Assembly: GCA_951406725.2 (NCBI GenBank) | Contig: OX597816.1 | Location: forward strand, 104,408,001-104,472,000 | Source: Octopus vulgaris | Lineage: Eukaryota | Direction of reading: 5' to 3' | Length of the DNA: 64,000 nt | Shown here: positions 1 through 64,000 of the stretch, piece by piece | How the letters are laid out: each line of letters opens with the position of its first letter | Numbering within the stretch: the stretch's first letter is position 1 | The notes under the pieces: model-generated | Told to the model about the DNA's origin: nothing | The model's input: only the letters and a program-made list of their open reading frames with translations | Database searches by the model: none | Program-made: the position numbers and the translations under genes

Positions 1-1149
1 GAGAGAGAAAAGTAGAAAGACGTGCTATTTTCCTCATATGCGCACAGGTGTTCATTTTGTGAGTGCGCATGTGTGTATTTGTGTGTATGTGTTTGAGCGT
101 TTGTGTATGTGCGTGTTTGCATGTGCTTGTGTGGATGTGTCTGTGCGTATATGTGCCCACTTGCGTACGTGTATGCTTTTTGTGACATACAGAAACTTGC
201 AAACATTTCTTTACGCTGATGTGACTCACAAATAATATATTCTCACATTTTATCAGCATTCTTTAATTCTATACATCTATTGCTCTAAATACATCATCTT
301 TCCTTCTTTTTAACCTTTCTGCGGCTTTCCGATTTCAATCATTCAGCTCGCCAACATAGTATGATTATCTATAAATAGTTTTAATTCACCAGCGAGATTC
401 TTCTAGAATATTATTCCCGTGAGGTTTGTTTCAGTTTTATTTCATGCGACCTTCGGTATAGTATATTAACTGACAGTAAACTAAAAATAATGCTAATGAT
501 AATAATATAATATATATTTTTTATAAGCAAATAAACATTCAACATGGCTCCAATGTTAACATCAATCTTTCTAAAATTTCTGTAGACACTTGGACACATA
601 AACACATATATGTATGTATATACGCACACACACACAGTCGGGAATATATGTATGTGTGTGTGTGTACGTAAATCAATCTATACGAACATTCGCTCACACG
701 TAGATATATCTATATGTATATAAATATATTAATATATATTAATATAGAAATATATTAATATATATTAATATAGCCAATACCTAAATTAACACAGACCAGT
801 AAGAGTTTCAGGATAGATTTTAAAGACCCCAATCAATTATTGTATGGTATAAGATCATCAATCTTCTATGAAAACATAGTGGGTCCTATGAATTTACAGG
901 AAATACGAATGGTTTCTTATCGTGATCCATGATTTAATGTAGAGTTATATGGTGTGCAAAATTCTATTAAAATCCATGTTTCACTGTGATAACTCTTTTT
1001 GAAGACAAAGATGAAAATTAGCAAAACGATTTCTTAAAGAGTAAAGTTTTCCATTTTGAAAAATTCTGAGTGGTGTGAGAAGAAGACTATCTGGGGTAAT
1101 TGCAGCAATTTCATCATAAACCAAATGAGTAAAGAAGTATATGGTAGAT

Positions 1150-1550
1150 ATGCGAGCTGGCAGAATCGTTCACATGTTCTGAGTTTAAATTCCGCCGATG
1201 TAGACTTTAATTTTCATCGTTTTGAGGTCAGTATAATAAGTACCAGCTGTGTACTGGAGTCAACGTAGTCACCTTATTCCCTCCCATGAAACTGCCGGCC
1301 TTATGCCAAAAATTAAAAATCAATATTTATCTGCTTTAAAGCGGCGAGAGTTATTAGTACGCCGGGCGAAATGCTTAGGCGGTATTTTTCCTTCTCTTTA
1401 CATTCTGAGTACAAATTCCACTGAGGTTGACTTTGCCTTGCATCCTTTCAGGGTCGATAAAATAAGTACCAGTTGAGCACTGGACCGATATAATTGACTT
1501 ACTTCATCTCCCGAAATTGCTGGCCCTGTGCCAAACTTTGAAACCAATAT
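1150..1550 (+). mobile_element. Two tandem decayed copies of a tRNA-related SINE family (family C)
   Basis: Shared motif ttctgagt..aaattcc.c.ga.gt.gacttt...catc.ttt..ggtc.ataa..taagtaccag at about 1177-1246 and 1403-1472; the same motif recurs many times in the window. Confidence 0.6.
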
Positions 1551-2715
1551 TAATTTGCTTAATCTAATGTAAACAACTCTAAATATTTGCCAAATATTTT
1601 TGCAGGTACTTGTGGAAATGATAGTCATTTATTTTTTTACAATATCGATCATATACTTTGACAATCACCGTGATTGTTGATGCTGTTCAAGATTATTCTT
1701 AGTACAGCTTGAGTTTTACCTCCATTAAAGTGTCGTCTGCTCGTTTCAGGGGTTCTCCATTTAATACAGGCTGTTACTTGATAATATTATGTCGACGTTC
1801 TATTTGTGTCTGTAGGATGAAGTGAGATTAAAATAATGCTTCTTAATTCTACCCTCACAATAGATATCTGTCGATTCATGAAGTTACAATACCAATAAAT
1901 TTATATACATATAGAAAACTTCTATATGTATAGAAGCAAGTCTCCTTATTCATACATACATACATACATACATACATACATACATACATACATACATACA
2001 TACATGCATACACACACTCATAAACAAACACGCAAACAGACACACTCATACACAAACACGCAAACACGCAACGCACACGCACACGTATATATATTCATTA
2101 AAAATAGGTGTGCATCTATAAAAAAAAATACATATATTACATTATTATCATTAGCATTATTTTTAGTTTATTGTCAATTAATTCTCTACCAATGTAGTGT
2201 TATAGTTGTTTTAATTAGTAGAACTGACATCTGATTCATATAATATCACCTCTCTATTGCATGATGTAAGTTGACTTGTATTGATATTTCTGCCAGTATA
2301 CTTATTCCCTATTAACTGAATTGTTAAAGTCTCTCAAACTAAGGGGAAATACCTAGGTCAGCCAAGAATTTATATTGGAGTCATGCTTGTTGTAAACCGC
2401 ACAGTGACATCGCATACCAGTGACCCATTTCTACAGACGCTAAATCCATATTAGTTCATGTAACTTTGTAGAAGTCACTGGTCTTTTATCATCTGGTTAT
2501 TGGATTTTTAAAATTGTATCTTGAAGGTATTAGAAACGATATTGAATACTTCGTACGTGACTATACGACTAAAAATATAAATATTACACTGCAACAAGAG
2601 TGAATACTCTATTTTTGTATATGTAGTTTTGTTATTTTATTAACAGTGTACTATATATGTGTGTCTATATATATGCTTGTATGTATATACACATATGCAT
2701 TATGAATAGATAAAC

Positions 2716-2722
2716 AGATGAC

Positions 2723-2761
<39 letters not shown>

Positions 2762-2762
2762 C

Positions 2763-2836
<74 letters not shown>

Positions 2837-2870
2837 ATAGATAGGTAGATAGATAGGTAGATAGATAGAT
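2716..2870. repeat. (GATA)n microsatellite
   Basis: Directly visible. Confidence 0.95.
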
Positions 2871-4750
2871 TAACTAACCTATACAAGTAACGTTTTAGAG
2901 AATATAGTACTGTGTGAATTTTCTGGGTATTCATGTTAAAGAAGTCATAGAGTTGCAGGAATCTGTGAACACATGTCCAAAGCAATAGCTCAATGTAAGG
3001 TCATGCAGAGCAGATTACTCCTTTGTTGGCCAGAAATAACTAATCGATAAAACAGAACTTAATCTGTGAAACATAGACAGCTGATATAACAACGCAATAG
3101 AATCTAAATGATATTGCTGATAAGCTTGTCAAGTACAAACTATTCTTTATCTGAGACAATCAATGGAAGTCCGTCGTAGAAAATGTGTTTCTTGCGCTAC
3201 TTAATTGAAGCAAATCCTTCAATAGCCAGTTAGTAAGTGAAGCCTAGAGGCCCTGACGTAGCTCGAAAGAAAATAGATTTAAAAATTAACTGCGCAAATG
3301 TCTACAGGCTTGGTCCATTATGAGATGAACAATGGTTGCATAGTTAATTAATATTTCAGATGTTAATTATATTATAAAAAGAAATTATGTTGAACGTTAT
3401 AAAATTAAATAAAAACAAAAAGTAGTCTCAAACCTATCGATAGTGTTATCAGAGATATGGTGATTAGTGACTCGATAAATATATTATGTTGAGCGAGAAT
3501 AACAAAGGGGAAATATCAATTCCTGATGCTATGTCCAATATTTCATTGTATTTACAAACTATGAGTTATACGTGTATTATACATTTATTTCGTAGTCAAT
3601 TGATAGTCGAATGTAGCTGGATAAAATGTGTTCAGATTTTAATTCTATGCATTCAGCTAATATAAATAATTAGTATTTGGAATTAAATTGTAGTTTTCTT
3701 TTGTTAGAAACAGAGATTTAAATTACCTAGAAAAATAATTTATTTCTAAATTAATGAGAAACAGTGAATTGAAAATTTAAAGATGAGAGAATTCCTGCTT
3801 CAAGCATTAGAAACATTTGTTCTTTTTTATTACATAATGAGAACTGCAGCTGCTTGAGTCTTCAGCATGTCGACAGCTTATATCAGAAGACGTTTAACAA
3901 TAGCTATCCAAGCTTGTGTAAATAGATACTGTGATAAGGTGAAGACTGTTTTCAATCTAGCTAATAGTAAGCACAGTATAGCTGCCGCGCATTTCGTTAT
4001 CTAATGAGTTCGAATCAATATCTTGATTAATATTCTATATTAATTTTTCACACACGTATAATAATTCTTTTAAGTTTGGAACAAGGATAGTTATTTTGAG
4101 GGGAAGGAGAAGGCAATTACACCAGCCTCTGTATTTGGTTCATATCTATTTTATCGAATGTGAAAGAACGAACGGGAAGGTCGACTTCGGCAGAAGTTGA
4201 ATTCAAAATGTAAACAAAAAGAAGTGTTGCTGAGCAATTTCTACAACACGCAAACGAATCTGCCAGTGCACTGCCTTTCACATATTTATAATGATTCTTT
4301 CTACTATAGGCACAAGGTTTGAAATTTGGCGGTAGGGGGAGTCGATTTCATCGACGCCAGGACGTGTTCTTTTCTCCCCACCAGTTTCGAAGACGCTCAA
4401 ACAAATCATGAATACTGCTCTTGTTAAACTAGTAGAATAACAGAATAAAACTATTCTCAGGAGAGTCTACAGAGAGTCCAATAAGTAGATATATTTACAA
4501 ACATCATTCGAACTAGGAATGGGCTCACCACGACAAAACAGTTTGCAATTCCGAATGTATTCTGGGTGCTTACAACACTGAGAACATTTCAGATATTATA
4601 TTAGAGTAACTGCTTGTTTGCTCCTCTGCATTCCAATATAAGTAATCGAAATGAATGTAATTTAGCTAATCGTCTAAGTTATAATAGGAAGACGATGAGA
4701 GTTATATACTACATCAAGAGATTAATATACTACACGAATTCGGAAGGCCA

Positions 4751-5023
4751 GTGGAGACACGTGGCTTAGTATTCAGGGTGCCAGCATCATGATCGTAAGA
4801 TTGTGGTTTCGATTCCTGGGCCGGGCGACGCGTTGTGTTCTTGAGGAAAACACTTCATTTCACGTTGCTCCAGTCCACTCAGCTGGCATAAATGAGTAAC
4901 GCTGCGATGGACCGGCGTCCCGTCCAGCTGAGGAACACATACGCCATTGAAACCGGGAAACCGGGCCCATGAGTCTGGATAGGCTTTAAAAGGGCGCATT
5001 TATTTATTTATTTATTTATTTAT
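4751..5023 (+). mobile_element. tRNA-derived SINE with (TTTA)n tail
   Basis: A-box-like tggcttagt, B-box-like gtttcgattcc, tail gggcgcat(ttta)n; a partial reverse copy lies at about 55915-56028. Confidence 0.7.
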
Positions 5024-5480
5024 TCGGTAGGCCAACGGTGAACTTACTTTAGATCATTGTGAAAGCAAACTATTCAGGAGAGTGAAAGGGAAAATGAAAG
5101 AGAGGAAACGAGAATGTGTGCGTGTGTGTGGTGTGAGTGTGTATGTATGTGTGCATGTGTGTAAGTGAGCGAAAGAGAGAAAATATTTCTTAAGACTCAG
5201 TACCGTACATCTTGGGCGTGTATCGAATTCTTCGTATGTGTCTTCTATTTCTGCCATTCTCTCAATTCTCTTTTCTTCTAGGCCTCTCACCTTCTCAGTA
5301 TGTCTTTGTGTGTTTATAGCCTTCTATCCCACTCCTTGTGTTTCTCTATCATCTCATTATGTGAACACATTGTAAGAAAGTTCTGTGTTGATATGCGTTC
5401 TCTTTGTCTATCAAAAATACCTCTAAGATTTCCTCTTATTGTCTGACATAGTTTCAAACGCATATGAATAGAACTGCGCG

Positions 5481-5540
<60 letters not shown>

Positions 5541-6434
5541 TTATATGTGTGTGTTTTCGCGCGTGCGTGTATGTGTGCGCGCGAGTATGCGTGTGTGTAT
5601 GTATATATATATATATATATATATAGCGATTAATAAAAGATTGTCAATACAAATTATCATACAATAATCATACAGTTATCATACAGCACGTTAACAAAAG
5701 GTTTTGTAATTGGTACTGACCTCCATCCAGAAAATCACCGAAGGTGAGATAGGATTTTAAAGTCCATCTCTAGTCGACTCTGAAAATCTGTAGCTGCATT
5801 ACTATGTTAACAGGGTATGTTTTCACGGAGTGGTATACCAGAAAAAGCATAAATAATGGGATTTATACATTTGTTTCTTCGTGTATCGTATACATTTTTG
5901 GTGCATTCATGGTTCTGTTTACCCAATCGGTTGATTGATCGATTGAAAATAGTGAGCGACTGTTTAAAATGCTATCGTCTTCAGAATCAACACAACAAGG
6001 CCTTGACTTGATGTGGTGGCTGTAAGTCAACAATACACAAATAAACAAACGTATAAAATCTAGTTTATACTTTTCTTGCATGTATGTCATTATACAGATC
6101 TATTTCAAGATTTCTTGCAGTAGAGAAAAAACCGCTTTCTAACCTAGATCCAAGGCTCTTCCATTGGAATTTCAACAAAAACAACAGAATATTTTCGCAT
6201 GTATGTGCGTATATGTGCAGTATTTAGATTCAGTGAATGTGCAGATTTGTATGCTTTGTTATATGTATTTATTCTCGTGCATACAGTTGCATTCTAGACT
6301 TGCGCATATATACTTAAGCGGTAAACTTCTGGAATGTATCTATGTATGTACGTATGTATATATGCATGTATGTATGTATGTATGTATGTATGTATGTATG
6401 TATGTATGTATGTATGTATGTATGTATGTATGTA

Positions 6435-7140
6435 GGAAGAAGGGGAGATAATAAAGTAGTAGTGATCCCAAAACGAAGGTGCGCGTGCATGTGTATAAGA
6501 GAGCATGTATGTGCGTGTGGAAGAGGGCTGGTGACCTTGACGTGTGAGTGTGTGTATGTGTAGGTGTGTAGATGTGGGGCTGGAAAGTATTCAGTGCTAG
6601 TGTGTGCGTGGTGGTATGATGTGATATGGTGTTGTATGGTATGGTGGTGTATGTGGTGTGGTTTGATGGTGTTGGGATGTGGTGGAGGCGAGACTTGGTT
6701 AAGCAAGGGTGGGGTATGGGTTAAGCTAAGGGTGGGGGTAGAGGTGAGGAATGTGGGTAGGCTGAGAGTGGGGATAGAGGTGGGGTATGTGAGAGTGGGT
6801 GTAAGGGATGGGGTGGGATTGCATGGATAGGAAAGGTGGGGTTCGATTGTGGGGGTTATGCGGGAGGGGTGACAATGAAGGGAAAGGGGGAAGGGAGAAG
6901 TGGGTAAGAGTGAAGAGAAGAAGTAGGAGTCGGAGCAAGAGAGAAGAAGGGGTTGTAGGAAGTAGGTGTGGGAAAAGACGAGAGGAGAAGGGAGGAGGTT
7001 AGATGAAGAGGTGAGGAGGGTTGAGCCCATGTGGCGCAAAAGAGCGAAGAGAGATTATTCCCTCTTCACGCCGCAAACGGGAGTCCGGTTGGCCCCTGTG
7101 CAAGGATAATCCGAACACAGACAGGTATTGCAAGGAGTGA
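6435..7140 (-). mobile_element. Penelope-like element 3' fragment (C-terminus of GIY-YIG region plus 3' UTR)
   Basis: Minus strand 7140-7021 translates to HSLQYLSVFGLSLHRGQPDSRLRREEGIISLRSFAPHGLN, resembling the PLE C-terminal E..I..L...P.GLN motif, followed by a C-rich low-complexity UTR. Confidence 0.65.
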
Positions 7141-7154
7141 CCAGTATTATTGTT

Positions 7155-7813
7155 ATTATCAGTGTACTTTGGCAAATTAAATAAGAATTTTGACTGTTAT
7201 TTCCAGCAGGTAGACATTCTTCAGCTATTTAATGCTTTTTAGAGGCCTGTTACCGCGTATATCATTGATTCTGTTACTATCATTTTTAAATCGTTACACT
7301 AGATAATAATAGAGTCAATGATATCTCTGCAATTTATTTTCTCGTGAATTATTTGCTCCATATTGAAATTATTTTCACACTAGTGTCTACCATGTTTCGG
7401 TGCAAAACAAATCAGTTCCAGCGTAAAGGGTTAGGGCTCTCCATCATGGTAACGCGTGTTGAGGAAGGTGAGGATATTATGCCAGTCGTCAAACCAATCC
7501 ACGTGAGTCCAAATACTTAAGAGATTGTCTTAGCCCGTTAACGTTTGGACGGTTGATTTCTGTAGTTATCATCAGTGTATTTTGGCAATTTAAATAAGTG
7601 TTTAACTGTTATTTCCAGCGGGTAGACAGACTTAGTATGTCCTTAGATTAATCTTAATTCTTCAGCTATTTAACGCGTTTTTGGGGCCTGCAATCGCCTA
7701 TATTATTGATTCTGTTATTATCATTTTAAAATTGTTATACTAGATAATAATACAGTCAATGAGATCTCTGCAAATTATTTTCTCGTGAATTATTTGCTCC
7801 ATATAGAAATTAT
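7155..7813. repeat. Diverged direct duplication of about 220-250 bp (7155-7373 and 7566-7813)
   Basis: Both copies run atcagtgta.tttggcaa.ttaaataag...tttctcgtgaattatttgctccatat.gaaattat. Confidence 0.85.
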
Positions 7814-7844
<31 letters not shown>

Positions 7845-7865
7845 TATATATATTTATACAAATAT

Positions 7866-7911
<46 letters not shown>

Positions 7912-7920
7912 GTGTATATA

Positions 7921-8138
7921 TAGGCGAGGAAAAATTATAAAAAGGCAAAATGCTAAATTGAAGGTAAATTGTAATAAAAATGGGTGTATGGAAAATTAAA
8001 AAAAAATTTTTAAATATTAAAAAATATTTAAAAAATATTAAAAAAATATTTAAAAAATATTATTTTCCATACACCCATTTTTATTAAAATTTACCTTCAA
8101 TTTAGCATTCTGCGTTTTTATAATTTTTGCTCGCCTAT
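7921..8138. repeat. Fold-back palindrome, about 75-bp arms with AT-rich spacer
   Basis: taggcgagga...gggtgtatggaaaat (7921-7996) is the imperfect reverse complement of attttccatacaccc...tgctcgccta (8062-8138). Confidence 0.9.
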
Positions 8139-8205
8139 CATTTCTCCACGTGCGGTTGATATGTATATATATATATATATATATATACATATACATGTAT
8201 GTATG

Positions 8206-8292
<87 letters not shown>

Positions 8293-8337
8293 TAGATATA
8301 TATGTATAAGGGTGAAAAGGAACACACGAGTTGATAT

Positions 8338-8458
8338 ATATGAAAAAACAAGTCAAGATAGAAAATGCTAAAATAATTTCATAAAGAACATTTCCGGTAC
8401 TGAAATGTTCTTTATAAAATTATTTTAGCATTTTCTATCTTGACTTGTTTTTTCATAT
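8338..8458. repeat. Fold-back hairpin derived from the Penelope pLTR end, about 57-bp arms and 7-nt loop
   Basis: Arms atatgaaaaaacaagtcaag...gaacatttc / gaaatgttc...cttgacttgttttttcatat; loop cggtact (8395-8401); homologous to the pLTR at 9657-9720. Confidence 0.9.
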
Positions 8459-9708
8459 AGATATATATACACACATATACACATACATATTCACATGCAT
8501 ATGCAATCATAGGGACACATATTTTACTCATTTTTATTTACATATAATTTCTGCAAAAGCATTTTAAGTTTGTGTTTTTGTCATATCTGCATTCGGACAT
8601 CTGAGTATTTGCCTATATTGTATATTCTGTTCTTCATAATACAGCCAAAAAAATTTGAAGTGACGTGACGAATATAAAACCTTATGAAATAGAGTCTGTT
8701 AATGATGTCGTTCGAATGTCAAAATCGGTAAGGCACTGGACTAAATACTCTGCTGAATTTTTGCTACGTTCCACTAAACTTTGAGTTCAAAAACTATAGC
8801 GATCGGCTTTTCTCGTCATCTTTCTGGGTAGGTAAAATTAAACACCTGCGAAGAATTAGAGGCAATTTAGTTGTTTGTGGTAATACCTATTCTAAAATCT
8901 TTCATTCTTTGCTAATGTTAGAAATCAATATTTTCTTACCTTGCAGTTTGGTATATGCTTTCTTATCGTTTATTTAGTGGAGAGACGATAGCCACCCAGG
9001 AGATATTTTCAAATCAGGGCCGAGACGAAAAAGCGGATAAAGTAAATTATTGCAGTAGGAAATAGCGCTTAAGGATATCCTTTTTCTATTCAAATTGGAA
9101 ATTTGGTCCTATTGATTGCAACAGAATTTAATGCACTAAAAGTTAATGGTCAATATTTAGGATTTAGACTGTCACGCAAGCAAAAATATTGTTAATTCGA
9201 CAGTTTTCTGCACAGCTTATATCCACAACATATTCGTTCAAGGTTGCAAGCAACTGGAAAACATGCAGTAAGTGGGGTTGAACTGAAATTACGTGAAATT
9301 AAAGGGACCTTTATTAGCAATTGACCATTCCTACATTCACATACACCCAATGATTAAATACTGCGCTAAATCTTCGTTTCATAAAACACCCACAATTTAT
9401 CTATATAACTACAAATGTTTCGGATTGCTTATGTTTTAATTGCTTACGCAATAATGTCGGTTTGTCGGTTTTGAAGAAGTTAAAAGCCTGGTTGGGCAAG
9501 AACAAATGGTATATATATATATGAATGCCTATATGTATATATATATATATGTGTGTACATATATATGTATGTATATATATACGCATGTACATATCTATAC
9601 ATATTTATATAAATACATATACACACGTTTATATATATGTATATATATATATATATATGAAAAAACAAGTCAAAAATAGAAAATGCTAAGATAATTTTAT
9701 AGTGAATC

Positions 9709-9752
9709 TTTCAGTACCGGTTTCGGTCATTTTGAGACCTTTTCAACTGTAA
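9709..9752 (-). ncRNA. Minimal type I hammerhead ribozyme in pLTR (U3-A8 variant)
   Basis: Minus strand: ttacag TTGAAAA ggtc(tcaaaat)gacc GAAA ccgg TA ctgaaa; palindromic stem III accggt. Confidence 0.75.
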
Positions 9753-10089
9753 CGATTAAATAATTAAATTTAGAAAAATTAGAAGAAAAGTTTTTTTAAA
9801 GGAATATTTCTATAGTAGTGTTCAGATATAAGTGGCATTCTGCCTTTCTCTGACTCCCTTGTTTGCACTTATGTGTTCGAGGTCGTTGTGAGTTCTTGGT
9901 AGGGTAGGAGAAGCAGAAGGCTGATGTGGAGAGGGGGTGGGGAAATCTGGGAATGCCTTGATGGTCGTATTTTGAATGGTCAGTGGCGGACAGCAGTCGC
10001 AGTTCAATTCAGGAATTGTTTATGGAATTTGCGTAGGCGTTATACTGAAAGGCATTAGTGACAAAGTTAAGGGGTAGAAGGTGGAGAAG

Positions 10090-10245
10090 TAGAAGAAGAA
10101 GATGACGATGTTGATGATGATGATGATGAAGAAGAAGAAGAAGAAGAAGAAGGAGAAGGAGAAGATGATGATGATGATGGTGGTGATGATGATGACGACG
10201 ATGATGATGATAATGATGATGATGAAGAAGAATAAGAAGAAGAAA
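10090..10245. repeat. (GAA)n/(GAT)n trinucleotide tract in PLE 3' UTR
   Basis: Directly visible. Confidence 0.9.
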
Positions 10246-10363
10246 AAAACAGAGAAGGGAGAATATGAATGGGTGAAAGTATAGCTGTGATGGGGCTGAT
10301 TAGTAATGGATTCTATGGAATTTGTGTGTGTATATATTTCTTTTATTCTAAAGTTGAGGTATA

Positions 10364-11800
10364 TTAATTGTTTGTCGTAGACCCGTTAAGAAGTGGCCTG
10401 TATTTTGTAATAAAGAGATTTTCTTTACTTATTCGTTGTCTCGAGGTTGTATCGTCCCTAAATTGGTAGAGGGGGAAAATCCTGAAGTTTGGTGTTTTTT
10501 TGTTGGCGCAAGTGTCTATGTGTTGGCTAAAAGCTATTTTTCTGTTTTGGGGAATTTTTATCTGGGATCTGTGCAGGGCCATTCGTTTACGCAAACCATT
10601 TTTTGTTTGGCCTATGTACTGCTCTTGACACCCGGAGCAGGTTAGTGAGTATATTAGGTTCTCCGAAGCACATGTGAAGTTGCTTTTCACTGTAAACCGT
10701 TGTCCCTGTTTGAAGGAGAACTCTGATCCCTCAATTAGATAGTCGCATATCCCGCAATTGGGTCTTCCACATTTTTTTACTGTCGGCTTCTGTGTTGAAG
10801 AGTGAATTCGGGCTTGTGTTAGGAGACTTTTCATGGATCTAGGCTGTCTTTTGCTTTTTATGATCGTGTGTGTTTGGAGGATTGTGTTCATTCTGTGGTC
10901 TTTTTTTAGGAGGGGTATGTTGCGGAGGATGTTGCCGAAGGCTTCGTTATTGAGAGGGTTGTGTGTGGAGATGTATGGTAAGGCTTTTGGTTGTAAGTTT
11001 TTCTTTGATTTGGGATGTCTCAGTTCCTTGATGTTAAGTTGAAGGGCACGTTGAATGCACTTGTCAATAAGTGAAGGTGGATAGTTCCTGGTGATAAGGG
11101 TATCTTTTAGTTCTTGTAGTCGTGTGTGTCTGGTGTTTGCGTTAGAGACTATAGTGCAAATCCTTTTTGCTAGATTGAAGGGGATATTCATCCTGGTGTG
11201 TCTGGGGTGGCATGAATTGAATGGAAGATATTGCTTAGAGTCTGTAGGCTTATAGTATATGTCTGTTTCTATTATATTATTAGCTTTCTTAATGAGGATA
11301 TCGAGGAAGGGGAGTTGTTGCTGGCTATATTCCATCGTGAATTGGATGTTTACGTCCAGTCCGTTTAAAATTTCCTGGAATTCTATGAGTTTTTCTATAT
11401 TTTTATGCCAAAGAATGAAACAGTCATCTAGATATCTCTTCCACTTGTTTTCTATGTAGATGGAGAAAGGGCTGCCATATCTTTCTAGAACCTTACGATA
11501 CAGACTGATCTCTAGGTATCCTATGACTAGGTTGGCAAAGGAGGGGGCCATTCGTGTACCCATCGCAGTCCCCGATTTTTGTCAGTAGAAGTTGTCATTG
11601 AAGGCGAAGAAGTTATTTTCCAGGATGAATTTAACCCCTTCTATCACGAATTCTTTTTTGATGCGGTGTGGTAGTTCGTTGGCGTGATTCTCTAGCCAGA
11701 ATTGGATTGCCTCTAGTCCTAGGTTGTGGGGGATATTGGAGTAGAGGTTGACTACATCGAAGGATACCAGTATGGTGTTTTTGTTTATAGTATTCGGTAG
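10364..11800 (-). pseudogene. PLE reverse transcriptase / GIY-YIG endonuclease ORF, 5'-truncated, one in-frame stop at 11582-11584
   Basis: SFDVVNLYSNIP, GTAMGTRMAPSFANL, RYLDDCF, LPFLDI, YYKPT, CGRPNCGIC, NLIYSLTCSGCQEQYIGQT; ORFs 11582..11857 and 10364..11563 are in frame across the stop (FY*QKSGTAMG). Confidence 0.95.
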
Positions 11801-11815
11801 GTATATATATATATA

Positions 11816-13104
11816 CGAGGGGCGTTCAATAAGTAATGCCCCTGACCCACTTCCCATAGCAGTAGAGCAACGAAACTTGGCACAGTTATTAGTCTTTTTC
11901 TACATAGGAACCACCCAGAGTTACGCATTTCTCCCATCGTTTGATGCGGCTCTGGCGACCGTTTTTGTAGAAGAACCCAGCTTGGTCCTCCAACCTCAAC
12001 GTGACTTCAGAAATCAAGGCTGCATCATCTGGGAAACGCTTTCCTTTCAAAAACAACTTCATGATTGGGAAGAGGTGAAAATCAGAGGGTGCAAGGTCAG
12101 GAAAGTAGGGGGGATGGGGAGGAGTTCATAGCCATACGCCTGTGCTTCTGATCTGGCGACAAGCGAGTTGTGGACCGGTGCGTTGTCATGCAGGAGGAGG
12201 ATGCCTTTGCTGATCTTGCCCCGCCTCTTGATTTCGATAACTTCTCTTAATTTCCTCAAAAGTGAAGTATAATAGGCTCCTGCAGTTGTGGTACCCTTTG
12301 CCAGGAAATCTGTCATCACTACTCCGTCCTGGTCCCAGAAGACTGTGAGCATGACCTTGCCAGCGGAGGGCTGCACCCTTGCCTTCTTTGGAGGGGGTGA
12401 GTCACGGTGCTTCCACTGCATTGACTGGGCTTTGGTCTCTGGATCATCGTGATGGACCCAGGTTTCATCCTGTATAATCAGTCTTTTGAAAAATTTTGAC
12501 TCATCTTCTTGGCACATCTCCAAATTCACCCTCGAGCACTCGACGCGTTCTTGCTTCTGGAAAGGCGTGAGCAACCTGGGAATCCATCTGGCAGACACCT
12601 TTTGCATATGCAAATGGTCATGAATGATAGTTTCCACAGACCCGGTACTAATCTTGAGCTCATGGGCTATTTGGCGAATAATTATGCGTCGATCTTCTAA
12701 AATGGCAGCCTCAACTTGACGGACAGATGCCTCATCAATGGCAGAAACGGGCGACCAGATCTGGGAGCTGTTTCCACAGAGTTCCGACCATGTTTGAATT
12801 CACGATGCCAGCGTTTTACAAGGACATATGATGGGGCATCATCACCATAAGTTACTTTAATTTCATCAAAAGTCTCCCGTGGTGTGCGTCCTTTCAAATA
12901 CAAAAACCGGATCACTGCTCGACACTCAACAGGCTCCATTTCACACTTGACTCGGTTCAAACACCTGTAAATCAGAAACCACAATTAATTCAGAGCTGTA
13001 ATTTGCCACTTACTCTATAGAGATAAAATGATTGCACATACAAACTTTCAGCTAGATCAAACAACTGCAAGTGGGTCAGAGGCATTACTTATTGAACGTC
13101 CCTC

Positions 13105-13105
<1 letters not shown>
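11816..13105 (-). mobile_element. Full-length mariner DNA transposon (about 1.29 kb) with frameshifted transposase
   Basis: TIRs cgaggggcgttcaataagtaatgcccctgacccactt / aagtgggtcagaggcattacttattgaacgtccctcg, TA flanks; motifs WIPRLLT, QDETWVHH, HDNAPVH, GKVMLTVFWD. Confidence 0.95.
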
Positions 13106-13160
<55 letters not shown>

Positions 13161-13244
13161 AAGGGTGGAAAGGAACACACGAGTTGATATATATGAAAAA
13201 ACAAGTCAAAAATAGAAAATGCTAAGATAATTTTATAGTGAATC

Positions 13245-13289
13245 TTTCAGTACCGGTTTCGGTCATTTTGAGACCTTTTTCAACTGTAA
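13245..13289 (-). ncRNA. Hammerhead copy in upstream pLTR (one extra A after the core)
   Basis: Same as 9709-9752 but core reads TTGAAAAA. Confidence 0.65.
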
Positions 13290-13546
13290 CGATTAAATAA
13301 TTAAATTTAGAAAAATTAGAAGAAAAGTTTTTTAAAAGAATATTTCTATAGTAGTGTTGAGATATAAGTGGCATTCTGCCTTTCTCTGACTCCCTTGTTT
13401 GCACTTGTTTGCACGACCTCGAACACACAAGTGCAAACAAGGGAGTCAGAGAAAGGCAGAATGCCACTTATATCTGAACACTACTATAGAAATATTCTTT
13501 TAAAAAAACTTTTCTTCTAATTTTTCTAAATTTAATTATTTAATCG

Positions 13547-13590
13547 TTACAGTTGAAAAGGTCTCAAAATGACCGAAACCGGTACTGAAA
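13547..13590 (+). ncRNA. Hammerhead copy in inverted pLTR
   Basis: ttacag ttgaaaa ggtc tcaaaat gacc gaaa ccgg ta ctgaaa. Confidence 0.75.
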
Positions 13591-13633
13591 GATTCACTAT
13601 AAAATTATCTTAGCATTTTCTATTTTTGACTTG

Positions 13634-14658
<1,025 letters not shown>

Positions 14659-14724
14659 TTCATATATATATATATATATGTGTAAATGTATACACACACA
14701 TACATATATATATATATATACATA

Positions 14725-15406
14725 CATGGTGCGATGGGTAAATTGTCTCCATTCTACGTTTTTAATTTGCGCATGCGCATTGTTTGGTTTTGATTTTGTC
14801 GACTGCACAGTATAGTAGGGTCAGTTGTGTGAGAATAACAGCACCATGGCACAATTCACTCTGCCGGAAATTTGGAAATGACATGGCGTACTGCTTAGCA
14901 TTTGAGCCGGAAGCTCCATGGGTGTCATGTGGAATAGTGAAGAGTCCTGTTGCATTTCTCCTCAAATTGTACTGTCCTCAGATTGAGGACACTGCAATTT
15001 GAGATGTGCAACAGGACTCATCACCATGCCACACGAGCAAGAGAATCCAGTCACGGCTGTCAGCCTATTTCTGCGACATCATTTCAAACACCTTGATTAT
15101 TATGTGTGAGGCGCAGTTGAGTGACAGACCAACAAAACTCTTTGTAACATCAAAGATGAACTGAACGCAAGGGCTACAGCATCATTCATCAACTTAAACA
15201 AGGAAACCGTCCAGAAGTGTTGCACGAGATTCCGAAGTCGTCTAGTGGCCGTGGTTGAAGCGAGTGACTATTTTATCAAATAGGTTTCCTCTCTAGTATT
15301 TCAAGATATTTTTATGCAATAATGGCAATTATATCAGTTACAATGAGATGTCAGTGTTATTTTCATTTTTGCGTAATTTAGACGGCAATATATTCACCGC
15401 ACCATA
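14725..15406 (+). mobile_element. Internally deleted Tc1/mariner-superfamily transposon
   Basis: Imperfect TIRs catggtgcgatgggtaaattgtc / ggcaatatattcaccgcaccat in TA context; residual coding QQDSSPCHTSK, DYYV*GAVE, RFRSRLVAVVEA. Confidence 0.75.
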
Positions 15407-15478
15407 TATATATATATATATATATGCATGTATGTATGTATATATAGACATATATTATATATTTATATATGTATATAT

Positions 15479-15550
<72 letters not shown>

Positions 15551-16680
15551 TCATACACACACACACACACACTGACATACATAAGGAAAATTAAGATATT
15601 TTGTTACCTTAAATATCAATTCTGGTTTAACTGGAATTTTAGCCACCACACCAGAACAAATCAGCACTTAAAAATAATATTCTAAATGGAATTTATTATT
15701 ATTATTATTATTGTTGTTGTTGCTGTTGTTGTTGTTATCATTAGTATCAACATAATTTTTATTATTTAGTAGTAGTAGCAGCAGCAGCAACAGTAATAGT
15801 AGTAGTAGTAGTTTTCTTTTACTGTAGATGTCTATGAAGGACACTATAGGATTCTGTGGCGACAAATAGTTAAATGCGTTCCGTTGAGAAATGAAGTAAT
15901 AAGAACACATACATTTCCTGATAATATATTACCACTGGATTGAGAAACGAAACAACAAAATATATCCTCTTCATATGTCATTATAACCTTTATCAGATTA
16001 ATACTATCAAGTAAAACACATGTTGCAATGCATATCCATATAACCAAAATAAATCTGTTCACTTAAGCCTACTGTATCCATTATGTCTTTCTAAGCAAAA
16101 ATTTTCCATTGCTCAGCGATGTTAGAGCTGGCTTCTTTATTACTATGTCCTTTAATTCCTTACTTCTACGGATGCTATTTTCAGCATTATATTCTATACC
16201 TTCCATCGTATATATCCTATTTATACTCCACTTGCAGTATACAAACCAAAAAGTAGGACCCAGTTTCCTTTATATTCTACAATTTATGCTGCAGATGGAG
16301 GACTTTAGTTGGACATTTCATATTTCATATTGTTTTCGCTGATGTTGTTGCTTGTTGCTATTGGTTGGGTTGTTCTTGCTCTTTTTGTTGTTGGTGATAA
16401 TGATCATCATCCTTATGAGACTAGTGTGGTGGTAGTAGTGAATATTAAAATGATTATGATGATGATACTTATGATTATGGTCAACATAACGAGTATACAT
16501 CCACACATGCATTTATAATTCATAACATAAAATATCGTTATGTCCATGTTTGTACCCGAATACGTTAGCATTTAAAAAAATATAACACATGATTATGACA
16601 CAATGTTATGCGTATGAGTGCGTACCATACATACATGCACATATACATGCATGTACGTATTTAAAGCCATATACGTATTT

Positions 16681-17451
<771 letters not shown>

Positions 17452-19419
17452 ATGCAGAGATATATTGAGAAGGGAGAGTAGAAGAGAGAAATATGTAGAA
17501 AGGTCGACGGGAATACGAGCAAATACAAAAACCCTATAGTAATCAAATAAATGTACAAACAATAGAGAAAGAATTGTAGAACGAGAAATGGTATGATACA
17601 CTTGCTGATGTTATTCATTATGAAACGCATATGCCATGAAATCAATAAATATATGTGATAAATTATAGTATCTCCTTTTTGTCCAAAGCTGCATATTAGT
17701 CACATGAAACAAGTAGGTTTTCTTCTGTTTATTAGATACAATTTACAGTACTATAAACCAAATATTTTACATGGAACCCACTAACAGAGATATTATTTGA
17801 CCTGAATGCTCTCCAAATGAATTATTTTCATTTAGGCAAATCTTTTCCTTTTAATGCAAACTAATATTTTAAAATAAGATTAAGAATTTTGTTTAGTATT
17901 TTAATTAATTTATTTTCGGTATGTTGGATTCTTAATAAGTTACATTGGCTATGTAAAATAGAATTAGTGTTGCTACAATCAAATCAATCGGCACTTGTAT
18001 TATAGGCTACTTATGTTATCGATTCGTGAGGTATCAAAGGGCGATGAAATTTTATAAACAGAACTTAAAGTGGCAAACCTATTTATGTTATTATATATTA
18101 TTTATTCTAGTGTTGTAGCATTTCGATCAATTAGAGACTCCGAATAGTAGTAATTACTAACACTGGGCGAATGAAAAGAATTATGGAGGTGTATTCAGTC
18201 GACAATGGCACTAATTTTATCCACTCAGCTCCCCCAGAAATATTGAGTATGGACGACGTCTGCAAGATTTGAAATCAGAATAAAAAAGGACGTAACTAAA
18301 CAATGGGTTCAAATTTTGGTACAAGGTCAGCAGTTTTAGGAAAACGACCAAATCGATTAAATTGACTCCAGTTTCCTACTAGCACTGTATCATAAGAAAT
18401 GGCAGAGCAATGGACGTAATATTTTGCTGTGTTTTTATGCATCAACCTTGATCGACAAAACCTATTATAAAAGGTATTCTTGCAGTGCTCATCCCATTTT
18501 TCTTCTCTTTCAGATATTGTGTATCTAGAACTACTTTGCGTACCCGCTCTTCTTGGAAATTTAAGGGCTATTTCTATCAGGTCGAGCGATAATGTTGCGG
18601 TTACCTTACACAGCAACATGAGCTGATGGAGCGGCACAAAGTATAGAGTGTCAAGATGAATCCCCGGAGATATTTATTTACGTAGTTTAATGTTTTGGTT
18701 TGAAATCCCCTGATATCACTTCTGAAATGTCATGTTAGTAGGATCGCTAATATGCGTATCACATATATAACATAATCGATTTGTCACACGGCGTTACATT
18801 AGAGTGTGGAAAGAGATTCCTTGCAGAGATTCCTTGAAGTATTTATTCTGTTTTTTTTTTTTGTATTTCAAGTTCAATTACCACTTTGCTTTCCATATAT
18901 CTTGGGTCGATAAATAAAGTGTCAATCTTGCGCGGTAGACTAGCGGAATCTGTCTTGCAACACGTGTTCCGGCTCTTCGCCTGCTTAGTCAAAAATCAAG
19001 TTTTATATATTGTATTATATCATATTATATTATATTATAAAACGGTGAGCCGGTGGAATCGTTTGCACACCGTACAGAATGGTTAGCGGAATTTCTTCTG
19101 GTTTTACGCTCTGAGTTCATATTCATATGGGCCTTTACACACACAGCAGACATCTATTTAAGGATACTTGAAACACTATATCCAAGTGAGAATTTTTTTT
19201 TAATATTTCCAAATACTCACGCATTCACAGAATTATCCGAAATAAAGTATTTATAGACATACATTTAAATATTTTCTTTGTAACCACTTTCCTTCCAACT
19301 ATTAGACTTTTATATATTACTGAACAATCGACTCATTCGCTGACGATATTTAGCCCTATCCATACCTCCTTTCCTTGAGGAATTTTTATATTTTCGAGGT
19401 TTTTTCCTCTGCATACTCT

Positions 19420-19824
19420 TCTACTCTTTTACTTGTTTTGATCATTTGACTGTGGCCATGCTAGAGCACCGCCTTTAGCCGAAGAAATCGACTCCAGGAC
19501 TTCTTCCTTGTAAACCTAGAACATATTCTATTGGTTCTCTTTTGCCGAACCGCTAAGTTATCGGGACGTAAACACACCAGCATCGGTTCTCAAGCGATGT
19601 TGGGGGACAAACACAGACACACAAACATATACACATACACATACATATAAACATATATACGACGGGCGTGTTTCGGGTTCCGTCTACCAAATCCACTCAC
19701 AAGGCTTTGGTCGGTCCGAGGCTATAGTAGAAAGACACTTGCCCAAGTTGCCACGCCGTGGGATTGAACCCAGAACCATGTGGTTGGTAAGTAGGCTACT
19801 TATCACACTGCCACTCCTACGCCT
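19420..19824 (-). mobile_element. SINE family B copy
   Basis: Reverse complement of 14247-14658. Confidence 0.8.
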
Positions 19825-20056
19825 ATGGTTACTTTGTCAAATGGCATTCTAAAGTTTGTTTCTTTTCTTTTGGAAAAAATTATCATATTTTTACTTTTAT
19901 ATGTACTCGCTAGTTTCTTTTTTAATTCTGTAGCTTGCAATCGATTTTCATTTACATCCTTATATTTGAATACCTGTCCAACCTGCTTATGCATGTGTGT
20001 TATATCATTTTATGATAATGTGTGTAAGTTAATAGGGTGCACCACTCTCTATAACG

Positions 20057-20100
<44 letters not shown>

Positions 20101-20103
<3 letters not shown>

Positions 20104-20325
20104 GTTGCGGCCAAAATGTTCAGAACGGCATTGTTTTCGCCAGTAAAGTAGGTATAAGTTTTTATCAAAGTTGTTTTATATTCTATAATTTTCACAGACA
20201 ATAAATACAATATTAATTGTTATTCTCTGAGATTTTGGTGTAATTTGAGAGGATAATACAAACGTTATGGATGATTTAGTGATTTACTGCAAAACCCATG
20301 GCGGCCAAAATGATCAGAACGGTTG
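20101..20325 (+). mobile_element. Left end of a Tc1-like element with IR/DR structure
   Basis: TA + cagttgcggccaaaatgttcagaacgg, with an inner direct repeat gcggccaaaatgatcagaacgg near 20301. Confidence 0.55.
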
Positions 20326-20339
20326 CTTTTACTCCGTGT

Positions 20340-21140
20340 TTTAGTATATTTAACCGGTGAACTCTAATGTTTTGACTTTGTTTACGCGATGGTTCGTTTA
20401 CTAAAAACATTAGTAAGAATATCTTACTTATATAACCTGGATATAAGAGCTCTAGGTTTCTCTAGGTTCTCCTTTTCTCCAATTTTGGAAGAGACTTTTA
20501 CTTGCTGAGCAACTTTGTTCAAATTTTACTTCCTATTCCATACTAGTGCATCTGGCGAGCTGTGTTTACATTGGATTGCTGTTTTTATTGGAATGTACCA
20601 CTAGTATACTTTATATTCTAAAGGATGGATACTTTCTGGTACTAAAGGTTGGATACTCTCTGGTTCGGCCCTTATTATTGGGGTCGGCGTAATCTTTCTT
20701 ACATATAGTACAGTAAACCGTCTCAGCAACAATTCTATGTCTCATGGGAAAGCAGCATATTGAGAATATTTTGGGACAGCTATTGATGGTGTGAGTGATA
20801 TCTTCTATACTGGAATGGCACAACCAACACTTCCCTTCACAGCGTGAAGTAAAGAGGTATCCTAGAGATATATCTCTTTTATTCTTTGGGTGTTTAGTAG
20901 CTATTTCCTGCTCTCGAATAGCAAAAGCATACCCTCTTGGGTGAGATGTGACGTACTTAACACGGATCCCACAGAGACTATTATTTCTGTCTTGTGGTAT
21001 TCTCTAGTTTGTGAGATATGTAACTATGCGTAACTGGTACGAGAGTTATTTCACCTCTAATTCTCTTTCCAAGTAGGTCAATCCACCACCCTTAGTACAA
21101 AGGGAGCAGCTGTAAACTCGGGTTACTTGTTCAAGACTTT
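20340..21140 (-). mobile_element. Decayed RLE-clade (R4/Dong/NeSL-like) LINE, 3' part
   Basis: GYAFAIREQEIATK; CWLCHSSIEDITHTINSCPK...PMRH zinc knuckle; WYIPIKTAIQCKHSSPDALVW PD-nuclease start. Confidence 0.75.
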
Positions 21141-21994
21141 TCTGTCTAATTCCATATCTATTTGTCTGTCCATCTGTCTGTCTGTCTGTCTGTCTGTCTG
21201 TATGTATGTATGTATGTATGTATGTGTGTGTGTGTGTGTATGTATGTGTGTGTATGTATGTATGTGTGTATGTATGTGTTTAATAGTCGACGTTCTATAA
21301 ATATTTTTTTCCCTCATAGACACAAATTATTTCAAACTTCTTTGTTGAAGAGCTGAAGAGAAAGTTGTGCACAACCTGCATTGTGATTGATAGTAAATAT
21401 CAGCAGGCAGTAATGCAACATCATTCTGAAGGTAGACAGCTGCAACGATGCTAAGACATCTTGTCGGAATGGTTTGTTTGTAAATAAGCAAAGACGAATT
21501 GAACTCGCTAACATCAAATATCGATTTCGTTTTGGAAGAAAAATGTAAGAGGGTGAAATATCAGGAAAAAACGTGTTACAGTAATTTTAATTGGAGAGAG
21601 AATTAGTCAACTTGACTGTGTATAATTATATTATTGACAATTTTTTTTTCCTAATGGCTTATTCAGCAGTTTAGTTATAGCACTTTGCAAGTCCTCAGAG
21701 ACTGATCGGAGAGGATCTAGACAAGAAAATATAGCCGTTGTTTACTAAATGTTGTTCTAGTGAGAATGCAAAGCATTAGTATACACATATTCTTCTCAGA
21801 CCACATATTAAAGAGATCAAGACACTAGATGATGGTTCAAAAGAAGTAACTACTTAGTTTTACTACCTAAGAATATGTGCATCTAAGAATATGATTACGC
21901 GTTGTTTCTGTCTATCTAATTTTAATCACTCTGTCTGAGGTAATCCAGGGTTATCGAAGTATCGAACAGTGAGCTTGAATCTAAAAGCATGTAT

Positions 21995-23100
21995 TGTGGC
22001 AAGTGTCACGACACCCCCGGCAATAATAAACTTGACCGAACGACTATAAATAGTAGCGGTTTGAGTGAATGACAAAGAAGAGTAGGCGTTAATCGCAGGA
22101 AGTCGTAAAGTGTCGTTTTGGTAGTTTGTTGAAATATCGTTTGTTGATTCGTGTGTAGTTCGTGGAGAGCTTATTGGAGTATTACGTTATTGTTACCCTA
22201 CTTCGTTATATGTTTTATTGTTGCTACACGGTTATAGAGTAAACAATTTTTGTCATAGATAGTGGCGATACTACAATAACTGGCAGCGAGTGACTACGTC
22301 ACAATATTAGCGACGAGGATTCGAAGGTCACGCAGGTCAGTTTTTATGATACAAAGTTGTTAATGATGGAATACCTATTAGCTTCTATAATGCAGTTTCA
22401 AAATCAGCACTAACAACAGCATCAGGAGTTGCAGAAACAAATACTTCAGCAGCAAGAAGAACAACAGTTAATGGAGCTATGTCTTGAGAAGTCCGGAAAC
22501 ACTATAAGTTCGTTTTTGCCAGACAGAATTCAGTTCAAGATATAAAAAGTAAATCAGCGGAGGACAAGTACATCTTAAAATTGAAGGAAACCTTGAAAAA
22601 TAAACAAAATAAAAAGACGATGGCGAACCATTTCTTCATTCTGCAACGACGCATTAATGTACACACAAAGAGTGGTAGTACCAACTGCACTACAGAAACG
22701 GATATAAGATGAATTTCATAGTGGACATCTGGGGATGCCAAGAATGAAAGTTTTGATGAGGAATTACATGTATTGGCCGACAATGGACCGGGACAGAAAT
22801 TTTGGTAAAATCATGTAGAGGATGTGCGCTAGCAGCCAAGGCACCTCCGGTAAAAACCAATCGACATTTTGATGTCGGATACAAAATCCACTTCAAAGTA
22901 TACAAGAACGGTAAAGAGAGTTGGCAGGATGGTGTAGTGACTAAAGGCATTGGAAACATGGTGTATTTAATAAAAGGCCAACGACGGGAGCATAAATGAT
23001 ACCTAAATCAATTAAAAATCAGACATACAGAAGAGGGGAAGGAAATTCCAATGATAGGAAAAGAGTGGACACCGCTAAACGCATCCAAGATGCCACATCA
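21995..23100 (+). mobile_element. Gypsy-type LTR retrotransposon remnant: 5' LTR (about 21995-22275), PBS, Q-rich gag start, integrase pieces
   Basis: TG...CA LTR with tataaa; PBS tggcagcg at 22281; GHLGMPRMK...YWP..LVKSCRGC H2C2 zinc domain; C-terminal W.DGVVTKGIGNMVYLI..NQL. Confidence 0.75.
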
Positions 23101-24189
23101 TGGTGTTTAACCGGGCGACATGCTAAGTCTACATGCATCCAACTCAGTCATTGCGGGATTAGAAGCGAGAACGCAAGCCATCTTGTCCAGAATTCTTACA
23201 ATTCTGCGAATCTACCACTTTGGATTGATACATTTTTATCTGCACCGAAAGACCGAAAGGCAAAGTTGACCGTTGGGGAATTTGAATTCAGAGCGCGGCG
23301 GGCCGGAGCAAATACCGCAGAGTATTCTGTCCGACACACACATATATGCATACATGCATACATACATACATACATACATACAGACAGACAGACAGACAGA
23401 CAGATAGACAGACAGACATATATACATACGTACATGTCTGTGTTCGCGTTTATATCGCTTATTACATGCATTAACCTCAAAAAGCAAAATATACACCTTA
23501 ATCATCATTCGTCGAATTGAAGTATTTATTCGCTAAACTTAGACTACAGCTAATTTGCTTCGTTGTCTCATTAATGTATTCTGTCTGTCTGTCTCTCTTG
23601 CACTCACTCCCTCTCTCGCACACTCTCTCCCTCTCCCACCATACACACACATGGATAGGTAGGGTGATAGAAGGGAAGTTGCGTCGACAAGTCGCTATCT
23701 GATGTAACAATTATGATTTTAGTCGACAGAAACCAACAGACTTATTATTTTCCGTGATTGATATCAAGTTGCGAAAGAACGCCTAGCCTAAATTGAACTC
23801 CCAGCTTTAGGACATTGAATGTTCAATAGTGTTGGGTCGCAATTATAATTTTCCAAGAGATGGGCATAACAGAGATCGATCGAAATGATAACATTATTTT
23901 CAAGAAAAGCAACTAAACGAAAGAGAAAACTTTGACTATGGAAAACAGTTGTATGTTATTTAATAGAAAAAGAATTATGAATTACGAAACTGACAGACAA
24001 TCCTAAATCTCATGGTACAACTGAGGAGAGACATTCATATGTAAATTTATTGCTCCCAAACACTAACTAAAATCAGTAAGTAAATGCTTTATCATAAGTA
24101 ATTACAAAACGTAGGCCTAAAACCCGTTAGCTTTCATGAAACCCTCTATCTCTGTATCGCAGCCTGAAATGCCATTTCATCAACGATGA

Positions 24190-24900
24190 AAGCTTTCTTC
24201 TCCGGCAAGATCTGGAATCATCCTGGCACAGAACCTAAAATAGAAATTATCCAAACAACCACAATGCTGTGTAGTTAAATTATCCACACTGAGTATTGTT
24301 AAAATGCGTGTTTGAAATATATGGTATTACCAATGAAACTCCTTCTGACAGTTGTTGCAAAACTATTGAGTAAAGGAGTAAGTATGTACATCACGTGTAA
24401 ACTACAATGAAAATCATATTTTGAGAGTAAATGAAGAACATCTGGTTTGGATTATTAGTGAACAGCTATTCTGTATGACCCAAGGCTAGCTGTACAAACC
24501 TGTTTCAACAGGAACTTCGGAAGCAACATTCAACGTTTCAACAGAAAGTTATGCATGGGAATGTACGCCTCAAGCTAGGAGACATTCACAGAAGGTGTAA
24601 TCGTTTCTGTATTTGTGATAGATGCATCATTTCCTACCTAGAAGGATATGCATTCGCTATTCAGGAACAGGAAATACCTGACAAATAAAAAGAGATAAGG
24701 ATTCTTCCAAGTATCCAGTTTGTGCTGCAAAATGTCGATAGTGTTATACCAATATGGATCATATTCTCTACATCATTGGGGTGTGTAGGACCACAATATA
24801 GTTCCCAGATTTACTCTGATTCCCAGCCATGGGACCCTGATAGGTTATGACATTCCATTCATGCGCAGAGACGCAGAAATACCTTTCGTTTGTATCAGGG
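24190..24900 (+). mobile_element. Second decayed RLE-clade LINE fragment (boundaries approximate)
   Basis: EGYAFAIQEQEIPDK near 24641; KCR*CYTNMDHILYIIGVC zinc knuckle remnant. Confidence 0.6.
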
Positions 24901-26185
24901 TGCACACTAAAATCACAGATTTGAGGGATCCCAACATGTTATCACAGCACCTGATGCAAAACCTGCGATTTCACAGACGTTTTTGTCTTCTGGCTTCATC
25001 TTGTCACTTGACACTAATCGCCGGTACTCAGAGAGTGGTATTGCTGCTGCACAAGCATTTATTACGTGAATCCATTGACGTATGGGTGTCGGTTTATGGT
25101 AAGGCCATTTGACACGCCATCAACTGAAAGTCCTAACGATGGGAGAGTGGTGGCATGTGCAGAACTAACCAGTTGGAAGCGCTACATAAGTTACAACTTT
25201 TTTCTGTTATTTATGATTCAAACCACGAAGATCTGACGCGGGACGGAATAGTCATATAAGAAGTCATAGAAAAAAACTCAGAAATGCTAGTGACAACGAG
25301 GAGGCGCAGAGAAACTGCAATCGTTAATGAAAATGGAGTCCGACGAAGAGTTATGCTCGAAACGTCAAAATCTCTATTTCTATTGATCGTCAAGCTAATA
25401 CATTCCTCGTGCACGTCCCCTTGTCCGTTAATTCTATTATACGTTTTTTTTCCAATTGATAGTTTATTTGAATTGACTACGTATATATATGTCTGCTGGC
25501 ATGAACTAAGAAGTCAACATGTAATATTTTATTGTATAAATTTTCCATGATATTGTGTTCATATCTTATGCATGCAAATTTTAAGTATAAATTTGTAATT
25601 TATTTAATGAGTACAATTGAAACAGGTGTAGGATGTATGAAGTATCACTTTATTAATAAATAATTATAATTATTGACCTTCAACTCTCCATTTTCTTTTC
25701 TTCTGTTAACTGAATACTCTCTTTCTCACTTTATCTCTCTCCACACACACGCACACACGCACACGCACACACACATACACACACATACAAACACACACAC
25801 ATATATATATATGTTCCCAGCGGTTACTATTTTCCTCTCGCTCTGGTCTAACGACGCTCCATGTTTGCTTTCGTTCGGTTTCCTTTATGTATTTACTGTC
25901 ATTTTTTTGTTCCCAACTTTGACACTCCATAAATTCTAAATTTTGCTTTAAGAAATTATGGGAGTAACTATCTTTGAAAACTCATATTGTCGTTGAATCC
26001 TCGAAATGATGAGGCGATAGACTGCCAACAACTGATGAAGGGTCCTTTCTCTATGTTAAGTTGTCCTGTTTTCCATTTTTTCTCGTTGTTTACACATTTC
26101 ACTCGTTTTCCTTCATTTGTTTACCTATTTCATGTTATTTGCACCGTTGGTGACGTCCTGTGCAATATGCGTGTATATATATATA

Positions 26186-27439
26186 TTGGGTCATCCCATA
26201 AATAATGCGGTTTCAATTGTATGAACTAAAGTTGAATTGGGACGAGATAAACAACCTGCATCAACTTGCTTTAAAAGCAGGTAGTAATTTTACCTTGTAT
26301 TTATTCTTAGTGCAAGTTTTGAAGAGTGCAGTTCGATTTTAACAGCTATGTTTTCAAAGCTATAACGGAAGTGACAAAGAAGAATAGTCGGCATATTTTG
26401 CTTTATGAATTCAATAAAGGCAACAACGGAAAGTGTAAGTAATATTAATGCAATATATAGGGATCAGACACTAAGCGTAAGCCTGTGTCAGCCGCGGTTC
26501 CAGAAATTCCGAGCCGGAAACTACAGCCTAGAAGACGAGCCGCATCCTGGAATATCTGTAGAACTCGACGAGGACGTTCTGCAAACCCTAATGGACCAAA
26601 ATCCTATCGTAATTGTTGAGGAATTAGCAGAGAAGCTTGGATTTAGTCATTCAACCATTCATCAACACATGCGTGCCATCGGAATAATCAGAAAATTGGG
26701 TCAATGGGTTGCTCACAAACTTCCCTAGTCTTATCGCGCGCAGAGTGTGAATACGTGCTCTTTTTTGCTGTCACTTTTCACGAATGAACCTTTTCTGGAC
26801 CGAATAGTGACTGGTGACAAGAAATAGGTTCTCTATAAAAATATTAAGAGCCGAAGACAGTGGATAGGGAAAGGAGAAAGGTTAAAGAAGGTCTTTGTCC
26901 ACGTAAGGCGTTGTTATCTGTTTGGTGGATACGAAAGGTTTAGTCCACTTTGAACTTTTAAAACTAAACCAAAAGATAACAAAGGAGAACTGCTACGAGC
27001 AGCTTGAGCGGCTTAAGTGAGCGCTAGAAGAAAAACGACCATCTTTGGTTTCAAGACAAAAGATGTTCTTCCATCAGGATAATGTTCAGGCACATACAGT
27101 GAGGATGACATTCCAAAGGCTGGAGCATTTTGAATGGGAAACGATTCCCACTCACAATATTCACCGGACATTGCCCCATCTGATTATCATTTATCCCGCA
27201 GTTTTCAAAATCACTGGACGGAAAAAAATATGAATTCTGTAGACGAGGTCAGAACAGTACTTGAGGAGTATTTGTCAACACGGACAAGTGAATTTTGAAA
27301 TTGGGGCAAATCTACCGGATAATGGAAGAGCATTGTAGAAAATGAAGGAGAGTATATTTTAGATTTAAAATGAACTTTATTTTAATTTTGAAAAATAAAG
27401 AAAGTATAATAAAGCTGCATTATTTATGGGATGATCCAA
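26186..27439 (+). mobile_element. Full-length decayed mariner
   Basis: TIRs ttgggtcatcccataaataatgcgg / ctgcattatttatgggatgatccaa with TA flanks; SLEDEPHPG, WVAHKL, RIVTGD, FHQDNVQAH, PSDYHL. Confidence 0.92.
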
Positions 27440-27652
27440 TATATACATACAAACACACATACACACCAATATGTATGTGTGTGTGTGTCTATGTGTTCGA
27501 GTATGTTTGTGTGTGCATTTAGCATTGCTAGTTAATTACCCCAAGTATCGTCTTCTACATCATCTGTGTTGGTGATGTTTAACTGTCAACAAATTACATA
27601 TGCTTGTCTAATTCTTTCTCCCTCTTTATCTATCTATCTATCTATCTATCTC

Positions 27653-27685
<33 letters not shown>

Positions 27686-27766
27686 ATCTATCTATCTATC
27701 TATCTATTTAACTAGTTATCTACCTCTCTCCTTACCTCTTTCCCTCTCCCTCTCTCTCTCTCTCTC

Positions 27767-27838
<72 letters not shown>

Positions 27839-28122
27839 ATCATATGTAAATATTTGTGAGTATACATGCATATATACATAATATATAAATGTATTCATTC
27901 ATATATCAATTTATGGGCATATAAATAGATATTTTATACATATATTACACGAGCATGTAATGCATATACGTTTGCGTACGTGTATATGTATATGTAAGAA
28001 TAAATTAAGCCTTGCTTGTTAATTATCACAAACACTAATGGTGAATAGGACGATATTCATTATGATGTGATGCTAGTGGGTGGTGTTTGGCAAAGATAAT
28101 GAATGCATTGAAAAGTAAAGCT

Positions 28123-28225
28123 GACGACGACAATAACGACGGCGACGACGAAGAAGACGACAACGAGAACGACGACAATGATGACAAGAACGAGATAACG
28201 GCGACGACGATGACGACTATGATGC

Positions 28226-28258
<33 letters not shown>

Positions 28259-28350
28259 CGACAACGACGACGACGACGACGTGATTGATGATGATAGTAA
28301 CCGCGATGACGATGACGACGATGATGGTGATGATGAAGACGAAGATGATA
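28123..28350. repeat. (GAC/GAT)n trinucleotide tract
   Basis: Directly visible. Confidence 0.9.
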
Positions 28351-31034
28351 GTTCATTGCGGTGATGGTTATCGTATTGATTGTTCTTAGTTGTCGTAGAT
28401 AAAGTGATATAGCCGGTGTACGTGAAGTTGATGCTGAGGCACTATTGTTCCTTGTGTCATTCATAGCTGATGACTGTCCTGGTGTTAGTGGCGGAGGAAG
28501 TAAAAAAAACGGTGGTGTTGATAATAAAAGCAGTCGTGTGCCTCTACGAAAATGCGCCCCTTTTTGCGTATATGTGTGTGTGTGTGTGTAAGTATGTATG
28601 TATGTATATTTGTATGTATCTATGTATGTGTGTGTGTGAATGTATGTATTTAATGGTGATTGTGAACAGGAGTAAAAGATTTCATAAAGAATGCACTTAT
28701 TTACTCGCAGCTGGAACGATTAAGAAGAAAGCGTTTTCTATTGTTATGGGAACAAAAGAGATTGTGATGAGAGCAGACGACAGTTAAAAACAAAAACAAA
28801 TGGAAGAAACAGACAATATGGAAGATAGACAGAATCAAGGAAACCAGTCGTTGGATGACTGAATTGATTTTGTCACCGACCAAAATGTGTCCATATGCAT
28901 TCAGCAACTAGATAGACTGCAACAGAAGATATAATACAACATTATCGGACATATATTACAGGACAGGACAGAGAGAATGTAGCAAATAACTTATTAGAAA
29001 GAATCGTGCGCTATAGTATCACCTAACATATGGAATGTTGGACTGTGTAAGAATTGTATATGAATGAATGGTGGGGTGACAGGACGATGGAAGAATGTGT
29101 CAATTGGTGGAATTGTAAAATAGAAAAAATGAAAAGTTAGATTATATTTTCTTTTCAAATATTAGTGGTACAATTTTGCAATTGCTCAATACAAGAACAA
29201 AAAGAATAACTGCCTAATAACGTATGCATTAAAAAACTATGCATATATACATATAAATACATACATATATGTGTGTGTATGTGTGTGTGTATGTGTGTGT
29301 GTATGTGTGTATATATGTGTGTTTCTACGTGTCCGTGTGTCTGTCTTTGTATATATACATGCATATATATATATATATATACGATTATGAATATGTATAT
29401 GTATTATAAATATATATATATACATATATATACATATATAAATATATGTATGTATATAGGTAGATAGATAGGTATAGACATACATATGTATTTGTATGTG
29501 TATATATATATAAAGATATAGATAGATACATACATACAGACAATTCTTCAACAGATAATTCTAATTCTTTCTAGCGTTAAGTAATTATATGTGTGTGTGT
29601 CTGTGTGTGCATCTGTATCTATAGATATAAACACATGTACCGGTATACGCAACAAACACGCACACACACTTACAAAGGTGCGCGCACAAATAGTCGAAAA
29701 CAAGACAAATACCTAACGGGGTACATCATAAATAGTTTTAGCTAGGTCATTTCGCCAGAGGTGCTGAACAAATGCCTATACACAAAAATGAAGTACTTGA
29801 GGCTATGACATGAAGTCTCTGCAGTGAATATGCACAATATATTGTAAATATGCCTGATCCTAATTCGTAGGACTCACACAAACACACACACGCACACACA
29901 CACATACACACACTCTATGTATGTATGTATGTATGTATGTACAGACACACGGACACATATACATATATACATATATATTTATACATATATGCATATGACA
30001 GAAGTATATGTTGTAGCGGCTAGATGAAGAATATTATATAGATTTTCTTTACGTTTACTAATTAACAAACAAGAGGTTGGTGCGGGTATAATCTTTTGAG
30101 TGGAGTCCTTATCTTATAAACACCTTTCAAATAGCTAAATGGGAAAGGGTAATCTAGAAGAGTAGAATCTATTGAAATACCGAAAAATATCAACATGGTT
30201 CCAGTATCTGTAGTATTAGATCAAGGAATATGAAATAAAAAAAGAAAACTCAAAATATACTTCTACAATGTAATTCCATTCTATTTTGACCCAAGACATT
30301 GTTAAACAGAAGAGCCTTGGGTGTAGTCTCTGAACTCATTACTTAGATAATCGCTGAACCACAAAAACCTCATTAGTCATCGATGGGGTGCGTAATAGTA
30401 AATCTTACGATTTGGGATACACGCCAGGAATTGAACTGTAAACTTAAAACAACGTAAATATATATAGTGGTATGTGTTTTATCCAAACCATTATTTACCC
30501 TTTCCAAATAGCCTGCCGCTAAATGTGAATTCAGGATTTTTCAGAAAAATAAACAAGGCCATTTATACATAATTTCTAATAACCTCGATTTTATAACCAT
30601 GTAGGCTTTGGTAAATTGAGATACAAAAGTTCGTGAACATTTCCTTGGGATGTGGTGAAGTTCTGGCGATCTGTCCCGTTAATAGTCTGGCCAGCGGTGA
30701 CCCTCTACTCAAAATAGCGAGATGAATTGTGCAACATATGCGTAACAAATGTTTACTCAACCATAACTATTTACTGACAGTAAGCAGTTCTAAAAAAATA
30801 ATGCTTGCTGGTTTCCGCGAAAAATATGGATCATCTACATATTTTTTCAAAGTTTAATCGCTTCTAACAAGTGAATGCAGGCCAGTCAGTAAGAGAGTTT
30901 ACAGACGATTATTTGACATTACAAAAAGACAAGAACGGGTACCAATTATTCCTTAAAGCTTAACTCTACACGTCGTTTTAAATATGCTGATACATGCATG
31001 CATACATACATACATACATACATACATACATACA

Positions 31035-31066
<32 letters not shown>

Positions 31067-31235
31067 GTCAATTAAGAAAACCAGAAAAACAAATAAGACA
31101 AACGTTTGGATATGGCTCAAGCAATGTTTTAATAAGACGCTCAGAGAAGGGAAAGAGTAGAAGTTTTACGTTTCGAGAATAGCTCTCCTTCGGAATTAGG
31201 AAGAAACAGAAAAACAAATCGTCAACGTATGTATA

Positions 31236-31302
<67 letters not shown>

Positions 31303-31331
31303 TATATATATATATATATATTTATATCTAC

Positions 31332-31362
<31 letters not shown>

Positions 31363-31369
<7 letters not shown>

Positions 31370-31487
31370 ATCACGTGATCACGTGACCGACCAGTCTATC
31401 AGATGTAGTTACACATCGCTGGTCACAATGCGTTCGCATTGTTTTAGCCTTTGAATGACGCCACCCCACTGGCTAAGTGAGCAGGCC
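31363..31487 (-). mobile_element. 3' fragment of SINE family A with (ATCACGTG)3 tail
   Basis: Matches 13664-13770 and 55680-55798. Confidence 0.75.
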
Positions 31488-31499
31488 ATATATATATAT

Positions 31500-31545
<46 letters not shown>

Positions 31546-31596
31546 TTATATGTGTGTATGTATATATATTTACACGCACGCGTGTACACACACATA

Positions 31597-31643
<47 letters not shown>

Positions 31644-33398
31644 ACACACACGCACACACAAATGGGATGTTCATATACAGTACACTTTGAATATAGGTCC
31701 GCTGGCTCAGGAGGAGACCAATGCTAACTGATTGTTGTGCCTCGGCGTCAGTTTACGGAATATAATCTATAAGGCAGATTAAAGTATGGAATCAGGAGAA
31801 ACTTATCGACAGTAGTTAATCAATAAGCGATTTCGATAAGTTCAGTTGCTATGAGGAGTGTTACCGAGACTAACGTTTTGGGCCTTGCTCTTCATCTGTA
31901 ACTAAAGAAAAAAAGAAAAACGGTAAAGAAAAATGATTCGTTTGTGTTTATAATTTAAAACAAAGAAAAAAAACTAAAGCTATTTGTTGCAGTTAATTTC
32001 TATATTCATTTCTATTTATATATCCTGTATTTATAGTTATACACACGGTGATGCAGTCGGTTTGAATGCGAGATGGCAACAGCAGAGAGGAATATAAACA
32101 TGGACATATGTGCTTCATAAACTGAGTACTGTATATCGTTATTTTGATATGAAGTACAGACTGGTTATATTTTGAAATTCAACCCTTCGAAAAAGAGAAG
32201 TAGATAAAGTAAGTACCAGTTATATTATTGGGATATACAATGCAAGGGCATTTATAAGTTTCTGCAATTCTCACGAATACGAGCCGACACGGGAGTTTTC
32301 CGTGTCGTTCGATCTATTCGAAATATTAGCCAAATTTCACTTCAAGTTACACTCGCACCATCTTAAATAATGGCGAATACATTCCTTGTTGCATGTTCAA
32401 AGGTTTTGATGGTTAAAGCTTAGACACTTTTGATTATAGGTGAGTCCGATGAGGCCGACCCAGGGCTAAATAACAAGTACAAAAATCACTAATGAAGGGG
32501 TGAGGAAACGTTTAAAGATCAAGAAGTATATTACAAAGCACGCTTGCAAATAGCCCTCCCTTACTTATATAGCATGCACGATAACAACCTGTTGCCAGTA
32601 CAAACAATTGTTAGATAAATTAATCCACTAATTAACATCTCTCTCTTGCTCTACACATACAATATGTTAATGTGTGTCTCTTCATACACATACAGACTTA
32701 GACATTCACATGCACACACACACACACAAACACACACGCACACACACACACACAGATACAAAGTGAACATAACATATTTTCATTAGCTATGAAGAAAGAG
32801 GGTAAGCAATACACGGTAACAGGTTGCAGAATATATAGAAAGTTAGAAAATGAACAGTAGAGAGAACAGCAGAGAGGGAAAGGAGGAGAGAAAGAGAGAG
32901 AGAAAGGATATATCAGACAGTGGTGGTGGGATATCCATTAACTGTATAGTCAAATACAAATACGTGTGCATGTATATATGTTTTATATACATATATACAC
33001 TGTATGTATATATATGTTTTATATACATATATACAATAACGTATGTATATATACAAAAACATATACACATGTACTGTTTAAGTAAGAAGAAGGCAAGACA
33101 TGGCATAGAGTTTGCCAGGTACACACAGTTGGTTTATGTATGTATGTATGTATGTACGTATGTATGTATGTGTGTATGCATGTTTGAATATATGTATGTG
33201 TTAATTTATGTGAAGTCATGTTTGTATGTAACAGCAAACATAAGTAGAAGATGATAGGTAGAGAGAATGGTAAACAGAGACAAGGGGGGAGATGGAAAAA
33301 GAGAAAGATACATAACATATATGAGAAGCTAGAGGCATAGATTCTGACCTGACAGTTTCTGCGACGGGAAAGACACCTGACAGCTGATAACTTCTGTT

Positions 33399-33436
<38 letters not shown>

Positions 33437-34395
33437 TGTGTTTGCATGTCTATATATATATTATATGATAAACGAATATATATACCACATATATATATAT
33501 ATATATATGCATATATATTTATGTATGGATGTGTGTGTGTATAAATATATATATATAATCATTTATATATTTATACATGTATGTATGTATGTATGCATAT
33601 CACATGCATATGCACGTATGTATAAAATGTAAAATGAAACTTTATGTATATATATATATGTTTGTCTATCTATGTTTAAAAATATATATATCTATCTATA
33701 TCAATATTTGTATGTATGTATGTATGTATGTATATATGTATGTATGCATGTTTGTATGTATGTTATGTATGTATGTATTTTTATATGTTTGTATGTATGT
33801 AGAGGAGATAGAGAGATAGAGACAGAGATAAAGGTAAAGAGTAAACTGGAGATGAATGATCTATAATTGACACCCTATATATACATATTTCGTCTATATA
33901 TACATTGGCCCATGCAGGTACACCTATGTATATGCCACGTGCACGCGCCATACATACAGGTGGATATGTTCGCTTGCATTTGCGAGAGTCTTATCTGAAG
34001 TAGGCACCGGCTATATAATATAGGATTTTCTATTATTAACATTTACTAATAGTTATTAGTACTCAGGTCGTTAAGCATAAGACAATTTTACGACAAACAG
34101 TTGGTCTGTGTTGTCGTTTTTTATTCTTTTCTTTTTTGTTCGTATTATCAAAGATAAATTTCATTTCAACCATGGACATTTCAATTTTTCTTCAGATATC
34201 CAATATACATCAAAAATATCCTTCCCATTTTCAAGATCGTGTAGATTGATGCGATGAGTATTTCGGCACTATTTTTAGCAGTTCGATTTCACGTGCTGAA
34301 GCGAGTGTCGTTGGCTTCAATGAAACTTACTGTCCCTTTTCAATTATTTTCTTTTCTGCTACACATACAAATCGCGCGCGCGCACACACGCCTGT

Positions 34396-34434
<39 letters not shown>

Positions 34435-34584
34435 CACACACACACAATCACACACACTCTAATCTCTAAGCGATAAAGAGGTACTGTAAATCTCTGTGAG
34501 ATTCGAACTCAGTAACTCGTGACAACGTGCTAAATCCCCTGCTCCAATAAAAAAATCGCCCTGTTTATTAGGTTTATTATTATT

Positions 34585-34619
<35 letters not shown>

Positions 34620-34884
34620 TTTATAGGTTTTTGTTTCATGATAAATATTTAATACAATTAATTGTGTAGTAAACCGAATGTTAACATTGGCCTGGGTGAG
34701 CTTGACTTTGCCATCTGCTGTCGCCATATAGGTACGGCTTTCCTCGTGTTATTTTTTTTAAAGCTGTGTCAGAACGCAAAGTGTCCTCTCTAGAACGTGC
34801 AATTTTTGTGAGTATAACCATTATGTAAATACGTACGTATGCCTGTATGTATGTATGCACACACACACACATATATAATATATA

Positions 34885-34941
<57 letters not shown>

Positions 34942-35791
34942 GTAAATTAGCAGTAGTATTTCAAACGTATGTTTGTTCTTCGTAATTTACAATTCATAAT
35001 CATAAACATATGCGCCTGTGAGTGTTCACGAGCGCGTACTTTTCTATGCCGGTGTGTATGTGAGCGTACATTTGTTTACGTCTGTGTGTATATTTATGTC
35101 ATACTATACGTCGATATATGCATGTGTATATCGTGCGCTGTCACTAATGTGTATATGCGCGGTTATTTGTGTTCCTCGTAAGAGTAGTAAACGCGAACCA
35201 TCTGCTCTGTCACAAAACATATGCTATTTAAAAAGGGTCAATACGTATAAGATTTACATATACAAACGACTTGTTTAGAATATTCGTATATTAAAAACAT
35301 AGCAAAATGAGAAGAAAATATTTAAAACATATGGTTATGAGTCTTTATGCGGGCTTGCATGTACGTATATATGTGTAGTGCGTTGTTGTGTATGCGTTTT
35401 AAATATTTACATCAATATTTCGATTTTACGTTACACCTAAAAATCATCAAAAGCTATGTTATAAATGTATAACATTTAAGTCTTGATTGTGTTCGTTTAT
35501 TTCATGTTTGTACGTAATCTATTATAGAATGAGTGTTTTGTTATATTCTAATCTTTTCAAGATTTAAAAAAAAAAATTTTTACAGACAATTAATAGCATA
35601 AATCAATTATCATATAAATCTATATACTAGCATAGTACCCGTTCAGAGTGATTTTTAAAATTTTTCCGTTAGTATTGTCATACATCCGTTTTAGATCACG
35701 GAATGTTCACCCGCATGGAATGGGAAGAGGCGAATCTGTTTGTGTGTGTGTTTGTGAATAATTAATATGTATGTGTGTGTGTGTATGTCTC

Positions 35792-35853
<62 letters not shown>

Positions 35854-36042
35854 TATATGTGTGTGTACGTATATATGTATATATATATATATATATAAAT
35901 ATATATATACATATATATTTATGTATACTTATATATATAAAAGTATGTGAGTATATATGCATAAATATCGATATATCTATGTGTATATATATATGTATAT
36001 ATACATACATATTATATATATATGTGTGTGTGTATATATGTG

Positions 36043-36093
<51 letters not shown>

Positions 36094-36787
36094 ATATATG
36101 TGTATGTATATATATATGTGTCTATATATATATGCATATATATATATATATATATGTATATATGGATATGTATACATGCATATATATATACATACACATA
36201 CATATGTATATATATATGATACACATGCATGTATATATATACACATTTGCACATATATATGTATATGAATATATATGTATATGAATATATATGTATATAT
36301 ATATATATATGTATGTGGGTGAGGGAGGGCTAGTGTTTCACAAATATTTCTTGTGTTGATGTGTGTGTATGAGTTCAATAGCAGGCGATTTCTCTAAATC
36401 TATCTCAGGACTGCTTTTTTTTTTTCAGATAGTATTCTGTATTACTTACCGTCAATGTCATGTCACATTGAAAATTGTTTCTTGACATTATTAGGCATTT
36501 GTAGATCGATTGTGATATAAAGCGTTAAAATGTGACGTGACCGAAATTTGGGGTTCCAAAGGGTTCAGTGCCTCTTTCATTGTATGGGCATTCTGTTGCA
36601 ATCCCTTGTTTCTGGCTAGTAAATGCATAATCTTCGAAGAATGATTTGGTGTAGAGGTCTTGGACTCAAGAGAAGTTGCATTTCATGGTGATACTAATGT
36701 CAAATACAAACAGGAAACATATCTATGTGCAATGTTTTTTTTTTGTATTTGTGTGTGTGCGTGTGAACGTGTTTGTGTGTGTGTGTA

Positions 36788-36819
<32 letters not shown>

Positions 36820-37031
36820 AGTGGTGGGGTATGCTCAGGGTTTCATATCTAGGTTTTCTTTGACCTATGTTAGTGCAGTTATTCTGGGGTTGTATGGCAG
36901 GTTGTCAGAGGGATCATACTTCCTGGAAAGCTTTTTACCAACACGCAGAATGTTGGGCACTTCACTTTTCCGCATTATGTATGTGTGTGTGTGTGAGAGT
37001 GTGTGTGCGTGCTCGCGCATGTGTCTATCTC

Positions 37032-37231
37032 TCTTTTACTCTTTTACTTGTTTCAGTCATTTGACTGCGGCCATGCTGGAGCACCGCCTTTAGTCGTGCA
37101 AATCGACTACGGGACTTATTCTTTGTAAGCCCAGTATATATATTCTATCGGTCTCTTTTTCCGAACCGCTAAGTGACTGGGACGTAAACAGACCAGCATC
37201 GGTTGTCTAGCAATGCTAGGGGGACAAATAT

Positions 37232-37288
<57 letters not shown>

Positions 37289-37678
37289 AAAAATGGTAAA
37301 TAATTTTCCTGTGGTTTTTCATGTAACCAACAATTATTTACCGGTAAATTTCGGTATGTAAATACGACAAATTAATTGTCAGGACCTTTGTAATTCCTTC
37401 GGTATGAGGCGAAACAGCTTGCTGCTAGCCAACTTATTTTCTTTACTATATACTGAACCTTACAAAGGTCCTGAACCCTATATACTTTACTATATATATA
37501 TATATACATACATACGACAGGCTACTTTCAGTTTCCGTCTACCAAATTCACTCACAAGGCATTGATCGGCCTGGGACTATAGCAGAAGACACTTGCCCAA
37601 GATGCCACGCAGTGGGACTGAACCCCGAACCATGTAGTTGGTAAGCAAGCTACTTACCACACAGCCACTCTTGCGCCT
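37032..37678 (-). mobile_element. SINE family B copy interrupted by an insert of about 210 bp (37284-37490)
   Basis: Both halves align to 14247-14658; another partial copy follows at 37690-37900. Confidence 0.75.
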
Positions 37679-38058
37679 CTATGTATGTTCTTTTATTCTT
37701 TTACTTGTTCCAGTCATTCTGACTGCGGCCAGGCTAGAGCACCGCTTTAAAGGGCTGTTTCTTTAGTCGAAGCAATTGACCAATCGGACTTATTCTTTGT
37801 AAGCCTAGTACTTATTTTACCGACCCGCTAGGTTACGGTACATAAAAACACCGACATCTGTTGTCAAGCGGTGTAGGGGGAACACAGACACAAAGTCACA
37901 AACATATATGTCCGTTTGTCTGTCTGTGTGTGGGCGCGCATGTATATATATCTTTATATATACCAGGGTGACAGAGAAGTCAGGTCGTACATGTAATAAA
38001 CCAAACTCAGATATTGATGGGTTCCGTCAATTGTTCACGACGCAGTGGGAACAGCGAC

Positions 38059-38141
<83 letters not shown>

Positions 38142-38152
38142 CAAATGAAATA

Positions 38153-38550
38153 GTGGAGGCGCAATGGCCCAGTGGTTAGGGCGGCGGACTCGCAGTCATA
38201 GGATCGCAGTTTCGATTCCCAGACCGGGCGTTGTGAGTGTTTATTGAGCGAAAACACCTAAAGCTCCACGAGGCTCCGGCAGGGGATGGTGGTGATCCTG
38301 CTGTACTCTTTCACCACAAATTTCTCTCACTCTTACTTCCTGTTTCTGTTGTACCTGTATTTCAAAGGGCCGGCCTTGTCACTCTCTGTGTCACGCTGAA
38401 TATCCCCGAGAACTACGTTAAAGGGTACACGTGTCTGTGGAGTGCTCAGCCACTTACACGTTAATTTCACGAGCAGGCTGTTCCGTTGATTCGGATCAAC
38501 CGGAACCCTCGTCGTCGTAACCGACGGAGTGCTTCCAAAAAAAAAAAAAA
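38153..38550 (+). mobile_element. Intact tRNA-derived SINE (family A head, different 3' half) with poly(A) and 13-bp TSD
   Basis: TSD atcaaatgaaata at 38140-38152 and 38551-38563; A-tail 38537-38550. Confidence 0.9.
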
Positions 38551-38590
38551 ATCAAATGAAATAAATGAAAAACAGGACACAAAGGATGTC

Positions 38591-38683
38591 GCGGTACATA
38601 TGTTTCGAGCTTTATAGAACAACTTATTCTTACATCAATGCATAATCAACATAACAGATAGTTCAAAAGCCCTCTTTAGCCGC
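38591..38683 (-). ncRNA. Type I hammerhead motif with long stem II (G5A substitution)
   Basis: Minus strand: gcgg CTAAAGA gggcttt..gaac...gttc..aaagctc GAAA catatg TA ccgc. Confidence 0.65.
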
Positions 38684-38898
38684 AGGCAATTGCTATACCA
38701 AAGACTTGTATCACATTATGACATTCTTTGTGTCCTGTTTTCATTTATTTAATTTGATATGTATATATGTGTATATATGTATATGTATATATAAATATAT
38801 ATGTATGTGTATATATATGTGTGTATACATATATGTGTGTGTGTATATATATGTATATATGTGTATTATATGTATATATAAATATATATGTATGTTTG

Positions 38899-38937
<39 letters not shown>

Positions 38938-39059
38938 ACATGTATATATACAGAGGGAAAGACAGAGATAGATAGATACATACATAGATGTGTGTGTCTG
39001 TGTTTGTGTGTGCATGTGTGTGTGTGTACACCCACACAAACACATATACATACATATAA

Positions 39060-39122
<63 letters not shown>

Positions 39123-39196
39123 TAGATAGATAGATATATACGAAGACAAGAAGAAATCTTGCGAAACAGAGTTTATTTTAACGTGATACGTCTTGA

Positions 39197-39284
39197 AATC
39201 ACCCGACGAGACACATTTACACCGAGGAATACACCAAAACCTCGAGGGATTGATGCTAGATGGGTCGAAACAATTGTAGTGATT
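39197..39284 (+). ncRNA. Type I hammerhead motif (U4C core)
   Basis: aatcac CCGACGA gacacattta...tagatgggtc GAAA caattg TA gtgatt; perfect 6-bp stem I and palindromic stem III. Confidence 0.75.
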
Positions 39285-39975
39285 AATAACGTTTCTCCTA
39301 TCCTTCATCCTCCACCTCTCTCAATAATCACATATATCTACACATGTATGTACATAAAAAGATGTATGTATATATGTATGTATGTATGTATCTATGTATG
39401 TATGCATATATGTATGTTAGTATATAAGTATGTATGTGTGTATGTATGTATTTATGTATGTATACACACGTATGTTCACATACACATATTCACGTCGAAC
39501 AATTCTTGTGTTTTGTGGCCAAATAAAGAGACATTTGGTGATCATGTTATTTAATAAGAAACATTATATCTGCATAGATTTATTATTTCAATCTCAACGT
39601 ATTCGCGCTTTGTTTTACATCTTGCGGTTGTAATTTCAATCGATCTATTCAAATCAAAACTGAAATTTTAATTGTATGTTCCGTAAAGAATTTTTATTCA
39701 TATTGTTGCTTGGCACCAGCTGAAACAAGCTCGAGTCGGCATGAAAGTCGTTCCACTACTCGTTTGATGTCTACTTTTTATTTCCTTGTGAAGTTAGCAG
39801 CTTGTTATCTGAGGAAATGGTTAACTGCTATACGTAATTGGTCAATTGTTTGCCTGATTTACAAGGAATCATAGATATATTATACACAATTGTTATCATC
39901 ATCTTTTAATTTCTGGACAGACAACTGAGCCAAACATAACTATTATCCGAAACTGTTAAGACTGTTCACGATATA

Positions 39976-40630
39976 CAGGGTTTGGCAGAGAGCACGTAGG
40001 TTTTCGAAAAATTCACAAAATCATTAATTTTAGATGCAAACAAATTTTATTGATATCAATATCAATGTGTTTGTATTTAATTAGCAAGTGTGGAAACAAC
40101 ATCCAGCACGTGGTGTCCGTTTTCATTGATGTATTTCTGAAGGCGTTCTTGGAAGTTAGCCTTCATTCTCTCCAAGATTGCTCTGTCGATGTGGGCGACT
40201 TCCACGCGAATAGCTGCTTTCAAATCGTCCAGTCTGCGTACACACGTGCCTTGAGGTTTCTCCACAAGAAATAATCACACATGGATAAATCAGTGGACCG
40301 AGGGCGCCAAGGAATGTCAGCAAACTTGAAAATGAGACGGTCACCGCAGAGAGAGCGAAGAACGCCCATTGATATTCTGGCTGTGTGGACCGTCGCTCCA
40401 TCCTGCTGAAACCACACGTCGAATAGGCGTACGTTTACGTCGTAATTCAGGCACAAAGAAGTTGTTTATCATCTCGATGTAACACTCGGAGTTCCCATAG
40501 CAGAATTTCCATTATTGTCTTCAAAAAAGTAAGGACCAATGACGGTGGCTTTCGAACAGCACACCAGACCGTTACTTTTGAGCTGTGTAGTGGACTTTAG
40601 TGCAGTTCTCTCGGATTTTCAAGATCAATA
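39976..40630 (-). mobile_element. Tc1/mariner-superfamily transposase 3' fragment with terminal repeat
   Basis: WFQQDGATVHTA...WRPRSTDLSMCDYFLW; terminus ta-cagggt near 39975. Confidence 0.8.
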
Positions 40631-40685
40631 ACGCTAAGTATTTCACTGTGCATGCTAACGATTCTCCCAGTCAGCTACTTTAATA

Positions 40686-40940
40686 ATCCTTTCTACTAAA
40701 GACACAAGGCCTGATATTTAAAGGGAGGGAACTCGTCAATTACATCGACCCAGTGTTTCACTGGTATTTATTTCATCGACACCGGAAGGATCAAAAGCAA
40801 AATCGACTTCGGTGTAATTTGAACTCTGAACATACGGACGGACGAAATGCCGCTAAGCATATTGTCCGACGTGCTAACGATAAAGCCAGCCCACCGCTTG
40901 AAAAATAATAATAATAATAATTATTATTATTATTATTATT

Positions 40941-40999
<59 letters not shown>

Positions 41000-41225
41000 C
41001 AATAACAACAACAGCAATAATAATGATGATGATTTCAAATTTTTCCCTCAAGGGTAGCTCGGGGGAGGGGACAAAGTCGATTCCATCGACCACAGTGTTT
41101 CACTGGTACTTTATCGACCCCGATGGATGGAAAGCAAAGTCGACCTCGGCAGAACTCAGAACGTAGCGACGTGTGAAATACCGCAAATGATTCCATCCTG
41201 TGTGCTAACGATTCTACTGGTTCGT
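40686..41225 (-). mobile_element. Two SINE family C copies separated by (TAA)n
   Basis: atcgacc..cagtgtttcactggta...gcaaa.tcgac.tcgg...gaactc.gaac motifs occur twice. Confidence 0.65.
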
Positions 41226-41230
41226 CATCT

Positions 41231-41261
<31 letters not shown>

Positions 41262-41276
41262 AAGAAGAAGAAGAAG

Positions 41277-41308
<32 letters not shown>

Positions 41309-41411
41309 GAAGTAGAAGAAGAAGAAGAAGAAGTAGAAGTAGAAGAAGAAGAAGAAGTAGAAGAAGAAGAAGAAGAAGAAGAAGAAGAAGAAGAAGAAGA
41401 AGAAGAAGAAG
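41231..41411. repeat. (AAG)n microsatellite
   Basis: Directly visible. Confidence 0.95.
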
Positions 41412-42419
41412 ATAATAATTATTTGTAGCTTTGGTACACTCCTATAAATTTTGGACAAAAGAAGATGATTAATTTCAGCATCAATAACTTAGATGCAAAT
41501 TTTGTCTATATCGGTCTGTTAGTGGATGTACATTTCTAAATGGTTTCCAAAACAGCGTTTACTATCTCTTCCACTCCATTGTTGTGGAAATACACTGAAT
41601 AACCTTTATCTTAAAACTGACGATCAAAGAAACAAATACATGTTTTACGACAAACGTAATTCAGAATATTAATAATTCTTCCAACACTAAACGTAACAAG
41701 GAAAATTATAAATAACACGTTCTAATGGCAACCTACATTAGATATCACTGAAATTGTTGGGAAATAAATGGTAATGATATGACGTACAACAATAATATAG
41801 TACACAGGATTGGCTATAAAAACAAAACTTCATCAGCTGATGAAGGCTTACAAGTTGAATTCTTAAGGTTTATCATATTTATTAGAAATACATGAAAATC
41901 ATTAATCAACAAACACGAAGGGACTGTAAAACCCTGCCGGGTAGAGCAATGTATAGCTCTAATATATTATGCAAATTCATGGAATGTGGATTTACAGAAT
42001 CGATAGAATGACGTTTCAAATAACTTACGATATTTAGAATTCTGGCAGGAACTTCTTTTCTTTTCAATTTTTTTCTTCTCATTTACGGGAACGATCTAAT
42101 CGAATATTACCAATCCCACATATTTAAGATCTTATAACTATGTTACAAATCGTTTATTACATGTATGTATGTATGTATGTATGTATGTATGTATGTATGT
42201 ATGTCTGTGTGTGTGTGTGTGTATGCATGTATGTATGCATGCATAATGTATGTAACTATGAGGATAAGGTTAAGCCTGGAAACATGGCTCTATATTCAGA
42301 TTAAGAACTTACGAAGGTTGATCCGTCAACCCCTTTACCATTTTTAAGCCAACACTGACGAAATACACGAACGAATGCGTATACGTTCTATTTTTACTTA
42401 CTTAACGAAGTAAAATATC

Positions 42420-42760
42420 CATCACCATCATACCCAATACAGAATCCATACTTTTTTTCTGCTGCTAAAACCAAATCTGTCGCATACATTGTATTTCGAA
42501 CTTCCATCAATTCTTCTATTCTTTGCTTTAAATGGTCAACGTTTTTAATTGCAGTTCTATACACGTGGTCACAGTGATATCTCCCGAAAGAACGGCTTTC
42601 GAGAGAATAAGATTCCCGGATTCTACGTAACCATAATCGACCAACTAAAGCCTTATAAATTCTGTATTAAGGTCCTGTCATACATTAAAAATCCAATGTG
42701 GAACTGCACCATTCTGCAGTAGAGTAATCCTCGAATATTCTGTTCCTTTTCCCGTCTGCT
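42420..42760 (-). mobile_element. Highly decayed Tc1/mariner-like transposase fragment
   Basis: LQNGAVPH-like motif and CDHVYRTAIKNVDHLKQRIEEL on the minus strand. Confidence 0.5.
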
Positions 42761-43629
42761 ACTAAATCATTTTAAGGAATTCCAGGCTGGAATCATTTAA
42801 TAAATATGTATCAAAAATAGGTTACAGCATTGTACAGTCTAAACACTAATATTCCGTAGCTAAAAGAAACATCCGAGTGTTTCATGAAGGCTTCTTTGAC
42901 CCAATAGCGTACCCTTAACATAAAATATAGCTACAATTTGAGACAAAAAATAACAACAAATATTAGGTAATGTAGTTCTACTGCTATCAATAGACTATGG
43001 CTCATTTGTATCAAAATTTACAGTTCTGATATCTACGCATTGTGATGGATACATTTTTTTCATGTTACAACCAAACGCACGTACACATATATTAATCTTG
43101 TCGCCATCTTAATACACCTTCCATGAGAATACTGTCGCACATGACGCAATTAACTTATAACAGATCTATAATATTTTCTATCGATACAGATATATACTAT
43201 CCAACGCCATCGCAAGTAGTATGATTTACGCATCAGCACTTCTATGTACTTTCCTCATCAATAAAGGCATCTATATCTTTACATCCGTGTCAATTCTACT
43301 ACAAATGAATCTATGAAAAGTCCATCACTAGAAGTTTCGGTTGAGTTATTTGGAATCTATTCTCATAGATCTTCTTGCCCCCTGTTAATGCAAATATACA
43401 TTCTCCCTTCGCCACACACATATATATATACTAACATCCAGCACACACACATACACGCGTCTACCTACACACACACACACACACACACGCACACACACAT
43501 ATATATATATGTTTCAGAATTGTATGAATGTGTATAGAATAGTACATCAGTTGAATAAGTTAAAACATGGTCTGGTTTTCATGTTTTTTATTATCGTATT
43601 TTAACATTAAAAAAATATTTTGTAAAGCT

Positions 43630-44330
43630 CATAACGTAAAATTAGCGCTTTCATACATAGTGTGATCATCAAATTTCAAAGGAGTTTCACTGACAGTTGA
43701 GTTCTTGACAACTTTAGTACCTCTTAGCACGCTCCAACCAGCTGAATTTACAGAATACCTTTTTGACCAATCCACATGCAACTTAAATATCACGGTTTGC
43801 TAGGCGTACCGATATTCAACAGCTTGTTGATGTTTATATCCTAGATATGTTTTTTATTGCTGTTATTTTCGTCCAGAACAAGATTGAAATTCTAATAAAC
43901 CATTTTTCTTTTATCTTTCTTCCAACGTCACTTGTGTCATGTAGTTTGTGAAAAGGAAAAATTGCAAACGTTTTCTGACCACGTGTCTCTATATGTTCGC
44001 TCAAGGAAACTTGGTGAACATTGGTGCCCCAGATGTGTTGTCTATGGACTCGTGAGCGTTTCGATAACGCATTCCCTGTGTCGCATATATATAATTCCTC
44101 GCAATTCGGGCATTGAATGCAGTAAATCAAATTTCTGCTTTTGCAGTCCATATCTGCATTTGCAAATATCTGTCCATTTTTTTGTTGTAATGGATCTACC
44201 CGTATGTATGTATTGCACGTTACACATCTGTTATCATTACACTTAGACTGTGAATGCTTTATCTTGTTTGTTCATGTTGAATTCTGCCTTTGTTAATAGT
44301 TAGACACATTTGAATTCTTAAATATGATGA
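43630..44330 (-). mobile_element. Decayed PLE 3' fragment (GIY-YIG domain)
   Basis: CKSRNLIYCIQCPNCEELYICDTG...HRQHI...IFPFHKL...KEKWFI, homologous to the 10364 ORF C-terminus. Confidence 0.8.
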
Positions 44331-44435
44331 CTACTCTATGTATGAATGCGCTAATTTAAATTTATGAGCGTTGCATAAGACGAAACCAAAAGACGAAGAC
44401 AGGTGGTGTAGACAAGAAACCGATGTATTATTACA

Positions 44436-44517
<82 letters not shown>

Positions 44518-44593
44518 CATATATATATACATATATACATATATTATATATAAATATATATATATATATATAGAGAGGGAGAGAGGAGGCATG

Positions 44594-44638
<45 letters not shown>

Positions 44639-44890
44639 GTCTGATGTATGCGGGTATACTTTCATTATACAGTTATAACTAAGGTGGAGAGATGATATAA
44701 TAGTTGGGTAAAAGCCTCCAGCATTTCTTCCAACTATGTTCTGAGTTCAAAACCCGCTGGAATCAACTTTGCCTTTAGGCCCTGAGGAGATGACGAAATT
44801 AAATTACGAATCAAATACTGGTATTGATGTGGTCGACTATGCCCTCCTCTCGAAACTTTCTTGTGTTTAAACCAGAAGTCATAGTTACAG

Positions 44891-44931
<41 letters not shown>

Positions 44932-45713
44932 CAGTTATTACCGATGCAGAGATTATGTGAACATCATAATGAACTGCAGTATGTTCCTTATATTATTAAT
45001 AAATAGGTTTCCTGTGTCATCATGCATGCACTCTGAAATATAAAAAAATAACGGTATCTTGCTAAAGAAATATGTTTTGCTAATCAGGAAATGTTGGAAA
45101 ATGTAATTGACTAAGACCACAAATTCTGTCTATGAATAACACGAGTGTAGCATTGTAGGATCTTCGACATGATCGCCCAATTTGCTTGAGATATCAGCCA
45201 TATTTTAGTCAAATCCCATCCTATTTCTTTAAAAAGGAACAAAACAATGAATGGTTTAGTCCTAAATATATTAGTGCTGAAAACTAAGATGGGTTTGCCA
45301 TGGCTGGAAAGCCTTTTGTCAGGGGTCTGTTTATCTGGGTCTAATCAGGAACAACAGCGTTAATTTCTTTCAAAAATTAACACTGTCATAATGTATTTAT
45401 CACTAACAATACTATATTTCACCTAATCAACCACAGAATTATGGCTTTCCTCCCTATAATGGAGATGTTTGCTGTTATACGTAAACTCTCCACTAAGAAC
45501 ACTGACGTGCTAATTCCTTCTTAGCACGCACTAAAATATCTCTGACCATCAGCGAGATATTGGCTTTGTACACCAAAAAGATATATATATTTTGTCCAGC
45601 ACTATTTTATCAACGATATCCACTCCACCAACACATATGTCCAGTCTACAATCAAAAAAATACGTTCTGTTCAGCATTGTCAACGATAATCGTACCACTA
45701 AACTTACCTATCT

Positions 45714-45764
<51 letters not shown>

Positions 45765-46235
45765 TTTTTGCTAATTTGTTTACAAAGTGGAATATCCTAG
45801 TTTGCTTTGAGGAAGTGGAAATGTATGACTTTTGGGGTTCTGACTCAGACTATCACGAGTTTCTTCGGCAATAATTTTGCTGAGATCAACATATATCTGC
45901 CGTGCAATTTTGGTATTTCTTTACTTTTTTCAGTCATTAGACTGTGGCTATGCTGGCAAAACGTTTGGAAAAATATATCAAAACTACTTTACGTATAGAT
46001 ATGTTCCGTTTATTTTAAATCACGCTATATCTAGTCCATTATCACAAGTATGTACTAGAATATAATCTGTAGTCCGAGGTGTTTTCTCATCATTGTGAAT
46101 AAAATCATAGTGAATAAATATCCATCAATCGACCCATCCATCCAGTCATCCATCCATCCGGTCTTCCATCCATCCATCCATCCATCCATCCATCCATACA
46201 TATATACATCATACATGCATACATCCATACATACA

Positions 46236-46269
<34 letters not shown>

Positions 46270-46689
46270 AGCACATATACTCTTAGAGTCTGTCTATCTG
46301 TCTCTGTCTTTCTCTCCTCTCTTTCTTTCTCTTTGTCTCTCTCTTTCCTTCCCCCTCTCTCAAATGCTCATATATTTTAATATAAAAATTAGCTAAAGTA
46401 AATAACCCAGAGTGACCACTGGTATGAATTGGAACGAGAAAGACAAATAAAAGTATATCAAATACTATGTAAGTCTTTCATTTGGAATGAGTTTTTTTCT
46501 CACAGCATTATTTGACGTATTTCCATTCGGCAACCTGAGTTAAGTAGCTTCATATTAATCAAAGTAAATGTATATTACGTTATATTATAAACCATTCATT
46601 TTCCATGCAGTCGAACTGTTTTGGATGAAAGAACCTTTGACTATAAGTTTAAACCACCTTTGTTTTCAGAGCCTTGACTCGGTTCCGTG

Positions 46690-48030
46690 TTTTTTTTTTT
46701 CCTTTAAATTACACTGACCGTAAAAGAAACGCGTTACGTGTGTGACTGTGAAATATGTTTTAAATTTCAATATGTCGGAGATCAATTCTTTTAGAACGTC
46801 CAGACCAAAATTTTCTCTTAATTCCTCGTACCCTGTTCTTGCCTGTATCCTTTTTCTATCTATATCCATCTTCCAACACGTATATACCTTTTTATGTTTA
46901 ACAATTACATCCCTTTGACATTGTAAAACCAACACACACATGTCCCAACCCACTACACTAGCCTGTCCCTCCATATCCACAAGTTTTGCCATCCTCCATC
47001 CAGCCACCTCATTGATCAGTTCCTCATCCGCATCTTCCGTTAAAACGCATACATATCATGTTTCAGAGGGGAGGGTTTTTTGTATTTCTCTTATTTTTCC
47101 TTTTTATTTTGTAAAGGAAGGGAAAGGGTAGGTTTGGTGTCTGTAAGGAGAGGGTGGGTCTGAGAGGGTGTGGGTAGGGTGGGGATGGCTTGGGGGTTCA
47201 CTTCGTGCTGACCTTTTCTTTCTTTTTCTCTCTGCCAATGTCCAAAATTCCTTTCTGTCTTTTTCCTCCATTTGCACCTCTTGTTTCTTTTCAGAATTCT
47301 CCTCCATCCTATCCGTATTTTGTTTCTGCAGAGGGCAGTGTGCACTTGTGGCTTTTTTGGCCACATTTAAAACACCGAGGTATACTGCCCTCCATCCATA
47401 CTCTCAAAATCGCCTCTCCCACGGTCACTGTTTCGGCTAATCTCTCCAAGGTTCCCATATCTGCCTGCGCCACGAGTTCTAATTTCTTCCCTTTCCATCT
47501 TGCTTCCAAAGTTTCGGAGGATTGTAGGACCGCCACCTCCTCAATGTTTCCATATGGGACAGCCACTGCGACCCAATTTGCCTTTATTGTGTTTCCTGCC
47601 TACCTCCTTGCTATTTCTTCAGCCCTGTATTGGACAACCACTGTCCCAAATCTATTTCCTCTCGACATGAATACAATATCTTTGTGTACCGCATTCAACG
47701 CTTTTTCAGTTATTTCCGCCTCCACTTGATCTATCTTTTTTTCTTTCACTGCATACATTTTGTAGACGATGGTTTTCCTTGCCATGTCTTCCATAACCCT
47801 CTGTGGTGGGGATAACTTCACGTCACCACCCACTCTGTTTGCCATCTTTTGGTGTTCCTTAACGTTTAACATGTTTATTTCTTTTGTTTTTGTCCCTCTC
47901 ATCTCCGCAAAACTTTTTTTTTCCAAACACTTATCCAACTTGTTCACAGCTTTAATCAATTCCTACTCCGAAGAGGATAATTCGGATCCACTCAGATCCG
48001 AATAAAACAATCTACTCGTCGCCATCGCCA
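46690..48030 (-). mobile_element. Gag/ORF1-like pseudogene with zinc knuckle, no RT; probable non-autonomous retroelement
   Basis: Contiguous broken ORFs 47959-46800; VWMEGSIPRCFKCGQKSH knuckle; K/E-rich tail; oligo(A) on the minus strand near 46690-46700. Confidence 0.6.
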
Positions 48031-49598
48031 TCTCTCAATAGAGAGAAAGCTTAACCAGGAAAATCCGCTGCAAAGTAGCACAAAACGAAACAAATTACAA
48101 CAAACTTTCAGCACAAATGAACGACGTACGTCAAAAAAGGAGTTCAAATTGATTTTCATACTCATAACCTCCACGAGATGCACGTGCATTTTGGTTTTCA
48201 GGACAATTGTTTGCGACTGTCTCCCACGGCATTCAATGCCGCTGCGTTTTGGCGTCTCGTTTCAAGAAAAGTTGAAAGGTGACCTGCAATCTGGGTGTCA
48301 GTCATAAACCAGTATGTTTTGGAATATTTACACTTATATCCGCGAAATAAATTTTCAGAATTTATCACATAAAATGACATTTGAAAACATCGCATTTCTT
48401 TTGCGGTTCAGTGTATTACTAATGGAAATTCCTGCTGTTTGACTTAGTCACTGAGAGTGATTGAAGAGGAAATTTCGGTCAAAAGCCGCATATTATAAGA
48501 TTCTATATGCTATCAGATTTAAAATATGCTTATAAACAACAGAGTTATACAATTTCCATCAACACTTCTTCATCCTGTTTTACTGATTATCATTAACAAG
48601 ATTAATAACAGTTGCATCATGGTACAAGTGAGCATAGATCTATTGTTTGTTATTTCTCCTGCACTAAATCATAGCTGATAACATATTTTCATAGTATATC
48701 CAATTTATTACCGAACACGTCTTATAATTTATCTAGTATTCATGCTACTTGCCGAGATTACTGATTAATACAGTGTAACATAATAATTTTGATTTATACA
48801 AACAGACGAAATTATAACACACAAGGAATTTTACACAAATAATCATTGCATTATATTTATCTACACAAGAAAAATCCAAAAACAGATTTAGGAACACGCA
48901 TCATTAAGATTAAAACTAATGCTTTTAAAATGTCTACAAAACATTATCAGGTCATTTTTGTGCACTAGTTGGCTTTCTTTCTTTGATCATAGGCAGCTGG
49001 ACTTCACAGGAGACGTACATATTTTGGATGTGTCCCACTTACGGGGAGAATAATAACGTGATAATATTTTTCTTTATATCAATCTTTTATTTCAAGTATA
49101 CAGAAATGGAAATGGAATATTTGGCTAGTAATTTAGAGAAAATATACATCATATACAATATATTTTATAATACTGTCAATATAAGCGATGAATGATTAAA
49201 TATTACAGAGTGCATACTATATACACTATAATCTCACATGTACTATATGTAGTTACAAATCCAAAGCACGTGATGAAATTCTTACAATGTATAAAGGAGT
49301 TAAAAGACATTATTTCTGCAAAACTTTCTGTTAAAATGACGTCAACTTGAAGTTATTTCTTAACCATATACATTATCTAGAGGAACCAATGATTGTAGAA
49401 GCACTTTGCTTTCTTAATTCGGAGAGTAATAAGAATGATAATACAGAGTCCATCCGAAGGAGTCAACAAACCAACTTTTCCTGGCTGGCAGTAATCTATA
49501 TTAAACATGATTTCTGGAGTATATTCTTCATTGCCTGCAAACATGATGAATGAGAGGATATAGAGGAATAGAGTATATATGTACATGTATATATATAT

Positions 49599-49643
<45 letters not shown>

Positions 49644-49648
49644 CATAT

Positions 49649-49689
<41 letters not shown>

Positions 49690-49793
49690 CATATATACAT
49701 GTATTATATATATATATATATACATGTATATATATACATGTGTATATGTATATATATGTATTATATATATATAATATACATGTACATATATAC

Positions 49794-49833
<40 letters not shown>

Positions 49834-50374
49834 GCACACACACACATAACTTTAATTAAATATAGGAACAGAAAAATTGTACTAAACAGAGGAAGAAACA
49901 AGCAGGGCATTTCTTCTTACACGGTACAAGAAATCAATAAAAAGAAATGGTCGCACAAAAGATTGGAGTTACATTCTATTCTCCTCGCGGGGATTGAAAC
50001 ATGTCCGACATTTTCTTTAAACTCTAATAACAGCGGAACCCATAGAAACGGGAATAAATACTGTGCATCGGTAACAATATCAAGAAAAAACAATAACTAA
50101 CAGTAAAATAACACAAACTACATTATTCACTCTAAGACTACACACAGGCACGCGCGCGTGCACGCACACACATTCACGTATACCCACATTTGTGTATGCG
50201 CGCATGTAAATATAAACAATGTGAGAGCATCTATGTTTTGATTGTTGCCATGTTATTCTAACATAGTTTGAGGTTTGTCAGCTTCCAGAGGAATGAGATG
50301 TCGAGTTGAAAATAAGCAATCATATATTATGAACTTTCACGTATATTTTTCTTAATTTTCGTATTTTCATGACA

Positions 50375-50437
<63 letters not shown>

Positions 50438-50779
50438 AATTGTACCGTTCTGTTATTCCTGGGATCAACAAAAATAGTACTCCATCCATTTTGAGATAAA
50501 TATCATTTAATATACACAGGATTTAAATGCGAGCTATTATTAGTTTCATGCCTCTAAAATACAAAAGTCAAACTTGTATACCATAGCGTGTATTTCTAGG
50601 CAATTGTTCAGACTCGAAATACAGCATGGCTGCTCTTTGTGAAAAGCGGGAAAGCACGAGAAAGGACGAGAAGAAGAATTTAAGAGAAGGCAGAGGTAAA
50701 GGAATTATGGGTTGCGTCTCTTGGGTCCGTTTAAATATTAATATGGTCGGTGTAATTAATCCAACAATGAAAGTTTTAA

Positions 50780-51560
50780 ATTTGTGATACTACACGGTTA
50801 TTACAGAGAAGGTGGTGTTTTAATGGAACTTTCAGAGCTAGAATTCAGTAAGTCAGTAGAGTTCGTCGATCTAAAATGGAAAGATCTTTCAGCTATATAA
50901 AGCCTGCATCTCTTTATTCCGTTGATGTATGCCATGTTTCGCCTCATGATGTTACATGTAATAAAGTTTGGCGAATTCAGATCCCATATATGGCTAGCTA
51001 ACTTCAAGGTCTCCCTTTTATCCTCGTGTCGGAAAGAAGACTGATAGGTGGCATATAATTCTAAGTCACTTTAGAAAGTAATTTTCTTTCAAGTTTCAGT
51101 ATTTTAGAGCATTAAAGTAACTTCTGCCTCAAAAGCTACTGAACTTAACCTTACAAGCTTAGTTGAGTGCGCAGGGTTTTGGTCGTCTCATACAGTTAAA
51201 ATTTGGACTTGATATTTGATGCAACTTGCGCCTGATAATATTTTTTATGTTGGGGCAGCAGCTGTATGAAACCTCTACCGAATATCTATTAAATATTTTT
51301 AGTGATTAGATGCTATTCGTATGGAATACATCATCAATTAATTACGGACCATGCATTTTCAGTTCTATTATGTTATGATCTGAGAAAATTGTCGGTGATG
51401 CCTTCACATCGTGGATACGTTCCATGTTATTTAGCGGAGGAATGTTGTTTCTGGTTGGAAAAAAAGTTTGTTTTGCTCCATGAACATCATTTTAGCGAGA
51501 TCAAGCAGAAATTCTACCAAATTGGCCTCTTAGTTTGTTATTCCTGAGATTATGTCACCT
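50780..51560 (-). mobile_element. Decayed PLE of a different lineage
   Basis: KIFNRYSVEVSYSCCPNIKNII and KLASHIWDL...AYINGIKRCRLYIAE...LLNSSSE resemble PLE linker and C-terminal motifs. Confidence 0.6.
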
Positions 51561-52229
51561 TCAGGTCATCTGATAAAGGGGAAGTTGAAGTCACCCATCA
51601 GAAGCACGTAATTGTAATGTTTAATTAAACACTACTGTCTATATCACGCTCAGAGATTTAATATAGCTTATTTCTTCTTTTTCGAGATCAGCGACGGTTT
51701 GTCGCTGGAAAAAGCATATAGTATTTTGCTAGTGGAGTGATTTTTCATTACTAACTGGCGGTTAACACACGCTGAGGACGGATAACCACCCAGAAACTCG
51801 AGTCCGTGTGTATCACGTAATGGTAGATATGGGAGCGATGACTTCCCCTCGCAAATATTAATCGAACGCAGAATGTGTGTCGTTAGCCAGCTGGAAGAGA
51901 TGTTTTCCTGGGGTTATAAGAGAGAACGAGACAGATAAGAAGAGAGACAGCACAGCGATGGTTTTGGCTGTCATCCTGTACTCCCGTTGTTGCTAGCGAA
52001 ATGGTATGTGCCGGCTGTCTGAGCAAACACGCTACTTTTATTGGCGGAACAAACAGGACAAAAAGATTAGAAAAATAGCGATTCTCACATTGAAACTAAC
52101 AATTTTGAAGATACTTTTACATTACAGAACACCCCGCTCTCTTCTTCATGCATCCATGTTTAAAATTTCAGAGCGATTGGATGAACAACCCGGTTTATAA
52201 GCGCACAAACAGACAAACAAGCAAAACAG

Positions 52230-52274
<45 letters not shown>

Positions 52275-52293
52275 ATCCGTATGTATGGATATA

Positions 52294-53112
52294 CAGGATC
52301 TTTGGGGTTTTTTCTCCCAATCGTTTTCAAACTTGGTATATGCATTAAGTTTTGTAAACTAATTATGAAAATGAAATTCATTTTTTCTATAAATCCATAA
52401 TTAAAAAGTTATTAGCCCTTAAATTTTGCAAAATTCGGGTATTTTAACCAATCAGAAACGAGTATTTTACACATCACCATGGCGAAAAACCAAAGTTACT
52501 GCGCATGCGCATATGGAGGAGAAAGAGATACGTGAAAGATAATCTTTAACTATAATAATACGCTTGTGCTTTTCTCCGTCACAACATATGAATGAAATAG
52601 AAAGGGATGTTGGATGAATAAGGAACGAAGGGGTAATGGCAAACTGTGTGTGCATGTAAAAGGAAGGTCTGTGAATGTGTGTGTGTACGTCTATTGCAAA
52701 CTTTCTTTCTTGAATTATTTAAACTAATAAATTTCTGTTTTAAATTTTGTGTTGACTGTTACTCCTAGCAAATCCTGTTGGTTTGTTTGTTCGTAGCTTT
52801 AAATATTTAATTTGCTCGCGAATGTTTTAATGTTAACTTCATATACACGAATGATATTTTGATGTTTTGACATGCCGACACCCACCCCACCCCTCTGATG
52901 ATGGACGAGGCAGCGAACGCGCTTTTTTTCTGACTGGACGAAAATTCTGAAAATGATCAAACTTTGAACAGCTGTTAAATTTTTGCCAAAGTTTTCTAGA
53001 AAACATAAATTACACATTCGGATTCAGCGTCATAAATTACATCTATCTGATTCATTAAAAAATTTTTAAAAAAATAATTTTGAATTGTGCCGAAAGCCAC
53101 AAAGACCCGATG
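52294..53112. mobile_element. Non-autonomous DNA transposon with short imperfect TIRs
   Basis: ta-caggatctttggggtttt versus aaagccacaaagacccgatg-ta. Confidence 0.45.
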
Positions 53113-53157
53113 TATATATATATATATATATATATATTAATTTATTATATAGAAGGA

Positions 53158-53206
53158 GCTTCTACAGGACTAGAACTGTTTCATTCAAGAGAAATCTTCA
53201 GGAAGC
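53158..53206 (-). ncRNA. Type I hammerhead ribozyme with canonical core
   Basis: Minus strand: gcttc CTGAAGA tttc(tctt)gaat GAA acag(ttctagtc)ctgt A gaagc. Confidence 0.8.
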
Positions 53207-53471
53207 AAGTTAACAAGAATTGTATTGGCATTTATACATTTAGGCAGGTTTATAGGGGTGGTGGTGGGGGACTTTTTGGGGGTAGGCATAGCGCAAAAAA
53301 ATCATACTTGGGGGAGTGGTCAAGGAGTCAGTGGTAAATTAGATAGAAGAATAAATAAAAGAATAAAAAAAGAATAAAATACAAAAATATATAGAAGAAT
53401 AGAGTTTTAGGTAAATAAGGAAATTCTCAACACACACACATATACATACACACATACATACACACACACCC

Positions 53472-53508
<37 letters not shown>

Positions 53509-53524
53509 TATACATACATATATC

Positions 53525-53560
<36 letters not shown>

Positions 53561-53714
53561 CACATATACATGCATATACACATACACACACACATGTATA
53601 TATACACACACACGACCACACATACACATACACACACATCTCCACATACACACATGCACACACAACACACAAGTCCCTATATACTCATATATACATATAC
53701 ACATATATGTATGT

Positions 53715-53747
<33 letters not shown>

Positions 53748-54322
53748 CATACATACATATGTGTACCTGTTCATACACACATATGTACGTATACACACAC
53801 ACACATATACACATACATACACACACATACATACATATGTGTACCTATTCATACCTACACATACACACATATATACATACAATTACAAACCCATTCCCTA
53901 ATTTTAATTTTATTATCTTCATTTATTACTTTTGTTATCTTTGACCGCTGGTCACAAACATCTTGGCTAGTCCCTTTTATCTTTCTACTTGAGCACAAGC
54001 ACTCACTCACGCACGCACACTCATTAGCACGCACACACACTCTCATTCGTACACTCATACACATACACGCACGCACGCGTTATATTCATACATACATACA
54101 TCTACATACATACACGTATATACACATACGTACGCGTACCTACAGATTCATGTCTACAATCTTAGAAGACTAGTCTATACATATACACCAAATATATATA
54201 CACACATACATATACACCTACATACAAATATATACATACATATATATACACATATATAATTTTACTCTGCTATGTATTGAGTACCTTATTTACTGTGGTT
54301 AACCCCGAATCAACCCGGGACC

Positions 54323-54377
<55 letters not shown>

Positions 54378-54696
54378 ATATACACGTATATACATATGCG
54401 TTTGTACATATATGTACATTTATATATATACGTATGTATGCATATGTGTGTGTGTGCGTATATGTACATTTATATGTATGTATATACACACACACACGCA
54501 TACACGCACCACTAATTTTTGTATATCTGACATGTTATGACATGTATGTGCGTAAAGCAACATATAATCGCTTACAGATATCTATTCCTTTCAGCACACG
54601 GAAATACACCCTTATATACATTTATATATGTATAAAATGTGTGAGTGCATATATATATATATCCATATATATATACATATATATACATATATATAC

Positions 54697-54751
<55 letters not shown>

Positions 54752-54879
54752 CACACACACATATGGTGGCTGCCCTCTCGTTATCGATTATGGCCATTGC
54801 ACGAAGCTTAATCAATGTTGTTATTGTGCAATGCCTGTGCAAGAAGATTTTTTTTTAAAGTGAAGAAAGGTTGTGCACT

Positions 54880-55311
54880 GAGCCAATCCCACTCACTAAG
54901 CAACAGCAGTCATAATCCGAAAAGAAGAACATGTCAACATCATCGGTAACCACTGAGCCGCAGGTTTTATGTCGGAGTTATCCTAGTTACCTGAGTTACC
55001 TTCTCCTAGAAGGATGCCCTAACAAAGGCTAGGAGTCCTTCACCCCCAATGGTTTAACCGCGCGATCGAGTACTCAGTCCGATTATTTCTATGTCCCCGC
55101 GCATGATACATCCTTAAGACATTTATTGGATGGCCGTTGACTCTCAAGAGTTCCTCCACCCTTTGATGGGTTTTGTTTTTCATCCCGCAGGGTGTCCAAT
55201 AAACACTCTCCTCACCAAGTAAGCTTGGAGGGGTTGCCGGTTTAGTCGCCGGCGACCCGACCATGCAACAGGTTGTACTGGGTTACATGTTACCAGTAGC
55301 ACTCGAAAGTG

Positions 55312-55316
<5 letters not shown>
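54880..55316 (-). mobile_element. Probable 5' region of an RTE-type LINE
   Basis: GC-rich structured segment containing tctaggagaaggtaactc...ataaaacctg, similar to recalled RTE 5' motifs. Confidence 0.4.
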
Positions 55317-55368
<52 letters not shown>

Positions 55369-55491
55369 GAAATAAAGGAATTTTTTTAAAATATCATACG
55401 AATAATATATAAAAAGGAAAAGGATCAAGAACGACAATGGATAATCAAGTTGAACGAGCGTGTAAAGCAATGGCTTCATTTACGTATATCT

Positions 55492-55798
55492 GTAGAGGCG
55501 CAATGGCTTAGTGGTTAGGGCAGTGGACTCGCGGTCGCAGGATCGCGGTTTTGATTCCCAGACCGGGCGTTGTCAGTCTTTATTGAGCGAAAACACCTAA
55601 AAGCTCCACGAGGCTCCGGCATGGTGTGGTGATCCCTGCTGTACCCTTTCACCACTCTTTCTCCTACTCTTTCTTCTGTTGGCCTGCTCGCTTAGCCAGC
55701 GGGGTGGGGTCATTCGAAAGCTAAAACAATGCAAACGCATTGTGACCAGCGATGTGTAACAACATCTGATGGTCTGGTCGGTCACGTGATCACGTGAT
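55492..55798 (+). mobile_element. SINE family A copy with (ATCACGTG)n tail
   Basis: Matches the reverse complement of 13664-13958. Confidence 0.8.
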
Positions 55799-56268
55799 AT
55801 GTTTATCTAGTTTGTGCTCGTTTATCTAGTTTGTGCTCGTTTTGTGATCACTTGTACATGGTGCAGATCATCATAGATATTCACCCATATATATACATAT
55901 ATATTATTTAATTATTTCTTTATTTATGCGCCCTTTTCAAGCCTAGCCAGGCTCATGGGCCCGGTTTCCCGATTTCTATGGCTTATGTGTTCCCCTCAGC
56001 TGGATGGGACCCCAGTCCATCACAGCGTTGTGTCTGGCGGGAGAGAGGGAGTGAGAGAGAGAGGAAGAGAAAGAATGAGTGAGACATACAGAAAGGAAGA
56101 GGCAGAGACGGGCGCGTGCCATAGGCGCACATGAATCTAGGCGGTACAATATTTGTTGGTTTGAGATATTTTATGACTGAAATTGCACAATTTGATTACA
56201 CTCTGGTACGCACACATACACACACACACATACAAACACGCATGCACACGTAATCACCAACATATTGT

Positions 56269-57158
56269 CAGGGTATTCAGGCTAACTTTGACGATTTTTA
56301 TGTCTCTTTTTTCTTCCAGGAACAGCTTAATGTATTGGTGAACAGTCAACGGCGTTGGGGAACAGAAATTACAGTTGTAATTGAGAAAAAGTTTGCTGAC
56401 ATGGTGGGTTCGGAAGCCATCTGAATATTGGAAAAGAATTATCTGTATCATGACGATTTGCGCCAGGTGTCAAAATTCTGACATCACGACTGTGGTCCAA
56501 TGCTATGTGGACACCAAAAGCAGTAAGACATGACATGGACAGCTGCAAGGGGAACTATGCAGCTGTAGCCAGTAGGAAGAGACATAGTAGGTGTTCTGAC
56601 TGCGTTCACACGCTGGGATTCATCCCCACATCATCCAGCAGAACCTTAGACTCAATTCTGAGATGGTTATATGAAGCTACTGGAGAACGTGGTCAAACCC
56701 TGGCTGGAAGGTCAAATGTGTGGCAGCAGAATTTGGACTCCTTACCGTTTCTCCGGAAAGAGTCATAAGTGGTTGTCGGAAAATTTCTACGACTTCATCA
56801 GCCCCAATTTCTTGTTTCCTAATCCTCCCGATTGTAATCACATGGGTTACTATGTGCAGGGTGCGGTTGAGAAACATACCAGTCGCTCTGGTTGCAACAC
56901 CAGGTCCGAGCTGGTTTCCAAGATCAAGGAAGTGTCCGAAGATCATTCCAGGGACACAATGAGGAGCGCGTGCGCCAGGTTCCAGAACCGTCTTGAAGTC
57001 GTGATAGAAGCTGAGAGCAGTTACTTTGAGTTGACTGTTTTCTCCCATCCACAATCTTTAAAGTTTTTTTCCATTATTTTTCAAAATAATTTTATTTCTG
57101 GGTGTGATATTGTGCTTTTCCTTTTATGCAAACTGTCAAGTTCAGACCGAAGATTCTG
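56269..57158 (+). mobile_element. Internally deleted Tc1/mariner-superfamily transposon, related to 14725-15406
   Basis: Imperfect TIRs; LLENVVKPW, PNPPDCNHMGYYVQGAVE, ACARFQNRLEVVIEA. Confidence 0.75.
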
Positions 57159-57389
57159 CATGCATATAATTCTGTTCCCATTACAATCATACACACATAC
57201 ATTCACATATATCTACAAAAATGTATGTGTGTGTACACACATATATGTATTTAAGCATTGTGTATGTATCTAGTAGTTAATCGGTGAAGTACGTTCACTG
57301 TTTATGGTTACCTGATATCATACATGAAATTTATACAATTGTCGCTGGATCTACCTCAAGAATTCCTCAGTGTTTTCGTTATACACACA

Positions 57390-57451
<62 letters not shown>

Positions 57452-57453
57452 GA

Positions 57454-57909
57454 AGTAATGGTTGTTACAACCTCAACGCGCTTGTTTTAAACAGTACAAT
57501 GTTACTACTATTTTTAATCCCAGGAGGACATAACTAGTTAACGACATACTGTCTATGTTATATTGTAGGTAAATGAGCGAACAACTCCCACCCACCATTG
57601 ACAGGACCAATAGACCAGCGCTGGTTTCAGGGTCTTACCCTCCCTTAGTACTGGTATACCTGTCTGCTAGACATGACAGTCGTCCATCCCAGTTCGCAAT
57701 ATATAAATAAGCGACATTCAGCTGCTGATCTTGCAGCAAGCAAAGTAACTAGTTCTAAAATCTCTATAAGAGATGCGAGTAGTAATTCTACTGGGACACA
57801 GATAGTGTGTCGTTATCCAACTGGAGGAGGTGTTCTCCTGAATTTCAAAAGAGTGGTAACAGTTTTCTGTACGGAACAAGTAAGTCGAGGTGGTAACAAC
57901 CATTACTTT
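57454..57909. mobile_element. Non-coding unit of about 455 bp with diverged terminal inverted repeats of about 100 bp enclosing a hammerhead
   Basis: agtaatggttgttacaacctc...aacgacatactgtctatgt (57455-57557) versus acacagatagtgtgtcgtt...gaggtggtaacaaccattact (57796-57907). Confidence 0.75.
57606..57655 (-). ncRNA. Type I hammerhead motif, mutated core
   Basis: Minus strand: accagta CTAAGGG aggg(taaga)ccct GAA accagcgctggt C tattggt; 7-bp stem I and palindromic stem III. Confidence 0.7.
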
Positions 57910-57985
57910 TCAATAGATTTACTACTTGCTTCTCTTATAGAGGTTTTAGAATTAGTTACTTTGCTTGCTATATATGTGTGCGTGC

Positions 57986-58048
<63 letters not shown>

Positions 58049-58706
58049 CTGTATGTTTCTCTGTGTGTGTATTTATAATGCATTATACATATATATGTAT
58101 TCAACGTGTGCAACCGTTAATCCAGACGCGGTTTTCTTCCTTCCATTTTTTAGCAATCTCTACCTGTTTTCTTCCGTGATTCCTTTCCGTACAGGAGCGT
58201 AGGCTTCAAACGTCAGTCTTCTATTGTTCCCTTCTTATTGCTCCCTCGTCCGTCTATGTCTTATACATATAGACATCATACACAGACGCACACACACACA
58301 TACAAACACACACACACATGCATACACGCGCACACTTTTAAATACATATGTATGTGGATGTGCATGTGTGTGTGTGTGTGTGTGTGTGAATAGATGTCGG
58401 TATGAATTTCTGACCATATGCATTCAGTTGCTTTTCCAACAGAACCATTGCGTGTAAGGGAGTTAGTATTCCCCAGAAAAATGTTTGCCTGGCGTATTTA
58501 TCAATCAGAATTACTGTGATACTGGACAAGGTCAGAACTTTGAATTACAAACGCAAAAGCAGTCAACTGTATATGCTCTAAGACGTTCGCTGAGCAGATT
58601 TCGCCCACGATGAGACTATAGAAACTTGCTCATATAGTTAATTGAAGGCTTAAAAGCGCCACGAAATCCTTAATCATTCGGTTTTGTGCATGCATATGTA
58701 TATCTG

Positions 58707-58738
<32 letters not shown>

Positions 58739-59050
58739 TGTATGTATGTATGTATGTATGTATGTATGAGTGTGTATATATATATATATATATAAATACA
58801 AAATGGGACAAGAACGCAAAACATTCAAATAGACGATAAAAAAAACACGGACAGGTCATTTGAAGCCTCTAATCGTCAGTCAAGAACTGGATCATCCTCG
58901 CAATTTTGGCTGATTAATCTTGTGATTGCTCCGATCTGGCCAGCCCCAAGGTAAAAACTAAGCTCTGAGCATTAGATTTCTTGGGAAAAGGATCAAATGA
59001 ATACGAAACAAAGACAGAAAAACGGACGATGTTACACGAATATAAATACA

Positions 59051-59094
<44 letters not shown>

Positions 59095-61560
59095 GTATGT
59101 GTGTATGTATACATACATGAATACTTACATGCATACTCGGATCCGAACATCAAGACCGAAGTGGAGGTGGAAGTCGATAACGTCACGGGTTCTTGTTCGT
59201 TTATTCCGTGAGGATAGGGCTTTGGAGGTACGCACTGGTGTCGATTTCTCTGGGTTGTGACGAATTTAGGACTTAGGAACATCTGGTGGGAGGATTGTGT
59301 ATTGGATCATTCTATAAATAATGCAGTTTCTGTTATACTTCTGTTATTTTTCAAAATTTACATAAACAAACTTCTTTTTTAACCTAAAATATACTCCCCT
59401 TCGTTTTCTACAATGTTATTCCATGGGTAGGTATATAGATAGGTGGGTTCGTAGGTAAGTAGGATATTCCCACTTTCCTGCCTTTCAAAACATTCCTATC
59501 ATACTAACATTGTACCCTACGTCACGGTACATGTATCTTTATTCACAACGTCACTTAAACGAGTCTCTATGTGGTTGATCGATGCAGTGAGATTAAAAGT
59601 CGAATCTCCCTCTATTATTATCCTTTTAGAAAGTTTCTCGAATAATTCTATTTTGACCAGATGTCACCCTCGGGATTCAATTTCTTCTAAAATCATGTTC
59701 GTTAATTTTTGTTTTGATGGTTGATGGTTTCCTTGTTGTTTCGTACAGGGACCCTATATGTACCTTTCTATTCCATACAGCACCACCTGATTTCATTTTA
59801 TTTAAGGCTAGTACTGTGAATTGTTAGAGGTAGAGTCTTGTTTAGTAGCAAGTAGATACACTCCCTTCCAGACTTCTCAGCTCGAGTCCCACATAGGTCG
59901 ACTCTGCTTTCTATCCTTCCAGAGTCGATAAAATAATCGAGCCGGTCAAATACTGGGTATGAATCTAATAGACTTTGCTCGCTCCCAAAATGTGTGGCCG
60001 TGTGCCTCTATTAAATCTTGTAATTAGAGAGCAGTGTATTGTGAAGTCGAGTAGAACGTCAAATAACATGCATTATGCGATTTAGCTGCGTTCTTTACGT
60101 TGAGAATTCAAATACCTATTTCTTTATTACCCACAAGGGGCTAAACACAGAGGGGACAAACAAGGACAGACATAGGTATTAAGTCAATTACATCGACCCC
60201 AGTGCGTAACTGGTACTTAATTTATCGACCCCGAAAGGATGAAAGGCAAAGTCGACCTGGCGAGTTCACGCTTGATATTCATCCTCGAAGGGTCGTAAAA
60301 CGAGAACCAGTCAAACACTAAGGTTGTTGATGTAACTGACTGCCTCATTTCCTCTAATATTTTGATGATATTAAATTATAGACAACGCTTCTCCTCGTGT
60401 TTTGGCTTTCTTTTATGAAAGAAATAATTATATCCAAAGCTAAATGTAGCTTGCTATTTTTATCATTATACGTACAAACAATATCAAGTTGTTGTGTGCT
60501 GGCTGACTTGCCTTATAATGTCATAAGTCACTTCAAGATTAAACTGACTTTAAGGCAGTCGTTGTAAAGACAATTTATGAGTGGTTTTGGTATTTTTACA
60601 TCATCCCGAGAACACTTGTTTGTTTAAGAAGCAATGACTTCAATAATTCGCTGAAGTACTCAACCACATTAATAGCTTCTTGAAAATATCATTGTCAAAT
60701 TTAAATTCTGACATTTCCAACACGTTTCTTCATTTGTATTTCCTCACTGTTCTATTTATTATAAACTTACTCGTTATTAAAGAAACCAACAATCTGGTTT
60801 CGAACGTGGATTCTGCATTTACCTGTTCTGCTTTGACATAGTAATAGTCGATATAATGTAATAAGTATTCCGTTGCAAGTACCTAGCTATCTACGTAGTT
60901 CACACATCTCTCACCACTATTTGCGCAGGGAAATAATTGGTATGATTCTCGTAAATATTTCTTTTCTTCACGTTCCGCCACAGAAGCAAATCCGATATTA
61001 TTGAATTCCTTGTTGTGCGTAACCATTGCAAATCTTTAAGTAGAGATTAAATACTTTCAGTAATAAGTTTAAACATAAATCCTTTTATCAATTTTTTCGC
61101 ACTTGTCTTTAACGCTTTCACACTGATTCTAAAGTGTTCCACATTTTAAAATTACCTTAGCAGATTCTCATCACTTACCATATGAGAAGCGGAGTTTATA
61201 TTCTTTAAATAACTAACACAGATCGTACAAAATGCAGTTACGTAGATTTACATGTCTTATGTGCTTTTCTTATATGCAATAATTCTGTGTTCCCTGACAC
61301 ATATGTTCAATGTTAGTTTTAATTGTCAAATGTATACGAGTGGAACCCACGCAAAATTTAAGAAACAAAAATTTGAAGATCATCCTTAGCTAGCTTGAAA
61401 ACTTTGTTTTCCATTTTCCTGGTAATGAAGCTATATTATTCGGACGTGTTTCATTATGCTAAGAATTTCCATAATAACTTCATTTTCGCTCCACAGTTTA
61501 GCTTCGTCACTCGAACACATAAAGTAACAAGTGGAATAATAATATCGATAGATACATCAT

Positions 61561-61985
61561 AGGTGCAAGCAAGGCTGTGTACATGAGGAGCTTGCTTCCT
61601 AAAGATATGGTCTTTGGTTCAGGTTCGCTGCGTGGAAACTTGGGCAAGTTTCTTATACTATAGCCCCTGGTCGACCAAAGCCTGATCAGTGCATTTGTTC
61701 CATGCAAACTGGAAGAAGCTCATCACGTATATACGTATGTATATGTGTGAGTGTGTTGGGGGGGTGCGTTTGCTTATTTTTTGTGTTTGTCCCCATCATC
61801 AGTTGACAGTAGCTGTTGAGATTTGTTTATTCTCTGTAATATAGCTCTTCGGCAAAGTGACCAACAGAATTAATAGCAGGGATTTTTTTTTAATGTCCTA
61901 GGATCGACTTGTTCGACTAAGCCCTTAAAGGCAGTGCTGCAGCTCTGGCTCACTACAATGTCTGAAGCAAGTAAAAGATAAAAGA
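61561..61985 (+). mobile_element. Old SINE family B copy
   Basis: Diverged match to 14247-14658. Confidence 0.65.
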
Positions 61986-64000
61986 TACATGATTTAGCTT
62001 ATTTGCCATTAAGTAATAGTTTATTGGTTAACGACCAATTCAAAAAATCAATTTATTGAAAATGATAACTTAAAGGCTAGCATTATCAAGCAAACTGTTT
62101 CTTAAAAGGTCCACTGAGACTTCATTGTTGCTTTCTTTGTATGCACTAATATATCTCTTAAAATGTCTTGGGAATTGTGTAATTTTGTTTATAAAGAAGC
62201 AGTAAGTAAACATGTCTATGACCATGGTGTTCACACACCCTCGCGACTATTCATATTGCTATGGTCGAGGATCAATTTGAATATGGGAAAGTTGACCGTT
62301 TTGATAGCAATGGAAGAGTTTGAGTGGCTGAGAGAAAGAGAGAGAGAGAGCAAAAAGATTCAGAGAAAGAAAATAATCGGAAGTTGTAGTGTAGTGGTGT
62401 GTGTCTTTGCACATCAGAAGGATTATGGTCTCGCATGTGTTCTGGGATGTTTGCGCCTGTAACGGGAGCAGTGTACCAGCTATGACGGCAATACACAACA
62501 TACTTTATATGTGTCCAATATGCTGGAAATCGACTAAATCTCTAACGGGCGAGTTATTTAAATATATATTGATTTTTCTCGCTTTTGTGTGCCTATTATT
62601 GCTCTTTTTCTCTGAACAACTGTTTGAAAATGATTCCTTTTAATATGTTCCTGAAATCATACAGGCACAAAATAAGCATAATTTTATTGTCTTAATCGGT
62701 GGAAGGTCTCCGTAGGTTGCACTTTGCGTGGAATCAGCAGTTGACAGAAATAAAGCATGAAGTTATCCCCAAATCAGAAACCAGGCCTGAATACTTGCAA
62801 CTGAAGGCTGCTTATTGCCAATTTTATTTGATGTCTTCATTCAGTTCTATTCTACATTAAGTGTTGTACTCTGAAACTAGTTATAACTCTATAGTGCTAG
62901 TTGATGTTGATTTGGCTCTCATCCATTCAGTAGTTTGGTGACACTCGTGTGGATATTTCTCAAAAATTGCAATTACCTTCTCGCCGAACTTGCTTTCATA
63001 TGTGTTTAATGGAAACTCTCTGGACAACCTCGTTTTTACAGAATCTGTAACTCAAAGTACCATTTCATACACTTCAGTTTCAATCAACTTAACCTTTCCT
63101 TCTAGTTCATTGTCCAGACTTTCAGCGCTACTATATTTAGATGCATTTGTATATATATTTAGATGCATAATTGACATTCTGTGGGTATTATGCACTGTAA
63201 TTCTATAAACACTCTTCAGACACACTCCATTTGTAATAGTGGTAGACAATGTTCGATTGTATTACTACGCAAGGTGTACTAAATTTCTGAACTTGGTCCT
63301 AATAGTAATATTTAATATGCATCGTAATATCATTACTATTATTGCAATTCATAAAATATATAAATTCATCATGCACGAAATAAATCCTGTTTAGAGTTTC
63401 TGTACACTCTTTTTATAAACAATTGCTTTATTATTCACACATTAATATGTTTCCATATCATTGTACTTTCATAGCTTACCATCATTTGTCTGTGAAGCAT
63501 TTCGCTCAGAATATCAGTGCAATAAATAAATAAAAGAATGAAACATTTACGAATCTTTTTTTTTTTTCTTTATGTGGGTTTAGTGTATTTGATGTAAAAA
63601 AAAGCATAGTAGCATAATTGTAAATCGCCAGACAAAATCCCTTTTCGTATTACAATTTTTTTCTTCGTTTCATGACGCAGTTACTCTGTCTTTCATCCTG
63701 TTGAATTCGTTGTATAACTGCCTATTTATATTCGAAGATCGATTCTATATACTTCATCATCAAGCTTCAGTTTATGTGCTTGTGCCAATGAGTGAAATAT
63801 TTTTGTATTTTAACGTTCCATGTTTTCGTTACTGACCCCTTTTTTCGAGAGTTCACTGTAAATATCGTCCCCACTGGTGCATTCATTCTCTTAATTCCAA
63901 TATTCTATAAGCATTTATTTTTCACTGAATATTAAATCTCCGATATGTATTGGAAATGTAGTTACTCATATCAAAAAGGTAGGTTTAAGTTTTCATTAAT

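Follow-up and report, generated by a model that had tools for sequence, protein, structure and literature searches.

Insertions of Penelope-like elements (PLEs) have been described as an inverted, 5′-truncated copy accompanied by a tail of 30 to 40 nt on one side only (PMC8557442, PMC3846280). The protein of the anole element PAc cuts and extends both strands in vitro, and two start sites bound the tail; in the same system, mutations of the hammerhead ribozyme had no effect on insertion in vitro, and no RNA-seq reads ended at the cut (PMC11167929). The minimal hammerheads of PLEs have low activity in vitro, and their description states that in vivo evidence was lacking (Cervera and De la Pena 2014, PMC4209133), and their cleavage in vivo has been called unclear (PMC8557442). 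RtcB ligates U6 snRNA ending in a cyclic phosphate (U6>p) to 5′-OH RNA before LINE-1 retrotransposition, at variable LINE-1 positions (Moldovan et al. 2019, PMC6789731), and it circularizes retrozyme monomers in vitro (PMC7229834). Our literature search found no paper on U6-Penelope chimeras and, among titles and the beginnings of abstracts, none that reports PLE breakpoints at the hammerhead cut.

The in vivo cleavage of the weak minimal hammerheads that animal Penelope elements carry is the question addressed here. We analyzed a stretch of 64,000 nucleotides from Octopus vulgaris (the window; contig OX597816.1, positions 104,408,001 to 104,472,000), in which a short hairpin folds back next to a predicted hammerhead cleavage site, together with other copies of the same family in the 2.8-Gb genome, where two young PLE subfamilies alone account for 1,754 terminal anchors.

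Structure of the hairpin and of its parent element

The arms of the hairpin (8337-8394 and 8402-8459) are paired over 58 nt with one mismatch and enclose a 7-nt loop, CGGTACT. The DNA fold has an energy of -54.2 kcal/mol (z -19), which was equalled by none of 200 shuffles. The right arm is the 3′ end of the family pLTR, 65 nt of which are identical in many genomic copies, and it shares 89% identity with a PLE copy located in the same window. The loop corresponds to the stem III and cleavage motif of a hammerhead, and cleavage (GTA^C) is predicted between 8399 and 8400. The left arm, with TTTC as its last bases, reaches 8394 and leaves a gap of 2 nt to that bond, or of 3 nt if the shared C is assigned to the right arm. 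The right arm retains 5 to 6 nt upstream of the cut, and the remaining hammerhead is missing from the hairpin.

These features had been recognized in the earlier note, which gave arms of about 57 bp homologous to the pLTR end, assigned the loop to the cleavage motif, placed the left arm 2 nt short of the cut, and pointed out that the few nucleotides kept by the right arm do not fit a simple snap-back; all of this holds. Its delimitation of the element held for the arms but missed the outer parts. The insertion begins at 8304, the whole unit measuring 154 bp, and has an 11-bp target duplication, TAGATATATAT, on its two sides, at 8293-8303 and 8458-8468 (both on the plus strand; the inner bases of the left copy may overlap the element end). 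Reading rightward from the left duplication, a 33-nt PLE tail, i.e., the pLTR continued into the element body (8304-8336, minus strand), is followed by the left arm (8337-8394, minus strand), by CGGTA as a remnant of stem III and the cleavage triplet (8395-8399, plus strand, placed by homology to the intact motif), and by the right arm, which runs from the predicted cut to the pLTR end without a tail (8400-8457, plus strand). The tail, found on the left arm only, differs at one position from what comes after the 5′ pLTR in the full element L074.

An inverted 5′-truncated copy, a one-sided tail of 30 to 40 nt and a target duplication, by which EN+ PLE insertions are recognized, are thus all present. 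Judged by this architecture, two short copies of the element end, joined head to head, make up the hairpin, which is a full Penelope-like insertion. It is an ordinary PLE insertion product and, by itself, weak evidence of cleavage. As the right arm crosses the predicted cut, the RNA that served as its template was uncut.

The internal junction is unique among the 35 short hairpins of the family (40 to 180 nt), whose junctions vary; 74 longer hairpins (181 to 360 nt) were also found, with varied junctions among the 50 matches listed. A MITE or hairpin DNA transposon family was considered and rejected, as the internal junction is unique and not repeated across copies. Contigs of four other sequencing runs neither confirm nor contradict the locus, none of them bridging the hairpin junction or the right flank.

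The PLE copy used for comparison (9657-11810, minus strand; left end exact, right end approximate) belongs to a sister subfamily. It is 5′ truncated and retains part of the reverse transcriptase (RT), the GIY-YIG endonuclease, and the 3′ pLTR. Its open reading frame matches Pfam GIY-YIG with an E value of 1e-4, at the cut-off, and the endonuclease is preceded by a C-x4-C-x2-C linker that fits the Neptune-type linker of PMC8557442. In the full element L074, a 244-nt pLTR stands before ORF1 and again after ORF2; the open reading frames encode 437 amino acids and a 762-amino-acid RT with a Pfam RVT_1 match (E 3e-8). Within L074:1323-4858, the 437-amino-acid frame, which has no Pfam match, overlaps the RT frame in a different register, so that the layout may represent two ORFs or a frameshift; the tail is in frame with the first.

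The parent element thus has the makeup of an EN+ PLE, i.e., an RT with a C-terminal GIY-YIG domain and a pLTR on both sides of the coding region. With EN+ PLE insertions as described, this system shares these domains, the pLTRs, the head-to-head inverted copy, a TA-rich target, and a short duplication. It differs from the insertions presented in those accounts in that both arms of the octopus hairpin are shorter than 100 nt and that an excess of arm ends falls at the hammerhead cut.

The PLE copy carries an intact minimal type-I hammerhead motif of the family (9712-9749, minus strand; motif type from PMC4209133), CAG UUGAAAA GGUC-ucaaaau-GACC GAAA CCGG UA^CUG. It is composed of a U3-A8 core, a 3-bp stem I, a 4-bp stem II, the palindromic stem III ACCGGU, and the triplet GUA. 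The commonest form of the motif among the retrieved copies has the structure of a minimal type-I hammerhead, and cleavage is predicted for it. At the gathering score, Rfam gave no match in the window, the motif included, and thermodynamic folding of the monomer did not yield the catalytic fold, as expected since stem III has 2 bp. The short stem I, palindromic stem III, covariant U3-A8 core, and pLTR location are as in the minimal hammerheads of PMC4209133; unlike what is given there, genomic junctions mark the predicted bond here.

Two other repeats lie near the insertions of this family. Another family forms a fold-back at 7921-8158 whose extension is also one-sided, and the hammerhead of that family was looked for and not found. 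The TA tract between the PLE copy and a second family hairpin holds an element at 11817-13107 with terminal repeats and a transposase-like open reading frame (12059-12799), which we take from these two features to be a Mariner-like DNA transposon.

Breakpoints of the family around the predicted cut

Arm ends were placed on a scale that runs along the cDNA, with 0 for an end at the predicted cut, negative values for ends short of it, and positive values for ends past it. The census took in those arms of the two young subfamilies in which the consensus breaks off before +24. The search patterns, which excluded two conserved C's, gave 83 + 53 = 136 places; by estimate, this filter misses 30% of true ends as well. 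A script called 125 places, the other 11 being read-through with small indels. Removal of 13 small internal indels and 3 duplicates left 109 ends, and 99 remained after 9 same-direction jumps and one row out of range had been set aside, 7 rows having been relabelled or corrected by eye.

The ends are not distributed uniformly, an outcome that speaks for the earlier note in the comparison of genomic breakpoints with the GTA site which it proposed. Between -24 and +23, 51 of the 99 ends lie at or just 3′ of the cut, inside the 12 of 48 positions from -9 to +2 (4.3 per nt), with 24 ends in -24 to -10 (1.6 per nt) and 24 in +3 to +23 (1.1 per nt). As the window -9 to +2 was picked after the data had been seen, a scan statistic was applied, which gave p=0.0003, with the same outcome when same-direction jumps were included. 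The a priori window -2 to +2 contains 20 of the 99 ends, against 10.3 expected (p=0.003). We also used the region +34 to +70 as a control, in which 18 truncations were found among the first 100 of 196 matches listed, 15 of them checked on the sequence and 3 by eye. Over the matched chromosome range, 28 ends fall in the 12 positions from -9 to +2 and 18 in the 37 control positions, i.e., 2.3 versus 0.5 per nt, an approximately 5-fold difference (p=2e-7).

The short palindromes ACATGT and ACCGGT near the cut can bias short hairpins, and the peak for all inversions pooled is reproduced by a null model in which microhomology is strongly weighted and partners are short (p=0.80). After removal of short-partner hairpins, 29 of 61 ends lie within -9 to +2 (scan p=0.006). 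The same interval holds 11 of the 19 ends of long-partner inversions, with p values between 0.004 and 0.03 under microhomology-weighted nulls, and 26 of 38 for inversions with at most 1 nt of microhomology or with filler. For flank-joined arms alone, the count of 18 in 42 was not significant (scan p=0.21), and neither was that of tailed arms in the a priori window (5/29, p=0.18). In the hairpin's own subfamily (39 places), about 5 of 14 truncated arms fall in the window as judged by eye, too few for a test.

The size of the effect was obtained from unselected arms, taken as the first 100 anchors of contig 1, 15 of which ran beyond the retrieved DNA. The main accumulation, 27 of 100, is at +151 to +186, the 5′ end of the pLTR and likely the transcription start, as opposed to 4 of 100 at -9 to +2, or 5 once a single miscall is corrected. 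Four contig sets presumed to be of RNA origin showed no ends at the junction of pLTR and ORF1, although contigs would not display such ends. The proposal that cleavage defines the ends of PLE transcripts is not supported by the counts of unselected arms. The counts indicate instead that cleavage marks a minor class of ends, roughly 5% of arms. The window itself contains a counter-example to fold-back at the cut, a second hairpin insertion of the family (13153-13650) whose tail is one-sided and whose arms meet at about +158/+172, well away from the cut. In general, since such ends exceed the background, an arm end at -2 or -3 has the better chance of deriving from cut RNA. In this enrichment of genomic ends at the cut, the octopus family differs from the anole element PAc, for which cleavage is dispensable in vitro in the experiments cited above.

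Junctions with U6 snRNA and with foreign hammerhead halves

A separate search was directed at arms with a non-consensus base directly after the cut. It returned 53 places, of which 52 were recovered; 27 of these represent substitutions or small indels, and 25 are true ends at 0. Nine of the 25 are joined to a recognizable RNA end, namely 2 to U6 snRNA and 7 to the 5′ half of a foreign hammerhead. Both U6 3′ ends were confirmed by Rfam (67 and 56 bits). Captures of either kind were absent from the 109 filtered census arm ends.

The seven junctions with foreign hammerhead halves, each half ending in its own GTC, occur at five loci, and a further one is degenerate. L235:985-1112 (C6:112178029) and L236:958-1054 (C7:119341302) are chimeric on both arms; the others are at L241:1060-1125 (C18:83605003), L335:1531-1600 (C5:35699537), and L372 (C29:13588999). 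Three of the five loci first surfaced in hairpin searches that were blind to position. Because one C is shared with the PLE, these joints are exact only within 1 nt. Native relatives of the foreign halves, at L149, at L183, and in the window at 51765-51811, continue with their own stem I of 6 to 7 bp and not with CTG. The relative in the window, which corresponds to the half at L335, is a type-I hammerhead motif with a 7-bp stem I and a palindromic stem III. We considered that L235, L236, and L241 might represent a separate subfamily with a GTC hammerhead and rejected this, as the 5′ strand of stem I pairs over 0 to 1 bp with CTG; in the native relatives of these halves, that strand pairs over 6 to 7 bp with its own 3′ strand. 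The captured halves resemble retrozyme-type type-I hammerheads with a stem I of 6 to 7 bp, and their donors may be retrozymes or other PLEs.

Starting from U6, we found 110 U6 3′ ends in the genome, and what follows them was judged from the 100 listed, most by eye only. U6 leads into the PLE family at four loci, and 6 of the 52 U6 3′ ends in retrieved loci join the family. In all six junctions, the family sequence starts with the first base past the predicted cut. They are located at L330 (C3:110309883), at L341 (C6:109376332), and in two hairpins with U6 on both arms, L434 (C3:84712686) and L435 (C3:85068105). In two further families with a visible native upstream motif, U6 also joins at the predicted cut (L447; L449 and L450). 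A weaker case is that of L440 and L448, where U6 stands at a 4-nt and a partial match to a family with the motif CCAC...GTA^GTGG, and at L454 the joint with another PLE-like family has a one-T ambiguity. At L451, L452, L453, and L444, the native upstream motif was sought at the U6 partner and was not found or gave a weak match only. Sequence related to the fold-back at 7921-8158 of the window comes after U6 at L451 and L452.

Most U6 3′ ends among the matches listed are followed, as judged by eye, by SINE-like heads, TA tracts, or unique DNA. Loci L429 and L457 comprise one tandem U6-U6 arrangement and one U6 pair placed tail to tail around a TA tract. At L349 and L352, arms end at the cut and give way to an inner portion of a common SINE-like repeat, which may be target DNA or a piece of RNA that was captured.

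U6 RNA and the 5′ products of hammerheads end in a cyclic phosphate, and the 3′ products of hammerheads begin with a 5′-OH. The positions of the junctions and the kinds of partner fit the joining of a cyclic-phosphate 3′ end to a 5′-OH end, a chemistry that we infer from these two features. From the sequences of the joints, the exact-cut chimeras likely record cleavage in vivo followed by ligation of the RtcB type. As in the U6/LINE-1 chimeras of PMC6789731, the 3′ end of U6 with its five T's is joined in sense orientation to a retroelement fragment that was then retrotransposed. Unlike in the chimeras described there, the octopus PLE junctions have a fixed place at the ribozyme cut, and the captured RNAs include 5′ halves of other hammerheads. 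Non-LTR retrozymes provide another parallel, their hammerhead-cut RNAs being substrates of RtcB in vitro (PMC7229834; bioRxiv 10.64898/2026.07.22.740005); as described, however, they circularize their own ends, whereas the octopus chimeras join the ends of two different families. The genomic copies serve as a fossil 5′ RACE, in which a minor stop is seen at the bond predicted to be cut, along with joints, exact to the nucleotide, to U6 and to the 5′ halves of other ribozymes. This approach makes hammerhead cleavage testable in any genome without bench work.

Origin of the copy and of the chimeras

A two-armed insertion may account for the hairpin. The PLE protein would nick both strands of a TA-rich site, and reverse transcription would begin at two sites about 33 nt apart, as the one-sided tail suggests here; each arm likely arose by reverse transcription from a nick, one on either DNA strand. 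The cDNA of the right arm would have read through the cut position into stem III, on an uncut template as its sequence indicates. That of the left arm would have run off an already cleaved 5′ end and stopped 2 to 3 nt short of it after slight trimming, and the two cDNA 3′ ends would have been joined with 1 nt of microhomology. Going by the sequence of the locus and of its relatives, we hold it to be fairly probable that this is a two-armed insertion with a left arm probably from cut RNA, and that cut RNA is a real but minor class of template. For the left arm of this particular hairpin, the odds of a cut template are about even. The idea of a genomic footprint of cleavage, first raised for this copy, thus stands for the enrichment at the family level and more sharply for the exact-cut chimeras, but the hairpin alone carries it only weakly.

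At the level of the family, the 5′-OH end of the cut RNA may sometimes be ligated, likely by an RtcB-type ligase, before retrotransposition, the partners being RNAs with a 2′,3′-cyclic phosphate such as U6 snRNA and the 5′ halves of other hammerheads. We lean slightly toward the general proposal that PLE hammerheads cut in the germ line and that the fragment with the 5′-OH end and the RT start sites becomes ligated to whatever RNA ends in a cyclic phosphate and is retrotransposed. The findings suggest that chimeric retroelements can arise through RNA ligation guided by ribozymes. If this is true, ribozyme-guided RNA recombination would let PLE families swap 5′ modules and spawn new non-autonomous elements.

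An origin without cleavage is conceivable for this copy, though we find it unlikely: both cDNAs would have extended into stem III of uncut RNA and paired at the self-complementary ACCGGT to give a perfect hairpin, from whose center 5 nucleotides would later have been lost. The junction indeed equals a perfect ACCGGT-centered palindrome minus 5 nt, with a C on each side, and two of the 35 short hairpins are perfect palindromes of this kind (C1:32782103, C2:167450887), further short ones being centered on ACATGT. Such erosion leaves unexplained the enrichment among long-partner inversions and flank-joined arms (the 29 of 61 above) as well as the exact-cut chimeras; it applies to this copy alone.

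For the chimeras, cleavage could be real and ligation dispensable if reverse transcriptase jumped from the cleaved 5′ end of the PLE RNA to the 3′ end of another RNA. U6 RNA is abundant, which speaks for such a jump. End-to-end template switching, moreover, is among the routes listed for LINE-1 chimeras (PMC11838501). However, the RNAs captured at the cut fall into two kinds, each with a cyclic phosphate at its end, U6>p is ligated to 5′-OH RNA by RtcB (PMC6789731), and the same kind of chimera is found on both arms at L235, L236, L434, and L435, which fits a chimeric RNA formed beforehand. We consider the jump unlikely, slightly less probable than erosion of a palindrome, and retain ligation before retrotransposition as the preferred reading.

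Stalling of RT at a folded or protein-bound uncut hammerhead would produce the accumulation from -9 to +2 without any cut, with chimeras arising as template jumps from the stalled position. The local fold is the first stable structure that RT meets, 40-nt windows near the cut folding at -4 to -7 kcal/mol versus about 0 downstream, and most ends lie short of the cut rather than on it (6 at 0, 6 at -1, 10 at -5). Yet the structure is weak, the constrained hammerhead monomer folding at -5.4 kcal/mol, and stalling would neither put all six U6 and seven hammerhead junctions on one bond nor select partners known for cyclic-phosphate ends, which makes this account quite improbable. That a single cDNA reached the cleaved 5′ end and then self-primed or switched strands, as the earlier note had proposed, we regard as very improbable even though self-priming has been put forward for palindromic PLE junctions (PMC3846280) and the left arm ends near the cut, since a snap-back from a cleaved end cannot include the 5 to 6 nt that carry the right arm across the cut, a snap-back of the tailed left arm would not by itself give a one-sided tail, arm lengths differ greatly in long-partner inversions, and the one-sided tail with the target duplication fits the two-armed PLE insertion.

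Small deletions recur across or beside the cut in other copies (L100, L172, L309, L147, L227, L305, and three places of the hairpin's own subfamily). The lost sequence is stem III, between TTTCAG and TTTCRG repeats, or else a few bases at the cut, and the losses may be microhomology deletions or scars of cleavage and rejoining.
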